A stretch of 64,000 nucleotides of DNA from Alphaproteobacteria bacterium (GTDB taxonomy: Bacteria; Pseudomonadota; Alphaproteobacteria; Bin95): assembly GCA_040263875.1 (NCBI GenBank), contig JBDQJI010000004.1, positions 11,984 to 75,983 on the forward strand. The letters run 5' to 3'. The notes beneath the pieces were generated by a model. The model saw only the letters and a list, made by a program, of their open reading frames with translations. It was not told where the DNA came from and searched no databases. This document shows positions 1 to 64,000 of the stretch, piece after piece. Each line of letters starts with the position of its first letter. Position 1 is the stretch's first letter. A program made the position numbers and the translations under genes.

Positions 1-614
1 TGGCGGCCAATGAACAAGGACTTCCGCCCGGTAGCCGGGTGCGTTTTCACAAGCGGCCTCAGCGGCGCGCCTTCTGTGTGATACCCATATCCGTCACCAG
101 TTTTAAAGGTAAACCCAGCCTTCGCTTGGGATTGGTACAGCGAATGATAGGCCGCGAGGCCTGCGATTCGCGTACACATGGCATCGTCCAGCGCGTCATA
201 GGCAGCGCGCATATCGGCGAGTTCCGTCTCACCACCTGAGGGAGGTGTGATCTCCGCTGCAAGCGCAGATGCCTTGGCTGCGAGCGGCATGTAGGAGCTA
301 TCCGTGTGCCAGCCCTCATTGCCCCGCAGCGCCTGGAAGCGCTTTTCCTCTGGCGTCATGACGCCGCCGCCAGCACGTTTGTTCGAAATACGCGCTGCCT
401 TTTCGCCATCGCCGCGCAAAAGTTCGATCGGGCCGAAGCGCTCACAAAACGCGATATGCTCTTCGTCCGTCAGGTGCTGTTCCGGAAAGACCAGAGCGCC
501 ATATTCATTGAATGCGGCCTCAACCGTGTTCCAGTCAGCGTCTGACATTGCGCCAAGTTTGATATCGGTGATGCGGGCGCCGAATGTGGCGTCAATGGGT
601 GTGATCGTCGGCAT
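1..614 (-). CDS. TauD/TfdA-family Fe(II)/2-oxoglutarate-dependent dioxygenase (3' end lies outside the window)
   Basis: Hand-translated from the reverse strand. ATG at 612-614 is preceded by GGGAG. N-terminus MPTITPIDATFGARITDIKLGAMSDADWNTVEAAFNEYGALVFPE; the frame stays open to the window edge and ends ...RPLVKTHPATGRKSLFIGR. Absent from the ORF track because it is open-ended. Confidence 0.7.
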   Translation of the reverse strand, partial: MPTITPIDATFGARITDIKLGAMSDADWNTVEAAFNEYGALVFPEQHLTDEEHIAFCERFGPIELLRGDGEKAARISNKRAGGGVMTPEEKRFQALRGNEGWHTDSSYMPLAAKASALAAEITPPSGGETELADMRAAYDALDDAMCTRIAGLAAYHSLYQSQAKAGFTFKTGDGYGYHTEGAPLRPLVKTHPATGRKSLFIGR

Positions 615-795
615 GATGACGGGCTCCCTCTCGCTCTGTAGATGGTGTTTGTTACGGAAATGGTATGTCGCTGCATCGGGCTTGCCAATGGTAGGGCACC
701 AAGCCACGGGGCCAGCCCTTGTCGCACCTCAGTTGAGCCGTCAAAGTATCGGCCCTGAAATCTGAATTCCTACTTGGGCCAAGGAGCCTCCATAC

Positions 796-1740
796 GTGAT
801 TGAACTGCTGCAAGTGGCCCAAGTCCCACCGTTCCTGATTGATCGCCTGAAAGCCGAATACACCGTCCACGATTTCGTCAATCCAAGTGACCCTGAAGCT
901 ATGCTCCGGGAAATTGGCCCGAACATTCGCGGCATCGTCGCGGGCGGGATGAAGGGGCCGGATGCAGTGCTGATCAATGCACTGGATAATTTGGAAATCA
1001 TTGCTTCTTTCAGCGTAGGTTTCGACGCGACAGACGTAGCGGCGGCGCAAACCAAGGGTGTGATCGTCACGCACACTCCTGAAGTGCTGACCGGCGACGT
1101 TGCAGACCTCGCAATGGCCTTCATTCTCATGGCCCCGCGCCGCATCGGCGAGTCTGAACGCTTCTTGCGGTCAGGCACATGGACAGAGCGGCGGATGGAC
1201 CTTGGCACTACCGTGCGCGGCAAGCGCCTTGGCATTCTGGGGCTTGGCCGCATTGGTCGGGCAGTAGCGCGCCGAGCAGAAGTGTTCGGGCTGAACATCG
1301 CCTATTTCGATACGAAACCGATGGGTGATCTAACTTATCGAAGCTATCCGACCCTTCTCGAATTGGCTGAGACCAGCGACATGCTAATGGTCGCTTGCGA
1401 AGGCGGAGCCGCTACGCGGGGGCTGGTCGATGAAGCTGTGCTGAACGCGCTTGGGCCAAATGGATATCTGATCAACACCGCTCGCGGGCCGATTGTCGAC
1501 CAGCAGGCATTGGTCAAAGCCCTGCAGGATGGCCGGATAGCAGGTGCGGCCCTGGACGTATTCGACGGCGAACCAAACGTGCCAGCAGAAATGATGGCGA
1601 TGGAGAACGTGGTCCTTACCCCGCATATCGCCAGTTCGACGGTAGAGACCCGCCGCGCCATGGGTGACCTTGTCTATGACAATCTGAAGGCCCATTTCGC
1701 TGGTAAGGCCGTGCTCACGCCCGTACCCCGCCAAATCTAA
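796..1740 (+). CDS. D-isomer-specific 2-hydroxyacid dehydrogenase (glyoxylate/hydroxypyruvate reductase-like)
   Basis: 314 aa. NAD-binding GILGLGRIGRAVARRA; catalytic-region motifs NTARGPIVD and LTPHIASST. GTG start preceded by AAGGAG. Confidence 0.85.
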   Translation: MIELLQVAQVPPFLIDRLKAEYTVHDFVNPSDPEAMLREIGPNIRGIVAGGMKGPDAVLINALDNLEIIASFSVGFDATDVAAAQTKGVIVTHTPEVLTGDVADLAMAFILMAPRRIGESERFLRSGTWTERRMDLGTTVRGKRLGILGLGRIGRAVARRAEVFGLNIAYFDTKPMGDLTYRSYPTLLELAETSDMLMVACEGGAATRGLVDEAVLNALGPNGYLINTARGPIVDQQALVKALQDGRIAGAALDVFDGEPNVPAEMMAMENVVLTPHIASSTVETRRAMGDLVYDNLKAHFAGKAVLTPVPRQI

Positions 1741-1759
1741 TTCAGCCAGGAAATCGACG

Positions 1760-2950
1760 ATGCCAGGACCGCTTACCGGCTACCGCGTGATTGACGTAAC
1801 CGGCGTTATCGCCGGCCCATTCGCCACTATGATTTTGGCGGACCAGGGTGCTGACGTCATCAAGATCGAAGCGCCCCAACGCCCCGATCACACCCGCAAT
1901 GCTGGCCCTGGTGAGCCAGGCATGCGCGCGTCTTACTTAAACAACAACCGGAACAAACGCTCTGTTGTTATTGATCTAAAATCAAAAGAAGGTCTAGATG
2001 CGATCAAGAAATTGGTCGCAACAGCCGATGTGTTCATTCAAAACTTCCGCCCCGGTGTGGTGGACCGGCTCGGCATCGGCGAGGCTGAACTCCGCAAAAT
2101 CAAACCAAACCTCATCTACGTCTCCATGAGTGGCTGGGGCGAGAACGGGCCGCTGGCCCACAAGCCCGTGTATGATCCTATCATCCAGGCATTGTCTGGC
2201 TTAGCATCTGTTCAGGGCGGATCGGACACCGTCCGCCCCCGCCTCATCCGCACGATTGTCCCGGACAAGCTGACGGCTGTTACAGCGGCGCAAGCCGTAA
2301 CGGCAGCTCTGGCAGGCCGGGCAAAAACCGGCGAAGGGCAGCATGTGAAAGTCTCCATGCTCGATAGCGTCATCGCCTTCCTTTGGTCGTCAGACATGAA
2401 CGGCCAAACCTTCGTTGGCGAGGAGATCACGCAGGCGCGCGCGGCCACATTCATCGATCTCATCTATGAGACCAAGACCGACTACATCAGCGTCTCCACT
2501 ATGACCAATGTGCAATGGCAAGCGTTTTGCAAAGCAAGTGGGCGCGAGAAGCTGTTGGATGACCCCCGCTTCGCCAGCCCTTCCCTCCGGGACCAGAATG
2601 CAAACGAGCGGTTAGAACTCATTCAAGAAGCGCTGCTAGAACGCACTGCCGCCGAATGGCTGGAAATCTTGGACAAGGCTGGCGTCCCATCATCCCCCGT
2701 GCTGACGCGCGCGCAGATGATTAACCACCCACAGGTCGAAGCGAGCGCCACGGTCATTGAATACGACCACCCAGAAGCAGGCCGCCTCCGCCAATCCCGC
2801 CCAGCAGCCAAGTTCGAAAGCACGCCGACAGAGATCAAGCACGGTGCGCCAGCCCTCGGAACCCATACCCGAGAGGTTCTCGCCGAAGTCGGCTACAGCG
2901 ACACAGAGATAGATGCGCTGACCGAGGCTGGCGTTCTTTTAGTACGATAA
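1760..2950 (+). CDS. Family III CoA-transferase (CaiB/BaiF family)
   Basis: 396 aa. N-terminus LTGYRVIDVTGVIAGPFATMILADQGADVIKIE is typical of the family. AGGAAA ribosome-binding site upstream. Confidence 0.85.
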   Translation: MPGPLTGYRVIDVTGVIAGPFATMILADQGADVIKIEAPQRPDHTRNAGPGEPGMRASYLNNNRNKRSVVIDLKSKEGLDAIKKLVATADVFIQNFRPGVVDRLGIGEAELRKIKPNLIYVSMSGWGENGPLAHKPVYDPIIQALSGLASVQGGSDTVRPRLIRTIVPDKLTAVTAAQAVTAALAGRAKTGEGQHVKVSMLDSVIAFLWSSDMNGQTFVGEEITQARAATFIDLIYETKTDYISVSTMTNVQWQAFCKASGREKLLDDPRFASPSLRDQNANERLELIQEALLERTAAEWLEILDKAGVPSSPVLTRAQMINHPQVEASATVIEYDHPEAGRLRQSRPAAKFESTPTEIKHGAPALGTHTREVLAEVGYSDTEIDALTEAGVLLVR

Positions 2951-2995
2951 ACACCGAATAGCCCGCCGCAGCAGACGCCGGACATGGAGAATTCA

Positions 2996-3985
2996 ATGAC
3001 TGTCACCGTGGCCATGTATGACGGCTCGTATGACCATATTGGCGCGCGATTGGATGCGCTTGGGTTGGATATCAACATTATCACGTTTGATAAGGATGCG
3101 CAGTTCACGCTCGATGGGCAAAAGGTTCCAACGAGCGAAGTCGAGGCTGATTATCTTTGGTTTTCCAGCCACCTGCATGCCCTTGGTGCCACCAAGCCAG
3201 CGTTTGAGATGGTGACAGAACTGAAGCGTCTGGATGTGCTACAGACGTTCAATGCTGGTCTTGATCACCCGATGTATAAGCGGGCTTCCGATAAGGGCAT
3301 TCGGATCTGCAACAGCAGCGCCCAGGGCGTGGCGATTGCTGAGTATGTGATGGCGCAGGTCATGGGCATCTTGCATCCCCTGCGCATCCAAGCCGAGCAG
3401 CAGGTCGCCAAAGAATGGAAGACCACGCCGTTCCGCGAGATTTCGCGCACACGTTGGCTCATCATCGGTTATGGCCCGATTGGTGAGGCGCTGGCGACAC
3501 GGGTTCATGCTTTTGGCGCCAAGATCGATGTGATCCGCCGTAGCGATCAGGCTGACGACAGAATTGAGCGCGTGGGTGCATTAGAGGATGCAGGCAAGCT
3601 TGCAGCAGATGCCGACATCATCGTCCTCGCCTGCTCACTAACTGATACAACACGGGGATTTGCGGACGCTGAATTCTTCGCACAAGTGAAACCCGGTGCT
3701 GTTCTAGTGAACATTGCCCGGGGCGCGCTGATCAATGATGCGGCCCTGATTAAAGCACTGGACGACGGGACAATCAGCGAAGCCGCGCTCGATGTGTTCC
3801 ATAAAGAACCGCTGCCGAAGAATGATCCTCTCTGGACGCACCCAAAAGTCCGCCTAACACCACACACATCCTTTGCTGGCGATGGTGGGCGAGACCGCTG
3901 GGACCAGCTATTTCTTGATAATATCGTGCGATACGTAAACGGCGAAGCGCTAGAGCGCGAAGTTAATCCGGCGGATATTGTCTAA
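2996..3985 (+). CDS. D-2-hydroxyacid dehydrogenase family, NAD-binding protein
   Basis: Motifs WLIIGYGPIGEALA (Rossmann), NIARGALIND and LTPHTSF. I prefer the ATG at 2996 (GGAGA 4-5 nt upstream) over the ORF-track start at 2984. Confidence 0.75.
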   Translation: MTVTVAMYDGSYDHIGARLDALGLDINIITFDKDAQFTLDGQKVPTSEVEADYLWFSSHLHALGATKPAFEMVTELKRLDVLQTFNAGLDHPMYKRASDKGIRICNSSAQGVAIAEYVMAQVMGILHPLRIQAEQQVAKEWKTTPFREISRTRWLIIGYGPIGEALATRVHAFGAKIDVIRRSDQADDRIERVGALEDAGKLAADADIIVLACSLTDTTRGFADAEFFAQVKPGAVLVNIARGALINDAALIKALDDGTISEAALDVFHKEPLPKNDPLWTHPKVRLTPHTSFAGDGGRDRWDQLFLDNIVRYVNGEALEREVNPADIV

Positions 3986-4036
3986 GGGGCAATTGATGTG
4001 CGTTGCTGATAATAGTGAGCCGCCGAACAACGCCCC

Positions 4037-4948
4037 TTAAAGCCCCATCAGCCCTCGCGCGAAGTCTTTCGGGTCGAACGACCGCATGTCGTCCACCTGC
4101 TCGCCAACGCCAACGAGGCGAAGCGGTACGTCGTAATCACGCGCCAACGCGACGATGACGCCGCCTTTTGCAGTACCGTCGAGCTTAGTCAGTGCCAGGC
4201 CGGTGACGTTCGCCATTTCTTTGAATGTCTTGACCTGGGCATGGGCGTTCTGGCCCGTCGTTGCATCTAGGACCAAAAGTGTTTCGTGCGGTGCTGTCGC
4301 ATCCAATTTCTGAATAACACGCACAATTTTGCGCAATTCATCCATCAGGTTGGATTTGTTGTGGAGGCGGCCTGCCGTATCAATCAGCAGCACATCAATA
4401 TTCTCAGCCTGTGCCCGCTGCACGGCTTCGAATGCAAGGCCAGCAGCATCGCCACCGCTTTCAGACGCGACGACCGGCACATTTGCACGTTTGCCCCATT
4501 CCTGCAGCTGCTCAATAGCGGCTGCGCGGAATGTATCTCCAGCCGCGATCATCACGCTCTTGCCTTCAGCTTTCAGGCTATGAGCCAGCTTGCCGATGGT
4601 CGTGGTTTTCCCCGCACCATTCACGCCAATGGTTAGGATGATGAAGGGGCGCTTGGCCGTGTTGATCTCCAACGGGACGGCAACGGGTGCCAACATCCCA
4701 GCGATATCATCCGCCAGCGCTTCACGCACTTCTTCAGCAGTAACATTCTTGCCAAATTTGGACTTGGCTAGATTGCCAGCTAATTCCGCCGCCGCACCAG
4801 GGCCCAGGTCCGCCATGATCAGCAGGTCTTCAAGTTCCTCAAGCGCAGCTTCATCCAGCCGCCGATCCGTAAAAACGCTGGTGACGCCTGACGTGAGTTT
4901 GTCCGACGTGCGCGAAAGGCCCTGCTTGAGTTTGGAGAACCAACTCAT
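4037..4948 (-). CDS. ftsY: Signal recognition particle receptor FtsY
   Basis: 303 aa. GVNGAGKTTTIGKLA P-loop, DTAGRLHNK and LTKLDGTAKGG SRP-GTPase motifs. Confidence 0.95.
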   Translation of the reverse strand: MSWFSKLKQGLSRTSDKLTSGVTSVFTDRRLDEAALEELEDLLIMADLGPGAAAELAGNLAKSKFGKNVTAEEVREALADDIAGMLAPVAVPLEINTAKRPFIILTIGVNGAGKTTTIGKLAHSLKAEGKSVMIAAGDTFRAAAIEQLQEWGKRANVPVVASESGGDAAGLAFEAVQRAQAENIDVLLIDTAGRLHNKSNLMDELRKIVRVIQKLDATAPHETLLVLDATTGQNAHAQVKTFKEMANVTGLALTKLDGTAKGGVIVALARDYDVPLRLVGVGEQVDDMRSFDPKDFARGLMGL

Positions 4949-6231
4949 GCCGCAGCACTCCTAGCAACAGCGCCGTGCAGGCGGCCATCTTTAACGCCTG
5001 TCACCCGCACAAGCGGCATTGCGCCAATGGATTGCGGTTCAGCCACATCAATTTCAGCAAACTGCGCCGTGCGCCCGCGTGTTTCCGTTTCCATGATGGG
5101 CTGCAGGACTTGCCCGACCTGCCCTGCCAGAAAGGCAGACGCATGCTCGCCCCCAAGCGCGCGCAGTGCCGCCGCGCGGGCCTTGATCACAGGCTTCGCC
5201 ACTTGCGGCATCCGGGCCGCTGGAGTGCCAGGACGGGGTGAATAAGGGAAAATATGTAGCCAAGTGAGACCCAGCGCCCGCACATGCTCCAGCGAGTCCT
5301 GGAACATGGCATCGGTTTCTGTTGGGAACCCAGCGATTAGGTCCGCGCCAAATACAACTTTCGGATTAATTGCCCGCACCCGCTCAACAAGGCGCAGGGC
5401 ATCAGCTGTCAGATGGCGGCGCTTCATGCGCTTTAGGATCATGTCCGATCCAGCCTGGAGCGAGAGATGTAGGTGCGGCGCTATGCGTGGATCATCCGCG
5501 ATCAACGCCAGAAGGTCTTCATCCACCTCAGCCGGGTCAATTGATGATAAGCGCAGGCGTTGCAGTTCCGGCACGGCGGCCAGCACTCTACGAGTCATCT
5601 GGCCAAGGGTTGGCGCCCCCGGCAGATCGCCGCCATAGGATGTAATATCGACCCCAGTGAACGCGACTTCTGCGACGCCTGCATCGACCAACGTCTGGAC
5701 TTGCCGCGCAATTACACCGATGGGCGCGCTCCGGCTGTTTCCACGGCCATAAGGGATGATGCAGAAGGTGCAACGGTGGTCACAGCCCTGCTGGATTTCA
5801 ACGAACGCCCGCGCCTTGCCGCCGAAGCCAGAAATCAGATGCTCCGCCGTCTCCCGCGCGCGCATGACGTCACCGACAACGATGCGGTCAGCGTCCAATC
5901 CGGCTGGCGTCCAGCGATCCGCATCAAGCTTTTCCAAATTGCCCACAACTTGATCAACTTCCGGCATCCCAGCCCAGGGTGCGGGATCAATTTGCGCAGC
6001 ACAGCCCGTAACAACGACGCGCGCATCGGGCCGCTTCCTCTTCGCCCGACGGATCGCTTGGCGAGCTTGCCGTTCCGCCTCCGCAGTCACAGCACAGGTG
6101 TTCACGACGATAACGTTTTCGAGCCCGCCAGACGCGGCATGCTCGCGGATCGCCTCGGATTCATAGGCGTTCAGGCGGCAGCCGAAGGTCAGAACCTCCG
6201 TTGCGGATGTTTCTGCCGGTGTATCGGTCAT
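4945..6231 (-). CDS. mtaB: tRNA t6A37 methylthiotransferase MtaB (MiaB-like radical SAM enzyme)
   Basis: 428 aa. N-terminal UPF0004 cysteines (FGCRLNAYE, NTCAVT) and radical-SAM CDHRCTFCIIP. Overlaps the ftsY start by 4 nt. Confidence 0.85.
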   Translation of the reverse strand: MTDTPAETSATEVLTFGCRLNAYESEAIREHAASGGLENVIVVNTCAVTAEAERQARQAIRRAKRKRPDARVVVTGCAAQIDPAPWAGMPEVDQVVGNLEKLDADRWTPAGLDADRIVVGDVMRARETAEHLISGFGGKARAFVEIQQGCDHRCTFCIIPYGRGNSRSAPIGVIARQVQTLVDAGVAEVAFTGVDITSYGGDLPGAPTLGQMTRRVLAAVPELQRLRLSSIDPAEVDEDLLALIADDPRIAPHLHLSLQAGSDMILKRMKRRHLTADALRLVERVRAINPKVVFGADLIAGFPTETDAMFQDSLEHVRALGLTWLHIFPYSPRPGTPAARMPQVAKPVIKARAAALRALGGEHASAFLAGQVGQVLQPIMETETRGRTAQFAEIDVAEPQSIGAMPLVRVTGVKDGRLHGAVARSAAA

Positions 6232-7085
6232 CGTCGCATCAATTCAGCAGCATCAAATGCGCCGACATAAGAACTGGTCGCAGGGCCGGTCATGATGATG
6301 TGGCCGTCCGGACGCCACGTCATTTCCAATGGTCCGCCGAGCAGTTCAATCGTGACGTCATGGTCTGTCAGTTCGCGCCGGATACAAGCGACAGCCGCCG
6401 CGCAGGCACCAGTGCCGCAAGCCCGCGTTTCGCCAACGCCGCGTTCCCATACGCGCAGCCGCGCATGGCTTCTGCTGATCACTTGCACCACACCGATATT
6501 GGCGCGTTCAGGGAAGAATGCATGGGTTTCAAGCGCAGGCCCGAGCGTCGCCAGATCAACGGCGTCGAGGTCATCTTCGAAAAACGTCGCGTGCGGATTA
6601 CCAACATTACCGCCAACAGGGTCGCTGAGCGGTCCAAGTTCCAGCGGCATATGCAGCGTATCGCAGGCTTCAGCGACAGGAATTTCCTGCCATTCTGTCT
6701 TCACCTTGCCCATATCAACCGCGACCAGGCCATCGGGTGCTGCGCGCGAGTCCAGAAGACCAACGACGGTTTCAATGATCGCACGCTCATTACCGGTCTC
6801 CGCCATAACGCGCTTAGCGATACAGCGCGTGCCGTTACCGCATGCTTCCACCTCACCGCCATCGGCGTTGTAGATGGACATGAACGCATCAGCGCGTGGG
6901 TCTTGCGGTGGTCGGATAACGAGCATCTGGTCAAAGCCAATGCCGCGCTTACGGTCTGCAATTGCGGCGGCCAAGGCTTGGTCCGGGCGAAAGGCGCGCG
7001 TCCGCGCATCAATAACTACAAAGTCATTGCCTAGGCCGTGCATTTTCACAAACGGCGTCATCATGGGGTCGCGCATATCCTGCAT
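6228..7085 (-). CDS. dapF: Diaminopimelate epimerase
   Basis: 285 aa. KMHGLGNDFVVID, with the catalytic cysteines in ACGNGTRC and ACGTGACA. The start may be one of the internal Met codons a few residues in. Confidence 0.95.
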   Translation of the reverse strand: MQDMRDPMMTPFVKMHGLGNDFVVIDARTRAFRPDQALAAAIADRKRGIGFDQMLVIRPPQDPRADAFMSIYNADGGEVEACGNGTRCIAKRVMAETGNERAIIETVVGLLDSRAAPDGLVAVDMGKVKTEWQEIPVAEACDTLHMPLELGPLSDPVGGNVGNPHATFFEDDLDAVDLATLGPALETHAFFPERANIGVVQVISRSHARLRVWERGVGETRACGTGACAAAVACIRRELTDHDVTIELLGGPLEMTWRPDGHIIMTGPATSSYVGAFDAAELMRR

Positions 7086-7149
7086 CGCGCGGGATATAGG
7101 GTGATCGAGGGCCGTTGTCCATGCGGCGGGGCGCGCTTAAGCCTTAGAA

Positions 7150-8217
7150 TCAGTCCTCGAGCACACCTGATTTGCGTTTGAGATACCGCCCAACCACGCC
7201 CGCCATCATCACCACCATGAAGATACGGCCCATGTGATGAACGGCAACGAACGGCGCTTCGATCCCCAATGTGAGCGCAATCAGGCTCATCTCTGCAAAG
7301 CCGCCGGGCGAATATGAAAGGTGCACGGCGCGGAAATCCAGGTCCAACGCCACGGCGACGAAATAAGCTGCACCTGCCGCCAGCACTAACAGACCGATCG
7401 TCGCAATTGCACCTAGAACCATCGGCTTTAACAGCTCGCGTGGCTTCACGCCTGCGAACCTAGCCCCTGCCCCACTGCCAATCACCGCTTGAGCAAAAGC
7501 GACCAGTTCAATCGGCGGCTTTGCGTCTGTAATGCCGCCCGCATGGATGAGTGCACTGGCTGTCATTGAGCCGAACATCTGCCAAGCTGGAAGGCGCAGT
7601 AGTTTGGCGATAAATGCGCCGATAAACCCAGTGACGATCAGCAGTGCCAATTCGCCCATATCAGCGCCCAAGATAGAGCCGCCTGCGCCCAAATCCGGTG
7701 GAGGGATATAGCCTTCAATCAGTGCATAAGCTGGCGGGATTAGCGCCATCACCATGACAATGCGGGTCGCATGGCAAAGCACAATCGTTCGCTCATCGCC
7801 GCCAAGCGCCGGCCCCAGGATCATCATCTCGCCTAGACCGCCCGGCGATGCACAAAAGAGAGCGGTGTGTTTATCGAAGCGGCCTACCCGCCTGTAGAAC
7901 CACGCTGCCAACATCGTTCCGACGGTGACCACCAGGATCATGCCAAGAAAACTGCCGCCCCAGTGCAAGAGGTGGTCAAAAGTTTCAGCAGTGAATGCGC
8001 TGCCCAGCATGATGCCAAGCACGATGATCCATAGCCGCCGGAAAAGCTGCGGAACTTGCAGCGGTAGGCCTGCCATTGAGCAGATCATAGTCGCCGCGAG
8101 GGCGCCGAGCATCCACGGCAATGGCGTTCCAAGATGGGTGAACAGCCAGCCGCCTGCCAGGCCAATGGAGATTGTAAGGGCTAGGCGGACCCAGCGGTTC
8201 TCAAGCATACGAGTCAT
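7150..8217 (-). CDS. AbrB-family (duplicated AbrB domain, putative ammonia-monooxygenase-like) membrane protein
   Basis: 355 aa, polytopic and hydrophobic throughout. Internal duplication with a recurring G-rich helix pattern typical of this family. Confidence 0.65.
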   Translation of the reverse strand: MTRMLENRWVRLALTISIGLAGGWLFTHLGTPLPWMLGALAATMICSMAGLPLQVPQLFRRLWIIVLGIMLGSAFTAETFDHLLHWGGSFLGMILVVTVGTMLAAWFYRRVGRFDKHTALFCASPGGLGEMMILGPALGGDERTIVLCHATRIVMVMALIPPAYALIEGYIPPPDLGAGGSILGADMGELALLIVTGFIGAFIAKLLRLPAWQMFGSMTASALIHAGGITDAKPPIELVAFAQAVIGSGAGARFAGVKPRELLKPMVLGAIATIGLLVLAAGAAYFVAVALDLDFRAVHLSYSPGGFAEMSLIALTLGIEAPFVAVHHMGRIFMVVMMAGVVGRYLKRKSGVLED

Positions 8218-8248
8218 GAGACTGCGGGTGCCAAGCCGCCATCCGACA

Positions 8249-9022
8249 TTAGCTTTGGAACTGCTCTTTCAGCACCCGTTCTTCCAGATCATGATCTGGA
8301 TCAAACATCAGTGTGAAGGTCTGGCTGAGGTCTTCGCGAATCTCAACGCGCGTGACATCGCGCGCTTCAGTGTAGTCTGCGACGGCGAGGACCGGCCGCT
8401 TTTCAGCTTCCAGCACTTCAAAAACTACGTGCGATCCGTGCGGCAACAAAGCGCCACGCCAGCGACGCGGGCGGAAGGCGCTAATCGGTGTCAGGCAAAG
8501 CGCGCCAGCGCCCAGCGGCACGACCGGGCCATGAGCGGAGAGATTGTAGGCCGTGCTACCCGCAGGTGTCGCCACCAGGACGCCGTCACAGATCAGCTCG
8601 GAAAGCCGCTCGACGCCGTCTACAAGGATCCTGATTTTCGCACTCTGGCGAGTTTCGCGCAGCAGCGACACTTCGTTGATCGCCAGGGCTTCAATCGTTG
8701 TGCCGTCGTAGATCGTCGCCGTCATTTTCAGCGGATTAAGATCGACCGCTTTCGATGCCGCGATCCGGTCAGGCAAATCGTCGACGCTGAAGGCGTTCAT
8801 CAGGAAGCCGACGGTTCCGCGATGCATCCCAAAGATCGGTTTGCTGTTTGCGTGATGCTCATGCAGTGTTTCCAGCATGAAACCATCGCCGCCAAGCGCT
8901 ACGATGACATCAGCCTCGGCTGGCGGCACACTGTCATAGCGAGCTTTAATTTCCGACAGGCTCCGTTGCGCAGATGGCGCCGACGAAGCAACGAACGCGA
9001 GCTTTTGATCCCCCCCAGGCAT
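8249..9022 (-). CDS. nadK: NAD kinase
   Basis: 257 aa. [12 protein letters not shown] motif, [21 protein letters not shown]. Confidence 0.9.
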
Positions 9023-9027
9023 ACTCG

Positions 9028-10083
9028 TTATCCGCCAGTCACACTCATATGGCGCCCAACTGATTGGGCACCTTGCCGTCGATCAATCACGAAGTCATGA
9101 CCTTTTGGCTTGTGCGCAATTGCATCCCGGATCGCTTGCTCAACGACGGCATTGTCGGGAGATATCCGGAGCGGCTCACGCAGGTCCGCCGCATCTTCCT
9201 GACCAAGGCACATATACAGCGTGCCAGTGCAGGTCAGACGTACCCGATTGCAGGACTCGCAGAAATTATGGGTGAGCGGCGTGATGAAGCCGATACGCTG
9301 GCCAGTTTCCTTCACGTCGAAATAGCGCGCCGGGCCACCCGTGGAATGATTGCTTTCTTCCAGTGTCCAATTTTTTGATAAGCGTGAGCGGACAAGAGTC
9401 AGCGGGAGGTATTGGTCCAACCGCTCTTCACCGCCGATATCGCCCATGGGCATGACCTCAATCAAAGTCAGGTCAAACCCTTCCGCCCCGCACCAAGCGA
9501 GCATCTGGTCAATCTCTTCATCGTTCACGCCTTTCAGCGCCACGGCGTTGATTTTGACCTTAAGACCAGCCTTCTTCGCCGCTTCAACGCCTGCAAGTAC
9601 TTGTTCTAGACGCCCCCAGCGGGTGATTTCCTTGAACTTAACGCTATCCAGAGTGTCGATGGATACATTCACGCGCCGAACGCCTGCTGCATAGAGCTGA
9701 TCCGCAAACCGGCCCAACTGGCTGCCATTGGTGGTCAACGTCAACTCGTCCAGATGGCCACTATCGATCAAGCCGCCCAGATTGTTGATCAGCTGCATGA
9801 CATTGCGGCGGACCAGCGGCTCACCACCTGTCAGGCGCAGCTTGCGCACACCCATTTTGACGAAAGCACGGCAGAGACGCTCAAGTTCTTCGAGCGTCAA
9901 CAGATCTTTCTTCGGCAGAAAGCTCATGTTTTCGGACATGCAATAAACGCAGCGGAAGTCGCACCGGTCTGTCACAGAGACACGCAGATATGTGATCGCG
10001 CGGCCAAAGGGGTCGATCACTGGGTCGGTCTGCCCCAGCATATTCGCCGGGCTGGATTGTGCAGGGCTAGTTTCTATCGTCAT
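9028..10083 (-). CDS. moaA: GTP 3',8-cyclase MoaA (molybdenum cofactor biosynthesis)
   Basis: 351 aa. Radical-SAM [19 protein letters not shown]-terminal cluster [13 protein letters not shown]. Confidence 0.95.
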
Positions 10084-10166
10084 GGCGTTTACATCTGCCT
10101 TTCAGAACGCGTCTATAAGGTATCAGGCAGCAAGCCTTCAGAAGCAAGGGCGCGTAGGATGAAACT

Positions 10167-10799
10167 ATGAGCGATAACGGTCGAATACAATGTGCTGGAC
10201 TCGTGCTTGCGGGTGGTGGAGCCGTCCGGTTGGGCGGTGTGAATAAGGCACAAATTCAGATCGGCGATCAAACGCTGCTACTGCGCGCAATCGGGATATT
10301 GGGCCAGTTCGCTGAGGCGATAGCGATTTCCGGCGGGCCTAATCCGACAGGCACTGAAATGCATGGCCATCCGATATTGAAAGACATTTCCCCAGGCGGA
10401 GGGCCGCTTGCCGGGATTGCTGCTGGCTTGAGTTGGGCTGCGGAAGAAGGCCACGAATGGCTTGCAGTCATGCCCGTTGACGCACCCTTCCTTGATGAGT
10501 TGCCCTATCTGCGGCTGATCGAAAAGGCATCGGAAAGCCCACTCTTGATCGCCGAGACTTCGCGCCCGCAGTGGCTCGCGTCAGTCTGGGCAACACGCTT
10601 GGCAACTGATGCTAGAAGGGCAGCGGCAGGCGAAGATAAGTCCATTGCGCATTTTGCAAAGATGATTGGTGGCACAAAAATCGCCATGCCAGAGCTTGCG
10701 CCGATGTTCGACAACATTAATACACCAGAGGACCTCGCAAAGGCGCGCGCCCGCGCGGTCCAGAATTCCAACCAGGAGCCACGAAGCGACAATGTCTGA
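10167..10799 (+). CDS. mobA: Molybdenum cofactor guanylyltransferase MobA
   Basis: 210 aa. LVLAGGGAVRLGG nucleotide-binding start, GPLAGIAAGL, PVDAPF. Confidence 0.85.
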   Translation: MSDNGRIQCAGLVLAGGGAVRLGGVNKAQIQIGDQTLLLRAIGILGQFAEAIAISGGPNPTGTEMHGHPILKDISPGGGPLAGIAAGLSWAAEEGHEWLAVMPVDAPFLDELPYLRLIEKASESPLLIAETSRPQWLASVWATRLATDARRAAAGEDKSIAHFAKMIGGTKIAMPELAPMFDNINTPEDLAKARARAVQNSNQEPRSDNV

Positions 10800-11424
10800 A
10801 TACAGCGAAACAGCGTTGAGCGAAGCCATTACCGCCCGCCTCTGCCATGATCTAATCGGGCCGATGGGCGCGGTTCATAACGGCGTGGAACTGGCGGAAG
10901 AAAGCGAAACAGCAGCCGAATCCGAGGAAATCATGTCCATGGTCAAAGATAGCGCCAAGCAAGCTTGGGGGCGGCTCGCATTTTTCCGCGCGGCGTTTGG
11001 TTCCGGCGGCGGGCAAGACAATTGGTCTGGCAAAGACATGGAAGTGCTGCTGGAAGGCGCACTAGCGACGAAGCGCTTGAGCTTCGCGCGGTCCGGCAGC
11101 TTGGCGCAGGCAGACTATGCGCTCAGCCTGGACAATGCCCGCCTGCTGTTTGGGATCGCTATGGCAGCGGCGGAATGCCTGCCGTGCGGTGGCGTTGTCA
11201 CGATCTTAGCTGGCGGTGCACCAGATGCGCCAACCCTAGCCGCAATGGGCGAAGGCGACCGGGCGGAATTGAAGGATGAGGTGAACCAAGCGCTTTCAGG
11301 CGCTGCGCCTGACGCCCGCACGGCGCATTTGTCACTTCTGATTGTCCGGGCGAAAGCCGTGGGCCGGGCAGTCAAAGCAGAAGCTGAGGGCCGCAAGACC
11401 ACATGGCAGATCGTGGCCGGATAA
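10792..11424 (+). CDS. chpT: Histidine phosphotransferase ChpT (CckA-ChpT-CtrA/CpdR phosphorelay)
   Basis: About 210 aa from the ATG at 10792. It carries the ARLCHDLIGPMGAV H-box, FFRAAFG and LPCGG, paralleling Caulobacter ChpT (ARLCHDFISP, FTRVAFG, LPAGG). The ATG overlaps the mobA stop (ATGTCTGA). The ORF-track 5' extension to 10666 lies inside mobA and I rejected it. Confidence 0.8.
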   Translation: MSEYSETALSEAITARLCHDLIGPMGAVHNGVELAEESETAAESEEIMSMVKDSAKQAWGRLAFFRAAFGSGGGQDNWSGKDMEVLLEGALATKRLSFARSGSLAQADYALSLDNARLLFGIAMAAAECLPCGGVVTILAGGAPDAPTLAAMGEGDRAELKDEVNQALSGAAPDARTAHLSLLIVRAKAVGRAVKAEAEGRKTTWQIVAG

Positions 11425-11447
11425 ACTCCAATTGCAAGCGCTTGAAA

Positions 11448-12659
11448 CTAAACCTTCGAAATTCGTGTATGCGCATCAGGCCGATTCTTTACATCCGGCA
11501 GCAGCTTCAGACCTAGCCCCGCGCCTTCGGGCGCCCGGATGCGGCCGTTTTCGAGCGGTGGTAGTGCCGTCACAATTTCGTCGTACCAGCCGTAATAAAA
11601 CGCGCGTACGACTTCCTGCACCAGCGTATTCGTGGCGTTCTGCGCGAGATGTACGGAGGCAGTTAACAGCACTGGCCCCGTGCAGTCATGGGGTGCCACG
11701 GGCAAGCTATAAGCCTCCGCCATCGTGCAAATCTTCTTGGCCTCAGTGATGCCACCGCACCAGGAAAGGTCGAACATGCAGATGCCGACGGCTTCCCGCT
11801 CGAACAGATCCCGGAATGGGCCGCGATAGCCCAAAGTCTCACTCGCCGTAACAGGGATACGGGTGGAGCGAGCGAAATCAGCGACGGCCTTCAGATTGTC
11901 CATTTTGATTGGGTCTTCAAACCAGAATGGCTCGTAATCTTCCAACGCGCGGGCAATGCGCTTGGCTGCTGTCAGGCCCCACATCGAGTGCAGCTCGACC
12001 ATAATATCCATCTTATCGCCAACGGCTTTGCGGATCTTCTCAAAGGGCTGCAGCGCTGTTTTGAGATCGCCGGGCGAAATATACTGACCGCCCGTTTTTT
12101 CCGCCGCATAGTCAAACGGCCAAATTTTCATGCCGTCGATACCCATCTCCAGCAGCGATTCAGCAACCTCATCCGCACGATTCAGAAAACCATCCAGATC
12201 CTCGTATGGCCCTTCCGCCCCACCGCCCGGCAGTCCAAAGCTCTTTGTGCTTTGTTGCTTGGCTGAACGAACATATTGGTACCCGGCGCAGGTGTTGTAG
12301 GCGCGGACCGAATCCCACGTAGCACCGCCAAGCAGGGCGTGGATCGGTTGATTGGTCGCCTGCCCCCAAATATCCCAAAGTGCGATATCAGCTGCAGATG
12401 CAGCCCGTGTTTCAGCACCCGAAGAAGCAAAACCGATATAGCCCACCATAGCTTTGGAGTGCTTATCGACGAGCCTCGGGTCCTTGCCCAAAAGATATGG
12501 TGCGACGATCTCATGCAGATGCGCTTCGGCGGCTTCTGGGCCGTAGAATGCCTCACCAAGGCCGGTTAAGCCTTCATCCGTGTGGATTTCGACCCATAGC
12601 AGATTAGGAAATTCTTCCAGGCGAATGGATTCCACGGCGGTGATTTTCATGATCTGCAC
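11448..12659 (-). CDS. Enolase-superfamily protein (mandelate racemase/muconate lactonizing enzyme family; acid-sugar dehydratase-like)
   Basis: 403 aa. N-terminal capping domain (ITAVESIRLEEFPNLLWVEIHTDEGLTGLGEA, DIALWDI) and a barrel domain with metal-ligand regions (KIWPFD, FWFEDP, ASE). Confidence 0.85.
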   Translation of the reverse strand: MQIMKITAVESIRLEEFPNLLWVEIHTDEGLTGLGEAFYGPEAAEAHLHEIVAPYLLGKDPRLVDKHSKAMVGYIGFASSGAETRAASAADIALWDIWGQATNQPIHALLGGATWDSVRAYNTCAGYQYVRSAKQQSTKSFGLPGGGAEGPYEDLDGFLNRADEVAESLLEMGIDGMKIWPFDYAAEKTGGQYISPGDLKTALQPFEKIRKAVGDKMDIMVELHSMWGLTAAKRIARALEDYEPFWFEDPIKMDNLKAVADFARSTRIPVTASETLGYRGPFRDLFEREAVGICMFDLSWCGGITEAKKICTMAEAYSLPVAPHDCTGPVLLTASVHLAQNATNTLVQEVVRAFYYGWYDEIVTALPPLENGRIRAPEGAGLGLKLLPDVKNRPDAHTRISKV

Positions 12660-12832
12660 TTCTCACATCAAAATTGGGTCCAACAGCCTACGCCATGCCC
12701 CTCTGCTGCGCGACCAATTCTTACCAGCCCGACGTTAAGACACTAGACGCGGCGCCGCACCGACGCGTAAAAGAGGGGGTCTGTTTTTCATGCCGCAAAA
12801 TGGGGCGGCTGCGCGAGCGCGGCCTGAAGCCT

Positions 12833-13087
12833 ATGTCCGATATTAAAGACCGAGTGAAAGATATCCTCGCAGAGGAATGCGCCGTTGACCGGGCCGCGCT
12901 AACGGACGACGCCCGACTGGATGATGTTGGTATTTCCTCTGTTGATATGGTGCAGGTCATTTTCGCCATTGAAGAAGAGTACAGCATTTCAATCGGCGAC
13001 GGAGATATTGGACTTGAGATCGAGACTGTGGGCGAAGTGACCGACGCGGTGGCGAAGGTTGTCGCCGACGCCAAAGCTGGCGCGTAA
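12833..13087 (+). CDS. Acyl carrier protein, NodF-like
   Basis: 84 aa from the ATG at 12833. Phosphopantetheine-site region LDDVGISSVDMVQVIFAIEEEY (compare NodF LGIDSLGLADVLWDLEQLY). The 5' part of the ORF-track ORF (12674-12832) has no coding support. Confidence 0.8.
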   Translation: MSDIKDRVKDILAEECAVDRAALTDDARLDDVGISSVDMVQVIFAIEEEYSISIGDGDIGLEIETVGEVTDAVAKVVADAKAGA

Positions 13088-13104
13088 ACGGACCCTTTCG
13101 GATC

Positions 13105-14304
13105 ATGCGACGTGTCGCCATCACAGGTCTTGGCCTGGTTTCATCCCTCGGCCACGATGTTGAGAGCTTCTGGAACGCCACACGCAATGGCGAGACCGGC
13201 GTTGCGCCAACCACAATTCCCGAAGGCGATTCACTAACGGCTCGCATGGTGGCTGAAGTTAAAGATTGGGATGGCGCTAAGGCGCTGGACCGCAAACTTC
13301 TGGGCCTGTCTGACCGATTCTCGCAGTTCGCCGTTTATGCGGCTAAGCAAGCGGTGGATGATGCGGGCGATATGTCCCGGGATAATGCGGCGATCATCAT
13401 TGGTACCGGCGTCGGTGGCGCTGTCACGCTTGATGAAAGCTATTTGCGGCTTTACCGCGAAAACCAGCAACGCATTCACCCTTTCTCCATACCGCGCCTG
13501 ATGGCCAACGGCCCTGCCAGCTTGGTCAGTTTGGCAATGGGCATTACCGGCCCGTCTTTTGCCGTTTCCAGCGCATGCTCCTCATCCAATCATGCAATTG
13601 GTTTGGCAGCAGGCATGGTACAGCGCGGCGAGGTTGAAGCTGCTCTCGCCGGTGGAGCGGAGGCCGCAATCACCTACGGCGGTATCCGTGCTTGGGAGGC
13701 ACTGCGCGTAATCTCGCCAGATGTGTGTCGCCCATTCAGTGCTGATCGCAAAGGCATGATCCTAGGCGAAGGCTCCGGCATGGTCGTGCTGGAGGATATG
13801 GAGCGGGCGAAAGCTCGCGGTGCCCATATTTATGCGGAACTCGCAGGCTTTGGCATGTCCGCAGACGCCGTGGACATGGTGCAGCCTTCCATGGAAGGTG
13901 CAGCGCGCACGATCAAAGCCGCGCTGAACGCCGCCGGTATGAACCCGGACGAGGTAGACTATATAAACGCCCACGGCACTGGGACGCCCGCCAACGATCC
14001 GACAGAAACCAAAGCCATCCGTACCGTCTTTGGCGACGCAGCGGACAAGGTGCTGGTGTCCTCTACCAAAGCGATGCACGGGCATGCCCTGGGTGCAGCA
14101 GGCGCGCTGGAATTGATTGCCACGCTCGGTGCCATGCATAGTGGAATCGTACCGCCGACCATCAATTTCACCGAAGCCGATCCTGCTTGTGATCTGGACT
14201 ACGTACCCAACCAAGCGCGCGAACGGCAGGTCAAATCTGCTGTGTCGAACAGCTTTGCGTTCGGCGGACTGAATGCGGTACTGGCGTTGCGCGCAGCCCC
14301 CTAA
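13105..14304 (+). CDS. Beta-ketoacyl-ACP synthase II family, NodE-like
   Basis: 399 aa. Active-site Cys in SSACSSSNHAIG, His in NAHGTGT and HGHALGAAG. WEALRVISPDVCRPFSADRKGMILGEGSGMVVLE closely parallels rhizobial NodE ([34 protein letters not shown]). Confidence 0.9.
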   Translation: MRRVAITGLGLVSSLGHDVESFWNATRNGETGVAPTTIPEGDSLTARMVAEVKDWDGAKALDRKLLGLSDRFSQFAVYAAKQAVDDAGDMSRDNAAIIIGTGVGGAVTLDESYLRLYRENQQRIHPFSIPRLMANGPASLVSLAMGITGPSFAVSSACSSSNHAIGLAAGMVQRGEVEAALAGGAEAAITYGGIRAWEALRVISPDVCRPFSADRKGMILGEGSGMVVLEDMERAKARGAHIYAELAGFGMSADAVDMVQPSMEGAARTIKAALNAAGMNPDEVDYINAHGTGTPANDPTETKAIRTVFGDAADKVLVSSTKAMHGHALGAAGALELIATLGAMHSGIVPPTINFTEADPACDLDYVPNQARERQVKSAVSNSFAFGGLNAVLALRAAP

Positions 14305-14378
14305 TTCCAGTCGCCCGCATTTCACGCTAGACTATCTGCTTCACCTGCGAGACGCGTTTCGAACTGGAGAATTCAGCT

Positions 14379-15074
14379 GTGATTGATCTGTATACGTGGC
14401 CAACGCCGAACGGCCACAAGGTGCACATCATGCTGGAGGAAACTGAGACGCCCTATAATGTGATCCCAGTCAATATCGGTGAAGGCGAGCAATTCGCTTC
14501 CAATTTCCTGAAGATCAGCCCGAACAACAAGATGCCCGCGATTGTTGACCATGATGGCCCAGACGGAACATCCATGGCCTTAGCTGAATCTGGTGCGATT
14601 CTGATATATCTGGGCGAAAAAACTGGCCAGTTCCTACCCACAGACGGCCCGGGGCGTTATGCCTGCATGCAATGGGTGATGACGCAGATGGGGCATATTG
14701 GGCCAACACTTGGCCAAGTGCATCATTTCCGAAATTACGCGGTCGAGAAACTGCCCTACGCAATCGACCGGTTTGTGAATGAGGCGACCCGGCTATACAA
14801 TGTCCTCGACAAGCAACTTGGCGAGACCGAATTCCTAGCGGCAAATGACTACACCATCGCCGATATGGCAACATATCCTTGGATCAGACCTTGGAAGGCT
14901 CAGGGCCAGGATATGGATGCGCACCCAAACCTGAAGCGCTGGTATGATTCTATCTATGCCCGTCCCGCCGTCGCACGCGGATGTACGCTGCTATCAGACC
15001 GTCGCCGCAAGGGACCAATGGATGCTAAGCAGCGCGAGATTATGTTCGGCAAGACCCAATACGAAAAGCGATAA
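14379..15074 (+). CDS. yfcG: Nu-class glutathione S-transferase (YfcG-like GSH-dependent disulfide reductase)
   Basis: 231 aa. MIDLYTWPTPNGHKVHIMLEE, ISPNNKMPAIVDH and ESGAILIYL are nearly colinear with E. coli YfcG. GTG start with GGAG upstream. Confidence 0.9.
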   Translation: MIDLYTWPTPNGHKVHIMLEETETPYNVIPVNIGEGEQFASNFLKISPNNKMPAIVDHDGPDGTSMALAESGAILIYLGEKTGQFLPTDGPGRYACMQWVMTQMGHIGPTLGQVHHFRNYAVEKLPYAIDRFVNEATRLYNVLDKQLGETEFLAANDYTIADMATYPWIRPWKAQGQDMDAHPNLKRWYDSIYARPAVARGCTLLSDRRRKGPMDAKQREIMFGKTQYEKR

Positions 15075-15083
15075 GGAAAGCGC

Positions 15084-16892
15084 ATGAGCTTTACCACACG
15101 GCCAGAAATTCACGGCGTCTTCGGCGTTGTCGGCTCTACCCATTGGCTTGCCAGCCAACATGCGATGGCGGTGCTGGAAAAAGGCGGCAACGCCTTTGAT
15201 GCCGCCGTCACGGGCGGCTTCGTGCTGCAGGTTGTCGAGCCACACCTGAATGGCCCGCTTGGCGACATGCCTGCGCTGACTTGGTCGGCAAAAGAACAAA
15301 AAGTCCGAGTCGTTTGCGGCCAAGGCCCTGCCCCGGAAGCCGCTACGATTGAGGCCTATACCTCCCGTGGCCTGGATGTCATTCCAGGGTCAGGCCTCCT
15401 CGCCCCTTGCGTTCCAGGTGCGACTGACGCTTGGCTGCTAATGCTCCAAGACCACGGCACAATCACGTTAGAGGAAGCGCTCCGCCCCGCGATTAATCTT
15501 GCAGGCGGAGGTTTCCCAGTCGTCGAGCACATGACGCGCACGATTGATTCCGTCGCCGAACTTTTCCGAGACGAATGGACGACTTCTGCCGCCATCTGGC
15601 TGGATCACGGTGAGACACCAAAGCCCGGCCGGTTATGGCGAAACCCAGACCAAGCGGCCTTCTACGAAGGCCTTGTGGCGGAAGGTGCAGCTGCATCTGG
15701 CGGTCGTGATGCCGCGATTAACGCAGCGCGCCGAGCACTACGCGAAGGATTCGTTGCCGAGGCTATCGATAACTTCTCCCGCAACACCGAAGCCATGGAC
15801 GTATCTGGCAAGCGCCATAGCGGCCTGCTGACGGGCAGCGATTTGGCTGCATGGCAGGCCCATTATGAGGACGCACTGACCTATAACTTCGGTGACTACA
15901 CCATCGCCAAGCCTGGCCCATGGAGCCAAGGCCCAGTATTTCTGCAACAGCTGGCTCTGCTGAATGGCACAGATATCGGCGTAATGGACCCGATGGGACC
16001 AGACTTCATTCACGTCGTCGTCGAAGCGGCTAAGCTCGCCTATGCCGACCGGGAAGCGTTCTATGGCGATCCGAACTTTGTAGACGTTCCGATGGGCGAA
16101 CTGCTCTCTCGTGGGTACAATAACCGTCGCCGTGCGCTCATTGATCCGAATGTGGCGTCTATGGAGCTTAGGCCAGGCGAAATTGCAGGGTTCTCTTCAG
16201 AAATTGGCGTTGGCTCGGCCCAGCGAATCTTTGGCCCCGGCGTTGGCGAACCGACAATGGACAAGCTGGAAAGCGATCAAGTCACGACCGGCATGACCTC
16301 CGGCCCCGTTGATGGCGACACTTGCCATATCGACGTAATTGATAAAGGCGGCAACATGGTCTCCGCAACGCCATCTGGCGGGTGGTTACAGTCTTCGCCT
16401 GCGATCCCGGCACTTGGCTGCTGCCTTGGCACGCGTGCGCAGATGTTCTGGCTGAAAGAAGGCCTGCCCGGTAGCTTGGCCCCCGGCAAACGGCCCCGCA
16501 CGACGCTGTCACCCTCCTTCGCACTCCGCGAGGGTGAGGCCTATATGCCGTTTGGCACACCGGGCGGCGATGGCCAGGACCAATGGACTGTCATCTTCTT
16601 CCTACGCCACATCCTGCATGGCATGAACCTGCAGGAAGCAATTGATGCGCCAACATTCCAGACCCACCACTTCCCATCCTCCTTCTTCCCCCGACAGGCC
16701 GAACCGGGCCGATTAGTACTGGAAGGCCGTTATCCGCAAGCAACCGTTAACGCGCTGGCTGATAAAGGCCATAAGGTCGAAGTCGGCGGGCCGTGGACCC
16801 AAGGCCGCATCAGCGCATGTGCTAAGGATGGCGAGCTTTTGAAAGCGGCCGCTAATCCACGCTTGATGCAGGGTTACGCCGTCGGGCGCTGA
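15084..16892 (+). CDS. ggt: Gamma-glutamyltransferase family protein
   Basis: 602 aa. Ntn-hydrolase family; DTCHIDVIDKGGNMVSATPSGG around the autoprocessing Thr, FGTPGGDGQ near the C-terminus. Confidence 0.85.
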   Translation: MSFTTRPEIHGVFGVVGSTHWLASQHAMAVLEKGGNAFDAAVTGGFVLQVVEPHLNGPLGDMPALTWSAKEQKVRVVCGQGPAPEAATIEAYTSRGLDVIPGSGLLAPCVPGATDAWLLMLQDHGTITLEEALRPAINLAGGGFPVVEHMTRTIDSVAELFRDEWTTSAAIWLDHGETPKPGRLWRNPDQAAFYEGLVAEGAAASGGRDAAINAARRALREGFVAEAIDNFSRNTEAMDVSGKRHSGLLTGSDLAAWQAHYEDALTYNFGDYTIAKPGPWSQGPVFLQQLALLNGTDIGVMDPMGPDFIHVVVEAAKLAYADREAFYGDPNFVDVPMGELLSRGYNNRRRALIDPNVASMELRPGEIAGFSSEIGVGSAQRIFGPGVGEPTMDKLESDQVTTGMTSGPVDGDTCHIDVIDKGGNMVSATPSGGWLQSSPAIPALGCCLGTRAQMFWLKEGLPGSLAPGKRPRTTLSPSFALREGEAYMPFGTPGGDGQDQWTVIFFLRHILHGMNLQEAIDAPTFQTHHFPSSFFPRQAEPGRLVLEGRYPQATVNALADKGHKVEVGGPWTQGRISACAKDGELLKAAANPRLMQGYAVGR

Positions 16893-16916
16893 CCAAAACA
16901 AAGGCGTGGTCTGACA

Positions 16917-19109
16917 ATGCTTCTTCGGGGATTTCTAGGGTTGATCTGTGCAGCGGCTTTCGCCGTAGCGCCTGCCTATGCCCAATCCCCGTTCCAGTTC
17001 ACAGACGCTCCTGATCAATCCGGCCCGGCCCTCATTGCCGCCGACCAGATGACCTATGCCAGCGACGGTGAAACCATTACAGCGATTGGCGATGTCACAA
17101 TCGTCCAGGGCGCGCGGGCTTTATCGGCGGATCAGGTCACGTACGAGGTTGCGGCAGATAGGATTATCGCGACCGGGTCCGTCACGCTTATTGAGCCAGG
17201 CGGCGAGACCCTGAACGCAAACCGTGTCGAGCTGACGGACCAGCTGAAACGGGCAATCGCCGACCAGCTGCGCATTCGTCTATCAGATGGTTCAAGGTTG
17301 GTTGGATCAACGGCAGATCGTGTTTCTGGCGACCGGACGGTTCTGGCAAACGCAGCGTTCACATCATGCAAGGCGTGCGAGAAAGATCCAGACCGAGCGC
17401 CACTCTGGCGTCTCCGCGCCCGCAAGGTCGAGCATGATGAAGTCGCGAAGGACCTGACATACGAGGATGTGACACTCGATATCGCTGGCCTCCCCGTTTT
17501 CTACACGCCTTATTTCAGCCACCCTGACCCCACAGTGAAGCGGCGCACCGGCTTCCTTGCTCCGGACCTATTTTTCGGTGGCGAGTTCGATGCGGTGGCA
17601 CAGGTCCCGTATTATTGGTCAATCGCACCCGATAAAGACTTGACCTTCAAGCCGCTGATCACACCGAAAACAGCGCCAGTGGCTGCAGCAGAATACCGAC
17701 AGCTTTTCCACAATGGCGTTATCAACGTGGACGCCAGCTTCGGTGTACTGGAGCGCACCACGAACTCTGGCGCTAAGAAAAATGATGCTGTCCGCGGTCA
17801 TGGCTTTCTGGATGGACAGTTTGCGCTTGATGACAATTGGCGCCTAACCCTCGCTGGCGCGATTGCGAGTGATGATAGCTATCTTGAAACCTTCAATATT
17901 GATGATGCAGATACCCTGCGCTCCACCGTCAATATGGAAGGCTTTTACGGTGCCTCATATGTCGTTGTCGGCGGCTTTGCAGCCCAGGACCTTCGCGAGA
18001 ACTCCGCCCAGAGTACAACACCAACGGCGCTGCCTAGTGTCCGTGGGTCCTATATCGGCGAGCAAGGGCGCCTGGGTTATGCCTATGCGGAGGGCGATGC
18101 CCGCGCCCTGACCCGGAACACTGGCACAGATAGCCAAAGCGCATCCGCAAATGTCGGCTGGCGCGCGCCCTTCACCACACCGGGCGGACAACAGATTGAG
18201 GTCACAGCCAACCTTCGCGGCGATATCTATAATGTCGCTGACGCTAATGGTGTTACAGGCCAGGACGAATTCATTGCCCGGGCGCATCCGACAGCGACTG
18301 CAGACTGGCGGTTTCCGCTGATCCAGCAGCATAAGTGGGGCTCTATCGTGGTTGAGCCTCGCGTTCAGGCGGTTGCAGGCCTGGACGACGCCCGCACACG
18401 CAACATTCCGAATGAGGACGCCCAAGCCGTCGAATTCGATGAAAGCAATTTCTACGCTCGGGATCGGTTTCCGGGCCGCGATCTAATCGACGATGGCCAA
18501 CGGGTGGACTATGGCGTGCGCATCACGGGCTTGTTGTTCGGTGGCGGGCGGGCGGAGGCCTTTGTCGGCCAGAGTCTCGCACGCGAGCCTGGAGCTTTTG
18601 CTGCTGCCACGGATATGACAGGCCGCTCGTCAGACATCGTCGCGGCAGCAACCGTGTCACCAGCTGAGTATCTGGACCTCAATTGGCGCGCACGGTTTGC
18701 GAAGAATGACTTTGATATTCGCCGCCAAGAGGTTTCCATCGGCGCGGGCCCGGATTGGCTGCGCTTCAATGCCGAATACATCCGCGTTGATAATGTGAAC
18801 CAAGGGCCTCAGTTCATCGCTGCCCAGGAGCAGATCAGGGGTGGTTTCAAACTGAAATTCGCCGATCATTGGAGTATTTCAGGCAGCCATCATCGCGACC
18901 TGGACAGCAATGAACCGCTGCTCTGGTCTGCCAGCGTTGCTTATGAGGACGAATGTTTCGCAGTAGACCTCGCCTTCGCCAGCGATTTCGCAAGCCAAGC
19001 AGATGGCGGCGGACGCGACGACAGCGTCTTCCTCCGCGTCCGCTTCAAACACCTCGGCGGCATCCAGACGGCCCAAGGTGTTGGCGGCCGGAATAGCGAG
19101 CGGAACTAA
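16917..19109 (+). CDS. lptD: LPS-assembly outer-membrane protein LptD (OstA)
   Basis: 730 aa. Signal peptide (AFAVAPAYAQ), N-terminal OstA-like domain (ADQMTY...ITAIGDVTIVQG) and a large C-terminal beta-barrel rich in aromatic/Gly alternation. Confidence 0.9.
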   Translation: MLLRGFLGLICAAAFAVAPAYAQSPFQFTDAPDQSGPALIAADQMTYASDGETITAIGDVTIVQGARALSADQVTYEVAADRIIATGSVTLIEPGGETLNANRVELTDQLKRAIADQLRIRLSDGSRLVGSTADRVSGDRTVLANAAFTSCKACEKDPDRAPLWRLRARKVEHDEVAKDLTYEDVTLDIAGLPVFYTPYFSHPDPTVKRRTGFLAPDLFFGGEFDAVAQVPYYWSIAPDKDLTFKPLITPKTAPVAAAEYRQLFHNGVINVDASFGVLERTTNSGAKKNDAVRGHGFLDGQFALDDNWRLTLAGAIASDDSYLETFNIDDADTLRSTVNMEGFYGASYVVVGGFAAQDLRENSAQSTTPTALPSVRGSYIGEQGRLGYAYAEGDARALTRNTGTDSQSASANVGWRAPFTTPGGQQIEVTANLRGDIYNVADANGVTGQDEFIARAHPTATADWRFPLIQQHKWGSIVVEPRVQAVAGLDDARTRNIPNEDAQAVEFDESNFYARDRFPGRDLIDDGQRVDYGVRITGLLFGGGRAEAFVGQSLAREPGAFAAATDMTGRSSDIVAAATVSPAEYLDLNWRARFAKNDFDIRRQEVSIGAGPDWLRFNAEYIRVDNVNQGPQFIAAQEQIRGGFKLKFADHWSISGSHHRDLDSNEPLLWSASVAYEDECFAVDLAFASDFASQADGGGRDDSVFLRVRFKHLGGIQTAQGVGGRNSERN

Positions 19110-19142
19110 ACCACACGCCAGACCATTTCGCTTTCACACCAT

Positions 19143-20129
19143 GTGAACGCGAGGGGATGCGCATTGGATAAGATTGACGCCGACGTCGGCAATATGTTTG
19201 AGAAAATAGACACTTGGCTGGATGGGTTCTTCCGGCTTTTGCCGAACATCGCACTGGCACTGGCCGTGCTGATCCTGTTCTACCTTCTGGGTATTCTCAT
19301 CAGCCGCATTGTGCGTAGCCGCGCTGAAAAACGGGACCGCAATAGCCTTGGCGAAGTCGCTGGATCACTGCTGCGCTGGGCTGTGACACTGCTTGGGTTT
19401 GCACTCGCAATCACCATCGTCGCGCCTTCAGTTACGCCGGGTGATCTACTGGGTGGGCTTGGCGTTAGTTCCGTGGCGATTGGCTTCGCGTTCAAAGACA
19501 TTCTGCAGAATATGCTGGCCGGTATTCTGATTTTGCTTCGCCAGCCTTTTCAAGTTGGCGATGAAATCGTCTCTGGCGGTCACACCGGCAGGGTTGAGAA
19601 GATTGAGACGCGGGCGACTTTCATCAAAACCTATGACGGTCGACGTGTGGTTATCCCAAATGCCGATATCTACACAGATTCCGTGGTGGTCATTACGGCA
19701 TTTGAGAAAGTTCGGTCCCAATACGATATCGGCGTTGGCTGCAATGACAGCTGGGAAGATGCAAAGCGCCTGATGATCGAAGGTGCCTCTGAAACCGAAG
19801 GCGTGCTGAGCGACCCAGCACCAGAAACAATACCCATCGCGATTGCGGACAGTTCCAACAATATTCGCTTGCGCTGGTGGACTGAGTCAGACCGGTCGTC
19901 CGTGATCCATACGTACGGTCGAGTGTTAGAGAACGTCTACAAAAAGCTGGATGGCGCCGGCATCGACATGCCTTATCCAACACAGGTCGTCCTGCTCCAT
20001 GATCAAACAGAGGAACATGACGGCGACCGCTCGAAACAAAGCGAAGGCTGGCCTGCTAACCCTGATGGCAACAACCCGAAACCGGCACGGGCCGTGAATG
20101 CAGAGCAAAAATCGGGCGACACTGCCTAA
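19143..20129 (+). CDS. Mechanosensitive ion channel (MscS family)
   Basis: TM helices followed by QPFQVGDEIVSGGHTGRVEKIETRATFIKTYDGRRVVIPN (MscS beta-domain). The true start may be the TTG at 19164 (GAGGGGA 6 nt upstream) or the ATG at 19194. Confidence 0.85.
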   Translation: MNARGCALDKIDADVGNMFEKIDTWLDGFFRLLPNIALALAVLILFYLLGILISRIVRSRAEKRDRNSLGEVAGSLLRWAVTLLGFALAITIVAPSVTPGDLLGGLGVSSVAIGFAFKDILQNMLAGILILLRQPFQVGDEIVSGGHTGRVEKIETRATFIKTYDGRRVVIPNADIYTDSVVVITAFEKVRSQYDIGVGCNDSWEDAKRLMIEGASETEGVLSDPAPETIPIAIADSSNNIRLRWWTESDRSSVIHTYGRVLENVYKKLDGAGIDMPYPTQVVLLHDQTEEHDGDRSKQSEGWPANPDGNNPKPARAVNAEQKSGDTA

Positions 20130-20138
20130 CGGTCTCGT

Positions 20139-22376
20139 CTACCGCCTTCGGGGCCGCCTGCCGCCACCTTTGGCTGCTTTCTTGCGGGCGCCGGCTGCAC
20201 CGGTCGCATTGTCCATGGCGGCTTCCGCACCTTTAGGCCGTCTATCCGGACGCTTGGCAGGTTTAGCGCCGCCTATTGCTGCACGGGAGCGGAGGCTGCC
20301 GCCGTCGCCGCCTTCTAAGCCCAAGTCTAGGGCCTGGAGACGTTTGATTTCATCCCGCAAGCGCCCGGCTTCCTCGAATTCCAAATCAGCAGCGGCAGCG
20401 CGCATCTGCTTTTCGAGGTCGTCGATCGTCATCTGCAGATTGTTGCCGGTCAGTGGACCATCTTCATGCAAACCAGTTGAAACCGTCATGGAATCCCGCG
20501 CGTAGACCGTTTGCAGGATGTCTGCGATGTCTTTCTTGACGCTTTCCGGCGTGATGCCGTTGGCCTCGTTATAGGCAATCTGCTTTTCGCGGCGTCGGCC
20601 GGTTTCATCCAGCGCGCGCTTCATGCTGTCCGTGATTTTATCGGCGTAGAGGATCACGCGGCCTTCCAAGTTTCGCGCCGCCCGGCCAATCGTCTGGATC
20701 AAGGACGTTGTTGAGCGAAGATAGCCTTCCTTATCGGCATCCAGAATGCAGACCAGCGCGCATTCCGGGATATCTAGCCCCTCCCGCAGCAGGTTGATGC
20801 CAATCAGCACATCGAATGCGCCGAGGCGCAAGTCGCGGATGATTTCGATGCGTTCCAGCGTCTCAACGTCCGAATGCATGTAGCGGCAGCGCAGCCCGGC
20901 CTCATGCATATATTCCGTCAGATCTTCCGCCATACGCTTAGTCAAAGTAGTGACGAGCACCCGCTGGCCTTTGGCGGCGCATTGGCGGCATTCATCTATC
21001 AAATCGTCGACTTGGCTGCCGGTGGGGCGGATGATCGTCGGCGGGTCGATCAGGCCCGTAGGCCGCACCACCTGCTCCGTCACGACGCCTTGGGTTTTCT
21101 CAAGCTCCCATGGACCTGGGGTGGCGGAGACGTGGACGGTTTGCGGCCGCATCGCCTCCCATTCCTCGAACTTCAGGGGGCGGTTATCGACGCAGCTTGG
21201 CAGGCGGAACCCGAACCCAGACAGCGTGGATTTTCGCGCAAAGTCTCCCTTGTACATACCGCCGACCTGCGGAACCGTCACATGGCTCTCGTCCACGAAC
21301 AGCATGGCGTCTTCAGGCAGATACTCGAACAGCGTCGGCGGTGGCGAGCCGGGCGGACGGCCCGTCAAATATCGCGAATAATTCTCAATCCCGGCGCAGG
21401 AGCCCGTGGAAGTCATCATCTCCATATCGAAGGTCGTGCGCTGCTCAAGGCGTTGCGCTTCCAGCAACTTGCCTTCGCGCGTCAGTTCATCCAGCCGCTC
21501 CGCCAATTCCTTGCGGATGCCTTTGACGGCCTGATCTAGCGTTGGTTTTGGCGTCACATAGTGACTATTGGGATAAACGCGGACCTTCAGGAATTCACCA
21601 GTACGCTCACCGGTCAGCGGATCAAACTCGTGGATCGCCTCAAGCTCATCGCCGAAGAAGGAAAATCGCCAGGCGCGGTCTTCTTGGTGAGCAGGGAACA
21701 ATTCAACCGTATCACCCCGCGCCCGGAACGCCCCACGGAAAAAGGCAGCCTCATTACGGCGATATTGAAGTTCCACGAACTTGCGCAGCAGCACCTGGCG
21801 ATCAAACGACTGACCGACACTGATCTCTGCCGCCATACCGGAATAGGTCTCAACCGCGCCAATGCCGTAAATGCAGGACACGCTGGCGACGATAATTACG
21901 TCCCGCCGTTCCAGTAGCGCGCGCGTGGCTGCGTGGCGCATCCGGTCGATTTCTTCATTTACGGACGCTTCCTTTTCCACGTAAGTGTCCGTTCGTGGCA
22001 CGTAAGCTTCCGGCTGGTAATAGTCGTAGTATGAGACAAAATACTCGACCGCATTATCCGGGAAGAAGCTCTTCATCTCGGCGTAAAGCTGTGCGGCAAG
22101 CGTCTTGTTCGGCGCCAGCACTAGCGATGGTCGCTGAAGCTCCTGGATGCAGTGCGCGACCGTAAACGTCTTGCCGGACCCGGTGACGCCCAGCAGCACC
22201 TGATCCTGCTCCTTCCCCGCCAGCCCATCCACCAATTCACGGATGGCCGCAGGCTGATCCCCAGCAGGCTCAAAGCCGCTGGAGATTTTGAACGGCACCG
22301 CATCCTCAATCGAAAGCGGCGGCCGCTCGAAGCGCGGGATATTGGCGAGGAGTGTAGATGTGTGTCCTTCAGGCAT
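20139..22376 (-). CDS. uvrB: Excinuclease ABC subunit B
   Basis: 745 aa. [10 protein letters not shown] Walker A, DESH box, helicase motifs, C-terminal UVR domain ([16 protein letters not shown]), then a Gly/Lys/Arg-rich tail. Confidence 0.97.
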
Positions 22377-22385
22377 GCAAGGAAA

Positions 22386-23609
22386 CTAGCGCGAAGCCTC
22401 CCCTTCGCCAATGGTCTCTGCACTGATTTTACCTGTGGACGCCCGTCCGGCGAACGCCAGGATCATAGCGCCGAGCACACCCGACAAGATCGAGCCTGAG
22501 ATGACGCCAATCCGCACCAGCGTCTGGTGTTCTGGGTCAACATAGGCAAGCGCACCGATGAACAAGGACATGGTGAAGCCGATGCCCGCGAGCAGGCTGA
22601 CGCCATATAACTGCATCGTCGTAGCACCCAGCGGCGGGTCCGCCATCTTCAGCTTGATTGCAGCGTAGGCAAAGCCGAACACACCGATCTGCTTACCGAT
22701 AAACAGGCCCAGCATGATCGCTAGTGAGAGAGGCTGCATCAGCAATTCTATGCTCAGGCCCTCTAGCGGCACGCCCGCGTTGGCGAAGGCGAAGAGCGGC
22801 ATAACGAGCCAGGCGACCCAGCCGTGCAGCCCATGTTCCGCCGATTTCGCGAGCGACCTGCCGTCTGGGCCGGCCTGTAGCGGCATCGCAAACCCGATCG
22901 CCACCCCGGCAAGCGTGGCATGCACGCCTGATTTCAGCACGCACACCCACAAGATGATGCCGAGCAAGACATAGGGTGTCGCTTTGCGCACGCCCCGAAG
23001 GTTCAGCGCCAACAGACCAACGCCTGTCAGGAAAGCCATAGAAAGGGCGGCTACTGAAAGGTTGCTGGTATAGAACAGCGCGATAATCACAATGGCGCCA
23101 AGATCGTCGACCACGGCAAGCGCAAGCAGGAATGTCTTCAGCGCCACGGGAACACGCCGCCCGAACAAGCTGAGCACGCCAAGCGCGAACGCGATGTCCG
23201 TCGCTGCTGGAATGGCCCAGCCCTTCGCTTCTTCAGTATCGTAGCCAACAATGCCAACGAAGATCAGCGCGGGGATCGCCATGCCGCCAACGGCGGCATA
23301 GACGGGCAACGCGGCCTGTCGCCAGCTAGAAAGCGCGCCTTCAACAGCCTCGCGTTTAATCTCAAGTGCGACCAGCAGGAAGAAGATCGCCATCAGGCCG
23401 TCATTAATCCAAAGCAGCAGTGGCTTTGAGATGCCGTTGTCACCAACGGCAACCGTAAATTGTGCGCCCAGGAAGAAGTCATAATAAGGGCGCAGCACAT
23501 CGATATTCTCGAACAAAACACCGAGTGCTGCCGCTAGCGCTAGCGCCAGCCCCGCCTTTGCTTCTGGGCTCAACCCACCTCCGTCTGCCGTCGCTACGCC
23601 TGCCTCCAT
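22386..23609 (-). CDS. nhaA: Na+/H+ antiporter NhaA
   Basis: 407 aa. PLLLWINDGLMAIFFLLVALEIKRE and LLALAVVDDLGAIVIIALFYT (the conserved DD pair). It stops 9 bp upstream of the uvrB start codon. Confidence 0.93.
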   Translation of the reverse strand: MEAGVATADGGGLSPEAKAGLALALAAALGVLFENIDVLRPYYDFFLGAQFTVAVGDNGISKPLLLWINDGLMAIFFLLVALEIKREAVEGALSSWRQAALPVYAAVGGMAIPALIFVGIVGYDTEEAKGWAIPAATDIAFALGVLSLFGRRVPVALKTFLLALAVVDDLGAIVIIALFYTSNLSVAALSMAFLTGVGLLALNLRGVRKATPYVLLGIILWVCVLKSGVHATLAGVAIGFAMPLQAGPDGRSLAKSAEHGLHGWVAWLVMPLFAFANAGVPLEGLSIELLMQPLSLAIMLGLFIGKQIGVFGFAYAAIKLKMADPPLGATTMQLYGVSLLAGIGFTMSLFIGALAYVDPEHQTLVRIGVISGSILSGVLGAMILAFAGRASTGKISAETIGEGEASR

Positions 23610-23743
23610 GACTAACCCCCTGAATGCGTTCGATAGTGGGCAATTGGTACCAGTTCACTACTAATTCAAGTTAAAGATCTTCGACACGACTTGGTCGAAT
23701 TGTCGCTATGATGTCCCGGCACACCGCGTAATGGATAAAGCCA

Positions 23744-24283
23744 ATGCCTGCTGACATCAGAAAAATCACCGTCTCCGTAGAGGAACTTCTGCAGGAGGAA
23801 GGCCGGCCTATCGAACCGCCGACGCGCACCGCACTTGCCATTGCCGTGATCGCCAATCCATTCGCTGGCCAATATACGGCAGATCTGGAACCGCTGATGG
23901 ACATTGGCGCGGAACTTGGCGGATTGCTTGGTAAGCGCTGCATTGCAGCACTCGGTATCGCGCCAGGCGCCGCTCAGAGCTATGGCAAAGGAGCCATCGT
24001 GGGTGAGAACGGTGGATTGGAGCACGCCGCTGCAATCCTCCACCCGCGCCTTGGCAAACCGCTTCGGGTTGAGGTCGAAAAAGGCGATGCACTGATCCCA
24101 TCCGCCAAGAAGCGCGGCGGCCCCGGCGCGACCCTCGACGTTCCTCTCGGCCATAAGGACGACGCCTGGAGCCGCAACCATTTCAGCGCCATTGAAGCCC
24201 GCGTCGCCGATGCACCTCGCGCCGATGAAATTCTAGTCGCTGTCGCCGTCACAGATTCTGGCCGGCCGCTGCCGCGCGTGTAA
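23744..24283 (+). CDS. Amino-acid-synthesis family protein (DUF1185 / AA_synth)
   Basis: 179 aa. IRKITVSVEE, IANPFAG, SYGKGAIVGENGGLEHAAAILHP, DVPLGHKDDAW and DAPRADEI match the family consensus as I remember it. Confidence 0.75.
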   Translation: MPADIRKITVSVEELLQEEGRPIEPPTRTALAIAVIANPFAGQYTADLEPLMDIGAELGGLLGKRCIAALGIAPGAAQSYGKGAIVGENGGLEHAAAILHPRLGKPLRVEVEKGDALIPSAKKRGGPGATLDVPLGHKDDAWSRNHFSAIEARVADAPRADEILVAVAVTDSGRPLPRV

Positions 24284-24364
24284 TCAGCAAACTCCCTGGC
24301 TGAAACAACATGACTGACGGACCTTCATTGCCTTAGACTGGCAGCCAAAATCGTAGGCAGGATC

Positions 24365-25405
24365 ATGCCGAACCGAGACATAAGCAAAGAGACCCGGTCT
24401 GCTTTGTTGGCCTCAGCCTTGGCTATTGTCGTGTGCATTTGCGATATGCTCGTACCGCTGGGTGTTGCAGTTGCTGCGCTGTACGTGACCTCAGTTGTCG
24501 TGGCGGCGAATGCTAAAGTGCAGCACATCATTTTATTGGGGGTTGTGGCCTCTGCATTGACGGTCCTTGGTTTTGCAGTCCACGCCAATAGCGAAACAAC
24601 CTGGATGGTGGTGGCTAATCGCTTGATCTCAGTGGCCGCAATTGCGCTCACAACACTCCTCACGGTCCGCCAGAAAAAATTGACTACGCTGCTGGCCCAG
24701 CAAATCACGCAACTAGACACCAAAACCCGTGAACTTCAGCGCTATTCCTCGATCGCTGCCCATGACCTGCGCGAGCCCGTAAGGAACATCCAAAGCCTGA
24801 TCGACGTCCTACGGGAGCGATACCAAACAGCGTTGGACAAGCCCGGCGCTCAAATGCTGGATCTCATCCACGAAGGGGCGCAACGGATGGCGCACTTGAT
24901 CGGTGACCTGCTTGAATATTCAAGATTGGGGATCGCTGTTGAGTTCAAGCCCATTGACCTGAATACTCTCATTTCAGATGTCCTCAAGGATATGAACAGC
25001 ACGATCAAAGCCAGCGTTGCCACAGTGGATTTCACAGATTTGCCCATTGTTCATGGCTATGAAATTGGGCTTCGCCAATTGTTTCAGAACCTTTTGAGCA
25101 ACGGCCTGAAGTTCTCTCCTCCAGGCAGAGCGCCTGTTATCTCCATATGGCCTGAAGATGCGGGGAATCACTGGCTCTTGTACATTCGCGACAACGGCAT
25201 CGGCTTCGATCCCGCCCACAAAGAAAAAGCGTTCGCGTTGTTTGGGCGGCTAAACCTGCGCGACGAATACCCGGGCACCGGGCTTGGGCTATCAATCTGC
25301 CAACGCGTGGCTGATATCCATGGCGGCACCATCACCGTTCAAACGGCTGTGGACGCGGGTGCTACTTTTACACTGACCTTGCCAAAGACCCCGCCTGCCC
25401 AATAG
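24365..25405 (+). CDS. Membrane sensor histidine kinase (HisKA + HATPase_c)
   Basis: 346 aa. About 4 N-terminal hydrophobic helices, H-box [15 protein letters not shown]-box LLSNGLKF, G-boxes RDNGIGF and [10 protein letters not shown]. Confidence 0.85.
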
Positions 25406-25475
25406 CGATCCTGCTCGCTATACTGTTTGTCCCCAGCGCACTGCGCCCTTTCCATTCCGGATCAATCATACCGCC

Positions 25476-25937
25476 ATGCCGAACGATCCTCACGCGCCCA
25501 CGATGCTCGGTGCCGATGTTCCCATTCCGCAATCACCTGACGATGCGCGGCTGGAGCGTGTGCCAAATCCACACCAGGACTCGCTCTATCTAGCGCGGTT
25601 TGTGTGCCCTGAATTTACGTCGCTCTGCCCGATGACAGGCCAGCCAGACTTCGCACATCTGGTTCTAGATTACGCGCCAGATGAATGGCTGATCGAAAGC
25701 AAATCCTGGAAGCTATATCTCACCAGCTTTCGCAATCACGGCGCCTATCACGAGGACTGCACCATCGCCATCGCCAAGCGCGTGGTCGACGTCGCCGCCC
25801 CCAAATATCTCCGCATAGCAGGATATTGGTATCCCAGAGGCGGCATACCCATCGAAGTCTTCTGGCAAACCGGATCACCGCCCAAAGGCCTGTGGCTGCC
25901 CGACCCAGACGTCGCACCCTACAGAGGCCGAGGCTAG
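25476..25937 (+). CDS. queF: NADPH-dependent 7-cyano-7-deazaguanine (preQ0) reductase
   Basis: 153 aa. [15 protein letters not shown] catalytic-Cys motif, ESKSWKLYL and FHE. Confidence 0.93.
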
Positions 25938-25941
25938 AGGC

Positions 25942-26865
25942 ATGCCCGTCCGTGCCGCATGGTCGGCCCTACCCGATGGCGCTAAAGGCATGTTGCTAAT
26001 GTCTGCTGGCATTGGTGTCATCACGGTCAATGATGCTCTGATGAAACTGGCCAATGAAGGGTTGCCGTTGGGGGAGACCCTATTCATCCGCTCGGTCTTC
26101 GTGTGGGTGATGATCATCATCTTTGCTTGGCGGGCGGGCGGTGTGCGGTCGCTTGCGGTGTATGATTGGCCACGGCAAGGATTGCGCGGCTGCTTTTTGA
26201 TTATCTCTAGTTGGTGCTTCTTCTTCGGACTGGCCGCCCTGCCCCTGGCGGAAGCGATTGCAATCGCATCTGTCGGCCCATTGTTTTTGACAATGTTGGC
26301 GGGGCCGCTGCTAGGCGAAACCGTTGGCTGGCGGCGTTGGTGTGCTGTTGGCGTTGGGTTCGTGGGCGCAATGATCATCATCAATCCCGGTGGGGCTGGG
26401 TTTCAGTGGGCTGCACTCTTTCCATTGACCGCGGCGTTGTTGGGTGCCGGGCGGGACATCGTGCAGCGGCAGATGTCACTGGGCCGGGAAGGCACAGTCG
26501 CGATCTTAGCGGTATCAACGACCATGGTTGGCCTTTCGGGCTTGGTCACCCTGCCCTTCGTTTGGGTCACGCCAAGCTGGATGCAGATCCTACCAATCGC
26601 TGCCGCTGGCCTGCTGATGGGCACCGCACATTATTTGATGATTGAGGCGCTGCGCATGGCTGAGGCGGCATCTATCGCGCCGCTGCGATACTCCAATTTC
26701 CTATGGGGCTCACTTTGGGGCTTCTTGATTTGGGGCGTGCTGCCGGAGCCGAATATCTGGCTTGGGGTTGCGATTATCGCGGCGTCTGGCCTGTATATTC
26801 TGCATCGCGAAACCCTCCACCGCCGCGCACCCGCCACGCCCGTAGCGCCTAAGGAAACGCCATGA
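25942..26865 (+). CDS. DMT-superfamily (EamA-like) transporter
   Basis: 307 aa, about 10 hydrophobic helices arranged as two EamA-like repeats. Confidence 0.8.
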   Translation: MPVRAAWSALPDGAKGMLLMSAGIGVITVNDALMKLANEGLPLGETLFIRSVFVWVMIIIFAWRAGGVRSLAVYDWPRQGLRGCFLIISSWCFFFGLAALPLAEAIAIASVGPLFLTMLAGPLLGETVGWRRWCAVGVGFVGAMIIINPGGAGFQWAALFPLTAALLGAGRDIVQRQMSLGREGTVAILAVSTTMVGLSGLVTLPFVWVTPSWMQILPIAAAGLLMGTAHYLMIEALRMAEAASIAPLRYSNFLWGSLWGFLIWGVLPEPNIWLGVAIIAASGLYILHRETLHRRAPATPVAPKETP

Positions 26866-27896
26866 CTGGAATTCCAAACAGCCGTGAAGCCTTTTACGCC
26901 GATATCAAAACCCGCAATCTGGCGCCGCTCTGGGAAAGCCTGCACAGCCTGATCACGCCAACGCCGAAAAGCCGCTGCGAGCCGGCATTCTGGCGCTATG
27001 ACGATATCCGGGGGGATGTGCTGCGATCCGGTGACTTAATCACCGCAAAGGAAGCTGAACGCCGCGTGCTGATCATGGAAAACCCCGGCATGCCGGGTGA
27101 GGCCCGGATCACAACCTCACTCTATGCCGGGCTGCAATTGATCCTGCCGGGTGAAGTGGCACCCGCGCACCGGCATACACAATCCGCACTCCGGTTCGTG
27201 GTGGAAGGCGAAGGTGCCTATACGGCCGTCAATGGCGAGCGCACTACCATGCATGAAGGCGATTTCATCATAACCCCCTCCTGGACCTGGCATGACCACG
27301 GCAATGACGGCGACGCGCCTATGGTGTGGCTGGATGGCCTGGATATTCCGGTCCTGCAGTTTCTAGACGCCTCATTCGTTGAACAATGGCCGGAAGATTC
27401 ACAGCCTGTCACCCGGCCTGAAGGCGATAGCCTCGCCCGCTATGGACAAGGCCTGCTGCCGGTCGACCATGACCAGCGCGGCCATACCAGCCCCGTATTC
27501 AATTATCCCTTCGCCCGCACCCGGGAGGCCCTGGCGACGCTGGGACGGACGCAAGATTGGGACGCTTGCCATGGTGCTAAACTTCGCTACGTGAACCCGG
27601 AAACCGGTGATCACGCGATGAATACCATCGCCGCATTCATGCAATTACTGCCCAAGGGATTTAGCGGCGAAACCTATCGTTCCACGGACGCGACTGTGTT
27701 CTGCGCCGTAGAAGGCACCGGCGAGACCGTGATCGGCGATCAGGTTTTCACATGGGGTCCGCGCGACACCTTCGTTGCCCCGTCCTGGGCACCTGTCAGC
27801 CACAAAAGCTTAGGCGGCGATGCCGTTCTGTTCAGCTTCTCCGATAGGTCCATGCAACAAAAGCTTGGCCTATGGCGGGAGAAGCGCGGCGCATAG
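26862..27896 (+). CDS. Gentisate 1,2-dioxygenase-type bicupin dioxygenase
   Basis: 344 aa. LAPLWE near the N-terminus, cupin metal site APAHRHTQSALRFVVEGEGAYTAVNGE...H. The start overlaps the DMT stop (ATGA). Confidence 0.8.
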   Translation: MTGIPNSREAFYADIKTRNLAPLWESLHSLITPTPKSRCEPAFWRYDDIRGDVLRSGDLITAKEAERRVLIMENPGMPGEARITTSLYAGLQLILPGEVAPAHRHTQSALRFVVEGEGAYTAVNGERTTMHEGDFIITPSWTWHDHGNDGDAPMVWLDGLDIPVLQFLDASFVEQWPEDSQPVTRPEGDSLARYGQGLLPVDHDQRGHTSPVFNYPFARTREALATLGRTQDWDACHGAKLRYVNPETGDHAMNTIAAFMQLLPKGFSGETYRSTDATVFCAVEGTGETVIGDQVFTWGPRDTFVAPSWAPVSHKSLGGDAVLFSFSDRSMQQKLGLWREKRGA

Positions 27897-27945
27897 ATTG
27901 TTTGCGCCCGCGAACGCCCCATATCCAAATCACACGACGGAGTAA

Positions 27946-29121
27946 ATGATGCTCGACGACCTTGCCTTCACTGGCCTTAAAGTTTTGGACATGGCGCAAG
28001 GCGTCGCTGGCCCCCATTGCGGCATGCTGTTGGCGCAGCACGGTGCCGAAGTTATCAAAGTGGAGCCGCTGGGTGGGGATTGGGGCCGCCAGCTTGGCAA
28101 GCGCTACGGCGATTTTTCCGCATTCGGCGCTGTCTACAATCGCGGCAAGAAATCTGTGGCGCTGGACCTGAAAGCGGAGGCCGGGATTGCTGTCGCAAAA
28201 CAGCTCGCGGCTGAGGCAGACGTTGTATTGGAGAGCTTTCGCCCAGGCGTGATGGCGCGCTTCGGCCTGGACTATGAAACCGTCGCAAAGACCAATCCAA
28301 GCGTGGTGTATCTGTCCGTCAGCGGCTACGGGCAGGATGGCCCCTATTCAAAGCAGCCGGTGACAGATTCCGTCATGCAGGCGTTTTCAGGCCTGATGAG
28401 CGTCAATCAGGATCACCGGGGCGTGCCGCAGCGGATTCAGGTGATCGCGATTGATATTCTGACCGGGCTTTATGGCTTTCAGGCCGTAGCACCGGCGCTG
28501 TATCGACGCGTCCGCACAGGGCTTGGCGCGCATTTGGATGTCAGCCTGATGCAATCCACACTGGCCTTCCTCTCCGCTAAAATGATTGAGAACCATCTAG
28601 AGGGCGAGAACGCTACCAATTTCGGCGCGCCCGTTGGCACCTTTGAAACCGCAGACGGCTTCCTGAACTTGAACGCCCGCCGCGACACACATTTCCGTGC
28701 GCTCTGCAAACTGCTTGGCCGGGATGAGTTGGCGGATGACCCGCGCTTTGTTGATAGCGACGCCCGGACCGCCAATGCCGCCGAAGTCGAAGCCTTTGTT
28801 CGCCCAGCAGTCAAACTTCGCAGTACCGCGGAATGGCTGGCCGGTTTTGAAGCACACGACATCCTGGCGGGCCGCGTCAATGCCTTCCCAGATATCCTGA
28901 CCGACCCCCACGTTGAAGCCCGCGAGGCTGTGCGTTGGTTGGAACATACCGCCATGGGACCGATCCCAATGCCCGTCATCCCAGGCGCGCCGCTGTTTGA
29001 GCAAGCTGACCCGCACGCCCATGCGCCAGAGTTAGGTGCCCATACGCGCGAAGTTTTAACCAGCCTTGGCCTATCACCTGATGCCATTGAAGACATGATC
29101 AAAGCCGGTGCTGCCGGATAA
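27946..29121 (+). CDS. Family III CoA-transferase (CaiB/BaiF family), paralog of 1760..2950
   Basis: 391 aa. GLKVLDMAQGVAGPHCGMLLAQHGAEVIKVEP, ESFRPGVM. Confidence 0.85.
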   Translation: MMLDDLAFTGLKVLDMAQGVAGPHCGMLLAQHGAEVIKVEPLGGDWGRQLGKRYGDFSAFGAVYNRGKKSVALDLKAEAGIAVAKQLAAEADVVLESFRPGVMARFGLDYETVAKTNPSVVYLSVSGYGQDGPYSKQPVTDSVMQAFSGLMSVNQDHRGVPQRIQVIAIDILTGLYGFQAVAPALYRRVRTGLGAHLDVSLMQSTLAFLSAKMIENHLEGENATNFGAPVGTFETADGFLNLNARRDTHFRALCKLLGRDELADDPRFVDSDARTANAAEVEAFVRPAVKLRSTAEWLAGFEAHDILAGRVNAFPDILTDPHVEAREAVRWLEHTAMGPIPMPVIPGAPLFEQADPHAHAPELGAHTREVLTSLGLSPDAIEDMIKAGAAG

Positions 29122-29135
29122 CCTATCTACGCCTA

Positions 29136-30947
29136 ATGGAGTCCCAAATGAGCGCCCCCGATTTTACCGAAAACGATCCCAAATTCGGCCCTCTTCCGGT
29201 CTGGGACCTGAGCGCCCTATACGTCAGCCCTGATGATCCCAAGATCACGCAGGACTTTGAATGGTGCGCTAGCGAGGCAGAAGCTTTTGCTGCCCGCTGG
29301 AAAGGTCGCCTTGAGGCGATTACCGCGGCTGAACTGCAAGGCGCAATTGAGGTGTATGAGGCGATTGATGAGCGGCTATCCCGCATCATGAGCTATGCTG
29401 GTCTACGCCATGCAGGCGACCTGACCGATGCTGATCGCGGGCGCTTCATGCAGGACAGCCAGGAAAAGGCGATCGGGATTACGGCACATCTGGTATTCTT
29501 CGAGCTTGAGCTGAATAACCTGCCAGAGGACAAAATCACCGCCCTTCAGGCTGATCCGGCACTTGGAACCTACAGTGTGTGGCTTGGCCAACTCGCACGC
29601 TGGCGGCCCTATCAGCTTTCCGAGGACATGGAGACGCTGCTGCAGGAGAAATCCTCTACCGGCAGCGGCGCATGGAACCGGTTGTTCGATGAAACCATGG
29701 CGGAAATGCGCTTCCCCATGGATGGCAAAGAGCTGACCAGCGCCGAAGTGCTGAACATGCTGTCCTCGACGGACCGGGCGAAACGCAAGGCGGCAGGTGA
29801 ATCTATCGGCGCAACGCTGGGTGCCAACAAGCGGCTGTTTGCACAGATCACCAATACGCTGGCTAAAGACAAAGCGATCGAAGACAAATGGCGGGGCTAC
29901 GCAAAACCTATCTCATCCCGCAACCTCGCCAATGAGGTTGAGGATGAAGTTGTCGAAGCGCTGATCACCGCCGTCCGTGATGCCTACCCCGATCTGTCCC
30001 ACCGCTATTATGCCTTGAAGGCCAAATGGTTCGGCAGCGACAAGCTCGAATATTATGATCGCAACGCGCCCCTGCCTGACAGCGATAACCGGATGATCCC
30101 TTGGCCACAGGCTGAAGCAACGGTGCTGGAAGCATATGGCGAGTTTAGCCCGAAACTGGCGGAAGTCGCACGCCCATTCTTCAGCAATGGCTGGATTGAT
30201 GCGCCTGCCCGCGCCGGCAAGAGCCCAGGTGCTTTCGCCCATCCAACGGTTCCATCGGCCCACCCTTACCTGCTGCTGAATTACCAAGGCAAGACGCGGG
30301 ATGTGATGACGCTCGCCCATGAGCTTGGCCACGGTGTCCACCAGCGCCTCGCGGCTGAACAGGGTCATTTCCTGGCGCAAACGCCGTTGACGCTCGCTGA
30401 AACCGCATCCGTTTTCGGCGAAATGCTAACGTTCCAAAAGCTGCTGCGTGAAACGACGGACGCCAAAACCCGGCGCGCGCTGCTAGCTAGCAAGACCGAG
30501 GACATGCTGAATACAGTCGTTCGCCAAATTTCCATGCTGGAATTTGAGCGTGCTGTGCATCGGGAGCGCCGTGAGGGCGAAATCGCTGTCGAACGGCTTG
30601 GCGAAATTTGGATGGAGACTCAGCGTGAGAGCCTTGGCCCTGCACTGAATTTCGATGAGGGCTATCAGTGGTTCTGGTCCTACGTGCCTCACTTCATTCA
30701 CTCGCCCTTTTACGTTTACGCCTACGCCTTCGGTGATTGCCTAGTGAACGCGTTGTATGCCGTCTACCAGGAGGGTGAGGAAGGCTTCGCAGACCGCTAT
30801 CTGGAAATGCTGTCCGCTGGCGGCTCCAAGCACCACAGCGAATTGCTGGCCCCGTTCGGTTTGAACGCAGCGGACCCAGGCTTCTGGAAACGCGGGCTGG
30901 ATATGATTGCCGGGTTCGTGACCGAACTGGATGACATGGATGGCTGA
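29136..30947 (+). CDS. pepF: M3-family oligoendopeptidase F
   Basis: 603 aa. Zn site LAHELGHGVH with a downstream E, family-typical length. Confidence 0.9.
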   Translation: MESQMSAPDFTENDPKFGPLPVWDLSALYVSPDDPKITQDFEWCASEAEAFAARWKGRLEAITAAELQGAIEVYEAIDERLSRIMSYAGLRHAGDLTDADRGRFMQDSQEKAIGITAHLVFFELELNNLPEDKITALQADPALGTYSVWLGQLARWRPYQLSEDMETLLQEKSSTGSGAWNRLFDETMAEMRFPMDGKELTSAEVLNMLSSTDRAKRKAAGESIGATLGANKRLFAQITNTLAKDKAIEDKWRGYAKPISSRNLANEVEDEVVEALITAVRDAYPDLSHRYYALKAKWFGSDKLEYYDRNAPLPDSDNRMIPWPQAEATVLEAYGEFSPKLAEVARPFFSNGWIDAPARAGKSPGAFAHPTVPSAHPYLLLNYQGKTRDVMTLAHELGHGVHQRLAAEQGHFLAQTPLTLAETASVFGEMLTFQKLLRETTDAKTRRALLASKTEDMLNTVVRQISMLEFERAVHRERREGEIAVERLGEIWMETQRESLGPALNFDEGYQWFWSYVPHFIHSPFYVYAYAFGDCLVNALYAVYQEGEEGFADRYLEMLSAGGSKHHSELLAPFGLNAADPGFWKRGLDMIAGFVTELDDMDG

Positions 30948-32277
30948 CGAAGACGGATTTGGCAGCCGCGCCCGCCGCTTTGCCCGCACAACACGGGCTG
31001 TCGGCGGCCTCGCGGCCAAGGTCGCGGGCGAACGCTATCTCGGCGTCAATATCAACCGGGATAAACACGCGGGCGATCTGCGGGCGGCGCTGGGCGGCCT
31101 GAAAGGTCCGCTCATGAAGGTCGCGCAAATTCTAGCGACAATTCCGGATGCGTTACCGAAGGAATATGCCGAAGAACTCCGCCAGTTGCAGGCAGACGCC
31201 CCCTCAATGGGTCCTCCATTCGTGCGTCGCAGAATGGCTGGGGAGCTTGGTCCCGAATGGCGTCAATCCTTCGCGGAATTTGACCTGAAGGCCGCCCACG
31301 CCGCCTCGCTCGGCCAGGTGCATCGGGCTACATTGCATGACGGCCAGGACGTTGCCGTCAAGCTGCAATACCCAGATATGAAGGCGGCGGTTGAAGCTGA
31401 CTTAAAGCAGCTTCAGTTGATCATCGCCGTGTACCGCCGTTACGATTCAGCGATCAATCCAGACAACATCCAGCTCGAGATCGCAGAGCGGCTCCGCGAG
31501 GAACTGGATTACCGCCTGGAAGCGCAAAACATGGCGCTCTATCGCCATATGCTGAGAGATGAGCCAAACATTCAAGTGCCAGACTCTGTGCCGGAGCTTT
31601 CGACAAACCGTTTGATCACAATGAATTGGCTAACCGGTCGCAACTTGACCGCGTTGGATGATGCACCCGTAGACGTCCGTAATCAGGTCGCCGCGAACAT
31701 GTTCCGCGCTTGGTATGTGCCGTTCTACGAATATGGCGTCATTCACGGTGACCCGCATTTTGGCAACTATTCCGTCGCCGATAACAATTCTATGAACCTG
31801 TTGGACTTCGGCTGCATCCGCATTTTCCCGCCAAACTTTGTCCTTGGCGTGATTGAGCTTTATGAGGCGCTTCGGACCGATGACAGGGAACGCGCTGCTG
31901 CCGCATACGCCATCTGGGGCTTCACGGACCTGACGAATGAAGCATTGGATATCCTCAACATCTGGGCAAACTTCATCTACGCCCCGCTGCTGGAAGATAA
32001 AGTGCGCCGCATCCAGGATGCTGAAACAGGCCACTACGGGGCTGAGGTCGCGAATAAGGTGCATCAGGAATTGAAACGGATCGGCGGCGTTACCCCTCCA
32101 CGCGAATTCGTTCTCATGGACCGCGCTGCGATTGGCCTCGGCTCTGTCTTTATGCGCCTCAAAGCTGAACTCAACTGGGCCGAAATGTTCCGGGACCTGA
32201 CAAAAGACTTCGACGTTGACGCGCTCACCAAGCGCCAGGCCTCGACCCTTAAAGAAGCCGGGCTTCAACAGCCGTGA
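30931..32277 (+). CDS. ABC1/AarF/UbiB-family atypical kinase
   Basis: 448 aa. GPLMKVAQILAT, AASLGQVHRA, VAVKLQYP, HGDPHFGN. The start may be the second in-frame ATG at 30940 (ATGGCTGA overlap with the pepF stop). Confidence 0.85.
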   Translation: MTWMADEDGFGSRARRFARTTRAVGGLAAKVAGERYLGVNINRDKHAGDLRAALGGLKGPLMKVAQILATIPDALPKEYAEELRQLQADAPSMGPPFVRRRMAGELGPEWRQSFAEFDLKAAHAASLGQVHRATLHDGQDVAVKLQYPDMKAAVEADLKQLQLIIAVYRRYDSAINPDNIQLEIAERLREELDYRLEAQNMALYRHMLRDEPNIQVPDSVPELSTNRLITMNWLTGRNLTALDDAPVDVRNQVAANMFRAWYVPFYEYGVIHGDPHFGNYSVADNNSMNLLDFGCIRIFPPNFVLGVIELYEALRTDDRERAAAAYAIWGFTDLTNEALDILNIWANFIYAPLLEDKVRRIQDAETGHYGAEVANKVHQELKRIGGVTPPREFVLMDRAAIGLGSVFMRLKAELNWAEMFRDLTKDFDVDALTKRQASTLKEAGLQQP

Positions 32278-32888
32278 CAAGCGTCCTCCATATCGCCTGC
32301 AGCCCAAAGGGCGACGCCGCCCATAGCTGGCGAATGGCGGAAATACTGCTTGCAGGTTTGTCTGACCAGAATCCTGGCGCGGTCATCTCAACCCGCCGTC
32401 TTGATCAGTCACCGCCGGCGCTGGCGAATGCTGCTTTCGCCACTGAAATGATGGCGCATACGACTGCAGAGAGCGCCCGCGATGCAGGCATGTTACAAGA
32501 ATCGGAACAATTGATTGATGAGTTAGATTCTGCTGACATCCTAGTCATCAGCACGCCAATGCATAATTTTACAGTTCCGGCGGTGCTTATGGCCTGGATC
32601 GATCAGGTTGTCCGCTTCGGCCGCACATTTCAGAGCACGCCTACGGGCAAAGTCGGACTGCTGCGTGACAGACCAGTCTACATCGTCATTGCGTCTGGTG
32701 GATTTTTCACAGGCGAGCCCCCGACACAGCCGGATTTCCTCACGCCCTATCTCCGCGCCATCCTTGCCACGATTGGTCTCAAGGATATTCGCTTTGTCAC
32801 CGCCGAAGCCATGTCCCGTGGGCCGGAAGCCCTAGCGGCAGGCGAAGCGTCTGCCCGCAGTCAGATATCAGCGCTGCTGGAAGGATAA
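32274..32888 (+). CDS. azoR: FMN-dependent NADH-azoreductase-like flavodoxin-fold protein
   Basis: 204 aa. VLHIACSPKG start, ADILVISTPMHNFTVPAVLMAWIDQV. GTG start overlapping the upstream stop. Confidence 0.75.
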   Translation: MTSVLHIACSPKGDAAHSWRMAEILLAGLSDQNPGAVISTRRLDQSPPALANAAFATEMMAHTTAESARDAGMLQESEQLIDELDSADILVISTPMHNFTVPAVLMAWIDQVVRFGRTFQSTPTGKVGLLRDRPVYIVIASGGFFTGEPPTQPDFLTPYLRAILATIGLKDIRFVTAEAMSRGPEALAAGEASARSQISALLEG

Positions 32889-32892
32889 ACGC

Positions 32893-32920
32893 TACCCCGC
32901 AAACGAATTTTTGCGGGGTA
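32893..32920. terminator. Bidirectional hairpin between convergent genes
   Basis: TACCCCGCAAA (32893-32903) and TTTGCGGGGTA (32910-32920) form a perfect 11-bp stem with a 6-nt loop. It sits in the 40-bp gap between the azoR stop and the zeta-inhibitor stop. The flanking T tracts are weak. Confidence 0.5.
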
Positions 32921-32928
32921 AACGGTTT

Positions 32929-33249
32929 CTACTCCGCCATGATCTGCTTTTTAGCTTCAACCATTAGCTCGTCCATCTGCTTCCGCAGGCGTTCGTTCGT
33001 GAGGTCCGTGCCAGCGGCTTTCATGTCACCCTGAACTTTTTCGAGCACATCTTCATCACCCGGCTTTTCAAAGTCGGACATAACGACATCCTTGGCATAG
33101 GCGGTCAGCGCTTCGCCAGACAACCCCATTTGCCCACCAGCCCATTCGCCGAACAGACGATTGCGGCGCGCCGTGACCTTGAATTGCAGTTCCTGGTCAT
33201 GCTTGAACTTGTTCTCGAAATCCTTCTCGCGATTATCGAAGCTCGACAT
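32929..33249 (-). CDS. DUF1476 protein: zeta inhibitor subunit of the alphaproteobacterial F1Fo-ATPase
   Basis: 106 aa from the ATG at 33247-33249 (AAGGAGAGA upstream). MSSFDNREKDFENKFKHDQELQFKVTARRNRLFGEWA...SDFEKPGDEDV is colinear with the Paracoccus denitrificans zeta subunit. The longer ORF-track version (to 33498) is an unsupported extension. Confidence 0.85.
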   Translation of the reverse strand: MSSFDNREKDFENKFKHDQELQFKVTARRNRLFGEWAGGQMGLSGEALTAYAKDVVMSDFEKPGDEDVLEKVQGDMKAAGTDLTNERLRKQMDELMVEAKKQIMAE

Positions 33250-33367
33250 ATGCTCTATCTCTCCTTGGGATCGGTGGGGTTGTTTTGTATATAGGGCACT
33301 GGACGCGGGTTCGCGATAGGGCGTGATGCGGTGCCGGTGAAATTTTTCTGAAAGATGAGCATTTTCT

Positions 33368-34123
33368 ATGTGCACCGTCGTTCTCCTGCGCAGACCCGGC
33401 CACCGCTGGCCACTCTTGCTAGCCGCCAACAGGGATGAACGGATCGACCGCCCCTGGGACCCGCCAGCCCGCCACTGGCCGGACCGGGAGGACGTCACAG
33501 CTGGCCGTGATCAAGAAGCAGGCGGCACCTGGCTTGGGTTGAACGACCATGGCGTCGTCGCAGGCATTCTCAACCGCTCCGGCTCGCTTGGGCCGGCGGA
33601 CGGCAAGCGCAGCCGCGGCGAACTGGTGCTAGACGCCCTGGATTTCGCAGACGCCCGCGAAGCCGCTGAAGCGATCGGCGATCTGGACGCCGGCGCCTAT
33701 CGCAGCTTCAATCTTGTGATCGCAGACAATGAAGACGCATTCTGGATTAAGGGCCTGGGTCGCGGCGCACCGACTGTCGCCCCCGTACCCACCGGCGTAT
33801 CAGTGCTGACGGCTCATGATTTGAACGATACGGGCGCTTCACCCCGCGCACGGCATTACCTACCGCTGTTCGAGGACGGCCCTATACCAGACCCAGAGAC
33901 CAGTGACTGGGCCGCATGGGAAGCCTTGCTTGCATCAAAAGATATGGCACCCGGGGAATTCGAACCCAATGCCGCGATCCATGTTGAGACAGATTACGGG
34001 TTCGGCACAGTATCTAGTTCACTGATCGCCCTGCCGAATCGCAACGCGGAAAATATGAAACCCCATTGGCGCTTCTCTCGTGTTTGGCCTGAACGGGAGG
34101 CATTTTCCACCGTAATGCCCTGA
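33368..34123 (+). CDS. NRDE-family protein (TANGO2/DUF833-like)
   Basis: 251 aa. MCTVVLL...LLLAANRDE signature at the N-terminus. Confidence 0.85.
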
Positions 34124-34256
34124 ATCCGCGACACCCGGTCGCCAGTTTTGCACAGACGCTCCATGGGACTCTTGTCACACGCTCCGCTATAAAACAGTTC
34201 CAGGCGATCAGGGCCACGCTCGGCTACGATTGCGCTCAATATTTCCGGATACCAAC

Positions 34257-35051
34257 ATGCCCCGCCGCAGACGGATTTACGAAGGTAAGGCCAAGGTCCT
34301 TTTTGAAGGCCCGGAGCCCGGTACCCTCGTTCAGTACTTTAAGGACGACGCCACAGCATTCAATGCGCAAAAACATGCGCTTATTGAAGGCAAAGGCGTT
34401 CTGAACAACCGTATTTCTGAATATCTTATGATGCGGCTGGCGGAGGTCGGCGTGCCAACGCACTTCGTAAAACGCCTCAACATGCGCGAGCAACTGATTC
34501 GGAAGGTTGAAATTATTCCGATTGAAGTTGTCGTCCGCAACGTCGCCGCTGGCTCTATCTCAAAGCGCTTAGGCATTGCAGAAGGCACACCGCTCCCGCG
34601 ATCCATCGTTGAGTATTATTACAAAGATGATGCCTTGGGCGACCCATTGGTCACCGAAGAACATATCACGGCGTTCGGCTGGGCAAGCCCGCCTGATCTG
34701 GATGATATGTTCAACATGGCGCTTCGCATTAACGACTACATGACGGGCCTGTTCATGGGCGGCGGCATGAAATTGATTGATTTCAAGGTGGAATTTGGCC
34801 GTCTCGTCACGGACGACGTCGAACAAATCGTACTCGCTGACGAAATCAGTCCCGATTCTTGCCGTCTTTGGGATATCAAGACCAACGAAATTTTCGACAA
34901 AGACCGCTTCCGCAAGGATCTTGGCGGCGTGGTCGAAGGCTATCGTGAGGTCGCACGGCGCCTTGGCATTCTGCAGGAAGCCAACGTCACTGACCTGAAA
35001 ACGGGCGGCCCTCACAGTACCGAAGTTGAAGAAAGCACGTCTGAGAAATGA
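34257..35051 (+). CDS. purC: Phosphoribosylaminoimidazole-succinocarboxamide synthase
   Basis: [22 protein letters not shown] and [13 protein letters not shown] prefer the ATG at 34257 over the ORF-track TTG at 34230. Confidence 0.9.
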
Positions 35052-35290
35052 AAGCTCGCGTCGCCATCCGCCTCCGCCCAGACGTTCTGGACCCTCAGGG
35101 TAAAGCCATCGGCCAAGCACTTGGAACATTAGGCTTTTCCGGCGTGGACAATGTCCGCCAAGGCAAGCTGATCGAGCTGGATGTTGAGGCTTCAGATGCC
35201 GCGACAGCCAAAGCACAGGTCAAAGCGATGTGTGAGCGTCTGCTCGCCAATCCTGTGATTGAAGATTACGAGATCGAGATCGAAGGCTGA
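35048..35290 (+). CDS. purS: FGAM synthase subunit PurS
   Basis: 80 aa. VLDPQGKAI motif, correct size, sits between purC and purQ with overlapping stop/start codons. Confidence 0.9.
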
Positions 35291-35958
35291 TGCGGGCCGC
35301 TGTCGTCGTCTTCCCCGGCTCCAATCGTGAGCGCGACATGGCGCTGGCCTGTCGTCGCGCATTTGGCAAAGAACCGGAACTCGTCTGGCATCGGGACACG
35401 ACCTTGCCAGATGTCGATTTCGTAGCGCTGCCTGGCGGCTTCAGCTATGGCGACTATCTTCGCCCTGGTGCCATTGCTGCCCGTGCGCCGATCATGCGGG
35501 CTGTAATTGACCATGCAGCGCGTGGCGCGCCCGTCCTGGGCGTCTGCAACGGCTTCCAGATCATGATTGAAGCTGGGATGCTGCCCGGCGCTCTGCTGCG
35601 CAACGCAACGCTGAACTTCGTCTGCAAAAACACAACGCTGGTCTGCGCATCCGGTAATTCGGCGTTCACACGTGGGATGCAAGCTGGCGAGACAGCCATC
35701 ACCGTGCCTGTAGCGCACCATGATGGTGGATATTTCGTAACGCCCGATATGCTGCAGGTTTTGGAAGCGGAGGACCGCATAGCCTTCCGATATGCGGCGG
35801 GTGAGAACCCGAACGGCTCGACCGCAGATATCGCAGGCGTCATCAATGATGGTCGCAACGTGGTCGGCCTGATGCCCCATCCAGAAAACGCGACAGACCC
35901 GCTCGCAGGCGGAACTGACGGATTAGCACTCTTCCAGAGCCTGCTGGAGACCGCTTAA
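35290..35958 (+). CDS. purQ: FGAM synthase glutaminase subunit PurQ
   Basis: 222 aa. [28 protein letters not shown] (catalytic Cys), MPHPE. Confidence 0.93.
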
Positions 35959-35959
35959 C

Positions 35960-38155
<2,196 letters not shown>

Positions 38156-38180
38156 TCGCGCCGCTAAGGAGCTGAATTCC

Positions 38181-38420
38181 ATGGCGATGGACGCCCACGA
38201 AATCGAAGCACTGATCAAAGAAGCGATGCCGGATGCGACGGTCGAAATCCGTGACCTCGCTGGCGATGGCGATCACTATGCCGCCCACGTCACTTCTGTT
38301 GCGTTCAAGGGTAAATCCCGGGTAGCGCAACATCAGCTTGTATATGCGGCACTCAAAGGCCGGATGGGCGGCGAACTGCATGCCCTGGCCCTTCAAACTG
38401 CTGTTCCAGACAACGCCTAA
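38181..38420 (+). CDS. BolA-family protein
   Basis: 79 aa from the ATG at 38181 (AAGGAG 9 nt upstream). DGDHYAAHVTS...FKGKSRVAQHQLVY is the BolA signature. Lies directly upstream of grxD. Confidence 0.85.
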   Translation: MAMDAHEIEALIKEAMPDATVEIRDLAGDGDHYAAHVTSVAFKGKSRVAQHQLVYAALKGRMGGELHALALQTAVPDNA

Positions 38421-38442
38421 TTCAATTCAGGAGACAGATTAA

Positions 38443-38769
38443 ATGTCCGATACAAATACCCGTATCCAAAGCGAAATTGACGAAACACCAGTCGTGCTTT
38501 TCATGAAAGGCACCCCTGTGTTTCCGCAGTGCGGTTTCTCCTCCGCCGTTGTTCAGGTGCTGACACATATGGGCGTTCCGTTCAAAGGCGTGAACGTGCT
38601 GGAAGACGGCGATATCCGTGAAGGCATCAAGCAGTTCTCGAACTGGCCGACCATCCCGCAGCTCTACGTCAAAGGCGAATTCGTTGGCGGTTGCGACATT
38701 ATTCGTGAGATGTACGAGTCTGGCGAACTTGAGAACCTGATGGCCGAAAAGGGTGTCGAAGCTGCATAA
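38443..38769 (+). CDS. grxD: Grx4-type monothiol glutaredoxin
   Basis: 108 aa. [17 protein letters not shown] active site, [19 protein letters not shown]. Confidence 0.93.
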
Positions 38770-38796
38770 TCTAAGCTGATTTAGGAGGCGGCCGGC

Positions 38797-40086
38797 ATGG
38801 GCGTGTTCGAAGCCATTGCGCTGCTGCTTGTCGCCTCTGCTACAGCGGCCTACGTCAACCACCGCTTTTTCCGCCTGCCGCATACCATTGGCGTGGCGCT
38901 GGCGGCTTTAGCGGGATCAATCATCGTTCTGCTGGTTGATGTGGCAATCCCGCATCTGAAGCTTGCCGAGCAGGCCGTTGCGTTCGTGAACGAATTTGAG
39001 TTCGCGGACACATTGCTCGACGGCATGTTGAGCTTCCTGCTGTTCGCCGGCGCGTTGCATGTGGATATGGACCGGCTGGCCAAGCAAAAGTGGCCCATCG
39101 CCCTTCTCGCCACGGGCGGTGTCGTCCTATCAACCTTCGTTGTAGGCACCATCGTTTACTTCGGCTTTGGCCTGATCGGCCAGCCTATCCCTTACATTTG
39201 GGCGCTGGCGTTCGGCGCACTGATTTCGCCGACAGATCCGGTCGCGACGCTTGGCATCCTCAAATCTATCGCCGTGCCTCCGTCTGTCGCGGCGAAGATC
39301 GCAGGCGAGTCATTGTTTAATGACGGCGTTGGCGTCGTTGTTTTCATCGTCATCGTTGGCATCATCACGAACAGCGCAGGCGGTGACGTGGAAGCGACAG
39401 CGGTATTCGCTGCAGAAACCTTCGCGCTCGAAGCAGTTGGCGGTGCTGCACTTGGTTTTGCAGCGGGTTGGATTGTCTATCGTGCGCTCCGAAGCGCAGA
39501 TGATCATGTCGTCGAAATCCTCATGACCCTTGCCCTCGCTACCGGCGTTTATGCTCTAGCCTCAGCCTTGCACCTTTCTGGGCCAATTGCTGTGGTCGTC
39601 GCTGGATTGCTGATCGGCAATCAGGGCGTTCATAAGGCCATGAGCGACCACACGCGGGACAATCTGCTCCGGTTTTGGGAGCTGACTGACGAGATGCTGA
39701 ACTCAGTTCTGTTCCTGCTGATCGGCATGGAGGCCGTGCTAATCGGCTTTAACGTAACGACAGCAACCGCCGGTGCGATAGCCATTGTCGCCATGCTAAT
39801 CGGTCGCTCCACAGCTGTGCTGAGCGTGTTCGGGCTGTTGCGACGGCATGCGGCATTCACACCGGGTGCTGCCCCAGCATTGATATGGGGCGGCCTGAAA
39901 GGCGGAATTTCCGTAGCGCTGGCACTATCGCTGCCGGAGTCTGATGCCAAACCACTTCTGCTCGCAGCAACCTACATCGCGGTCGTGTTCTCAATCGTGG
40001 TGCAGGGACTGACGCTCCAGGGCGTCTTGAGGCGGGCCTTCCGGGGACAAAATGTCGAAGAAGAAGGCCCGCTGCCAAGGCACTAA
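38797..40086 (+). CDS. CPA1-family cation:proton (Na+/H+) antiporter, NhaP-like
   Basis: 429 aa, polytopic. GALISPTDPVA and ESLFNDGVGVVVF motifs typical of Na_H_Exchanger proteins. Confidence 0.85.
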   Translation: MGVFEAIALLLVASATAAYVNHRFFRLPHTIGVALAALAGSIIVLLVDVAIPHLKLAEQAVAFVNEFEFADTLLDGMLSFLLFAGALHVDMDRLAKQKWPIALLATGGVVLSTFVVGTIVYFGFGLIGQPIPYIWALAFGALISPTDPVATLGILKSIAVPPSVAAKIAGESLFNDGVGVVVFIVIVGIITNSAGGDVEATAVFAAETFALEAVGGAALGFAAGWIVYRALRSADDHVVEILMTLALATGVYALASALHLSGPIAVVVAGLLIGNQGVHKAMSDHTRDNLLRFWELTDEMLNSVLFLLIGMEAVLIGFNVTTATAGAIAIVAMLIGRSTAVLSVFGLLRRHAAFTPGAAPALIWGGLKGGISVALALSLPESDAKPLLLAATYIAVVFSIVVQGLTLQGVLRRAFRGQNVEEEGPLPRH

Positions 40087-40093
40087 GCGCCTG

Positions 40094-41158
40094 CTAGACC
40101 ATAGCCACCGCATTGGCTGGACTACCGACTGCGCCAGGTAGACGAAGCGGTTGGCAGGTCGCGAAGAAGCGCGTGCGGTTGTTGGCTTTCAGCCAGTGTG
40201 CCAGCTCCGTCAGGTACCACATCTCCCCCAATGGGACACCGAGCTTAAAGAGGCAGTGCTGATGCAGCGGACTGTTCGCGTAAGTCTTTCCAAGGGCTGG
40301 ACGTGTGGGTGCCTGCTCGACGGCATAATTGTCCGCGATCATGGCGACGACACTTGAATCCGTGATCCAATTCAGCAGCTTATCGTCACGTCCGTCCAGC
40401 GTTGCGCAGGTTTGGTGCATTTTCTCATGGGTCGGGTTCTTGCCACACTCCAAGATGACGTCCGCAAAACCCGTATAGAGGAACATCAGATCGCCCTCCT
40501 CCGGCGCGACCTTCTGATCCTCCATCGCCTGCATGAACACATCATAGCCAATGACCTTGCGCTCGCGCCCGATCACGTCGAATAGATTCAGCAGGTTGCC
40601 ACGCCCGACGACGCCATGCTCTGCCATGGTTTCGATACCAAGCTTGCGAGCACCAATGCCCTCTTCACGCGGCTCTTGGCTACCGTCTTTGGCGTAATCA
40701 ACGGTGCCGATAATGTCTTTGCCGCCTTCAAAACCGTTGTAATAGCGGATTTCCGGAAAGCCATCCCCATCCGCATCAAACAGCTGGCCCATATGGCAGA
40801 ACGCGTCCCACTGGGAAGAATATTGCAGCGTCATCGTCACGCGATCATCGCAACCGACATCAATATGCGCCGGGTTATCCATGCGGAGCGGGTAGTTGTA
40901 GCGGGGCGTGCCGCTTGTTGCGTCCATCGCCGGCTCAAGCTTTGGCGGCAAGCGGCGCGGGTTCAGAACATTCCCACCCGGATAATCTAGCGGCAAGGAA
41001 GGGCAGAAGCGTTCACCCGTTTGGATTTCTTTTGATGCACGAACAACCCGTTCTGGTGTCAAAAGATTCATCCGACCAAGCTGATCATCAGGCCCCCGAT
41101 CGCCCCAAGTCGAGCTTTCGGGGCGATGTTTCCAACGCGGGTTTGCAGGTGCGTTCAT
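40094..41158 (-). CDS. Cyclase-family protein (kynurenine-formamidase-like fold)
   Basis: About 354 aa from the ATG at 41156-41158 (AGAGGAA 6 nt upstream). N-terminus WGDRGPDDQLGRMNLLTPE. The family assignment is moderate. Confidence 0.7.
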   Translation of the reverse strand: MNAPANPRWKHRPESSTWGDRGPDDQLGRMNLLTPERVVRASKEIQTGERFCPSLPLDYPGGNVLNPRRLPPKLEPAMDATSGTPRYNYPLRMDNPAHIDVGCDDRVTMTLQYSSQWDAFCHMGQLFDADGDGFPEIRYYNGFEGGKDIIGTVDYAKDGSQEPREEGIGARKLGIETMAEHGVVGRGNLLNLFDVIGRERKVIGYDVFMQAMEDQKVAPEEGDLMFLYTGFADVILECGKNPTHEKMHQTCATLDGRDDKLLNWITDSSVVAMIADNYAVEQAPTRPALGKTYANSPLHQHCLFKLGVPLGEMWYLTELAHWLKANNRTRFFATCQPLRLPGAVGSPANAVAMV

Positions 41159-41235
41159 TACTGGTTCCTCTTGCGTTTTTTGATGTGCAGGACCAACCAT
41201 GGCCCAACAAACGCTCACCTGAAAGGCCTAATGCC

Positions 41236-42198
41236 ATGCCGTTCGATACAGCCCTCACCCGCATGCTTGGAATCGACATTCCAGTAATCTCTGCGCCTAT
41301 GGCCGGCGTTGCTGCTGGCAAACTGGCCGCCGCGGTTACGGGCGGCGGCGGCCTTGGCTTGATCGGCGGCGGCTATCCAGACCCGGCTGTGATCGAGCAT
41401 GAATTTGGTGAGGCAGGCAATGCCGTGGTCGGTATTGGCTTCATCACATGGGCGCTCGCTAAAAACCCTGCCGCATTGGACGTCGCCCTGGCGCACAGCC
41501 CAAAGGCGGTATTTCTATCGTTCGCTGATATCGCGCCATTCGTCACGCAAGCAAAGTCATCTGGTGCCACGTTGATTGCCCAGGTTCAAACTGTTGGCCA
41601 AGCACGCGCCGCCGCAGACGCAGGTGCAGATATGATCGTGGCCCAAGGGACTGAAGCAGGTGGGCATGGTGCGGCCAGAGCAACGCTTCCACTGGTGCCA
41701 GCCGTGGTCGACGCCGTTGGCTCAATACCTGTTCTGGCTGGCGGCGGGATCGCGGACGGGCGCGGATTGGCGGCAGCTTTGGCGCTAGGCGCGGCTGGTG
41801 CCTTAGTAGGCTCAGCCTTTGTCGCTGCAGAGGAATCGCTTGCAAGTGCCAATGGCAAGCAGCGGCTCGCGACCGGGTCCGGCGATGATACGGCTAAGGG
41901 ATCAGAATTTGATCTGCTGCGCGGGATTGATTGGCCGGATGGGTATCAGATCCGCACCATGGATACGCCGTTCTTCAAGGGCCTCCGTGATGCACCGCCA
42001 ACTACAGATTCTGAAGTTCAGGCAGCAAAAGCCGCATTTGATGCAGCACGTGAGAAGGATGATATGTCCGTTGCCACCGTCATCGCGGGCGAGGCTGCTG
42101 ATATGATCAACGCCATTGAGCCCGCATCGCTAATTTTGCAGAGAATGGCGAACGAGGCGGAAGCGATTATCCGCTCCCGCCCCGGCTTAGCCAATTAG
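41236..42198 (+). CDS. Nitronate monooxygenase (NMO / 2-nitropropane dioxygenase family)
   Basis: About 320 aa from the ATG at 41236. LGIDIPVISAPMAGVAAGKLAAAV, AQGTEAGGH. The ORF-track 5' extension (40915-41235) overlaps the divergent cyclase gene and I rejected it. Confidence 0.85.
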   Translation: MPFDTALTRMLGIDIPVISAPMAGVAAGKLAAAVTGGGGLGLIGGGYPDPAVIEHEFGEAGNAVVGIGFITWALAKNPAALDVALAHSPKAVFLSFADIAPFVTQAKSSGATLIAQVQTVGQARAAADAGADMIVAQGTEAGGHGAARATLPLVPAVVDAVGSIPVLAGGGIADGRGLAAALALGAAGALVGSAFVAAEESLASANGKQRLATGSGDDTAKGSEFDLLRGIDWPDGYQIRTMDTPFFKGLRDAPPTTDSEVQAAKAAFDAAREKDDMSVATVIAGEAADMINAIEPASLILQRMANEAEAIIRSRPGLAN

Positions 42199-42207
42199 GC
42201 TTTAGGC

Positions 42208-42816
42208 CTAGTTCCGCCAGGAAGCGTAGCCATCACCACGCTGACGGCGTGGGCGCTCAGCCACAGTATTCCGCCGGTTATCTACCCGATTGTATCGACG
42301 GTCAGTCTGCGCACGAGCGCGACGGCGGTCTAACTCGTTTTGGGCACGGGCGCGACGACGATCAAGCTCGTCTTGAGCCCGTGCACGACGACGATCAAGC
42401 TCATCCTGAGCCCGTGCGCGGCGGCGGTCCAATTGATCTTCAGCGCGTGCACGGCGACGGTCATTGTTGGAATAGCCACTTCGGTGATTTGAACGTGGGT
42501 TTACATAATCCCGGCGCACCGTATGGCCATGATAGGCATGATTACGACTACCACGATGGCCGCGATTATAGTGGCTATGCTTATTGGATTTCCGTTTGTA
42601 ATGGCCATGATGACCGTGATGACGGCGCTTCGGCGCACGATGGGCATGATGACCATCATCGTGGGTGGCGGCGATTATCAGTCCACCAATGGCTGCGCCA
42701 ATAATGATCGGCCCAATCAAGTCGTTGCCGTCAGCTTTAGCGCTGCCAGCCCCAACGACGCTTGATGCGCCCAGCACGAGCGCCGCGATTGCGGCGGTGA
42801 AGGTTCGTTTCAGCAA
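42208..42816 (-). CDS. Hypothetical exported/membrane protein: signal peptide, glycine-zipper helix, His-rich block and Arg-rich 11-aa tandem repeats
   Basis: TTG start with GGGAGAG 5 nt upstream. Signal-like MLKRTFTAAIAALVLGASSVVGAGSAKA, then LIGPIIIGAAIGGLIIAA. His-rich THDDGHHAHRAPKRRHHGHHGHYKRKSNKHSHYNRGHRGSRNHAYHGH, followed by RRRARA[EQ][DN][QE]LD repeated about 4.5 times. No family that I recognise. Confidence 0.6.
   Translation of the reverse strand: MLKRTFTAAIAALVLGASSVVGAGSAKADGNDLIGPIIIGAAIGGLIIAATHDDGHHAHRAPKRRHHGHHGHYKRKSNKHSHYNRGHRGSRNHAYHGHTVRRDYVNPRSNHRSGYSNNDRRRARAEDQLDRRRARAQDELDRRRARAQDELDRRRARAQNELDRRRARAQTDRRYNRVDNRRNTVAERPRRQRGDGYASWRN
42311..42462 (-). repeat. 33-bp tandem repeat, about 4.6 copies, in frame within the 42208..42816 CDS
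   Basis: Units at 42311-42343, 42344-42376, 42377-42409 and 42410-42442, plus a partial unit to 42462. Each encodes A-RRRARAQDELD-like 11-mers on the minus strand. Confidence 0.9.
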
Positions 42817-42924
42817 GAATTCTCTCCCGTTTGCGTTTCCCCCCTAGGACACAAACGGCAGTCCATCACTGATCCGTCGCAAAATATACCATTTGATTGA
42901 ACACAGGTCCGTGAACGTCTCGTT

Positions 42925-44193
42925 TTAAGGCGCGGAGGCCAGTGCATTCTCAAAGAAATCTGGGCCGCCAAAGTTCCCGGACTTCAACGCGACCGCCATT
43001 TCTTTCCCGCCAATGCTAACGCACCAAGGCACGCCTGGATCAATCTCAGGCCCGATCCTGAGCGCGCCAATTTTGAGTTTTTGGACGACGGCACCAGACG
43101 TCTCACCACCCGCAACGACCATGCGCGAGACGCCCATGTCTCTCAAGCCCGCAGCGACGGTCGCCAACGCATCCTCCACAAGCGCGCCTGCCTTCTCCCG
43201 GCCAACCGCTTCCTGGGCAGCCTTGACGGCGTCAGGGCTGTCTGTGGCGTAGATCAGTACTGGGCCGTCCTCAATTCGGCCCTTGGCCCATTCCAATGCC
43301 TCTGCCGCCAAGTCCTTGCCTTCCGCAAGCTGCAATGGATTGACCTGAAAGACAGGATGGTTCCGCGCAAACCGCGCCACCTGTTCATTCGTCGCGCGGG
43401 AGCAGCTCCCGGAGATAATGGCACCTTTGCCACCAATTTCAGGCAGATCCGCCGCCGCATCTTGCACCTGAAACAATCCTGCAGCCTCGAACGCCGCTGG
43501 CATCCCAACCGCAAGGCCAGACCCGCCCGTGCTGAGCATTTGGTGCGAAGTCGCCGCAGCAAGGGTGCGGAGGTCATCCTCATCCGTCGCATCAGCAATA
43601 ACGAGCCTTCGGCCATCGCCCGCCAAAGCTGCAAGATGAGCGCGCGCTGCATCGGCACCTTTGCGGATAGTCTTGTAATCTAGCAGGCCAATCGGCGACT
43701 TCGATTGGCGGCTGAGGACACGCACCAAGTTCGGGTCTGTCATTGGCGTTAATGGATGGTCCTGCATGCCGCTTTCATTCAGCAGCACATCCCCTGCATA
43801 GAGGTAGCCCTTGAAAACGGTCCGGCCGTTCTCTGGGAATGCAGGGCAAGCAATGGCTTGATCAGCGCTAACTGCATCCAGCAGCGCCTCTGCAACAGGG
43901 CCGATATTGCCAGTTTCAGTCGAATCGAACGTCGAGCAATATTTGAAATAGAAGCGCTGGCACCCGCCCGCTTGCAGCCACTCCAGAGCCTCTAGCGATT
44001 GGGCAATGGCTTCATCTGCTGGGATTGTTCGGGATTTCAGCGCAACGATCACGGCGTCAGCATCAATCTCGCTGACTGGGATATCAGGAACGCCGATTGT
44101 CTGTACGGCCCGCATGCCATGGCGGACGAGCATGCCTGCCAAGTCTGTGGCACCCGTAAAATCATCTGCGATGCAGCCAAGGACAGGGCTCAT
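42925..44193 (-). CDS. otnK: Four-carbon acid-sugar kinase (3-oxo-tetronate kinase OtnK / YgbK family, DUF1537)
   Basis: 422 aa. N-terminus LGCIADDFTGATDLAGML (E. coli YgbK has IGVIADDFTGATDIA). C-terminal nucleotide-binding half VVAGGETSGAV. Confidence 0.8.
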   Translation of the reverse strand: MSPVLGCIADDFTGATDLAGMLVRHGMRAVQTIGVPDIPVSEIDADAVIVALKSRTIPADEAIAQSLEALEWLQAGGCQRFYFKYCSTFDSTETGNIGPVAEALLDAVSADQAIACPAFPENGRTVFKGYLYAGDVLLNESGMQDHPLTPMTDPNLVRVLSRQSKSPIGLLDYKTIRKGADAARAHLAALAGDGRRLVIADATDEDDLRTLAAATSHQMLSTGGSGLAVGMPAAFEAAGLFQVQDAAADLPEIGGKGAIISGSCSRATNEQVARFARNHPVFQVNPLQLAEGKDLAAEALEWAKGRIEDGPVLIYATDSPDAVKAAQEAVGREKAGALVEDALATVAAGLRDMGVSRMVVAGGETSGAVVQKLKIGALRIGPEIDPGVPWCVSIGGKEMAVALKSGNFGGPDFFENALASAP

Positions 44194-45089
44194 TCTGAAG
44201 TCTCCGTATTCGGTAGGTCGATCCCAGTCAGTTTCTGGAATACTTTTACAACCGCACTGTCATTCTCACGACCAAGCCCGCCCGCACTGGCAGCCAGAAA
44301 CTGTTGATGAGCAGCGGCAGAAAGCGGCAGCGGGAATGTCATGGACCGGCCCGCATCCAAAACAATGCCAAGGTCTTTGACGAAGATATCAACCGCACTT
44401 TTCGGTGCATAATCTCCGTCAACGATACTTTGCCCCCGGTTTTGGAACATCCAGGACCCGCCTGCAGAGTTGGAAATGACTTCGTAAACCGTTTCCAAAT
44501 CCGCCCCGGCACGGGACGCTAATGCGAAGGCCTCCGCCATGGCAGCAATATGCACGCCGGCCAGGAGCTGATTGATCATCTTGATAGTCGCGCCCTGCCC
44601 CGGAGTATCGCCGATCTTGTACACTTTCTCCGCAATCGCATCGAGCAACGCGCCGCCCTTTTGGAACGCAGCGCCAGACCCTGCAGCCATAATCGTCATA
44701 GACCCAGCCATAGCCTTGGCCGCACCGCCAGAAACGGGCGCATCAATGAACTGCAGCCCAAGCGCTTCAAGCCGGGCCGCGACAGTCGGCGGATATTCAG
44801 GTGCTGTTGTGGCACCCGCCAAAACGACGGCACCTTTGGGCAGCTTCTCCGCCAAACCGTTCTCACCGAACAATACGGCTTCAGTTTGCGCCGCGTTGAC
44901 GACGAGGATCATCACGGCGTCCAGGTGGCCCATCTCTGTGACGGAACTGACAGCCGTGCCGCCAGCTGCCTCAAACACAGCCCTCGCATCTGCTGACAGA
45001 TCACAGCCGACCGTTTCCAGACCAGCCCGCACGCATGATTGCGCGGCCCCCATGCCCATAGCCCCAAGCCCAACAATGCCAACCCGCAT
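44190..45089 (-). CDS. ltnD: L-threonate dehydrogenase-like NAD(P) oxidoreductase (YgbJ/LtnD, 3-hydroxyisobutyrate dehydrogenase family)
   Basis: 299 aa. VGIVGLGAMGMGAAQSCVRAGL, VVNAAQTEAVLFGENG and SAVDIFVKDLGIV...DSAVVKVF are nearly colinear with E. coli YgbJ. 4-nt overlap with otnK. Confidence 0.85.
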   Translation of the reverse strand: MRVGIVGLGAMGMGAAQSCVRAGLETVGCDLSADARAVFEAAGGTAVSSVTEMGHLDAVMILVVNAAQTEAVLFGENGLAEKLPKGAVVLAGATTAPEYPPTVAARLEALGLQFIDAPVSGGAAKAMAGSMTIMAAGSGAAFQKGGALLDAIAEKVYKIGDTPGQGATIKMINQLLAGVHIAAMAEAFALASRAGADLETVYEVISNSAGGSWMFQNRGQSIVDGDYAPKSAVDIFVKDLGIVLDAGRSMTFPLPLSAAAHQQFLAASAGGLGRENDSAVVKVFQKLTGIDLPNTETSE

Positions 45090-45092
45090 AAA

Positions 45093-45812
45093 CTATCGCT
45101 CCTCGCCCAATGCTTTTCTGTATCCAGCCTGATAGGTCTCACGCTCAGCAGGGTCATATACCCCTGCCGGATTATTCCGCGTCGCTAAAGTTACGTAATA
45201 TGGTGCCCGCTCCGCTAGGAATGTGTCCAACATGCGGGAAAGATCACGCAAGGGCTCTGCCGCATCATCAATGCGGAGATCAATCCACGGCCATCGTTCA
45301 GTCTTCACAATTTTGATCGCCGCCGATTGCTTGCTGCGCTTATCACCGCCTGCAGTCTGGCCAGCGGCCAGGGCGTCCATTAATCGCTGTGCGAACGGCT
45401 TTTCCCAACCATCGGCCCAGGCCTTCATAGTCTCTGCAACGACAGCTGGCCCGGCCAGCATGTTTCCAGCAACAGATACGCCTTCACCCAGTGCATGCCC
45501 ATTCCAATCGACACAGGATGCGCCCGTATAGGCGAATGCATTGCCCCGCGCGTCGACACCATGAACTTGACGGAAGGCGCGGCCTTCATCGGCAGTTGTC
45601 ACAGCGCCAATCACTGCTTCGATACTGTCGCCAGCGGCCAATTTGGCCAATACATCCGGCCCATAAAGCGGATTTGTATAGGACTGCGTTGAGAGCGCGC
45701 CAGTGCCAGCTTCAAGCCACGGACAAATAGCACCAACCGCCAGCACCTTCGATGCGACGGCGACCCCGAATGCGCCGCTGGCGGCGTCCTTAGCAACAAT
45801 GGACCATGTCAT
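45093..45812 (-). CDS. DUF1028-family protein (Ntn-hydrolase-like fold, function unknown)
   Basis: About 239 aa from the Met at 45810-45812. MTWSIVAKDAASGAFGVAVASKVLAVGAICPWLEAGTGALSTQSYTNPLYGP matches the family N-terminus (TFSIVA...GVAV.SK..AVG). Confidence 0.8.
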   Translation of the reverse strand: MTWSIVAKDAASGAFGVAVASKVLAVGAICPWLEAGTGALSTQSYTNPLYGPDVLAKLAAGDSIEAVIGAVTTADEGRAFRQVHGVDARGNAFAYTGASCVDWNGHALGEGVSVAGNMLAGPAVVAETMKAWADGWEKPFAQRLMDALAAGQTAGGDKRSKQSAAIKIVKTERWPWIDLRIDDAAEPLRDLSRMLDTFLAERAPYYVTLATRNNPAGVYDPAERETYQAGYRKALGEER

Positions 45813-45862
45813 CGTCACGGCATACGATGGCGCATCATTCGCTGCAAGCTGGAGCCTGTCAC

Positions 45863-46738
45863 ATGCCACAAGATTTTGGCGCATCTGACGACGATCTATT
45901 CGAACGCCCTACCATTTACCGGGATGATCTTTTCAAAGGGCAGGTCGTTGTGGTCAGCGGCGGCGGCAGTGGCCTGGGCAAAGCAATGGCGGCGCTGTTT
46001 GGGCGCTTGGGTGCGCGGATCGTCATCTGCGGCCGTGATCAAGCGAAACTAGACGCCGTCAAAACCCTGTTCGACGTGCGTGGCATTTCTTGCTCAATCC
46101 ATTCTATGTCGATCCGGGAGCCGGAAGCGGTCGATGCTTTCTTTGACCAGGTTTTCGCTGACGAAGGCAAAATCGACATTCTGATCAACAATGCCGGCGG
46201 CCAATTCCCACAAGACGCCTTGGACCTGTCGCCGAATGGCTGGCGCGCTGTTATCGACACGAACCTGAATGGCTCCTGGAACATGATGCAGGCCGCGGCG
46301 AAGCGTTGGCGGGACCGCAGCGCGCCGGGCAATATGATCAACATTGTCGCCGATATCTGGCGTGGCCTGCCGCAAATGGCACACACGACGGCTGCCCGCG
46401 CTGGTGTGATCTATGCCAGCCGTACGGTCGCGGTTGAATGGGCGCAATTTAATATCCGCGTGAATTGCCTGGCACCCGGTTGTTGCGAATCCAGCGCTTT
46501 TGGCCGGTATCCAGCCGAAGGTGCGGAAAGTTTCAAGCAATCAAACCCAATGTTGCGCGCTGGCGACGAATGGGACATTGCCGAGGGTGCAGTTTACCTA
46601 GCGTCCCCCGCCGGTAAGTTCATTACCGGTGAGACGCTGACGATTGACGGCGGCCAGCAGCTTTGGGGCGATCCGTGGCCGGGTGGCAGGCCTGCCTGGG
46701 CAGAGCTAGATTACAGCAAAGGCCGTGGTCAGCGCTGA
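45863..46738 (+). CDS. SDR-family oxidoreductase (enoyl-CoA reductase-like)
   Basis: VVVVSGGGSGLGKA cofactor motif, NNAGG and a catalytic-region tyrosine context. I chose the ATG at 45863 so that it does not overlap the divergent DUF1028 gene. Confidence 0.8.
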   Translation: MPQDFGASDDDLFERPTIYRDDLFKGQVVVVSGGGSGLGKAMAALFGRLGARIVICGRDQAKLDAVKTLFDVRGISCSIHSMSIREPEAVDAFFDQVFADEGKIDILINNAGGQFPQDALDLSPNGWRAVIDTNLNGSWNMMQAAAKRWRDRSAPGNMINIVADIWRGLPQMAHTTAARAGVIYASRTVAVEWAQFNIRVNCLAPGCCESSAFGRYPAEGAESFKQSNPMLRAGDEWDIAEGAVYLASPAGKFITGETLTIDGGQQLWGDPWPGGRPAWAELDYSKGRGQR

Positions 46739-46743
46739 AATAG

Positions 46744-47364
46744 CTAGTTCGTTTCAGGTGCCTCAAACAGCGTCCAAGAGAGCTCGCCACCATGGCGGAC
46801 GTTCTTCAGTATGGTTTTGGTGTAGCGGCCTTCAGGATCAATGAAGCCCCAGCCATGTAATGTCCAGGTCGGGCTAGTTTGCAAGAAGTGTAGGATCACC
46901 TTGCCCTGCTTCGGCTTGCTACGCTGGCCAACGGCGATATAAGCATTCTGGCCCTTTGCCGCGATCTCAAGCACCTTCACATCGCCGCTAAGCCTTGCAG
47001 TGCGGCCAAAAATCAGGCCAAGCGGTGTGGACTGCGTTGAGGTATTTACCACAGTGCCATTGCCGCCGATGAAATCAACGCGCGCACCATTGGCAATAAT
47101 CAGGTGGTTCAGCGGCGAATCAAATTCCATCCTCATCTTGCCGCCAAGACGGTCTACAAAAAGGCGGCCCGTATTGAATTGCGCCACGTTCTGAAACGTG
47201 AAATCTGCCTGCATGACATTGATCTGCTGAAGCGCCTGCTCCGCTTTCGGAAGCATTGAAGCATCGCCCTGACGGAACTTCTGCGCACTGGCAGGTGCGG
47301 TTACCGTGATCAAGGCAGCAAGCACCAAACCTAGAAAGCGAACCATTCTCATACTCCAAAACAC
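46744..47364 (-). CDS. LolA-like periplasmic lipoprotein-carrier family protein
   Basis: Signal peptide MVRFLGLVLAALITVTAPASAQ, then ADFTFQN...GRLFVDRLGKMRMEF typical of the LolA/LolA-like fold. The likely true start is the ATG at 47344-47346 (GGAG 7 nt upstream) or at 47350-47352. Confidence 0.65.
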   Translation of the reverse strand: MFWSMRMVRFLGLVLAALITVTAPASAQKFRQGDASMLPKAEQALQQINVMQADFTFQNVAQFNTGRLFVDRLGGKMRMEFDSPLNHLIIANGARVDFIGGNGTVVNTSTQSTPLGLIFGRTARLSGDVKVLEIAAKGQNAYIAVGQRSKPKQGKVILHFLQTSPTWTLHGWGFIDPEGRYTKTILKNVRHGGELSWTLFEAPETN

Positions 47365-47449
47365 ATAAATTCAGACCACCCCCGCAGTGCCTGTCGCAAA
47401 ACACGACAGAACAGCGAAAAGCGACCCGTAGACATCCAATCCTTGCGAA

Positions 47450-49291
47450 TTAGGTGCCAACATGCGGCAGAACGGGCAATAATAATGCTGACGGCATATC
47501 CCCACCATGCAGAACGGAATTGATCGCCACCCGCGCCTGCCGTGATTGGCCTTCCGCCTCTCCCGTATTCGGATTGACGTCGAATTTCGGGAAATTGGAG
47601 GACGAAACATCCAACCGGATCCGATGGCCTTTCACAAACCTGTTAGCCGTCGGGAAAGCCTCTATCTCAATGGCATAGCGATCGCCAGGCGTCATCAACA
47701 CTGGTGCCGTCATGGAATCCCGGTAGCGCATACGTAGAATGCCGTCGGTCACAATCATGGCATATCCTTGAGCATAGTCAGCGCTGGGCGGATGCACATC
47801 AATCACCTTCATGGTGAAGTCTGTATCCAGCGCATCAGAGGAAACCCAAAGGCGGAGGATAATTGGGCCACAGACTGTGATGTCTTGCACAAGCGCAGGC
47901 GTTTCGAACGTCAGCACGTCTGGACGGCTGGAGAGCGGCAAGTACGGTGCTGCGCAGCCAAAAATCTCCGCACTCTCGCGCTGATCATACGCCCCACCGC
48001 GCATCACTGGTTCACCGGATGACACTGCACCGCCAATAGTCGGCACCGGCTTCAGCGGATCAAAGCGGTAGTCGATGCGGGATGCGCTTGGCGCTACATC
48101 TGTAGCAAGTTGCCCATCGCCTGCCAGATAAAACGGACGCACCTTCGCTTCCGGCGGCGGCCAATCAGCGAACCCTTGCCATGCGCCGCCGTGATCCAAC
48201 CGACCGGCCTCGTTGCGCCGACCAGAACCACCACCCATGATAAAAACCTTCACGGGCGCACCGTCCGCCTGCCCTGATTTCCCATGCAAGACCCGGTCAA
48301 AGAAATCCGCCCGAAAATCGATGAAGTCAGCTGCTAATTGGCCATCCAAGGTCGCCGCCTCGCCAAAATCGACATCACCCGCATAAGTCAACGACCGGTC
48401 GCCATGGGTCCAGGGGCCGAGTACGAGGCCAAGGTCCTTGGCGCCCTCAGCCTTCAAGCCAAGATAATTGTCGGTCGCGGTCAGCGGATAGGGATCATAC
48501 CAACTCGACATATGGATCTGCGCCATGCGTGCGAATTGATCATAATATCCAGCGGCATAGAGGCCTGGCTGCTTCCAGATGTCGTCAAGTGTCCCCGCCT
48601 GCCATTGATCCAGCAGGTACTTCTCATAGGCCGGATGCTCCCGCACTGGCGACACACCTGGTCGCCAAGGCATGCGCGTAAACCAAGCGCGCACATCCTC
48701 AGCCTCTAATGCGGCCTTCAAGACTGGGTCAGCGGCGGCCTCTGGACTGAGACGTGCTTGCTTCAGCGCCCAGGTCGCCTGCTTCAGCTCAAACGCGCCG
48801 CCTTGGCGAACGCCAGAGCGATGAGCGCTTGAAAATCCACCAGAATCGGCAACAAGCGCCCGCAGCGCAGGCGGTCCCATACTGGCTGCTGCGACTTGTG
48901 TATGGGCGGAATATGACAGCCCGAACATACCAACACGACCATCGATTCCAGCCATTCCTGCCAGCGCCTGAACAGCATCAAAGCCATCTGCCCCATCCGC
49001 CAGATATTTCGCGAACACGCCTTCTGAATTATATCGACCGCGCGTGTCTTGATATGCCACCGCGAATCCACGGGCGACGAACCGCGCCGCCACATCTGCC
49101 CGCGACAATGCCTTAGATGGATCAGCCGCCGTGATCTCACTCCGACTTGGCAGATGCTTTCCATATGGCGTCCGCTCCAGCAGTAAGGGCGCTGCGCCTG
49201 CGTTAACAGGGCGATAAATGTCGGTAGCCATCAACGAGCCGTCCCGCATCGGGATCATCACGTCACGTTCGATCTGCATGCCTACTTGCAC
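47450..49291 (-). CDS. CocE/NonD-family hydrolase (S15 X-Pro dipeptidyl-peptidase-like alpha/beta hydrolase)
   Basis: 613 aa. VMIPMRDGSLMATDIYRP, RTPYGK, YQDTRGRYNSEG, nucleophile context GMFGLSYSA. Confidence 0.85.
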   Translation of the reverse strand: MQVGMQIERDVMIPMRDGSLMATDIYRPVNAGAAPLLLERTPYGKHLPSRSEITAADPSKALSRADVAARFVARGFAVAYQDTRGRYNSEGVFAKYLADGADGFDAVQALAGMAGIDGRVGMFGLSYSAHTQVAAASMGPPALRALVADSGGFSSAHRSGVRQGGAFELKQATWALKQARLSPEAAADPVLKAALEAEDVRAWFTRMPWRPGVSPVREHPAYEKYLLDQWQAGTLDDIWKQPGLYAAGYYDQFARMAQIHMSSWYDPYPLTATDNYLGLKAEGAKDLGLVLGPWTHGDRSLTYAGDVDFGEAATLDGQLAADFIDFRADFFDRVLHGKSGQADGAPVKVFIMGGGSGRRNEAGRLDHGGAWQGFADWPPPEAKVRPFYLAGDGQLATDVAPSASRIDYRFDPLKPVPTIGGAVSSGEPVMRGGAYDQRESAEIFGCAAPYLPLSSRPDVLTFETPALVQDITVCGPIILRLWVSSDALDTDFTMKVIDVHPPSADYAQGYAMIVTDGILRMRYRDSMTAPVLMTPGDRYAIEIEAFPTANRFVKGHRIRLDVSSSNFPKFDVNPNTGEAEGQSRQARVAINSVLHGGDMPSALLLPVLPHVGT

Positions 49292-49347
49292 TTAGCGCTC
49301 CATTCGTGGCCTGCTTGGGGTCTCAATTCAATCAGGAGAAAACAGTT

Positions 49348-49707
49348 ATGGCTATCCAACGCATCGACGTCACTGAAGGTCCCGGCCCCCGCATGAGCCG
49401 CTGTGTCGTGAATGGCGATATGGTTTACGTGTGCGGTCTCGTCGCCAAAGATTTCTCAGCCGACATCACCGGCCAGACACAAAGCATCGTGGACACAATC
49501 GACAGCTACCTGGCCAAAGCTGGCACAGATAAATCCAAGCTGCTCACAGCCCAGCTCTGGATCACAGACATGGCCAACTTCAAAGCTATGAACGCAGTCT
49601 GGAATGATTGGGTCGACCCCAAGAACCCACCCGTCCGCGCCTGCATCCAAGCCGGCCTCGCCCGCCCTGAAATCTTGGTCGAGATCATGGTTACAGCGGC
49701 GAAGTAG
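49348..49707 (+). CDS. RidA/YjgF-family protein
   Basis: 119 aa from the ATG at 49348 (AGGAGA 8 nt upstream). VYVCGLVA, MNAVWNDW, PVRACIQAGLARPEILVEI. Confidence 0.85.
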   Translation: MAIQRIDVTEGPGPRMSRCVVNGDMVYVCGLVAKDFSADITGQTQSIVDTIDSYLAKAGTDKSKLLTAQLWITDMANFKAMNAVWNDWVDPKNPPVRACIQAGLARPEILVEIMVTAAK

Positions 49708-49723
49708 GGGCCAGCCTTGATCA

Positions 49724-49776
49724 ATCGCAACGCACAGAATATCTTTAAATATCTTTGACATTCTGTGCGTTGCGAT
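49724..49776. promoter_or_regulatory. Perfect 17-bp inverted repeat (candidate ParD operator and/or ridA terminator) overlapping a promoter-like element
   Basis: ATCGCAACGCACAGAAT (49724-49740) and ATTCTGTGCGTTGCGAT (49760-49776) are exact reverse complements separated by 19 nt (ATCTTTAAATATCTTTGAC, with ATCTTT repeated). TTGACA lies at 49755-49760, GCGATAC at 49772-49778, GGAG at 49779-49782 and the parD ATG at 49790. Confidence 0.5.
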
Positions 49777-49789
49777 ACGGAGCTCGGTT

Positions 49790-50050
49790 ATGACCAAACC
49801 CATGAATCTAAACGTTCGCGTCGGCGGCGCGCTAAAAGACCATCTGGTGGCTCGAATTAGTGACACTGGCGACTACGATAATGCCAGTGAGTATGTCCGC
49901 GACCTCATTCGCCGAGACAAGGAACGCGTGGAATTTACGACATTCGAGGCGAAACGTGCAGCACTTCAAAAAGCATTTGCGTCACCTGATGCAGATTATA
50001 TGCAGATTACTATGGCGGATATCATTCGACAGGCGACGCTGCCTGAGTAA
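49790..50050 (+). CDS. parD: Type II antitoxin, ParD/CopG ribbon-helix-helix family
   Basis: 86 aa. MNLNVRVGGALKDHL (RHH strand-helix), YDNASEYVRDLIRRDKE. One-nt overlap (TAATG) with the toxin gene. Confidence 0.85.
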   Translation: MTKPMNLNVRVGGALKDHLVARISDTGDYDNASEYVRDLIRRDKERVEFTTFEAKRAALQKAFASPDADYMQITMADIIRQATLPE

Positions 50051-50382
50051 TGCAGCCATCCTATTCTCTTTCATCAACCGCCCAGCGACGGCTAATTGAG
50101 ATATACCGATACAGCGTTAACCAATGGGGCGAAACACAAGCAGAATCCTATTTGGCGGATTTCTATGAAGCCTTTGAAAGAATCACAGACGGAACACTGC
50201 AAGGCAGGTCAATTGAACCGGGTTATGGCGTCATTGGACGCTGCGCTCCCTGCGGCAAGCACAGAATATACTGGAAAATATCAGCCGATGGGACTGTCCA
50301 CATCGCTGAAATTCTGCATGAGCGAATGGATATCGGCGACAGACTAGCCAAATCTGCGGCGCTTCGGCACCCAAACGACTGA
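50050..50382 (+). CDS. parE: Type II toxin, ParE/RelE family
   Basis: 110 aa. YSLSSTAQRRLIEIYRYSVNQWGETQAESYLADFYEAFERI and HRIYWKI...VHIAEILHERMD are typical ParE features. Confidence 0.85.
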   Translation: MQPSYSLSSTAQRRLIEIYRYSVNQWGETQAESYLADFYEAFERITDGTLQGRSIEPGYGVIGRCAPCGKHRIYWKISADGTVHIAEILHERMDIGDRLAKSAALRHPND

Positions 50383-50393
50383 AGTAATAATGT

Positions 50394-51932
50394 CTACCCA
50401 GTCTTTTCCGCCGCCAGCATCTCACGAAGGTCCGTTTTGAGGACTTTGCCGTAGTTGTTTTTGGGTAGACCGGCCACGAAACGGTAACCTTTTGGGCGCT
50501 TGAAGCGGGCGATAAGGTCGCGGCAGTGGGCATCGAGGGCGGCATCATCGACCCCACGGCCTTCTCTCGCGACCACATAGGCGATGACGTTTTCGCCCCA
50601 CTCCTCATCTGGCTCACCGATAACCGAAACCTCAGCCACGCCTGGATGGGTGAGTAGCGCCTCCTCCACCTCACGCGGATAGATGTTCGTGCCGCCAGAG
50701 ATAATCATATCTTTGGAACGGTCCTTTAGCGTTAGGTAGCCGAATTCATCCATCGCACCAACATCACCCGTGTGGAGCCAGCCATTGCGGAGAGCGTCCG
50801 CAGTGGCTTCAGGATTGCGCCAGTAGCCCGCCATGACGGTATCGCCACGCACAAGCACTTCGCCGATTTCACCGGGTGGAAGCGGATTATCATTTGCATC
50901 TGCCGTAATGACCTCAACATTCGTGAAGGCGCGGCCGGTTGAGGCGATCATCGCTTCGTAGCGAGGATTACCGGTACCGGCGACATCCTGCCGTGGCAGG
51001 CATGTGATCGTCATAGGGCTTTCGCCTTGACCATATATCTGCACCAGCACATCGCCGAACGCCGCATTTGCCGCCTTGCAATCCTCCACATACATCGGCC
51101 CGCCGCCATAGATAATGGTCTTCAGATTACTGGTATCAGCAGCCTTCTGGCTTGGATGCTCCACCATGCGCTTAACCATGGTCGGCGCTGCAAAGAAGGA
51201 CATGCCAGTGAAATCCGGCAGAAGCTCAAAAATCTCTGGCGGGTCAAACTTACCACTCACTGGCACGACTTGTGCTGCGCAAGCGGCAACGAATGGGATG
51301 TTATAGCACCCGCCGCCGTGGGACATCGGGGCAGCGTGTAGGCAGTGGTCGCTTTCTTCGGCTGCGTCCACATCTGTGAAATAGGCCATCGTACAGGCCA
51401 TCAGATTCCGATGCGTCAGAGTGGCACCTTTGGGCCGGCCGGTCGTGCCAGACGTATAGAAAAGCCACGCCGGATCATCCGGTTGGCGATGGGTCATTGG
51501 TACGACGGGACCGGCAACGATCTGCTGATAGGCGTCAGAGCCTGCCGTTAGCAATTGTTCGCAGTCCGGTAGATCATCGAACACGCTTTCCAAAGCGTCC
51601 TGCAGGTCTTCTGTAACGAAGCAAAGCCGTGAGCCCGAATTCTCCAGGATAAAGGCGAACTCTTTTGGGTGAAGCTTGGCGTTGATCGGCACTGCGATCA
51701 GCCCCGCCATCCAGCTGCCATAGAGGATTTCGAGAAATTCCGTGCAATTGGTCATGGCGAACCCGACGCAATCGCCTGGTTTCAAACCAGCCTCGCAACG
51801 CAGCCATCCTGCGATAGCAGCAGCGCGCCTGTGAAACTCCCGGTAGTCTGCAACCAGCGTATTGCCCTGATAAAGGGCTGGATTATCCGGACGGGACCGG
51901 GCAGCTCGAACGAGCAGTGAAGCGACATTCAT
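50394..51932 (-). CDS. AMP-dependent acyl-CoA synthetase/ligase
   Basis: 512 aa. LFYTSGTTGRPKGA (AMP-binding box), GWLHTGDVG, YPREVEE, GKVLK. Confidence 0.9.
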   Translation of the reverse strand: MNVASLLVRAARSRPDNPALYQGNTLVADYREFHRRAAAIAGWLRCEAGLKPGDCVGFAMTNCTEFLEILYGSWMAGLIAVPINAKLHPKEFAFILENSGSRLCFVTEDLQDALESVFDDLPDCEQLLTAGSDAYQQIVAGPVVPMTHRQPDDPAWLFYTSGTTGRPKGATLTHRNLMACTMAYFTDVDAAEESDHCLHAAPMSHGGGCYNIPFVAACAAQVVPVSGKFDPPEIFELLPDFTGMSFFAAPTMVKRMVEHPSQKAADTSNLKTIIYGGGPMYVEDCKAANAAFGDVLVQIYGQGESPMTITCLPRQDVAGTGNPRYEAMIASTGRAFTNVEVITADANDNPLPPGEIGEVLVRGDTVMAGYWRNPEATADALRNGWLHTGDVGAMDEFGYLTLKDRSKDMIISGGTNIYPREVEEALLTHPGVAEVSVIGEPDEEWGENVIAYVVAREGRGVDDAALDAHCRDLIARFKRPKGYRFVAGLPKNNYGKVLKTDLREMLAAEKTG

Positions 51933-51938
51933 AACGGG

Positions 51939-51984
51939 TGTATCCTTTGAGCGCAGTCTGTTGCCCAGTATGGCAAAGGATACA
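51939..51984 (-). promoter_or_regulatory. 11-bp perfect inverted repeat enclosing the likely Shine-Dalgarno of the acyl-CoA synthetase gene
   Basis: TGTATCCTTTG (51939-51949) and CAAAGGATACA (51974-51984). On the minus-strand mRNA the 3' arm contains AAGGA about 10 nt upstream of the ATG (51930-51932). Confidence 0.35.
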
Positions 51985-52006
51985 GGCGAATGTCAGTAGC
52001 GTCTCT

Positions 52007-52663
52007 TTAATAGGGGCGCCTGGCGTCCTGGAAATCCTTCAGGATCGACGCCGCCGTGACTGCGATGCCAGCAACACGGCTTGATGCGACGTGCAAGCCG
52101 TATGTTGCCCGCGCGCCCCCTTCCCAGCCCAAGATCGGCGCCCCTGATACGCCCTTTGCGGTGGCGCAGCTGTGCTGAAACGCGCGCTGGCCTATCCGCT
52201 GCACCTTGCAGTTCACATGACGCGTCAGCCGATGCAGCCTAGAGCTGGCGAATCCGGCAATGATAAAAGACGCATTGAGGCGCGGCGGGCTCACGGCCAA
52301 TGTTGCCGGTGCGCCAGAAAATGCCTGATCAAGTACCAGCACTGCCCAATCCGCTGCACGATCAGGATTGCCAAGTTTAGGCGCGTACCCAGCCGAAACC
52401 CGGTACTCAACAACCCGCATATGCTGTCGATACTGCCCCCGGTCATATCCCGCCAGAACATGCAGCGAGGTCGGGCGTATCCAGTTCCTTGGACGTTCAA
52501 GCCACAGGCAATGCGCCGCCGTTAGAATCGTACGGGCGTCAATGGCGAATCCGGTACAATGCCCGCCGATTTCCCGATTCACACGAACAACAGCGGAAAA
52601 TGGGTCTTTTGCGTCCGCATAGGCCCTTACGGGCAACAGAAGAATTCCCAGAATTAGGATCAT
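52007..52663 (-). CDS. Secreted trypsin-like (S1 family) serine peptidase
   Basis: MILILGILLLPVRAYA signal-like start, catalytic His in ILTAAHC, Asp in DWAVLVLD, Ser in AKGVSGAPI. The start is uncertain; the ORF track extends to 52867 and an in-frame Met also lies at 52754-52756. Confidence 0.7.
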   Translation of the reverse strand: MILILGILLLPVRAYADAKDPFSAVVRVNREIGGHCTGFAIDARTILTAAHCLWLERPRNWIRPTSLHVLAGYDRGQYRQHMRVVEYRVSAGYAPKLGNPDRAADWAVLVLDQAFSGAPATLAVSPPRLNASFIIAGFASSRLHRLTRHVNCKVQRIGQRAFQHSCATAKGVSGAPILGWEGGARATYGLHVASSRVAGIAVTAASILKDFQDARRPY

Positions 52664-52826
52664 GAGATATATTCGTGCTATGCTTGTTGTGTCTTTGGCT
52701 GTGCGTTTGGAATGATCTGCGGGCGGGCAGGTGATCCATGAAATACATGCAGGCATCAAGGCTTGATAAAACGATTGCCAGCGCGCACGACCCCGTGTGC
52801 GCCTAGGTGGGGGCTGATAGCAGTTT

Positions 52827-53570
52827 ATGGGCAGACTGGACGGCATAACACTCCTTGAATCGCTCACGGAAGATGAGCGCGCAGACCTTGAAAAGCGCTG
52901 CCAATGGCGGCGTTACGCCAAGGGCGATGAAGTCGTGACGCGCAACAGTGATAACCGGGACATGTTCCTGATCACCGAAGGTGCTGTCGACATCATAAAC
53001 TATTCAATGACTGGACGCCCTGTTGCATATGCAACGCTTGGCGCTGGCCAGTATTTTGGCGAGTTATCCGCGATTGATGGGGAGCCGCGCTCGGCATCTG
53101 CTGTCTGCAATCAAAGCGCCACGATTGCCGCCCTGCCGCCACAGGTTTTCCAAGAACTTATCACCCAGCGACCGGAAATAGCATTGAGCGTGCTGCAACG
53201 CTTGGCAGGCATCGTCCGCATTTGCGACGAGCGGATCATGGACCTGGCTACATTGGGTGCTATGCAACGTGTCGTCTTGGAACTATGCCGGGCTGCAACG
53301 CCAGACCCAATCACCAATGGTTCCTGGCTGATCTATCCGACACCGCCACAACGTGAATTCGCTGCCCGCGCCTCAACGACCAGAGAAACCGTCGCCCGCG
53401 TATTTGCGCAATTGTCCGACGTAAACTTGATTCGCCGGAAAGGCCGCACGCTTTACCTGGCCGACAAAGCGCAACTCGAGCGTATGGCGCAACGGTTAAG
53501 CGGGCCGACCCCACCAGAATCTGCCGCCGCCGCAAATCCGGCTTCTGAGGAATCGAGCGACGCTGACTAA
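52827..53570 (+). CDS. Crp/Fnr-family transcriptional regulator (cNMP-binding domain + HTH)
   Basis: 247 aa. cNMP-binding fold GQYFGELSAIDGEPRSASA. C-terminal HTH REFAARASTTRETVARVFAQL. Confidence 0.88.
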   Translation: MGRLDGITLLESLTEDERADLEKRCQWRRYAKGDEVVTRNSDNRDMFLITEGAVDIINYSMTGRPVAYATLGAGQYFGELSAIDGEPRSASAVCNQSATIAALPPQVFQELITQRPEIALSVLQRLAGIVRICDERIMDLATLGAMQRVVLELCRAATPDPITNGSWLIYPTPPQREFAARASTTRETVARVFAQLSDVNLIRRKGRTLYLADKAQLERMAQRLSGPTPPESAAAANPASEESSDAD

Positions 53571-54328
53571 CGACAACCGCCATCAATGCGGAGGATTGCA
53601 GCGGTCGTATAACCAGCGTGATTGCTGCAAAGGTAAAGCGCTGCTGCGACAACCTCATCGGGCTGTCCGCCGCGCTGCAGCGCAATCTGCTCGTCTGCGC
53701 GCTGCTGAAACTTCTCCATATCCCACGCCTTTGAGACGTCGGTCAGAAATGGCCCAGGCATGATGCAGTTGACGCACACCTCTGGCCCAAGCGCATCAGC
53801 CATGGCTTCCGTCATGGCGTTCAGCCCAGCTTTGGCAGCAGCATAGGTCACTAGATGCGCCTGTGGACGGATCGCCGCGCGGCTAGAGATATTGAGGATT
53901 GCACCACCACCCTCCGCCTTCATCCGCTCCCCAATAACGGCAGACAAACGGAATGGCGCTTTCAGATTAAGGTCCAAAACAGCATCATACAGGCGCTCAT
54001 CAACACTGGTCAGAGTATCATAGAGCGGCGACTTGCCAGCGTTATTGACGAGGACATCAACCCGCCCAAATCGCGCATATGCAGCTTCAATCAACGCATC
54101 GCACTGATCCCAATGGGAGATATTGACCGCAACTGGCAAAGCCTGCCGCCCAAGCGCTTCGACCTCTGCGCATACCGCTTCACAAGCTTCCAGCTTACGG
54201 GAAGCGACTATGATATCGGCTCCCGCTGCCGCCATACCAAGCGCAATCTCCCGGCCTAGGCCGCGGCTACCGCCGGTGATCAGCGCCACTTTTCCAGACA
54301 AATCGATGACGTGCTTCGGCCCACTCAT
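53567..54328 (-). CDS. SDR-family oxidoreductase
   Basis: KVALITGGSRGLG, NNAGK, YAAAKAG. The Met at 54326-54328 shares one nt with the upstream stop (TGATG). Confidence 0.88.
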   Translation of the reverse strand: MSGPKHVIDLSGKVALITGGSRGLGREIALGMAAAGADIIVASRKLEACEAVCAEVEALGRQALPVAVNISHWDQCDALIEAAYARFGRVDVLVNNAGKSPLYDTLTSVDERLYDAVLDLNLKAPFRLSAVIGERMKAEGGGAILNISSRAAIRPQAHLVTYAAAKAGLNAMTEAMADALGPEVCVNCIMPGPFLTDVSKAWDMEKFQQRADEQIALQRGGQPDEVVAAALYLCSNHAGYTTAAILRIDGGCR

Positions 54329-55497
54329 CAACCAGCCCCCAGGATCAGTGAACAATGTGAGGACATGATGCCGCCTTCATTATGCACAAAAGCCCGCTCT
54401 CGCTTCGCGACCTGGCGGCCTGCAGCATCGCCGCGTAACTGGCGCGCGGCCTCAACAATGGCGAACAATCCACCTGCCGCCCCTGCATGCGCATGGCTCA
54501 ACATGCCGCCATGGGTGTTGACTGGGAATTTGCCGTTGAAATTGGTTTCTTTTGACAAGAACAATTCCCCAGCTTCTTCTGGCGTGCCAAACCCAGCCTC
54601 AGACATCTCGATCAACGGGACGGGTGTAAAGCAGTCATAAAGCTCAGCAAAATCGATATCCTTCGGGCTGAGTTCTGCCATCTTGTATGCAGCAGCACCG
54701 GATTGCTTGCCACCGAACTCCGTCAGGCTGGGCGCGGCCATAATGTGTTCATGGGTGTGAAACTCACCAAACCCTAGAATATCAACGGGCTGCGATGGCA
54801 TATCCCGCGCCCGGTCCGCCGCCGTAATGATCAGCGCACCGCCGGCGTCTGAAATCAGGCAGCAGTCCAATATGTTCAGTGGTGCTGCAATGGGCTTAGA
54901 TGCCAGCACGTCCTCAATCGTAATGGGTTGGGACATGTGGGCATTCGGGTGCAAGCCAGCATGATAGCGCCCGTTTACGGCGACGGCCGCCATCATTTCA
55001 CGGGTAACGCCAGTTTCATGCATCAGCCGGTTTGCGATCATGCCGTAGAAAGCCGGGATCAGCGGGCCATAGATCTTCTCGTAATATGGATGGCCAACGC
55101 TGGAGAGTGCTGCAACGGCTTCATCCCGCGTCTGCCCTGTCGCGCGGTTTTCACCAACAACGACCAATACGTTCGTCGCAACCCCTGTCGCTACAGCCTG
55201 GACGGCATGGTTCACAAGCGCGGCTGGCGTAGCACCTCCAAGCACCATGGATGAGAGATAACTTGGCTGAATGCCTAGATATTCAGCAACGACCGTGCCG
55301 AACATGAAATAAGGCTCTGTCATCGAATAGGCTGTTAGCAATCCATCAATGTCACTGGGGCGAAGGCCCGCTTCATCCATAGCTTGCTTTGCTGCTTGTG
55401 CGGCAAGGCCGATACCAGATTGACCGGGAACTTTGCCGATTTCAGATTCGCCAACGCCAGCAATGCTGGCAGCACCCGAGAGCATGTGTTTCGCCAT
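54328..55497 (-). CDS. Thiolase-fold protein (SCP2-type / lipid-transfer-protein-like thiolase)
   Basis: 389 aa. Thiolase-like N- and C-domains (NTHGGMLSHAHAGAAG near the C-terminus), paired with an upstream DUF35 gene as is usual for this class. Confidence 0.8.
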   Translation of the reverse strand: MAKHMLSGAASIAGVGESEIGKVPGQSGIGLAAQAAKQAMDEAGLRPSDIDGLLTAYSMTEPYFMFGTVVAEYLGIQPSYLSSMVLGGATPAALVNHAVQAVATGVATNVLVVVGENRATGQTRDEAVAALSSVGHPYYEKIYGPLIPAFYGMIANRLMHETGVTREMMAAVAVNGRYHAGLHPNAHMSQPITIEDVLASKPIAAPLNILDCCLISDAGGALIITAADRARDMPSQPVDILGFGEFHTHEHIMAAPSLTEFGGKQSGAAAYKMAELSPKDIDFAELYDCFTPVPLIEMSEAGFGTPEEAGELFLSKETNFNGKFPVNTHGGMLSHAHAGAAGGLFAIVEAARQLRGDAAGRQVAKRERAFVHNEGGIMSSHCSLILGAG

Positions 55498-55500
55498 GGC

Positions 55501-55935
55501 TCAACCCTCCTCCCGCAGGAATTGGGGCACATTTATGCCCTCACCACGCGCTTCGAAGACACAGCGGACTTTGTCCCCAATCGCGACATCAAGTGCGTTT
55601 GGACCGATGATATTTGTCATCATCCGCGCGCCTTCCTCCAGATCAATCAAGGCGACGACAAAAGGTGTCAGCGGCCTGTATCCAGGCTCTGACGCGCGGT
55701 GGACAATGCTGAAACTATGCACTTCACCGAGGCCAGACGCTTCAAACCATTCAACATCCGCAGCGTCCCAGGTGGCAGGCGATACCTGGCGCGGATAGAA
55801 CCAGACTTGGCCGCTCTTCTGGCAACGCTGAAGCAGGAGCCTGCCTTCCGCAGCCCCATCCCAATAAGGCGCATTGTCAGCATTCCGTTGCGGGACAGGC
55901 AGAGGTGGATCAGGAGTATAAGCTTGTTCAGTCAA
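55501..55935 (-). CDS. DUF35 OB-fold/Zn-ribbon protein (thiolase partner)
   Basis: 144 aa. APYWDGAAEGRLLLQRCQKSGQVWFYPR followed by an OB-fold segment. TTG start with AAGGAA 8-9 nt upstream. Confidence 0.8.
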   Translation of the reverse strand: MTEQAYTPDPPLPVPQRNADNAPYWDGAAEGRLLLQRCQKSGQVWFYPRQVSPATWDAADVEWFEASGLGEVHSFSIVHRASEPGYRPLTPFVVALIDLEEGARMMTNIIGPNALDVAIGDKVRCVFEARGEGINVPQFLREEG

Positions 55936-55979
55936 CGCATCAGTTCCTTATGTTAAGTACAAAAGGATATGATGCCGTA

Positions 55980-56327
55980 TCAGCTCTCGCTAGAGCCAGC
56001 GCCGTAAGCAGCGGCAAGAGCACGGTCCCGTAGATCCTGCGCCCAGCGTGTAAGGCCATAGGGATGCGCGAACACTGCCCAGTTCACATCAGCAGCAGCC
56101 AGAAGCGCTTGCCAACCTGAATCATCCAGAGCCAAAGCTTGCGTGACGGCGATTTCTTCGGCCAACTGCGCCGCTTCAGCCTTGCTAGCCTCTGTTAGAA
56201 ACTGAACTGCGGGTGCCGGCCAAGCGGCATTCCCCTCATCCCAGTCCTCATTGGCATAGGCCTTCAGAAGCTGCCACAGCATGCCATCTTCAGAAAGTGA
56301 AGGGAGTGGCGCGCTACTTCTCGACAT
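55980..56327 (-). CDS. Putative immunity protein (CdiI-like, aromatic-x3-DWD family)
   Basis: 115 aa, acidic, no signal peptide. LWQLLKAYANEDWDEG near the N-terminus resembles the YFHQDWD-type signature of proteins annotated as contact-dependent growth inhibition immunity proteins. Its ATG lies 14 nt inside the 3' end of the toxin-like ORF. Confidence 0.6.
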   Translation of the reverse strand: MSRSSAPLPSLSEDGMLWQLLKAYANEDWDEGNAAWPAPAVQFLTEASKAEAAQLAEEIAVTQALALDDSGWQALLAAADVNWAVFAHPYGLTRWAQDLRDRALAAAYGAGSSES

Positions 56328-56928
56328 AGGCCGTTAGCAAGCGGTAGCTCTGCTTGCCTTTGCTTGTCCATTTTGTGAGCACCACTGCGGCCGTGTTGCC
56401 TTGGCGCCGATCACCACCACGATAGGCGATACGGCCAATTGGTTTGTCAAAGAAACGGCGGAGGGCTAAACGTCGTTTGCTATCATTGTCCGCGAGCCAT
56501 CTTTGGACGCGCGGCTTGTTCGGCTTATGATTGATAGTGCGCACAATCGCGATAGCCGCCGATTCCGTATCAAAGAAGCCTGACGCTACGCTCTTGTTGT
56601 CGCGTTTAATCCGGTCTTCCAGATCGTCATAAGACTTGCCCACGTGGCGGGCGATGGTGTGCCCCCGATGTTTACCGCCTTCTTGCGCTTTCAGCCATCG
56701 AACCGCCTGGGCGACGGCATCATTCCGGCTGCGGACAGGTGTTACAGACCGTGCTTCAGCAGTTTGCTGCCGCGCCTCGACCGGCGGCGGCGCAGCGCTC
56801 TCCACCATCCCTTTGGCAAGTCGCGGATCGTCTCCCTGGAGGAAGGCGATCAGCAGCGCTACCCCCAGAGCGATGAAGGATAGGATTATGCGTTGGGCCT
56901 TAATATCAATGTTGAAGCGTTTAAACAC
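56314..56928 (-). CDS. Membrane-anchored protein with a C-terminal bacterial RNase A-superfamily (CdiA-CT-like) toxin domain
   Basis: 204 aa, GTG start. One N-terminal hydrophobic helix (IILSFIALGVALLIAFL) and a Pro/Ala/Gln linker. The domain then reads GGKHRGHTIARHVGKSYDDLEDRI...SGFFDTESAAIAIV...RWL...IGRIAYRGG...AAVVLTKW...SYRLLTAYVEK. Confidence 0.65.
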   Translation of the reverse strand: MFKRFNIDIKAQRIILSFIALGVALLIAFLQGDDPRLAKGMVESAAPPPVEARQQTAEARSVTPVRSRNDAVAQAVRWLKAQEGGKHRGHTIARHVGKSYDDLEDRIKRDNKSVASGFFDTESAAIAIVRTINHKPNKPRVQRWLADNDSKRRLALRRFFDKPIGRIAYRGGDRRQGNTAAVVLTKWTSKGKQSYRLLTAYVEK

Positions 56929-56949
56929 TGTTCGCCCTGCGCCTATTGA

Positions 56950-57456
56950 TTAAAGCTTGCCGTATGCCGCCGTGAACCCACGGAGCGATACATTCAGATT
57001 AAGCTTCTGACGGCGAATATTCTGCATGCCAATCACGGCTTTTGATCCACGCTTCATGGCATTGACCTTACCGGCTGAAAGCTGGATCTGCGCAAGGCAG
57101 CCGCCTTTAAGGCAGAATTCGAAATTCACGCGGTCAGCCTTGCCGCCATCAATACCGAATGTAAGGCCTGGACGCAGCCAAACGCCCAGCGGCGCCCGCA
57201 ACGATAAGATAACGCCGGATTGATTGGGCGGCTTCGCGACAACGACTTCCATAAGCGGGTTGCCGTTTTTGGGATCTTTTACGTTCTGAACCATGCGGCA
57301 GAGACGACCAGCCTGCGGGTTCTGTACGCATTCAACGGACCAATCGCCACTTTGCGTCCGCTCGACATTCTGTTGCGCTTGCTGTGCCGAAGCTGGGAGC
57401 GCGCCAATGGAGCTGGCGATAAGGCCTGCGGCCAATGCAATTATGACTTTACGCAT
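56950..57456 (-). CDS. Invasion-associated locus B (IalB) family periplasmic protein
   Basis: 168 aa. Signal peptide ending ALPASAQ, then GDWSVECVQNPQAGRLCRMVQNV and FEFCLKGGCLAQ, both typical IalB motifs. Confidence 0.8.
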   Translation of the reverse strand: MRKVIIALAAGLIASSIGALPASAQQAQQNVERTQSGDWSVECVQNPQAGRLCRMVQNVKDPKNGNPLMEVVVAKPPNQSGVILSLRAPLGVWLRPGLTFGIDGGKADRVNFEFCLKGGCLAQIQLSAGKVNAMKRGSKAVIGMQNIRRQKLNLNVSLRGFTAAYGKL

Positions 57457-57609
57457 ATGCGAAGCCTTCCCTCATAGGAACTTAGGTGTTCATTCGGCGG
57501 GACACTGCCTTGAAACGCCCCTTAGATGCAAGACCAATCCGCATGATCCGTTCCATTATTACAGCGAATTAAAGACTACTGCTTAAGGTCAGGACCCATA
57601 AAATTAGTC

Positions 57610-58734
57610 CTAAGGGTGCTGGCGGCCAAATCGGATATGTGGGAAGGCGCTGAACTCACTTGGGCTGTACACTGGCGGCGCCGAAGTCAGATAGCTTGAA
57701 CCCAATTCCGCAAAGGACTGAACGCCGAGCAGGCCAAGCGCTGACTCACATTCACGCTCCAACAACTCCAACATGCGGACCAAGCCATCGATTCCGCCAG
57801 CGGCTAGCGCATAGCCTTGCATTCGGCCAATGCCAACAACGTCCGCACCCAAGATCATCGCTTTCACAATATCTGTACCGCGACAAAATCCGCCGTCGAT
57901 AGCGATTTCTGCTTTGCCGCCGACGGCCTCAACGACCTCTGGCAGCACATCAATTGCGCCCCGACCGAAGTCCAACTGACGGCCACCGTGGTTTGAGACA
58001 TAGATGCATTCGACGCCATATTCGACGGCTTTAGCAGCGTCCTCGGCTGTCGCGATGCCTTTCAGGATTAACGGCATGTCATGCTTTTCTTTGAAGCGCG
58101 CGACCTTGGCCCAATCAAAACCAGACTGGAATTTCTGTCCACTACCGCCCCGGCGGCGCCCTGCTGGCAGATATCGCCGTACAATGTCCCGCTCGCGCCT
58201 GGAATAAACAACGGTATCCACAGTGATGCAGAAAGCGCGATATCCGGCGTCCTTAGCGCGGACGGCGGCATCATCAACAAAAGCATCGTCACCGCGCACG
58301 TAAAGCTGGAACAGCGTTGGCTGATCGACGCTAGCAGCAACGGTCTCCATATCCGGCTGGCAGACGGAGCTCAGCATATGGTCCACGCCAAATGCATCAG
58401 CCCCTTTAGCCGCCGCGACACCACCGCCTTCGGCAAAACTCTCCAAGCTTCCAATCGGCGCCAGGAGGACCGGAATACGCAGATCACGGCCAAGAAAGCG
58501 CCCCGTTACGTCAGATGTAGTGACGTCCTGCAGGACCCGGGGCCGGAACGCCAAACAATCAAGCGCCAAGCGATTACGAAGATATGTGGTCTCAGTTTCC
58601 GCCGCACCCGCCAAGTAATCCCAGGTGGTATCTGGCAAATTAGCGCGAGCGCGTTCTGGGAACTCCTGGAGTGTGAGGAATTCAGGCGTAATATATCCAC
58701 CACCGGTTAGGCTGGATTGAGTCAGTTTGGTCAT
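57610..58734 (-). CDS. FMN-dependent alpha-hydroxy-acid dehydrogenase/oxidase (L-lactate dehydrogenase / glycolate oxidase family)
   Basis: 374 aa. PILLAPIG-like VLLAPIGS, LILKGI, VSNHGGRQLD, DGGFCRGTDIVKA. Confidence 0.88.
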   Translation of the reverse strand: MTKLTQSSLTGGGYITPEFLTLQEFPERARANLPDTTWDYLAGAAETETTYLRNRLALDCLAFRPRVLQDVTTSDVTGRFLGRDLRIPVLLAPIGSLESFAEGGGVAAAKGADAFGVDHMLSSVCQPDMETVAASVDQPTLFQLYVRGDDAFVDDAAVRAKDAGYRAFCITVDTVVYSRRERDIVRRYLPAGRRRGGSGQKFQSGFDWAKVARFKEKHDMPLILKGIATAEDAAKAVEYGVECIYVSNHGGRQLDFGRGAIDVLPEVVEAVGGKAEIAIDGGFCRGTDIVKAMILGADVVGIGRMQGYALAAGGIDGLVRMLELLERECESALGLLGVQSFAELGSSYLTSAPPVYSPSEFSAFPHIRFGRQHP

Positions 58735-58758
58735 GCCGCAAGAAATCCTGTTTCAAGG

Positions 58759-59859
58759 TCAAATCGAATCCACAGCTTCGATTTTGCCCGGCAGGGAAAA
58801 CTTCACAAGAGCCCCCGGACCAGCCTCTGGGGCGCGCGCAGTTATCGTGCCGCCACGGGCGTTTATCAGACGCCTGACACCCAACAGCCCAAACCCAGCG
58901 CCTTTGCGCATCTTACCTTCCTCTAGCAATGCGCCCGCATCGCCTTGAAAGCCAGTGCCGTAATCACGAACAGAGAACTCAATCACTTCGCTGCCATTAG
59001 CCACCGCAGAGATCGTCAACTTCTTTAACTTGTCTCCAGAATGCCTGAATGCATTATCAATCAAGTTTCGCAATACAATCTGCAATGCCGTTTCGTCTGC
59101 AGTGATGCGAAGATTGTCTGCCTGCACATCATGCGCGCCGGTTGGGTCAAGCATAACCATAACCCTTGAACAAAGATCACGTAGGCCAAAGGTACTGAGC
59201 TTCGGCTCTAAATCTGTCGCCTGCGCGTGAGCGAGCAGGTCTGTAATCAGCGTCTTCGCATTGGCCGACACATTATCGAGCATCTTGATGATTTCGATTT
59301 TACCATCTTTATGATCCTCAAACCCTTCGCGTAGCTGGTCGAGTAGCATCGTGATCTGCCGCATTGGCGCCCGCAGATCATGGGCGGCCAAGTTCACAAA
59401 ATTTTCGATCTCACGCATTTGCGTTTCCGCATCGATCCGCGTTTCCCGTAGCGTTTGCTCGCTTGAGATATCAGCAGAGGTCCCTACGAGAAAAACTACA
59501 TCGCCTTCGTCGTCAAATACGGGCTCCAAGTGCGTCCGCACCGTGCGCTTCTGACCACGCAGCGGCAGTGTTAGTTCGTAACTGACAGGGCGTCCGCCGA
59601 AGATTGTCTGGACATGCCGGGCATAGGCGAGTGATCCGAAACGTCCGCCGTAAATTTCTTCGGCGGTCTTGCCAATCACATCTTCAACAGCAAAGCCTGC
59701 AACATCACAGGCAAAAGCATTGAATGCGGCATAGACAGGTCGCTGGCTGTTATCAACCTTTAGTACGAAGATAGGCGACTTGACACAATCGAATGCGTCA
59801 AACGCAGCAGCGTCCATTTCTACATTCACATTCAACGATTCAGATGCGGCCATCAGCAC
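58759..59859 (-). CDS. Cytoplasmic PAS-domain sensor histidine kinase
   Basis: 366 aa. PAS-like N-terminal half, H-box LAAHDLRAPMRQI, N-box LIDNAFRHS, G-boxes RDYGTGF and GAGFGLL. Confidence 0.85.
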   Translation of the reverse strand: MLMAASESLNVNVEMDAAAFDAFDCVKSPIFVLKVDNSQRPVYAAFNAFACDVAGFAVEDVIGKTAEEIYGGRFGSLAYARHVQTIFGGRPVSYELTLPLRGQKRTVRTHLEPVFDDEGDVVFLVGTSADISSEQTLRETRIDAETQMREIENFVNLAAHDLRAPMRQITMLLDQLREGFEDHKDGKIEIIKMLDNVSANAKTLITDLLAHAQATDLEPKLSTFGLRDLCSRVMVMLDPTGAHDVQADNLRITADETALQIVLRNLIDNAFRHSGDKLKKLTISAVANGSEVIEFSVRDYGTGFQGDAGALLEEGKMRKGAGFGLLGVRRLINARGGTITARAPEAGPGALVKFSLPGKIEAVDSI

Positions 59860-59963
59860 AATTTTCCTTGTCTGCCCAGGTGCTTAAACTACCTGAGTAG
59901 CGATGGTTTGTGGCGGGCATTTGACAAAATCACCGTCAAACAACCGCTCGTTTGATGGTCGTT

Positions 59964-62321
59964 CTATCCTATAAATCGTTCAGAGCGGTTAAGCTCATCA
60001 TTAAACATACGGAGCGTGGCCTGAACCCGACCAAAGATGCTGTCTGGCGGATAGTCACCATTGTCATCGGCTTCACCGGTTGGCGTTGAAAGCAATTGCT
60101 CTAGAGCATCGGAAAGTGATTCCGCAGTCCAGATAGAAAATGTTCCAGCAGCGATAGCGCTGGTCACTTCCTCATCCAATACCAAACTATCGGCATTGCT
60201 TGCAGGCACGATGCAGCCTTGTGTTCCGGTCAACCCACCGGCTTCAACACAACTGCGGAAGAACCCTTCGACCTTGTGATGCACGCCGCCGACAGATTGT
60301 GCCACGCCGAGCTGGTTCATTGATCCCGTGATCCCAATATCCTGGCGTGCGGGCAATTGCGTTAAGTCGGAGATGATTGCAGCCGCTTCCGCCAAGGTCG
60401 CGCTATCGCCTTCCACGCCGCCATAATTCTGCTCGAACGTCATAGACGCCGTGAAGGACGGTGGAATGCGGCGAGCGAATTGGCCAGCAAAGTAGCCTTG
60501 CAAGATCATCGCTGCTTTCTGCTGGATAGGCCCACCCATGGAGACGTCACGTTCGATATTCAGCACGCCACGCCGCCCGATATAAGCCCGCGCCGTGACA
60601 CGGGATGGGCCGCCAAAGGAGTGATCGCCCTGGCTTCGGACAGTCAGACCGTTCACTTGGCCAATCACCGCGCCTTTAACGTCAATCTTGATTGCGCCCT
60701 TCTGGATTGCCTCTTGGGAGCGATCTTCAACACGCTGATTTCGGCGGAGCTTGGCTGCACGCGCGGCCTGAATATCTTCCTGCTCAATCGTGTCCTTACG
60801 ACCATTGCTGCGGGCGATGACAACGGCTTCCGCGATCAAATCATCCAGCTTTTCAAAGCGGGCGGACACCTTTGTCCGGTCAGCAGCCCAGCGGCTTGAT
60901 ATGCCAAACAGCTCCGTCAGCGCGCCTTCGGAACATGCGCATGATCCGCGCTTCTCCGCCATCTCCTGCGCTACGGCACCCAGGCCTGCGAGATTCGGCG
61001 TGGTCGCCTCCATATCGGAATCGATATCGGCCTTGATCTTGAAATAGGCCTGGAATTCAGGGTCTGCCGAAAAGCACGTATAGTACCAGCGCGGCGCGCC
61101 AACGATCACGACCTTCAGCTTCAAAGGAATTGATTTCGGCCGCGGCGCGCCAGCAATCGGAATGCCGTTGAAGCGGTGCAATTCCTCAATCTGGATCACA
61201 CCATCCCGGATGGCACCCTTCAAAAATTGCCAAGCGACAGGCTGAGAGGCCAGCGCTTCTGCACGCAGCACCAACACGCCGCCATTCGCTCGGTGCAATG
61301 ATCCAGCACGGATGAGAGAGAAGTCCGTCGCTACCCCTGCTCCCGCCTGGCGATACTCTAACTGTCCGAACAGGTTCTGGTAGGTCGGGTTAGGCTCCAG
61401 CACGACATTAGGGTGCTCATCATCTGCGTGATCAACCAGCAGATTGACCGCATATCGAATCTCCGGCGGTTGGAAACCAGGCTGCTTGGCCGCTTCAGCA
61501 CTGAACTGCTGAAGGTTCTCAACGGCGTCTTCTTTCAATGCATCAAGCCAGCGGGCGATGCCAGTATGCTCCGTGAATTCCAGCTTGACGCTATCGACGA
61601 GGAGCGCAATTGCAGATTCAGCAATCGTCTTGCTCATGCCCTGGGCCTGCTCGGCGATTTTCTTCTGTTCGCCGGCAGCCCATTCATTGAACGCACCAAG
61701 CTTGAGGCCGATTTCGCAGCCTGCCGCCTCAATTTTGCGGCGGTCTTCGTCCGGCAGGCTCAGCCATTCCGGCGCCTCTTCGCCGCCCGCACGGACGATC
61801 TGCATTCCCTGCTGCGTCTGCGCGACATCCAGGCCTTGCTCCCGCGCTTCACCGCGCAACGCTTCGAGACGTTTAGAGATTTCAGCCGCCAAGGCTTCCT
61901 GCGTCTTCCGCAAGTCAGCCTGCGCGCTCTCTTCGCCAAACGCGTGTTGCAGGCCTTCTCTAATCTGTGGGATCAGCTTGGCAACGCGGTCTCGGAATTG
62001 TCGCCCCATACCAGCGGGCAACGCCATCGGGCGTGGGCGATGGGGGCGGCGGAAGTTATTCAGATACAGCCAATCGTTCGGTGCCGACCGCTGGCGCATT
62101 TCATCTTTCAAGAACTTCAACGTCGCGGTCATCCGACCGCTGCGATCATCACCAACGACGAAAACGTTAAACCCTGGCTCCCGCATTTTCAGGCCAAGTG
62201 CCAGCGCTTCCTTAGCGCGGGCATGGCTTGTCAAGCCGAAAACATCAGGCTCCGCCAATGGCGGCGCAAACGGAAAATCGGGCATGCCAGCTTCGGCGGC
62301 AGGAATTTTCGTCAGCGCCAT
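59964..62321 (-). CDS. Lon-like protease of the LonH/YcbZ type (degenerate AAA-like N-terminal region + S16 Ser-Lys protease domain)
   Basis: 785 aa. HRANGGVLVLRAEALASQPVAWQFLK, IPLKLKVVIVG, GQVNGLTV, and FEQNYGGVEGDSATLAEAAAIISDL (catalytic Ser) with GGVHHKVEGFF (catalytic Lys). Colinear with E. coli YcbZ over the C-terminal two-thirds. Confidence 0.85.
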   Translation of the reverse strand: MALTKIPAAEAGMPDFPFAPPLAEPDVFGLTSHARAKEALALGLKMREPGFNVFVVGDDRSGRMTATLKFLKDEMRQRSAPNDWLYLNNFRRPHRPRPMALPAGMGRQFRDRVAKLIPQIREGLQHAFGEESAQADLRKTQEALAAEISKRLEALRGEAREQGLDVAQTQQGMQIVRAGGEEAPEWLSLPDEDRRKIEAAGCEIGLKLGAFNEWAAGEQKKIAEQAQGMSKTIAESAIALLVDSVKLEFTEHTGIARWLDALKEDAVENLQQFSAEAAKQPGFQPPEIRYAVNLLVDHADDEHPNVVLEPNPTYQNLFGQLEYRQAGAGVATDFSLIRAGSLHRANGGVLVLRAEALASQPVAWQFLKGAIRDGVIQIEELHRFNGIPIAGAPRPKSIPLKLKVVIVGAPRWYYTCFSADPEFQAYFKIKADIDSDMEATTPNLAGLGAVAQEMAEKRGSCACSEGALTELFGISSRWAADRTKVSARFEKLDDLIAEAVVIARSNGRKDTIEQEDIQAARAAKLRRNQRVEDRSQEAIQKGAIKIDVKGAVIGQVNGLTVRSQGDHSFGGPSRVTARAYIGRRGVLNIERDVSMGGPIQQKAAMILQGYFAGQFARRIPPSFTASMTFEQNYGGVEGDSATLAEAAAIISDLTQLPARQDIGITGSMNQLGVAQSVGGVHHKVEGFFRSCVEAGGLTGTQGCIVPASNADSLVLDEEVTSAIAAGTFSIWTAESLSDALEQLLSTPTGEADDNGDYPPDSIFGRVQATLRMFNDELNRSERFIG

Positions 62322-62375
62322 GGGGCGGCTCCTTTAATATAGGCAAGATATATTCAGTGTTAGACGTAATGCGCC

Positions 62376-63062
62376 TTAAAGCCCAAACAAGGCTGGCACA
62401 TCGGCAAGTGAGCGTACTTCAGCAACGGGTTCACCGGGCAAGCGTTCCTTAGGCGCGCCAAGGCGGTTCACCCAAACCACCCGGAAGCCAAAGCTAGCAG
62501 CCCCTGCAGCATCCCACGCGTTGGAGGAGAAAAACGCGATGTCCTGCGGTTCCAGCTTCAGACGGTCAACAGCCATTTGATAGACCCGTGCATCTGGCTT
62601 GAAGACCTCAACGTCCTCAACAGAGAAAATCACATCTAACAATGGCGTGATTTGCGAATAATTGATCGCGGAGGTCAGCATAATCGGCGCACCGTTTGAT
62701 AGAACGCCCGTCTTTAAGCCCCCGGCTTTCAGGGTTTTCAGGACCTCTGGCACTTCTTCATATGTCGGGATCGAGAGATAAAGCTGCATCAGGTCAGACC
62801 GCAGGACCAGATCGTCAATCTCCAGCGCGTCCATCGCATAGTCAAGGCTATCGCCAGTGATCGTCCAAAAATCCGTATATTCGCCCATAAGGGACCGGAG
62901 CCAGGAATACTCAAGCTGCTTGCGGCGCCATAACTCGCTCAATGCCGTGCTTTTATCGCCGACTTTAGCGGCGCGGCGGGCGACCGGGCCGATTAAATCG
63001 AATAGCGTTCCATACGCATCAAATACACATGCGCCAGCTCCTTCGAGCACCTTATCAGCCAT
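62376..63062 (-). CDS. Haloacid dehalogenase, type II (HAD superfamily)
   Basis: About 228 aa from the Met at 63060-63062. ACVFDAYGTLFD nucleophile motif, LSNG, FFSSNAWDAAGA. Confidence 0.85.
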   Translation of the reverse strand: MADKVLEGAGACVFDAYGTLFDLIGPVARRAAKVGDKSTALSELWRRKQLEYSWLRSLMGEYTDFWTITGDSLDYAMDALEIDDLVLRSDLMQLYLSIPTYEEVPEVLKTLKAGGLKTGVLSNGAPIMLTSAINYSQITPLLDVIFSVEDVEVFKPDARVYQMAVDRLKLEPQDIAFFSSNAWDAAGAASFGFRVVWVNRLGAPKERLPGEPVAEVRSLADVPALFGL

Positions 63063-63225
63063 GCAAGCTTCCTTAAAATGTCCGGCCTGATCGCCGTCTT
63101 GCATGGCAGCAATCTAAGCGCAGCGCACGTGATCCGCAAAGCACTTCCTTGCGAGCGCGGGACTTCAGGTTTATCGTCCCGCAACTCAGGCGATATGCGC
63201 CTGTGGAATGCCCGGAGGCTCTATT

Positions 63226-64000
63226 ATGTTTAGCGGTTCGTTGACGGCTCTTATTACCCCTTTCAAGAACGGCGAAGTGGACGCAAAAGCGTTCCAGGAA
63301 TTCGTCGAATGGCAAATTTCCGAAGGCTCCCACGGTTTGGTTCCGTGCGGCACCACCGGCGAGTCGCCAACCCTGAGCCATGACGAACATAAACGTGTCG
63401 TAGAGCTGTGCATCGAAACCGCCGCTGGCCGCGTGCCGGTTATTGCTGGTGCGGGCTCAAACTCCACCGCAGAAGCCATGTCGCTTGCCCAGCATGCCAA
63501 GGAAGCAGGTGCCGACGGCATTCTTGTTGTGTCGCCCTATTACAACAAGCCTAGCCAGGACGGCCTGTTTCATCACTTTGAGGCCGTGAACAACGCTGCC
63601 GATATTCCGATGATCGTCTACAATATCCCACCACGTTCCATCGTAGACATCACCCCGCAGACCATGGCGCGGATCGCCAAGCTCTCCAACGTCGTTGGCG
63701 TGAAAGACGCGACGATGGATCTGGCGCGCCCATTGGTCGAGAAAAACTTGATCGGCAAAGATTGGTGCATGCTTTCTGGCGAAGATGGCACAGCAGTGCC
63801 TTACTTGGCGCAAGGCGGCGTTGGCTGCATTTCTGTGACAGCAAATGTGGCACCGAAGCTTTGCTCCATGATGCATGAAGCCTGGCAACAGGGTGCCATG
63901 GAACGGGTGACGCAGCTGAATGACAGCCTGATCCCGCTGCATCTCGCTATGTTCCAGGAACCCAGCCCAGCAGGTGCCAAATACGGAGCCAGCTTGCTCG
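63226..64000 (+). CDS. dapA: 4-hydroxy-tetrahydrodipicolinate synthase (3' end lies outside the window)
   Basis: Hand-translated. ATG at 63226 with GGAGG 7 nt upstream. [19 protein letters not shown]...[18 protein letters not shown]...[10 protein letters not shown]...SPYYNKP...VYNIPPRS...GVKDAT. Open to the window edge, so absent from the ORF track. Confidence 0.93.

Follow-up and report, generated by a model that had tools for sequence, protein, structure and literature searches.

Two overlapping minus-strand genes in the 64-kb window (the whole stretch of alphaproteobacterial DNA analysed here) encode a member of the bacterial RNase A-like family, predicted to be a metal-independent RNase, and its cognate inhibitor protein, both assigned by homology. 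We think it probable that the enzyme is tethered to the inner membrane and resides in the periplasm, and that a cytoplasmic, barstar-like inhibitor serves self-protection; the pair would then be a resident envelope enzyme system and not a delivered polymorphic weapon. Vertical inheritance, fixed chromosomal position, native composition and purifying selection make this the most likely reading. The call of a PF18431 nuclease with a CdiI_2-type inhibitor is in itself ordinary. Contrary to a common assumption, among the closest relatives of the window protein the RNase A-like 'CDI toxin' domain mostly sits in small proteins, Sec-exported or anchored by a lipid or a helix and accompanied by inhibitors, and not in giant polymorphic toxins, so the domain alone is no evidence of bacterial warfare. 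The alphaproteobacterial clade described below, being conserved, fixed in position and under purifying selection, offers a clean test case for whether such proteins are salvage enzymes or have another role.

Table 1. Coordinates of the RNase/inhibitor pair and its upstream neighbour in the window
Feature	Position	Strand	Details
RNase A-like nuclease gene	56314..56928	(-)	204 aa, GTG start; signal anchor, disordered linker and C-terminal RNase domain
Hydrophobic helix IILSFIALGVALLIAFL	56839..56889	(-)	codons 14-30; predicted uncleaved signal anchor, N-in/C-out
Pro/Ala/Gln-rich disordered tether	56731..56838	(-)	codons 31-66; variable
Conserved helix ahead of the Pfam domain	56665..56730	(-)	codons 67-88; R68..W78..E83-G-G
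RNase A-like catalytic domain	56326..56664	(-)	codons 89-201; H95, R106, T199, Y201, plus R94
Overlap of RNase gene end and inhibitor gene start	56314..56327	(-)	14 nt; ATGTCGAGAAGTAG; translational coupling possible
Divergent CdiI_2-type inhibitor gene	55980..56327	(-)	115 aa, ATG start; acidic, pI 4.2; predicted cytoplasmic
Inhibitor motif LWQLLKAYANEDWD	56238..56279	(-)	codons 17-30; predicted active-site cap, D28 = CdiI D21
IalB-family exported protein gene	56950..57456	(-)	PF06776, E=3.9e-34; 21 nt upstream of the RNase gene

A nuclease of the CdiA-CT RNase family and its inhibitor

The initial annotation had proposed a nuclease of the RNase A-like CdiA-CT family with a His/Arg/Thr/Tyr active site, overlapped by a CdiI-like immunity gene. 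Both reading frames and their 14-nt overlap are as it gave them (Table 1), the peptide strings that it quoted are all present, and its numbering of H95, R106, T199 and Y201 is right. The family call is confirmed at three levels. Profile HMM comparison matches the 204-aa protein to Pfam PF18431 (RNAse_A_bac, bacterial CdiA-CT RNase A domain; E=6.7e-21, 75.7 bits against a gathering cut-off of 27), with residues 89–201 spanning profile positions 1–112 of 113, a similarity far beyond chance level. By sequence the protein also matches PDB entry 5e3e_B (E=3.5e-5), and Foldseek analysis of its AF2 model returns the same chain as best match (E=3.6e-9, TM 0.87, rmsd 2.2 over 118 columns), the runner-up reaching only E=0.095. 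The model has a mean pLDDT of 81, rising to at least 90 in 9 of the 11 ten-residue blocks from residue 91 on, and it presents the kidney-shaped α+β RNase A-like fold of 5E3E chain B. Alignment places H95, R106, T199, Y201 and R94 over H175, R186, T276, Y278 and R174 of CdiA-CT-Ykris, the first four of which have catalytic roles described by Batot 2017 (PMC5435912); all five are invariant across 26 family members. By homology, the nuclease thus shares with CdiA-CT-Ykris both its fold and its His/Arg/Thr/Tyr active site. The domain is basic (pI 10.8). PF18431 is present in 29/29 homologs, 22 of them 194–224 aa long and the other 7 shorter. Ahead of the Pfam domain, AF2 places a helix at residues 68–81, in a segment where R68, A71, A75, W78, E83 and G85 are kept at ≥90% among orthologs; comparable leaders ('WL.QQE..GGH', 'DLRRDE..GGH') are seen in other short family members.

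The inhibitor gene lies directly 3' of the RNase gene in every ortholog, and the 14-nt overlap recurs at loci L001, L002, L004, L078 and L080. Between its M1 and the conserved L-x-E-D-G-M-L-W segment there is no other start codon. The window protein scores below the cut-off of the CdiI_2 family (PF18593; 20.6 bits against 26.7, E=7.8e-4, profile positions 5–88 of 91), yet 22/25 orthologs match it at E≤0.01 (best E=1.8e-7) and four carry a precomputed match, so the proposed CdiI-like identity is supported. CdiI_2 accounts for 44/53 of the ORFs downstream of the RNase at other family loci; these downstream ORFs match 5e3e_A at E=3e-14, and hhalign comparison of the inhibitor with the set of 53 gives E=4.7e-5 at a probability of 68%. 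BLAST and jackhmmer searches from the inhibitor found no link to the large CdiI_2 cluster among the downstream ORFs, the tie coming only from profile–profile comparison and Pfam.

The most conserved inhibitor motif, in which L17, W18, Q19, L20, K22, Y24, A25, E27, D28, W29 and D30 are invariant in 25 orthologs, contains the 'aromatic-x3-DWD' signature that had been taken as a mark of CDI immunity proteins. In sequence alignment its Y24-A-N-E27-D28-W-D30 stretch corresponds to Y17-F-N-Q20-D21-F-E23 of CdiI-Ykris, that is, to the Y17..Q20-D21 segment that caps the active site, where Q20 and D21 contact H175, R174, T276 and Y278 (Table 3 of PMC5435912). Homology therefore identifies the protein as a divergent CdiI_2 member, predicted to retain the Asp motif by which the active site is plugged in 5E3E. 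Its AF2 model is all-α (6 helices, pLDDT 80). A Foldseek search of the PDB with this model found nothing at E<3.7, and 5e3e_A was absent from its hits, a comparison in which sensitivity may be limited for small helical proteins. The expected structural resemblance to a CdiA-CT/CdiI pair was thus recovered for the nuclease, which matches 5E3E_B, and not for the inhibitor. The inhibitor family profile did not retrieve 5e3e_A from PDB sequences, and single-sequence phmmer against the PDB found nothing meaningful. Designed TIM barrels that surfaced in the profile search were discarded as spurious, with a common 'AYRSDDWRD' repeat.

A predicted membrane anchor and short exported relatives

Residues 1–13 of the nuclease are basic (net +3) and lead into a 17-residue hydrophobic helix, behind which come an acidic flank and the Pro/Ala/Gln linker. 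Kyte–Doolittle hydropathy of this N-terminus peaks at 3.0 over 17 residues and 2.48 over 19, and AF2 models a helix at residues 9–30 with pLDDT ~90. The sequence of the helix is itself kept in orthologs (L16, S17, A20, L21, I27 and L30 at ≥90%). The linker differs between orthologs in length and sequence, and its residues 37–64 have pLDDT <50 in the AF2 model. Mean flank charges of +3.6 on the N side and −1.5 on the C side, taken over 22 orthologs, place the RNase domain outside the cytoplasm by the positive-inside rule, a prediction that agrees with the signal-anchor reading of the initial annotation. The choice between a signal anchor and a cleaved signal peptide was made by hand rules: in the window sequence alone, L30-Q31-G32 could act as a signal peptidase site, and G32, the possible −1 position, varies among orthologs. 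Tat export was considered and rejected, as the ortholog alignment contains no twin-arginine motif in the nuclease N-termini; the residue preceding the conserved Arg is variable (K, R, S, N or G), and ~10 residues separate this Arg from the start of the hydrophobic helix. Hydropathy analysis of the inhibitor found no hydrophobic leader or segment, and since it has no export signal we expect it to stay in the cytoplasm.

These features suggest the following arrangement. With the N-terminal helix acting as an uncleaved Sec/SRP signal anchor, the protein would keep its N-terminus on the cytoplasmic side, and a flexible tether of ~35 residues would hold the RNase domain in the periplasm. LptD and LolA, both encoded in the window, show that the organism has an outer membrane, and an anchor that is a transmembrane helix in the inner membrane of such a double-membrane alphaproteobacterium would confine the enzyme to the periplasm. 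The 14-nt overlap would keep inhibitor synthesis in step with that of the nuclease, and the inhibitor would neutralise any nuclease that folds ahead of export or is not exported, in the way that barstar acts on barnase. RNA reaching the periplasm would be degraded, perhaps to salvage nucleotides or phosphate, or possibly to clear foreign RNA. A surface lipoprotein in a bacterium with one membrane makes a stronger case for salvage, because an RNase confined to the periplasm has limited access to environmental RNA.

The domain had been described initially as the tip of very large polymorphic toxins, and its short anchored form as new. Neither view survives a survey of the family. The 149 nearest representatives have a median length of 194 aa, and a signal peptide, lipobox or membrane anchor is present in 131/149, which are short proteins; the closest out-group relatives of the window protein are lipoproteins (P0028, P0029) and signal-peptide proteins. 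Batot 2017 (PMC5435912) had already described lipoprotein homologs that are membrane-anchored and accompanied by immunity genes, arguing that they scavenge RNA and are not competition toxins, and NCBIfam NF041883 (RNase A-like domain-containing lipoprotein) models this class. Short exported RNase A-like forms are thus common and partly described, and the window pair is a further member of this already known type of short exported RNase/inhibitor pair. The 204-aa protein contains no Cys and scores 60.9 bits against NF041883 (cut-off 200); it falls outside that model, being below its cut-off and lacking a lipobox Cys. By comparison, L014, a Bacillus locus with the lipobox LLYGC, reaches 216 bits.

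Lipoproteins of the Bacillus cereus/anthracis group (NF041883) are a close parallel to the window nuclease. These proteins of ~170–200 aa stand alone, are membrane-anchored and exported and carry an RNase_A_bac domain; a probable immunity gene lies next to theirs, there is little variation between isolates, and no delivery system accompanies them, features that are found or predicted here too. They differ in the anchor, a lipid on the cleaved lipobox Cys that holds them at the surface of a single-membrane bacterium, whereas the window nuclease has a transmembrane helix and Pro/Ala linker and belongs to the inner membrane of an alphaproteobacterium with two membranes.

A fixed locus under purifying selection

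The neighbourhood is as first described, with all genes on the same strand: IalB (PF06776) upstream, and downstream a ChsH2-type OB-fold/zinc-ribbon protein, a thiolase-like ORF and a 262-aa ORF (the last two outside the profile scan). The order HAD, LonC-like, FMN_dh, IalB, RNase, inhibitor is identical in nine loci, down to ~52% identity. All orthologous loci have IalB upstream of the RNase, an arrangement absent from more distant family loci. We rejected IalB as a general partner, given that this adjacency is limited to the clade and that the LonC-like, FMN_dh, IalB block is itself conserved in order; the IalB and RNase genes may be co-transcribed, and their adjacency may be mere conserved gene order. 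A promoter and terminator scan of positions 55400–57800 yielded no coding-strand signal beyond shuffle expectation, so operon structure is read from gene spacing. An Rfam scan of the whole 64-kb window found no RNA family.

The 24 window ORFs scanned are housekeeping genes (LptD, UvrB, LonC-like protease, LolA, NhaA, S15 peptidase, MoaA and others), and the longest ORF in the window, at 785 aa, is a Lon-like protease. As the initial annotation had stated, no delivery machinery (CDI, T6SS, T7SS, Rhs) is found among those scanned. The window holds no extra toxin/immunity cassettes, the ORFs scanned include no orphan modules, and in all orthologs one toxin family and one immunity family occupy the same site with no cassette replacement. 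In none of nine orthologous loci is a cdiA or rhs gene found upstream of the RNase; these loci do not show the displaced orphan module, directly downstream of cdiA or rhs, that had been named as the case against a novel arrangement. PADLOC models gave no match for the RNase, the inhibitor or IalB, and across the orthologous loci and the window ORFs scanned the pair lies outside mobile elements and defence islands.

At dS 0.43–0.47, dN/dS is 0.046–0.049 for the RNase and 0.095–0.111 for the inhibitor, compared with 0.009–0.064 for neighbouring genes; RNase and inhibitor are under strong purifying selection. Recent horizontal acquisition was rejected, since GC and GC3 of the pair equal those of the neighbouring genes. 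In sublineage L003 both genes are pseudogenes with stop codons in each, so the function is dispensable.

Resident enzyme or delivered effector

A cytoplasmic inhibitor paired with an exported RNase had been taken to imply delivery into another cytoplasm. The precedent of barnase and barstar, together with fixed position, purifying selection and native composition, speaks against that step. In Bacillus amyloliquefaciens, barnase is a Sec-exported basic RNase and barstar a small acidic cytoplasmic inhibitor that plugs its active site and protects the producer; a cytoplasmic inhibitor of an exported RNase can therefore serve self-protection alone. The logic is common to the window pair, as an analogy of mechanism and not as membership: both folds are unrelated to the window proteins, and barnase is released untethered into the medium. 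Why a co-translationally exported enzyme should have a conserved need for an inhibitor would likewise be explained by barnase and barstar only by analogy. For periplasmic residence in a double-membrane bacterium, as proposed here, Escherichia coli RNase I (rna, RNase T2 family) is a precedent, a non-specific periplasmic RNase thought to act in RNA salvage; its fold is unrelated to that of the window nuclease, and it is soluble and has no dedicated adjacent inhibitor gene.

A role as an interbacterial toxin is rather unlikely. It would entail Sec export, release by linker cleavage, outer-membrane vesicles or lysis, and importer-mediated entry, with the inhibitor conferring kin immunity. The nuclease and immunity families are indeed those of proven CDI toxins. 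With the CdiA-CT/CdiI pair of Y. kristensenii ATCC 33638 (PDB 5E3E, PMC5435912) the window pair has in common PF18431, the fold (TM 0.87) and the catalytic residues, as well as the CdiI_2 family, the active-site-capping Asp motif and adjacent nuclease and immunity genes. The Yersinia toxin forms the end of a very large CdiA that CdiB exports and that is delivered into neighbours, whereas the window protein has 204 aa with a signal anchor and linker; it comes without CdiA or CdiB and is not polymorphic, the nuclease domains are ~25% identical, and the inhibitor falls below the Pfam cut-off, 5E3E_A going unmatched in the fold search. A CDI toxin forms the C-terminus of a large CdiA with a TPS domain, next to cdiB, which is not the organisation of this protein. 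Export by Sec alone is among the recognised routes of polymorphic toxins (Zhang 2012, PMC3482391), the disordered linker could offer a cleavage site, and the inhibitor is conserved despite export of the enzyme. The strain diversification, cassette replacement and orphan modules that characterise polymorphic toxins according to Zhang et al. 2012 are not seen here, however: there is no strain-level diversification (dN/dS ~0.05), chromosomal position is constant in all orthologs, and the ORFs scanned contain no orphan modules, receptor-binding or translocation domains or delivery genes. The anchor would sit in the inner and not the outer membrane, and conservation of the transmembrane helix sequence suggests retention. 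Batot 2017 (PMC5435912) argued likewise against a competitive role for the lipoprotein class, and our argument against a weapon parallels that reasoning on membrane-anchored Bacillus homologs.

We consider it unlikely, too, that the tethered RNase is a machinery-independent effector in a wider sense, either clipped and shipped in vesicles to bacteria or grazers, or held as a periplasmic sentinel that destroys foreign RNA; the role could be offensive or defensive, and the conserved inhibitor would then be kin or self immunity. Were this so, the family would constitute a widespread RNase effector class, with hundreds of 50%-identity clusters in several phyla.

Targeting of eukaryotes, whether grazers or hosts, is quite improbable. 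The model for it is Ribocin (RbcN, PA14_21120/PA3318) of Pseudomonas aeruginosa, a stand-alone protein with a Sec signal, an RNase A-like fold and catalytic His, Thr and Tyr (PMC13189344, 2026), and a distant relative by fold. Compared by published description, the layouts are alike, with an export signal at the N-terminus and the RNase A-like fold at the C-terminus, and Ribocin works without the secretion systems tested, by a delivery route not yet understood (PMC13189344). It cuts eukaryotic 28S rRNA (helix 69) and spares bacterial ribosomes, has no annotated Pfam domain and is only ~15% identical to CdiA-CT-Ykris, and no immunity gene is mentioned for it (PMC13189344). The window nuclease, on the other hand, has a conserved cognate inhibitor, which implies activity on the producer's own RNA, and it appears membrane-anchored where Ribocin is a soluble periplasmic protein. 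NF041883 was considered as a Ribocin family and rejected, as this model represents the Bacillus lipoprotein class. Ribocin is a case of an exported relative by fold whose target was unexpected (PMC13189344). Such a relative can reach the cytoplasm of another organism without dedicated machinery (PMC13189344), a point against the resident-enzyme explanation.

The reverse topology, with the RNase domain in the cytoplasm as part of a membrane-associated type II toxin–antitoxin or abortive-infection module, is very improbable. It would fit the two-gene toxin/inhibitor layout with overlapping reading frames, the predicted cytoplasmic inhibitor and the joint decay of both genes in L003. The flank charges of 22 orthologs are clearly opposite to it under the positive-inside rule, and the nearest out-group relatives, the lipoproteins P0028 and P0029 and the signal-peptide proteins, are necessarily exported. 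The toxin domain of a type II toxin–antitoxin system is cytoplasmic; here, flank charges and related clades with lipoboxes or signal peptides predict otherwise, no PADLOC defence family matches, and the context is neither a mobile element nor a defence island. Orphan toxin/immunity modules are common close to polymorphic toxin genes, and both genes of L003 carry stop codons, but an inert remnant of this kind, left by a lost CDI or Rhs locus, is extremely improbable for a pair that has no cdiA or rhs upstream in nine orthologous loci, is under purifying selection and has a full-length nuclease gene that brings its own start codon and encodes a conserved export anchor, a linker and intact catalytic residues.

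Active site and predicted topology of the nuclease

Translation confirms that the RNase and inhibitor genes lie where the initial annotation placed them, on the same strand, and that its quoted peptide strings and residue numbering (H95, R106, T199 and Y201) are right.

Coordinates of the gene pair and of other features in the window
Feature	Position	Strand	Details
RNase gene	56314..56928	(-)	204 aa, GTG start
Conserved helix, RNase residues 67-88	56665-56730	(-)	just N-terminal of the Pfam domain boundary
Inhibitor gene	55980..56327	(-)	115 aa, ATG start, 14 nt inside the RNase ORF
IalB-family protein gene	56950..57456	(-)	upstream neighbour; PF06776, E=3.9e-34
PAS/HATPase histidine kinase gene	58759-59859	(-)	
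ORF	42208-42816	(-)	202 aa; N-terminus resembling a signal peptide; no Pfam match
ORF	49456-49866	(-)	136 aa; no Pfam match
RidA/YjgF-like ORF	49306..49707	(+)	
ParD-like ORF	49790..50050	(+)	86 aa
ParE toxin gene	50050..50382	(+)	PF05016, E=1.5e-11

The RNase begins with a basic segment (residues 1–13, net charge +3) and a 17-residue hydrophobic helix (residues 14–30; top 17-mer Kyte–Doolittle score 3.0), followed by 15 residues of net charge −1; across 22 full-length orthologs the helix flanks average +3.6 (N side) and −1.5 (C side). The helix sequence is conserved (L16, S17, A20, L21, I27 and L30 each at least 90%), G32, the candidate −1 cleavage position, is not, and no twin-arginine motif is present. 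The positive-inside rule predicts a signal anchor with N-in/C-out orientation, which would leave the RNase domain in the periplasm, tethered by a disordered, Pro/Ala-rich linker (pLDDT <50 at residues 37–64). That the organism possesses an outer membrane follows from the LptD and LolA genes in the window.

Residues 89–201 match Pfam PF18431 (RNAse_A_bac) end to end (75.7 bits, E=6.7e-21; gathering cut-off 27 bits), and the sole significant PDB sequence match is the Yersinia kristensenii CDI toxin domain, CdiA-CT-Ykris (5e3e_B, E=3.5e-5). The AlphaFold2 model, built from 26 homologs, has a mean pLDDT of 81, with 9 of 11 ten-residue blocks of the catalytic domain from residue 91 on at 90 or above. 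Foldseek against the PDB returns 5e3e_B as the best match (E=3.6e-9, TM 0.87, RMSD 2.2 Å), the next unrelated one lying at E of about 0.1. H95, R106, T199 and Y201 align with His175, Arg186, Thr276 and Tyr278 of CdiA-CT-Ykris, which matter by mutagenesis (Batot et al. 2017, PMC5435912), and are invariant in the family alignment together with G89, H90 and R94. These sequence and fold matches and invariant residues confirm the assignment to the RNase A-like CdiA-CT family and the active-site mapping; the initial annotation had read the sequence accurately, and the motifs it named turned out to be the functional ones. The domain is basic (pI 10.8).

A conserved helix (R68..W78..E83-G-G) directly precedes the domain. 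Many short family members carry counterparts ('WL.QQE..GGH', 'DLRRDE..GGH'); the crystallised CdiA-CT domain begins at Gly168, which leaves the corresponding segment outside it. This helix may be peculiar to stand-alone exported forms.

The putative inhibitor

Sequence and context give good grounds for regarding the 115-aa protein as a divergent CdiI_2-type inhibitor. The protein itself covers nearly the whole PF18593 (CdiI_2) profile at a score below the cut-off (20.6 bits, E=7.8e-4; cut-off 26.7), but 22 of 25 orthologs match independently at E≤0.01 (best 1.8e-7). CdiI_2 is the immediately downstream ORF at 44 of 53 other RNase_A_bac loci; a profile built from those downstream ORFs reaches the crystallised CdiI (5e3e_A) at E=3e-14 and aligns with the inhibitor-family profile at E=4.7e-5. 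The most conserved stretch, L17-W-Q-L-L-K-A-Y-A-N-E-D28-W-D30 (invariant in 25 sequences), aligns with Y17-F-N-Q20-D21-F-E23 of CdiI-Ykris. In the crystallised complex, D21 forms salt bridges to catalytic His175 and to Arg174 and a hydrogen bond to Thr276, and Q20 contacts Tyr278 (Table 3 of PMC5435912). The original call of a CdiI-like immunity protein stands on ortholog matches, locus context and this motif; structural comparison did not bear it out, as the all-alpha AlphaFold2 model (pLDDT 80) found no match at all in a PDB fold search. Nor did searching with a profile of the inhibitor family recover 5e3e_A. The 115-aa protein has an acidic pI of 4.2 and lacks a hydrophobic leader.

Short relatives and conservation of the locus

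The initial annotation assumed that the domain had been described only as the terminal part of giant toxins, and the interest it attached to a missing delivery route rested on that premise, which the founding paper and a family census contradict. Membrane-anchored lipoprotein homologs with immunity genes have already been treated there (Batot et al. 2017, PMC5435912). At 77 loci with an RNase_A_bac domain (one genome per species), the ORFs are mostly 130–450 aa, the short ones carrying signal peptides, lipoboxes, membrane anchors or a common ~150-aa N-terminal domain; only four (L042, L048, L054 and L076) exceed ~700 aa from the first start codon. Hint-type pretoxin domains occur at L042 and L075, and a Rhs-like core end in one truncated ORF (L033). 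Exhaustively searched by profile, a set of 1.84 billion representative proteins yielded 2014 clusters at E≤1e-3; the 149 nearest representatives have a median length of 194 aa (five exceed 300 aa), and 131 bear a hydrophobic leader, with a lipobox in 35 of those. The short architecture is not unusual. The nearest out-groups of the window clade, P0028 and P0029, are lipoproteins; a CdiI_2 gene follows that of P0029, amid housekeeping genes. The window RNase scores 60.9 bits against NCBIfam NF041883, the model of the RNase A-like lipoprotein class, below its cut-off of 200, and is not a member, whereas a Bacillus locus scores 216. Membrane-anchored nucleases of the RNase A-like type, paired with CdiI_2-type inhibitors, are a class already recognised, to which this locus adds a new alphaproteobacterial member with a predicted helix anchor.

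RNase_A_bac proteins of ~270–300 aa in Rhizobium, Agrobacterium, Sphingomonas, Rosenbergiella and Contendobacter (L017, L024, L028, L038, L045, L046, L049, L055, L056, L060, L063, L070 and L072–L074; ORFs ending near 6360) share an N-terminal domain of ~150 aa ('LSPxQLAAVL...NRxWGG...TPEPTxxTKxGG') without a Pfam match, and probably correspond to what Batot et al. 2017 call a 'putative T6SS effector' class; Tatumella has a shorter 189-aa ORF with a related inhibitor gene and no LSPxQLAAVL-type motif. Signal-peptide proteins of Maritalea (L039, L062 and L064) extend 119–188 aa beyond the nuclease domain and have, instead of a CdiI_2 gene, a common downstream ORF of ~314 aa, whose product may act as another kind of inhibitor or as a partner.

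Nine orthologous loci (L001–L006 and L078–L080; RNase identity down to 52%) keep the order HAD hydrolase, LonC-like protease, FMN-dependent dehydrogenase, IalB, RNase, inhibitor, and differ only beyond the inhibitor. In the window the next gene encodes a ChsH2-type OB-fold/zinc-ribbon protein (profile scan), followed by a thiolase-like and a 262-aa ORF. Against L001 and L002, dN/dS is 0.046–0.049 for the RNase (dS 0.43–0.47), 0.095–0.111 for the inhibitor and 0.009–0.064 for neighbouring genes; GC and GC3 of the pair equal those of the neighbours. At L003 (contig CBFIAF010000009.1, 6001–6946) both genes contain in-frame stops (RNase W144* and Y195*, inhibitor Q19*). The truncated 143-aa product of this lineage (P0008) recurs across 14 contigs, which rules out sequencing error and makes the joint pseudogenisation genuine; RNase and inhibitor genes have decayed together, and their function must be dispensable.

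The histidine kinase gene is hypervariable amid this near-identical context (92, 88, 54 and 69% amino-acid identity to L001, L002, L003 and L004; 89–99% for the flanking LonC-like and FMN_dh genes) and is missing at the corresponding position in L005, L006, L078 and L080.

Proposed role and alternatives

We favour, with moderate confidence, an envelope-resident RNase with a self-protection inhibitor. The nuclease would be inserted co-translationally by its signal anchor, the catalytic domain facing the periplasm, where it would probably degrade arriving RNA or oligonucleotides. The small acidic inhibitor, translated from the overlapping downstream frame, would remain cytoplasmic and cap the active site of any RNase that folds on the cytoplasmic side, in the manner of barnase, an exported RNase, and its cytoplasmic inhibitor barstar.

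That the RNase is a true toxin against other bacteria, set free by some unknown route, seems unlikely. Zhang et al. 2012 (PMC3482391) count plain Sec export among the standard routes of such toxins, but fixed gene order, dN/dS, base composition and the absence of orphan cassettes make the locus unlike a strain-polymorphic competition locus. The delivery machinery reported absent is indeed absent among the 24 window ORFs scanned, all ordinary chromosomal genes (LptD, UvrB, NhaA, S15 peptidase, LolA, MoaA, NAD kinase, MscS, histidine kinases and dehydrogenases); the longest ORF in the 64 kb encodes a Lon-like protease (785 aa). We give little credence to a nuclease directed against eukaryotes like Ribocin, a stand-alone, signal-peptide-bearing RNase A-fold nuclease of P. 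aeruginosa that cleaves eukaryotic ribosomes and whose delivery route was still unknown in the 2026 report (PMC13189344). A reverse-topology toxin–antitoxin or defence module is highly improbable (PADLOC models gave no matches for the RNase, the inhibitor or IalB), and we all but discount an inert orphan remnant, given the dN/dS values and despite the decay at L003. Ribocin does illustrate, though, that the targets of exported relatives may be surprising ones.

Elsewhere in the window, the 136-aa ORF may be spurious, being antisense to the RidA/YjgF-like ORF. The ParE gene, present only as fragments at L003, has a start codon that begins on the final base of the ParD-like ORF's stop codon, the classic type II toxin–antitoxin layout.
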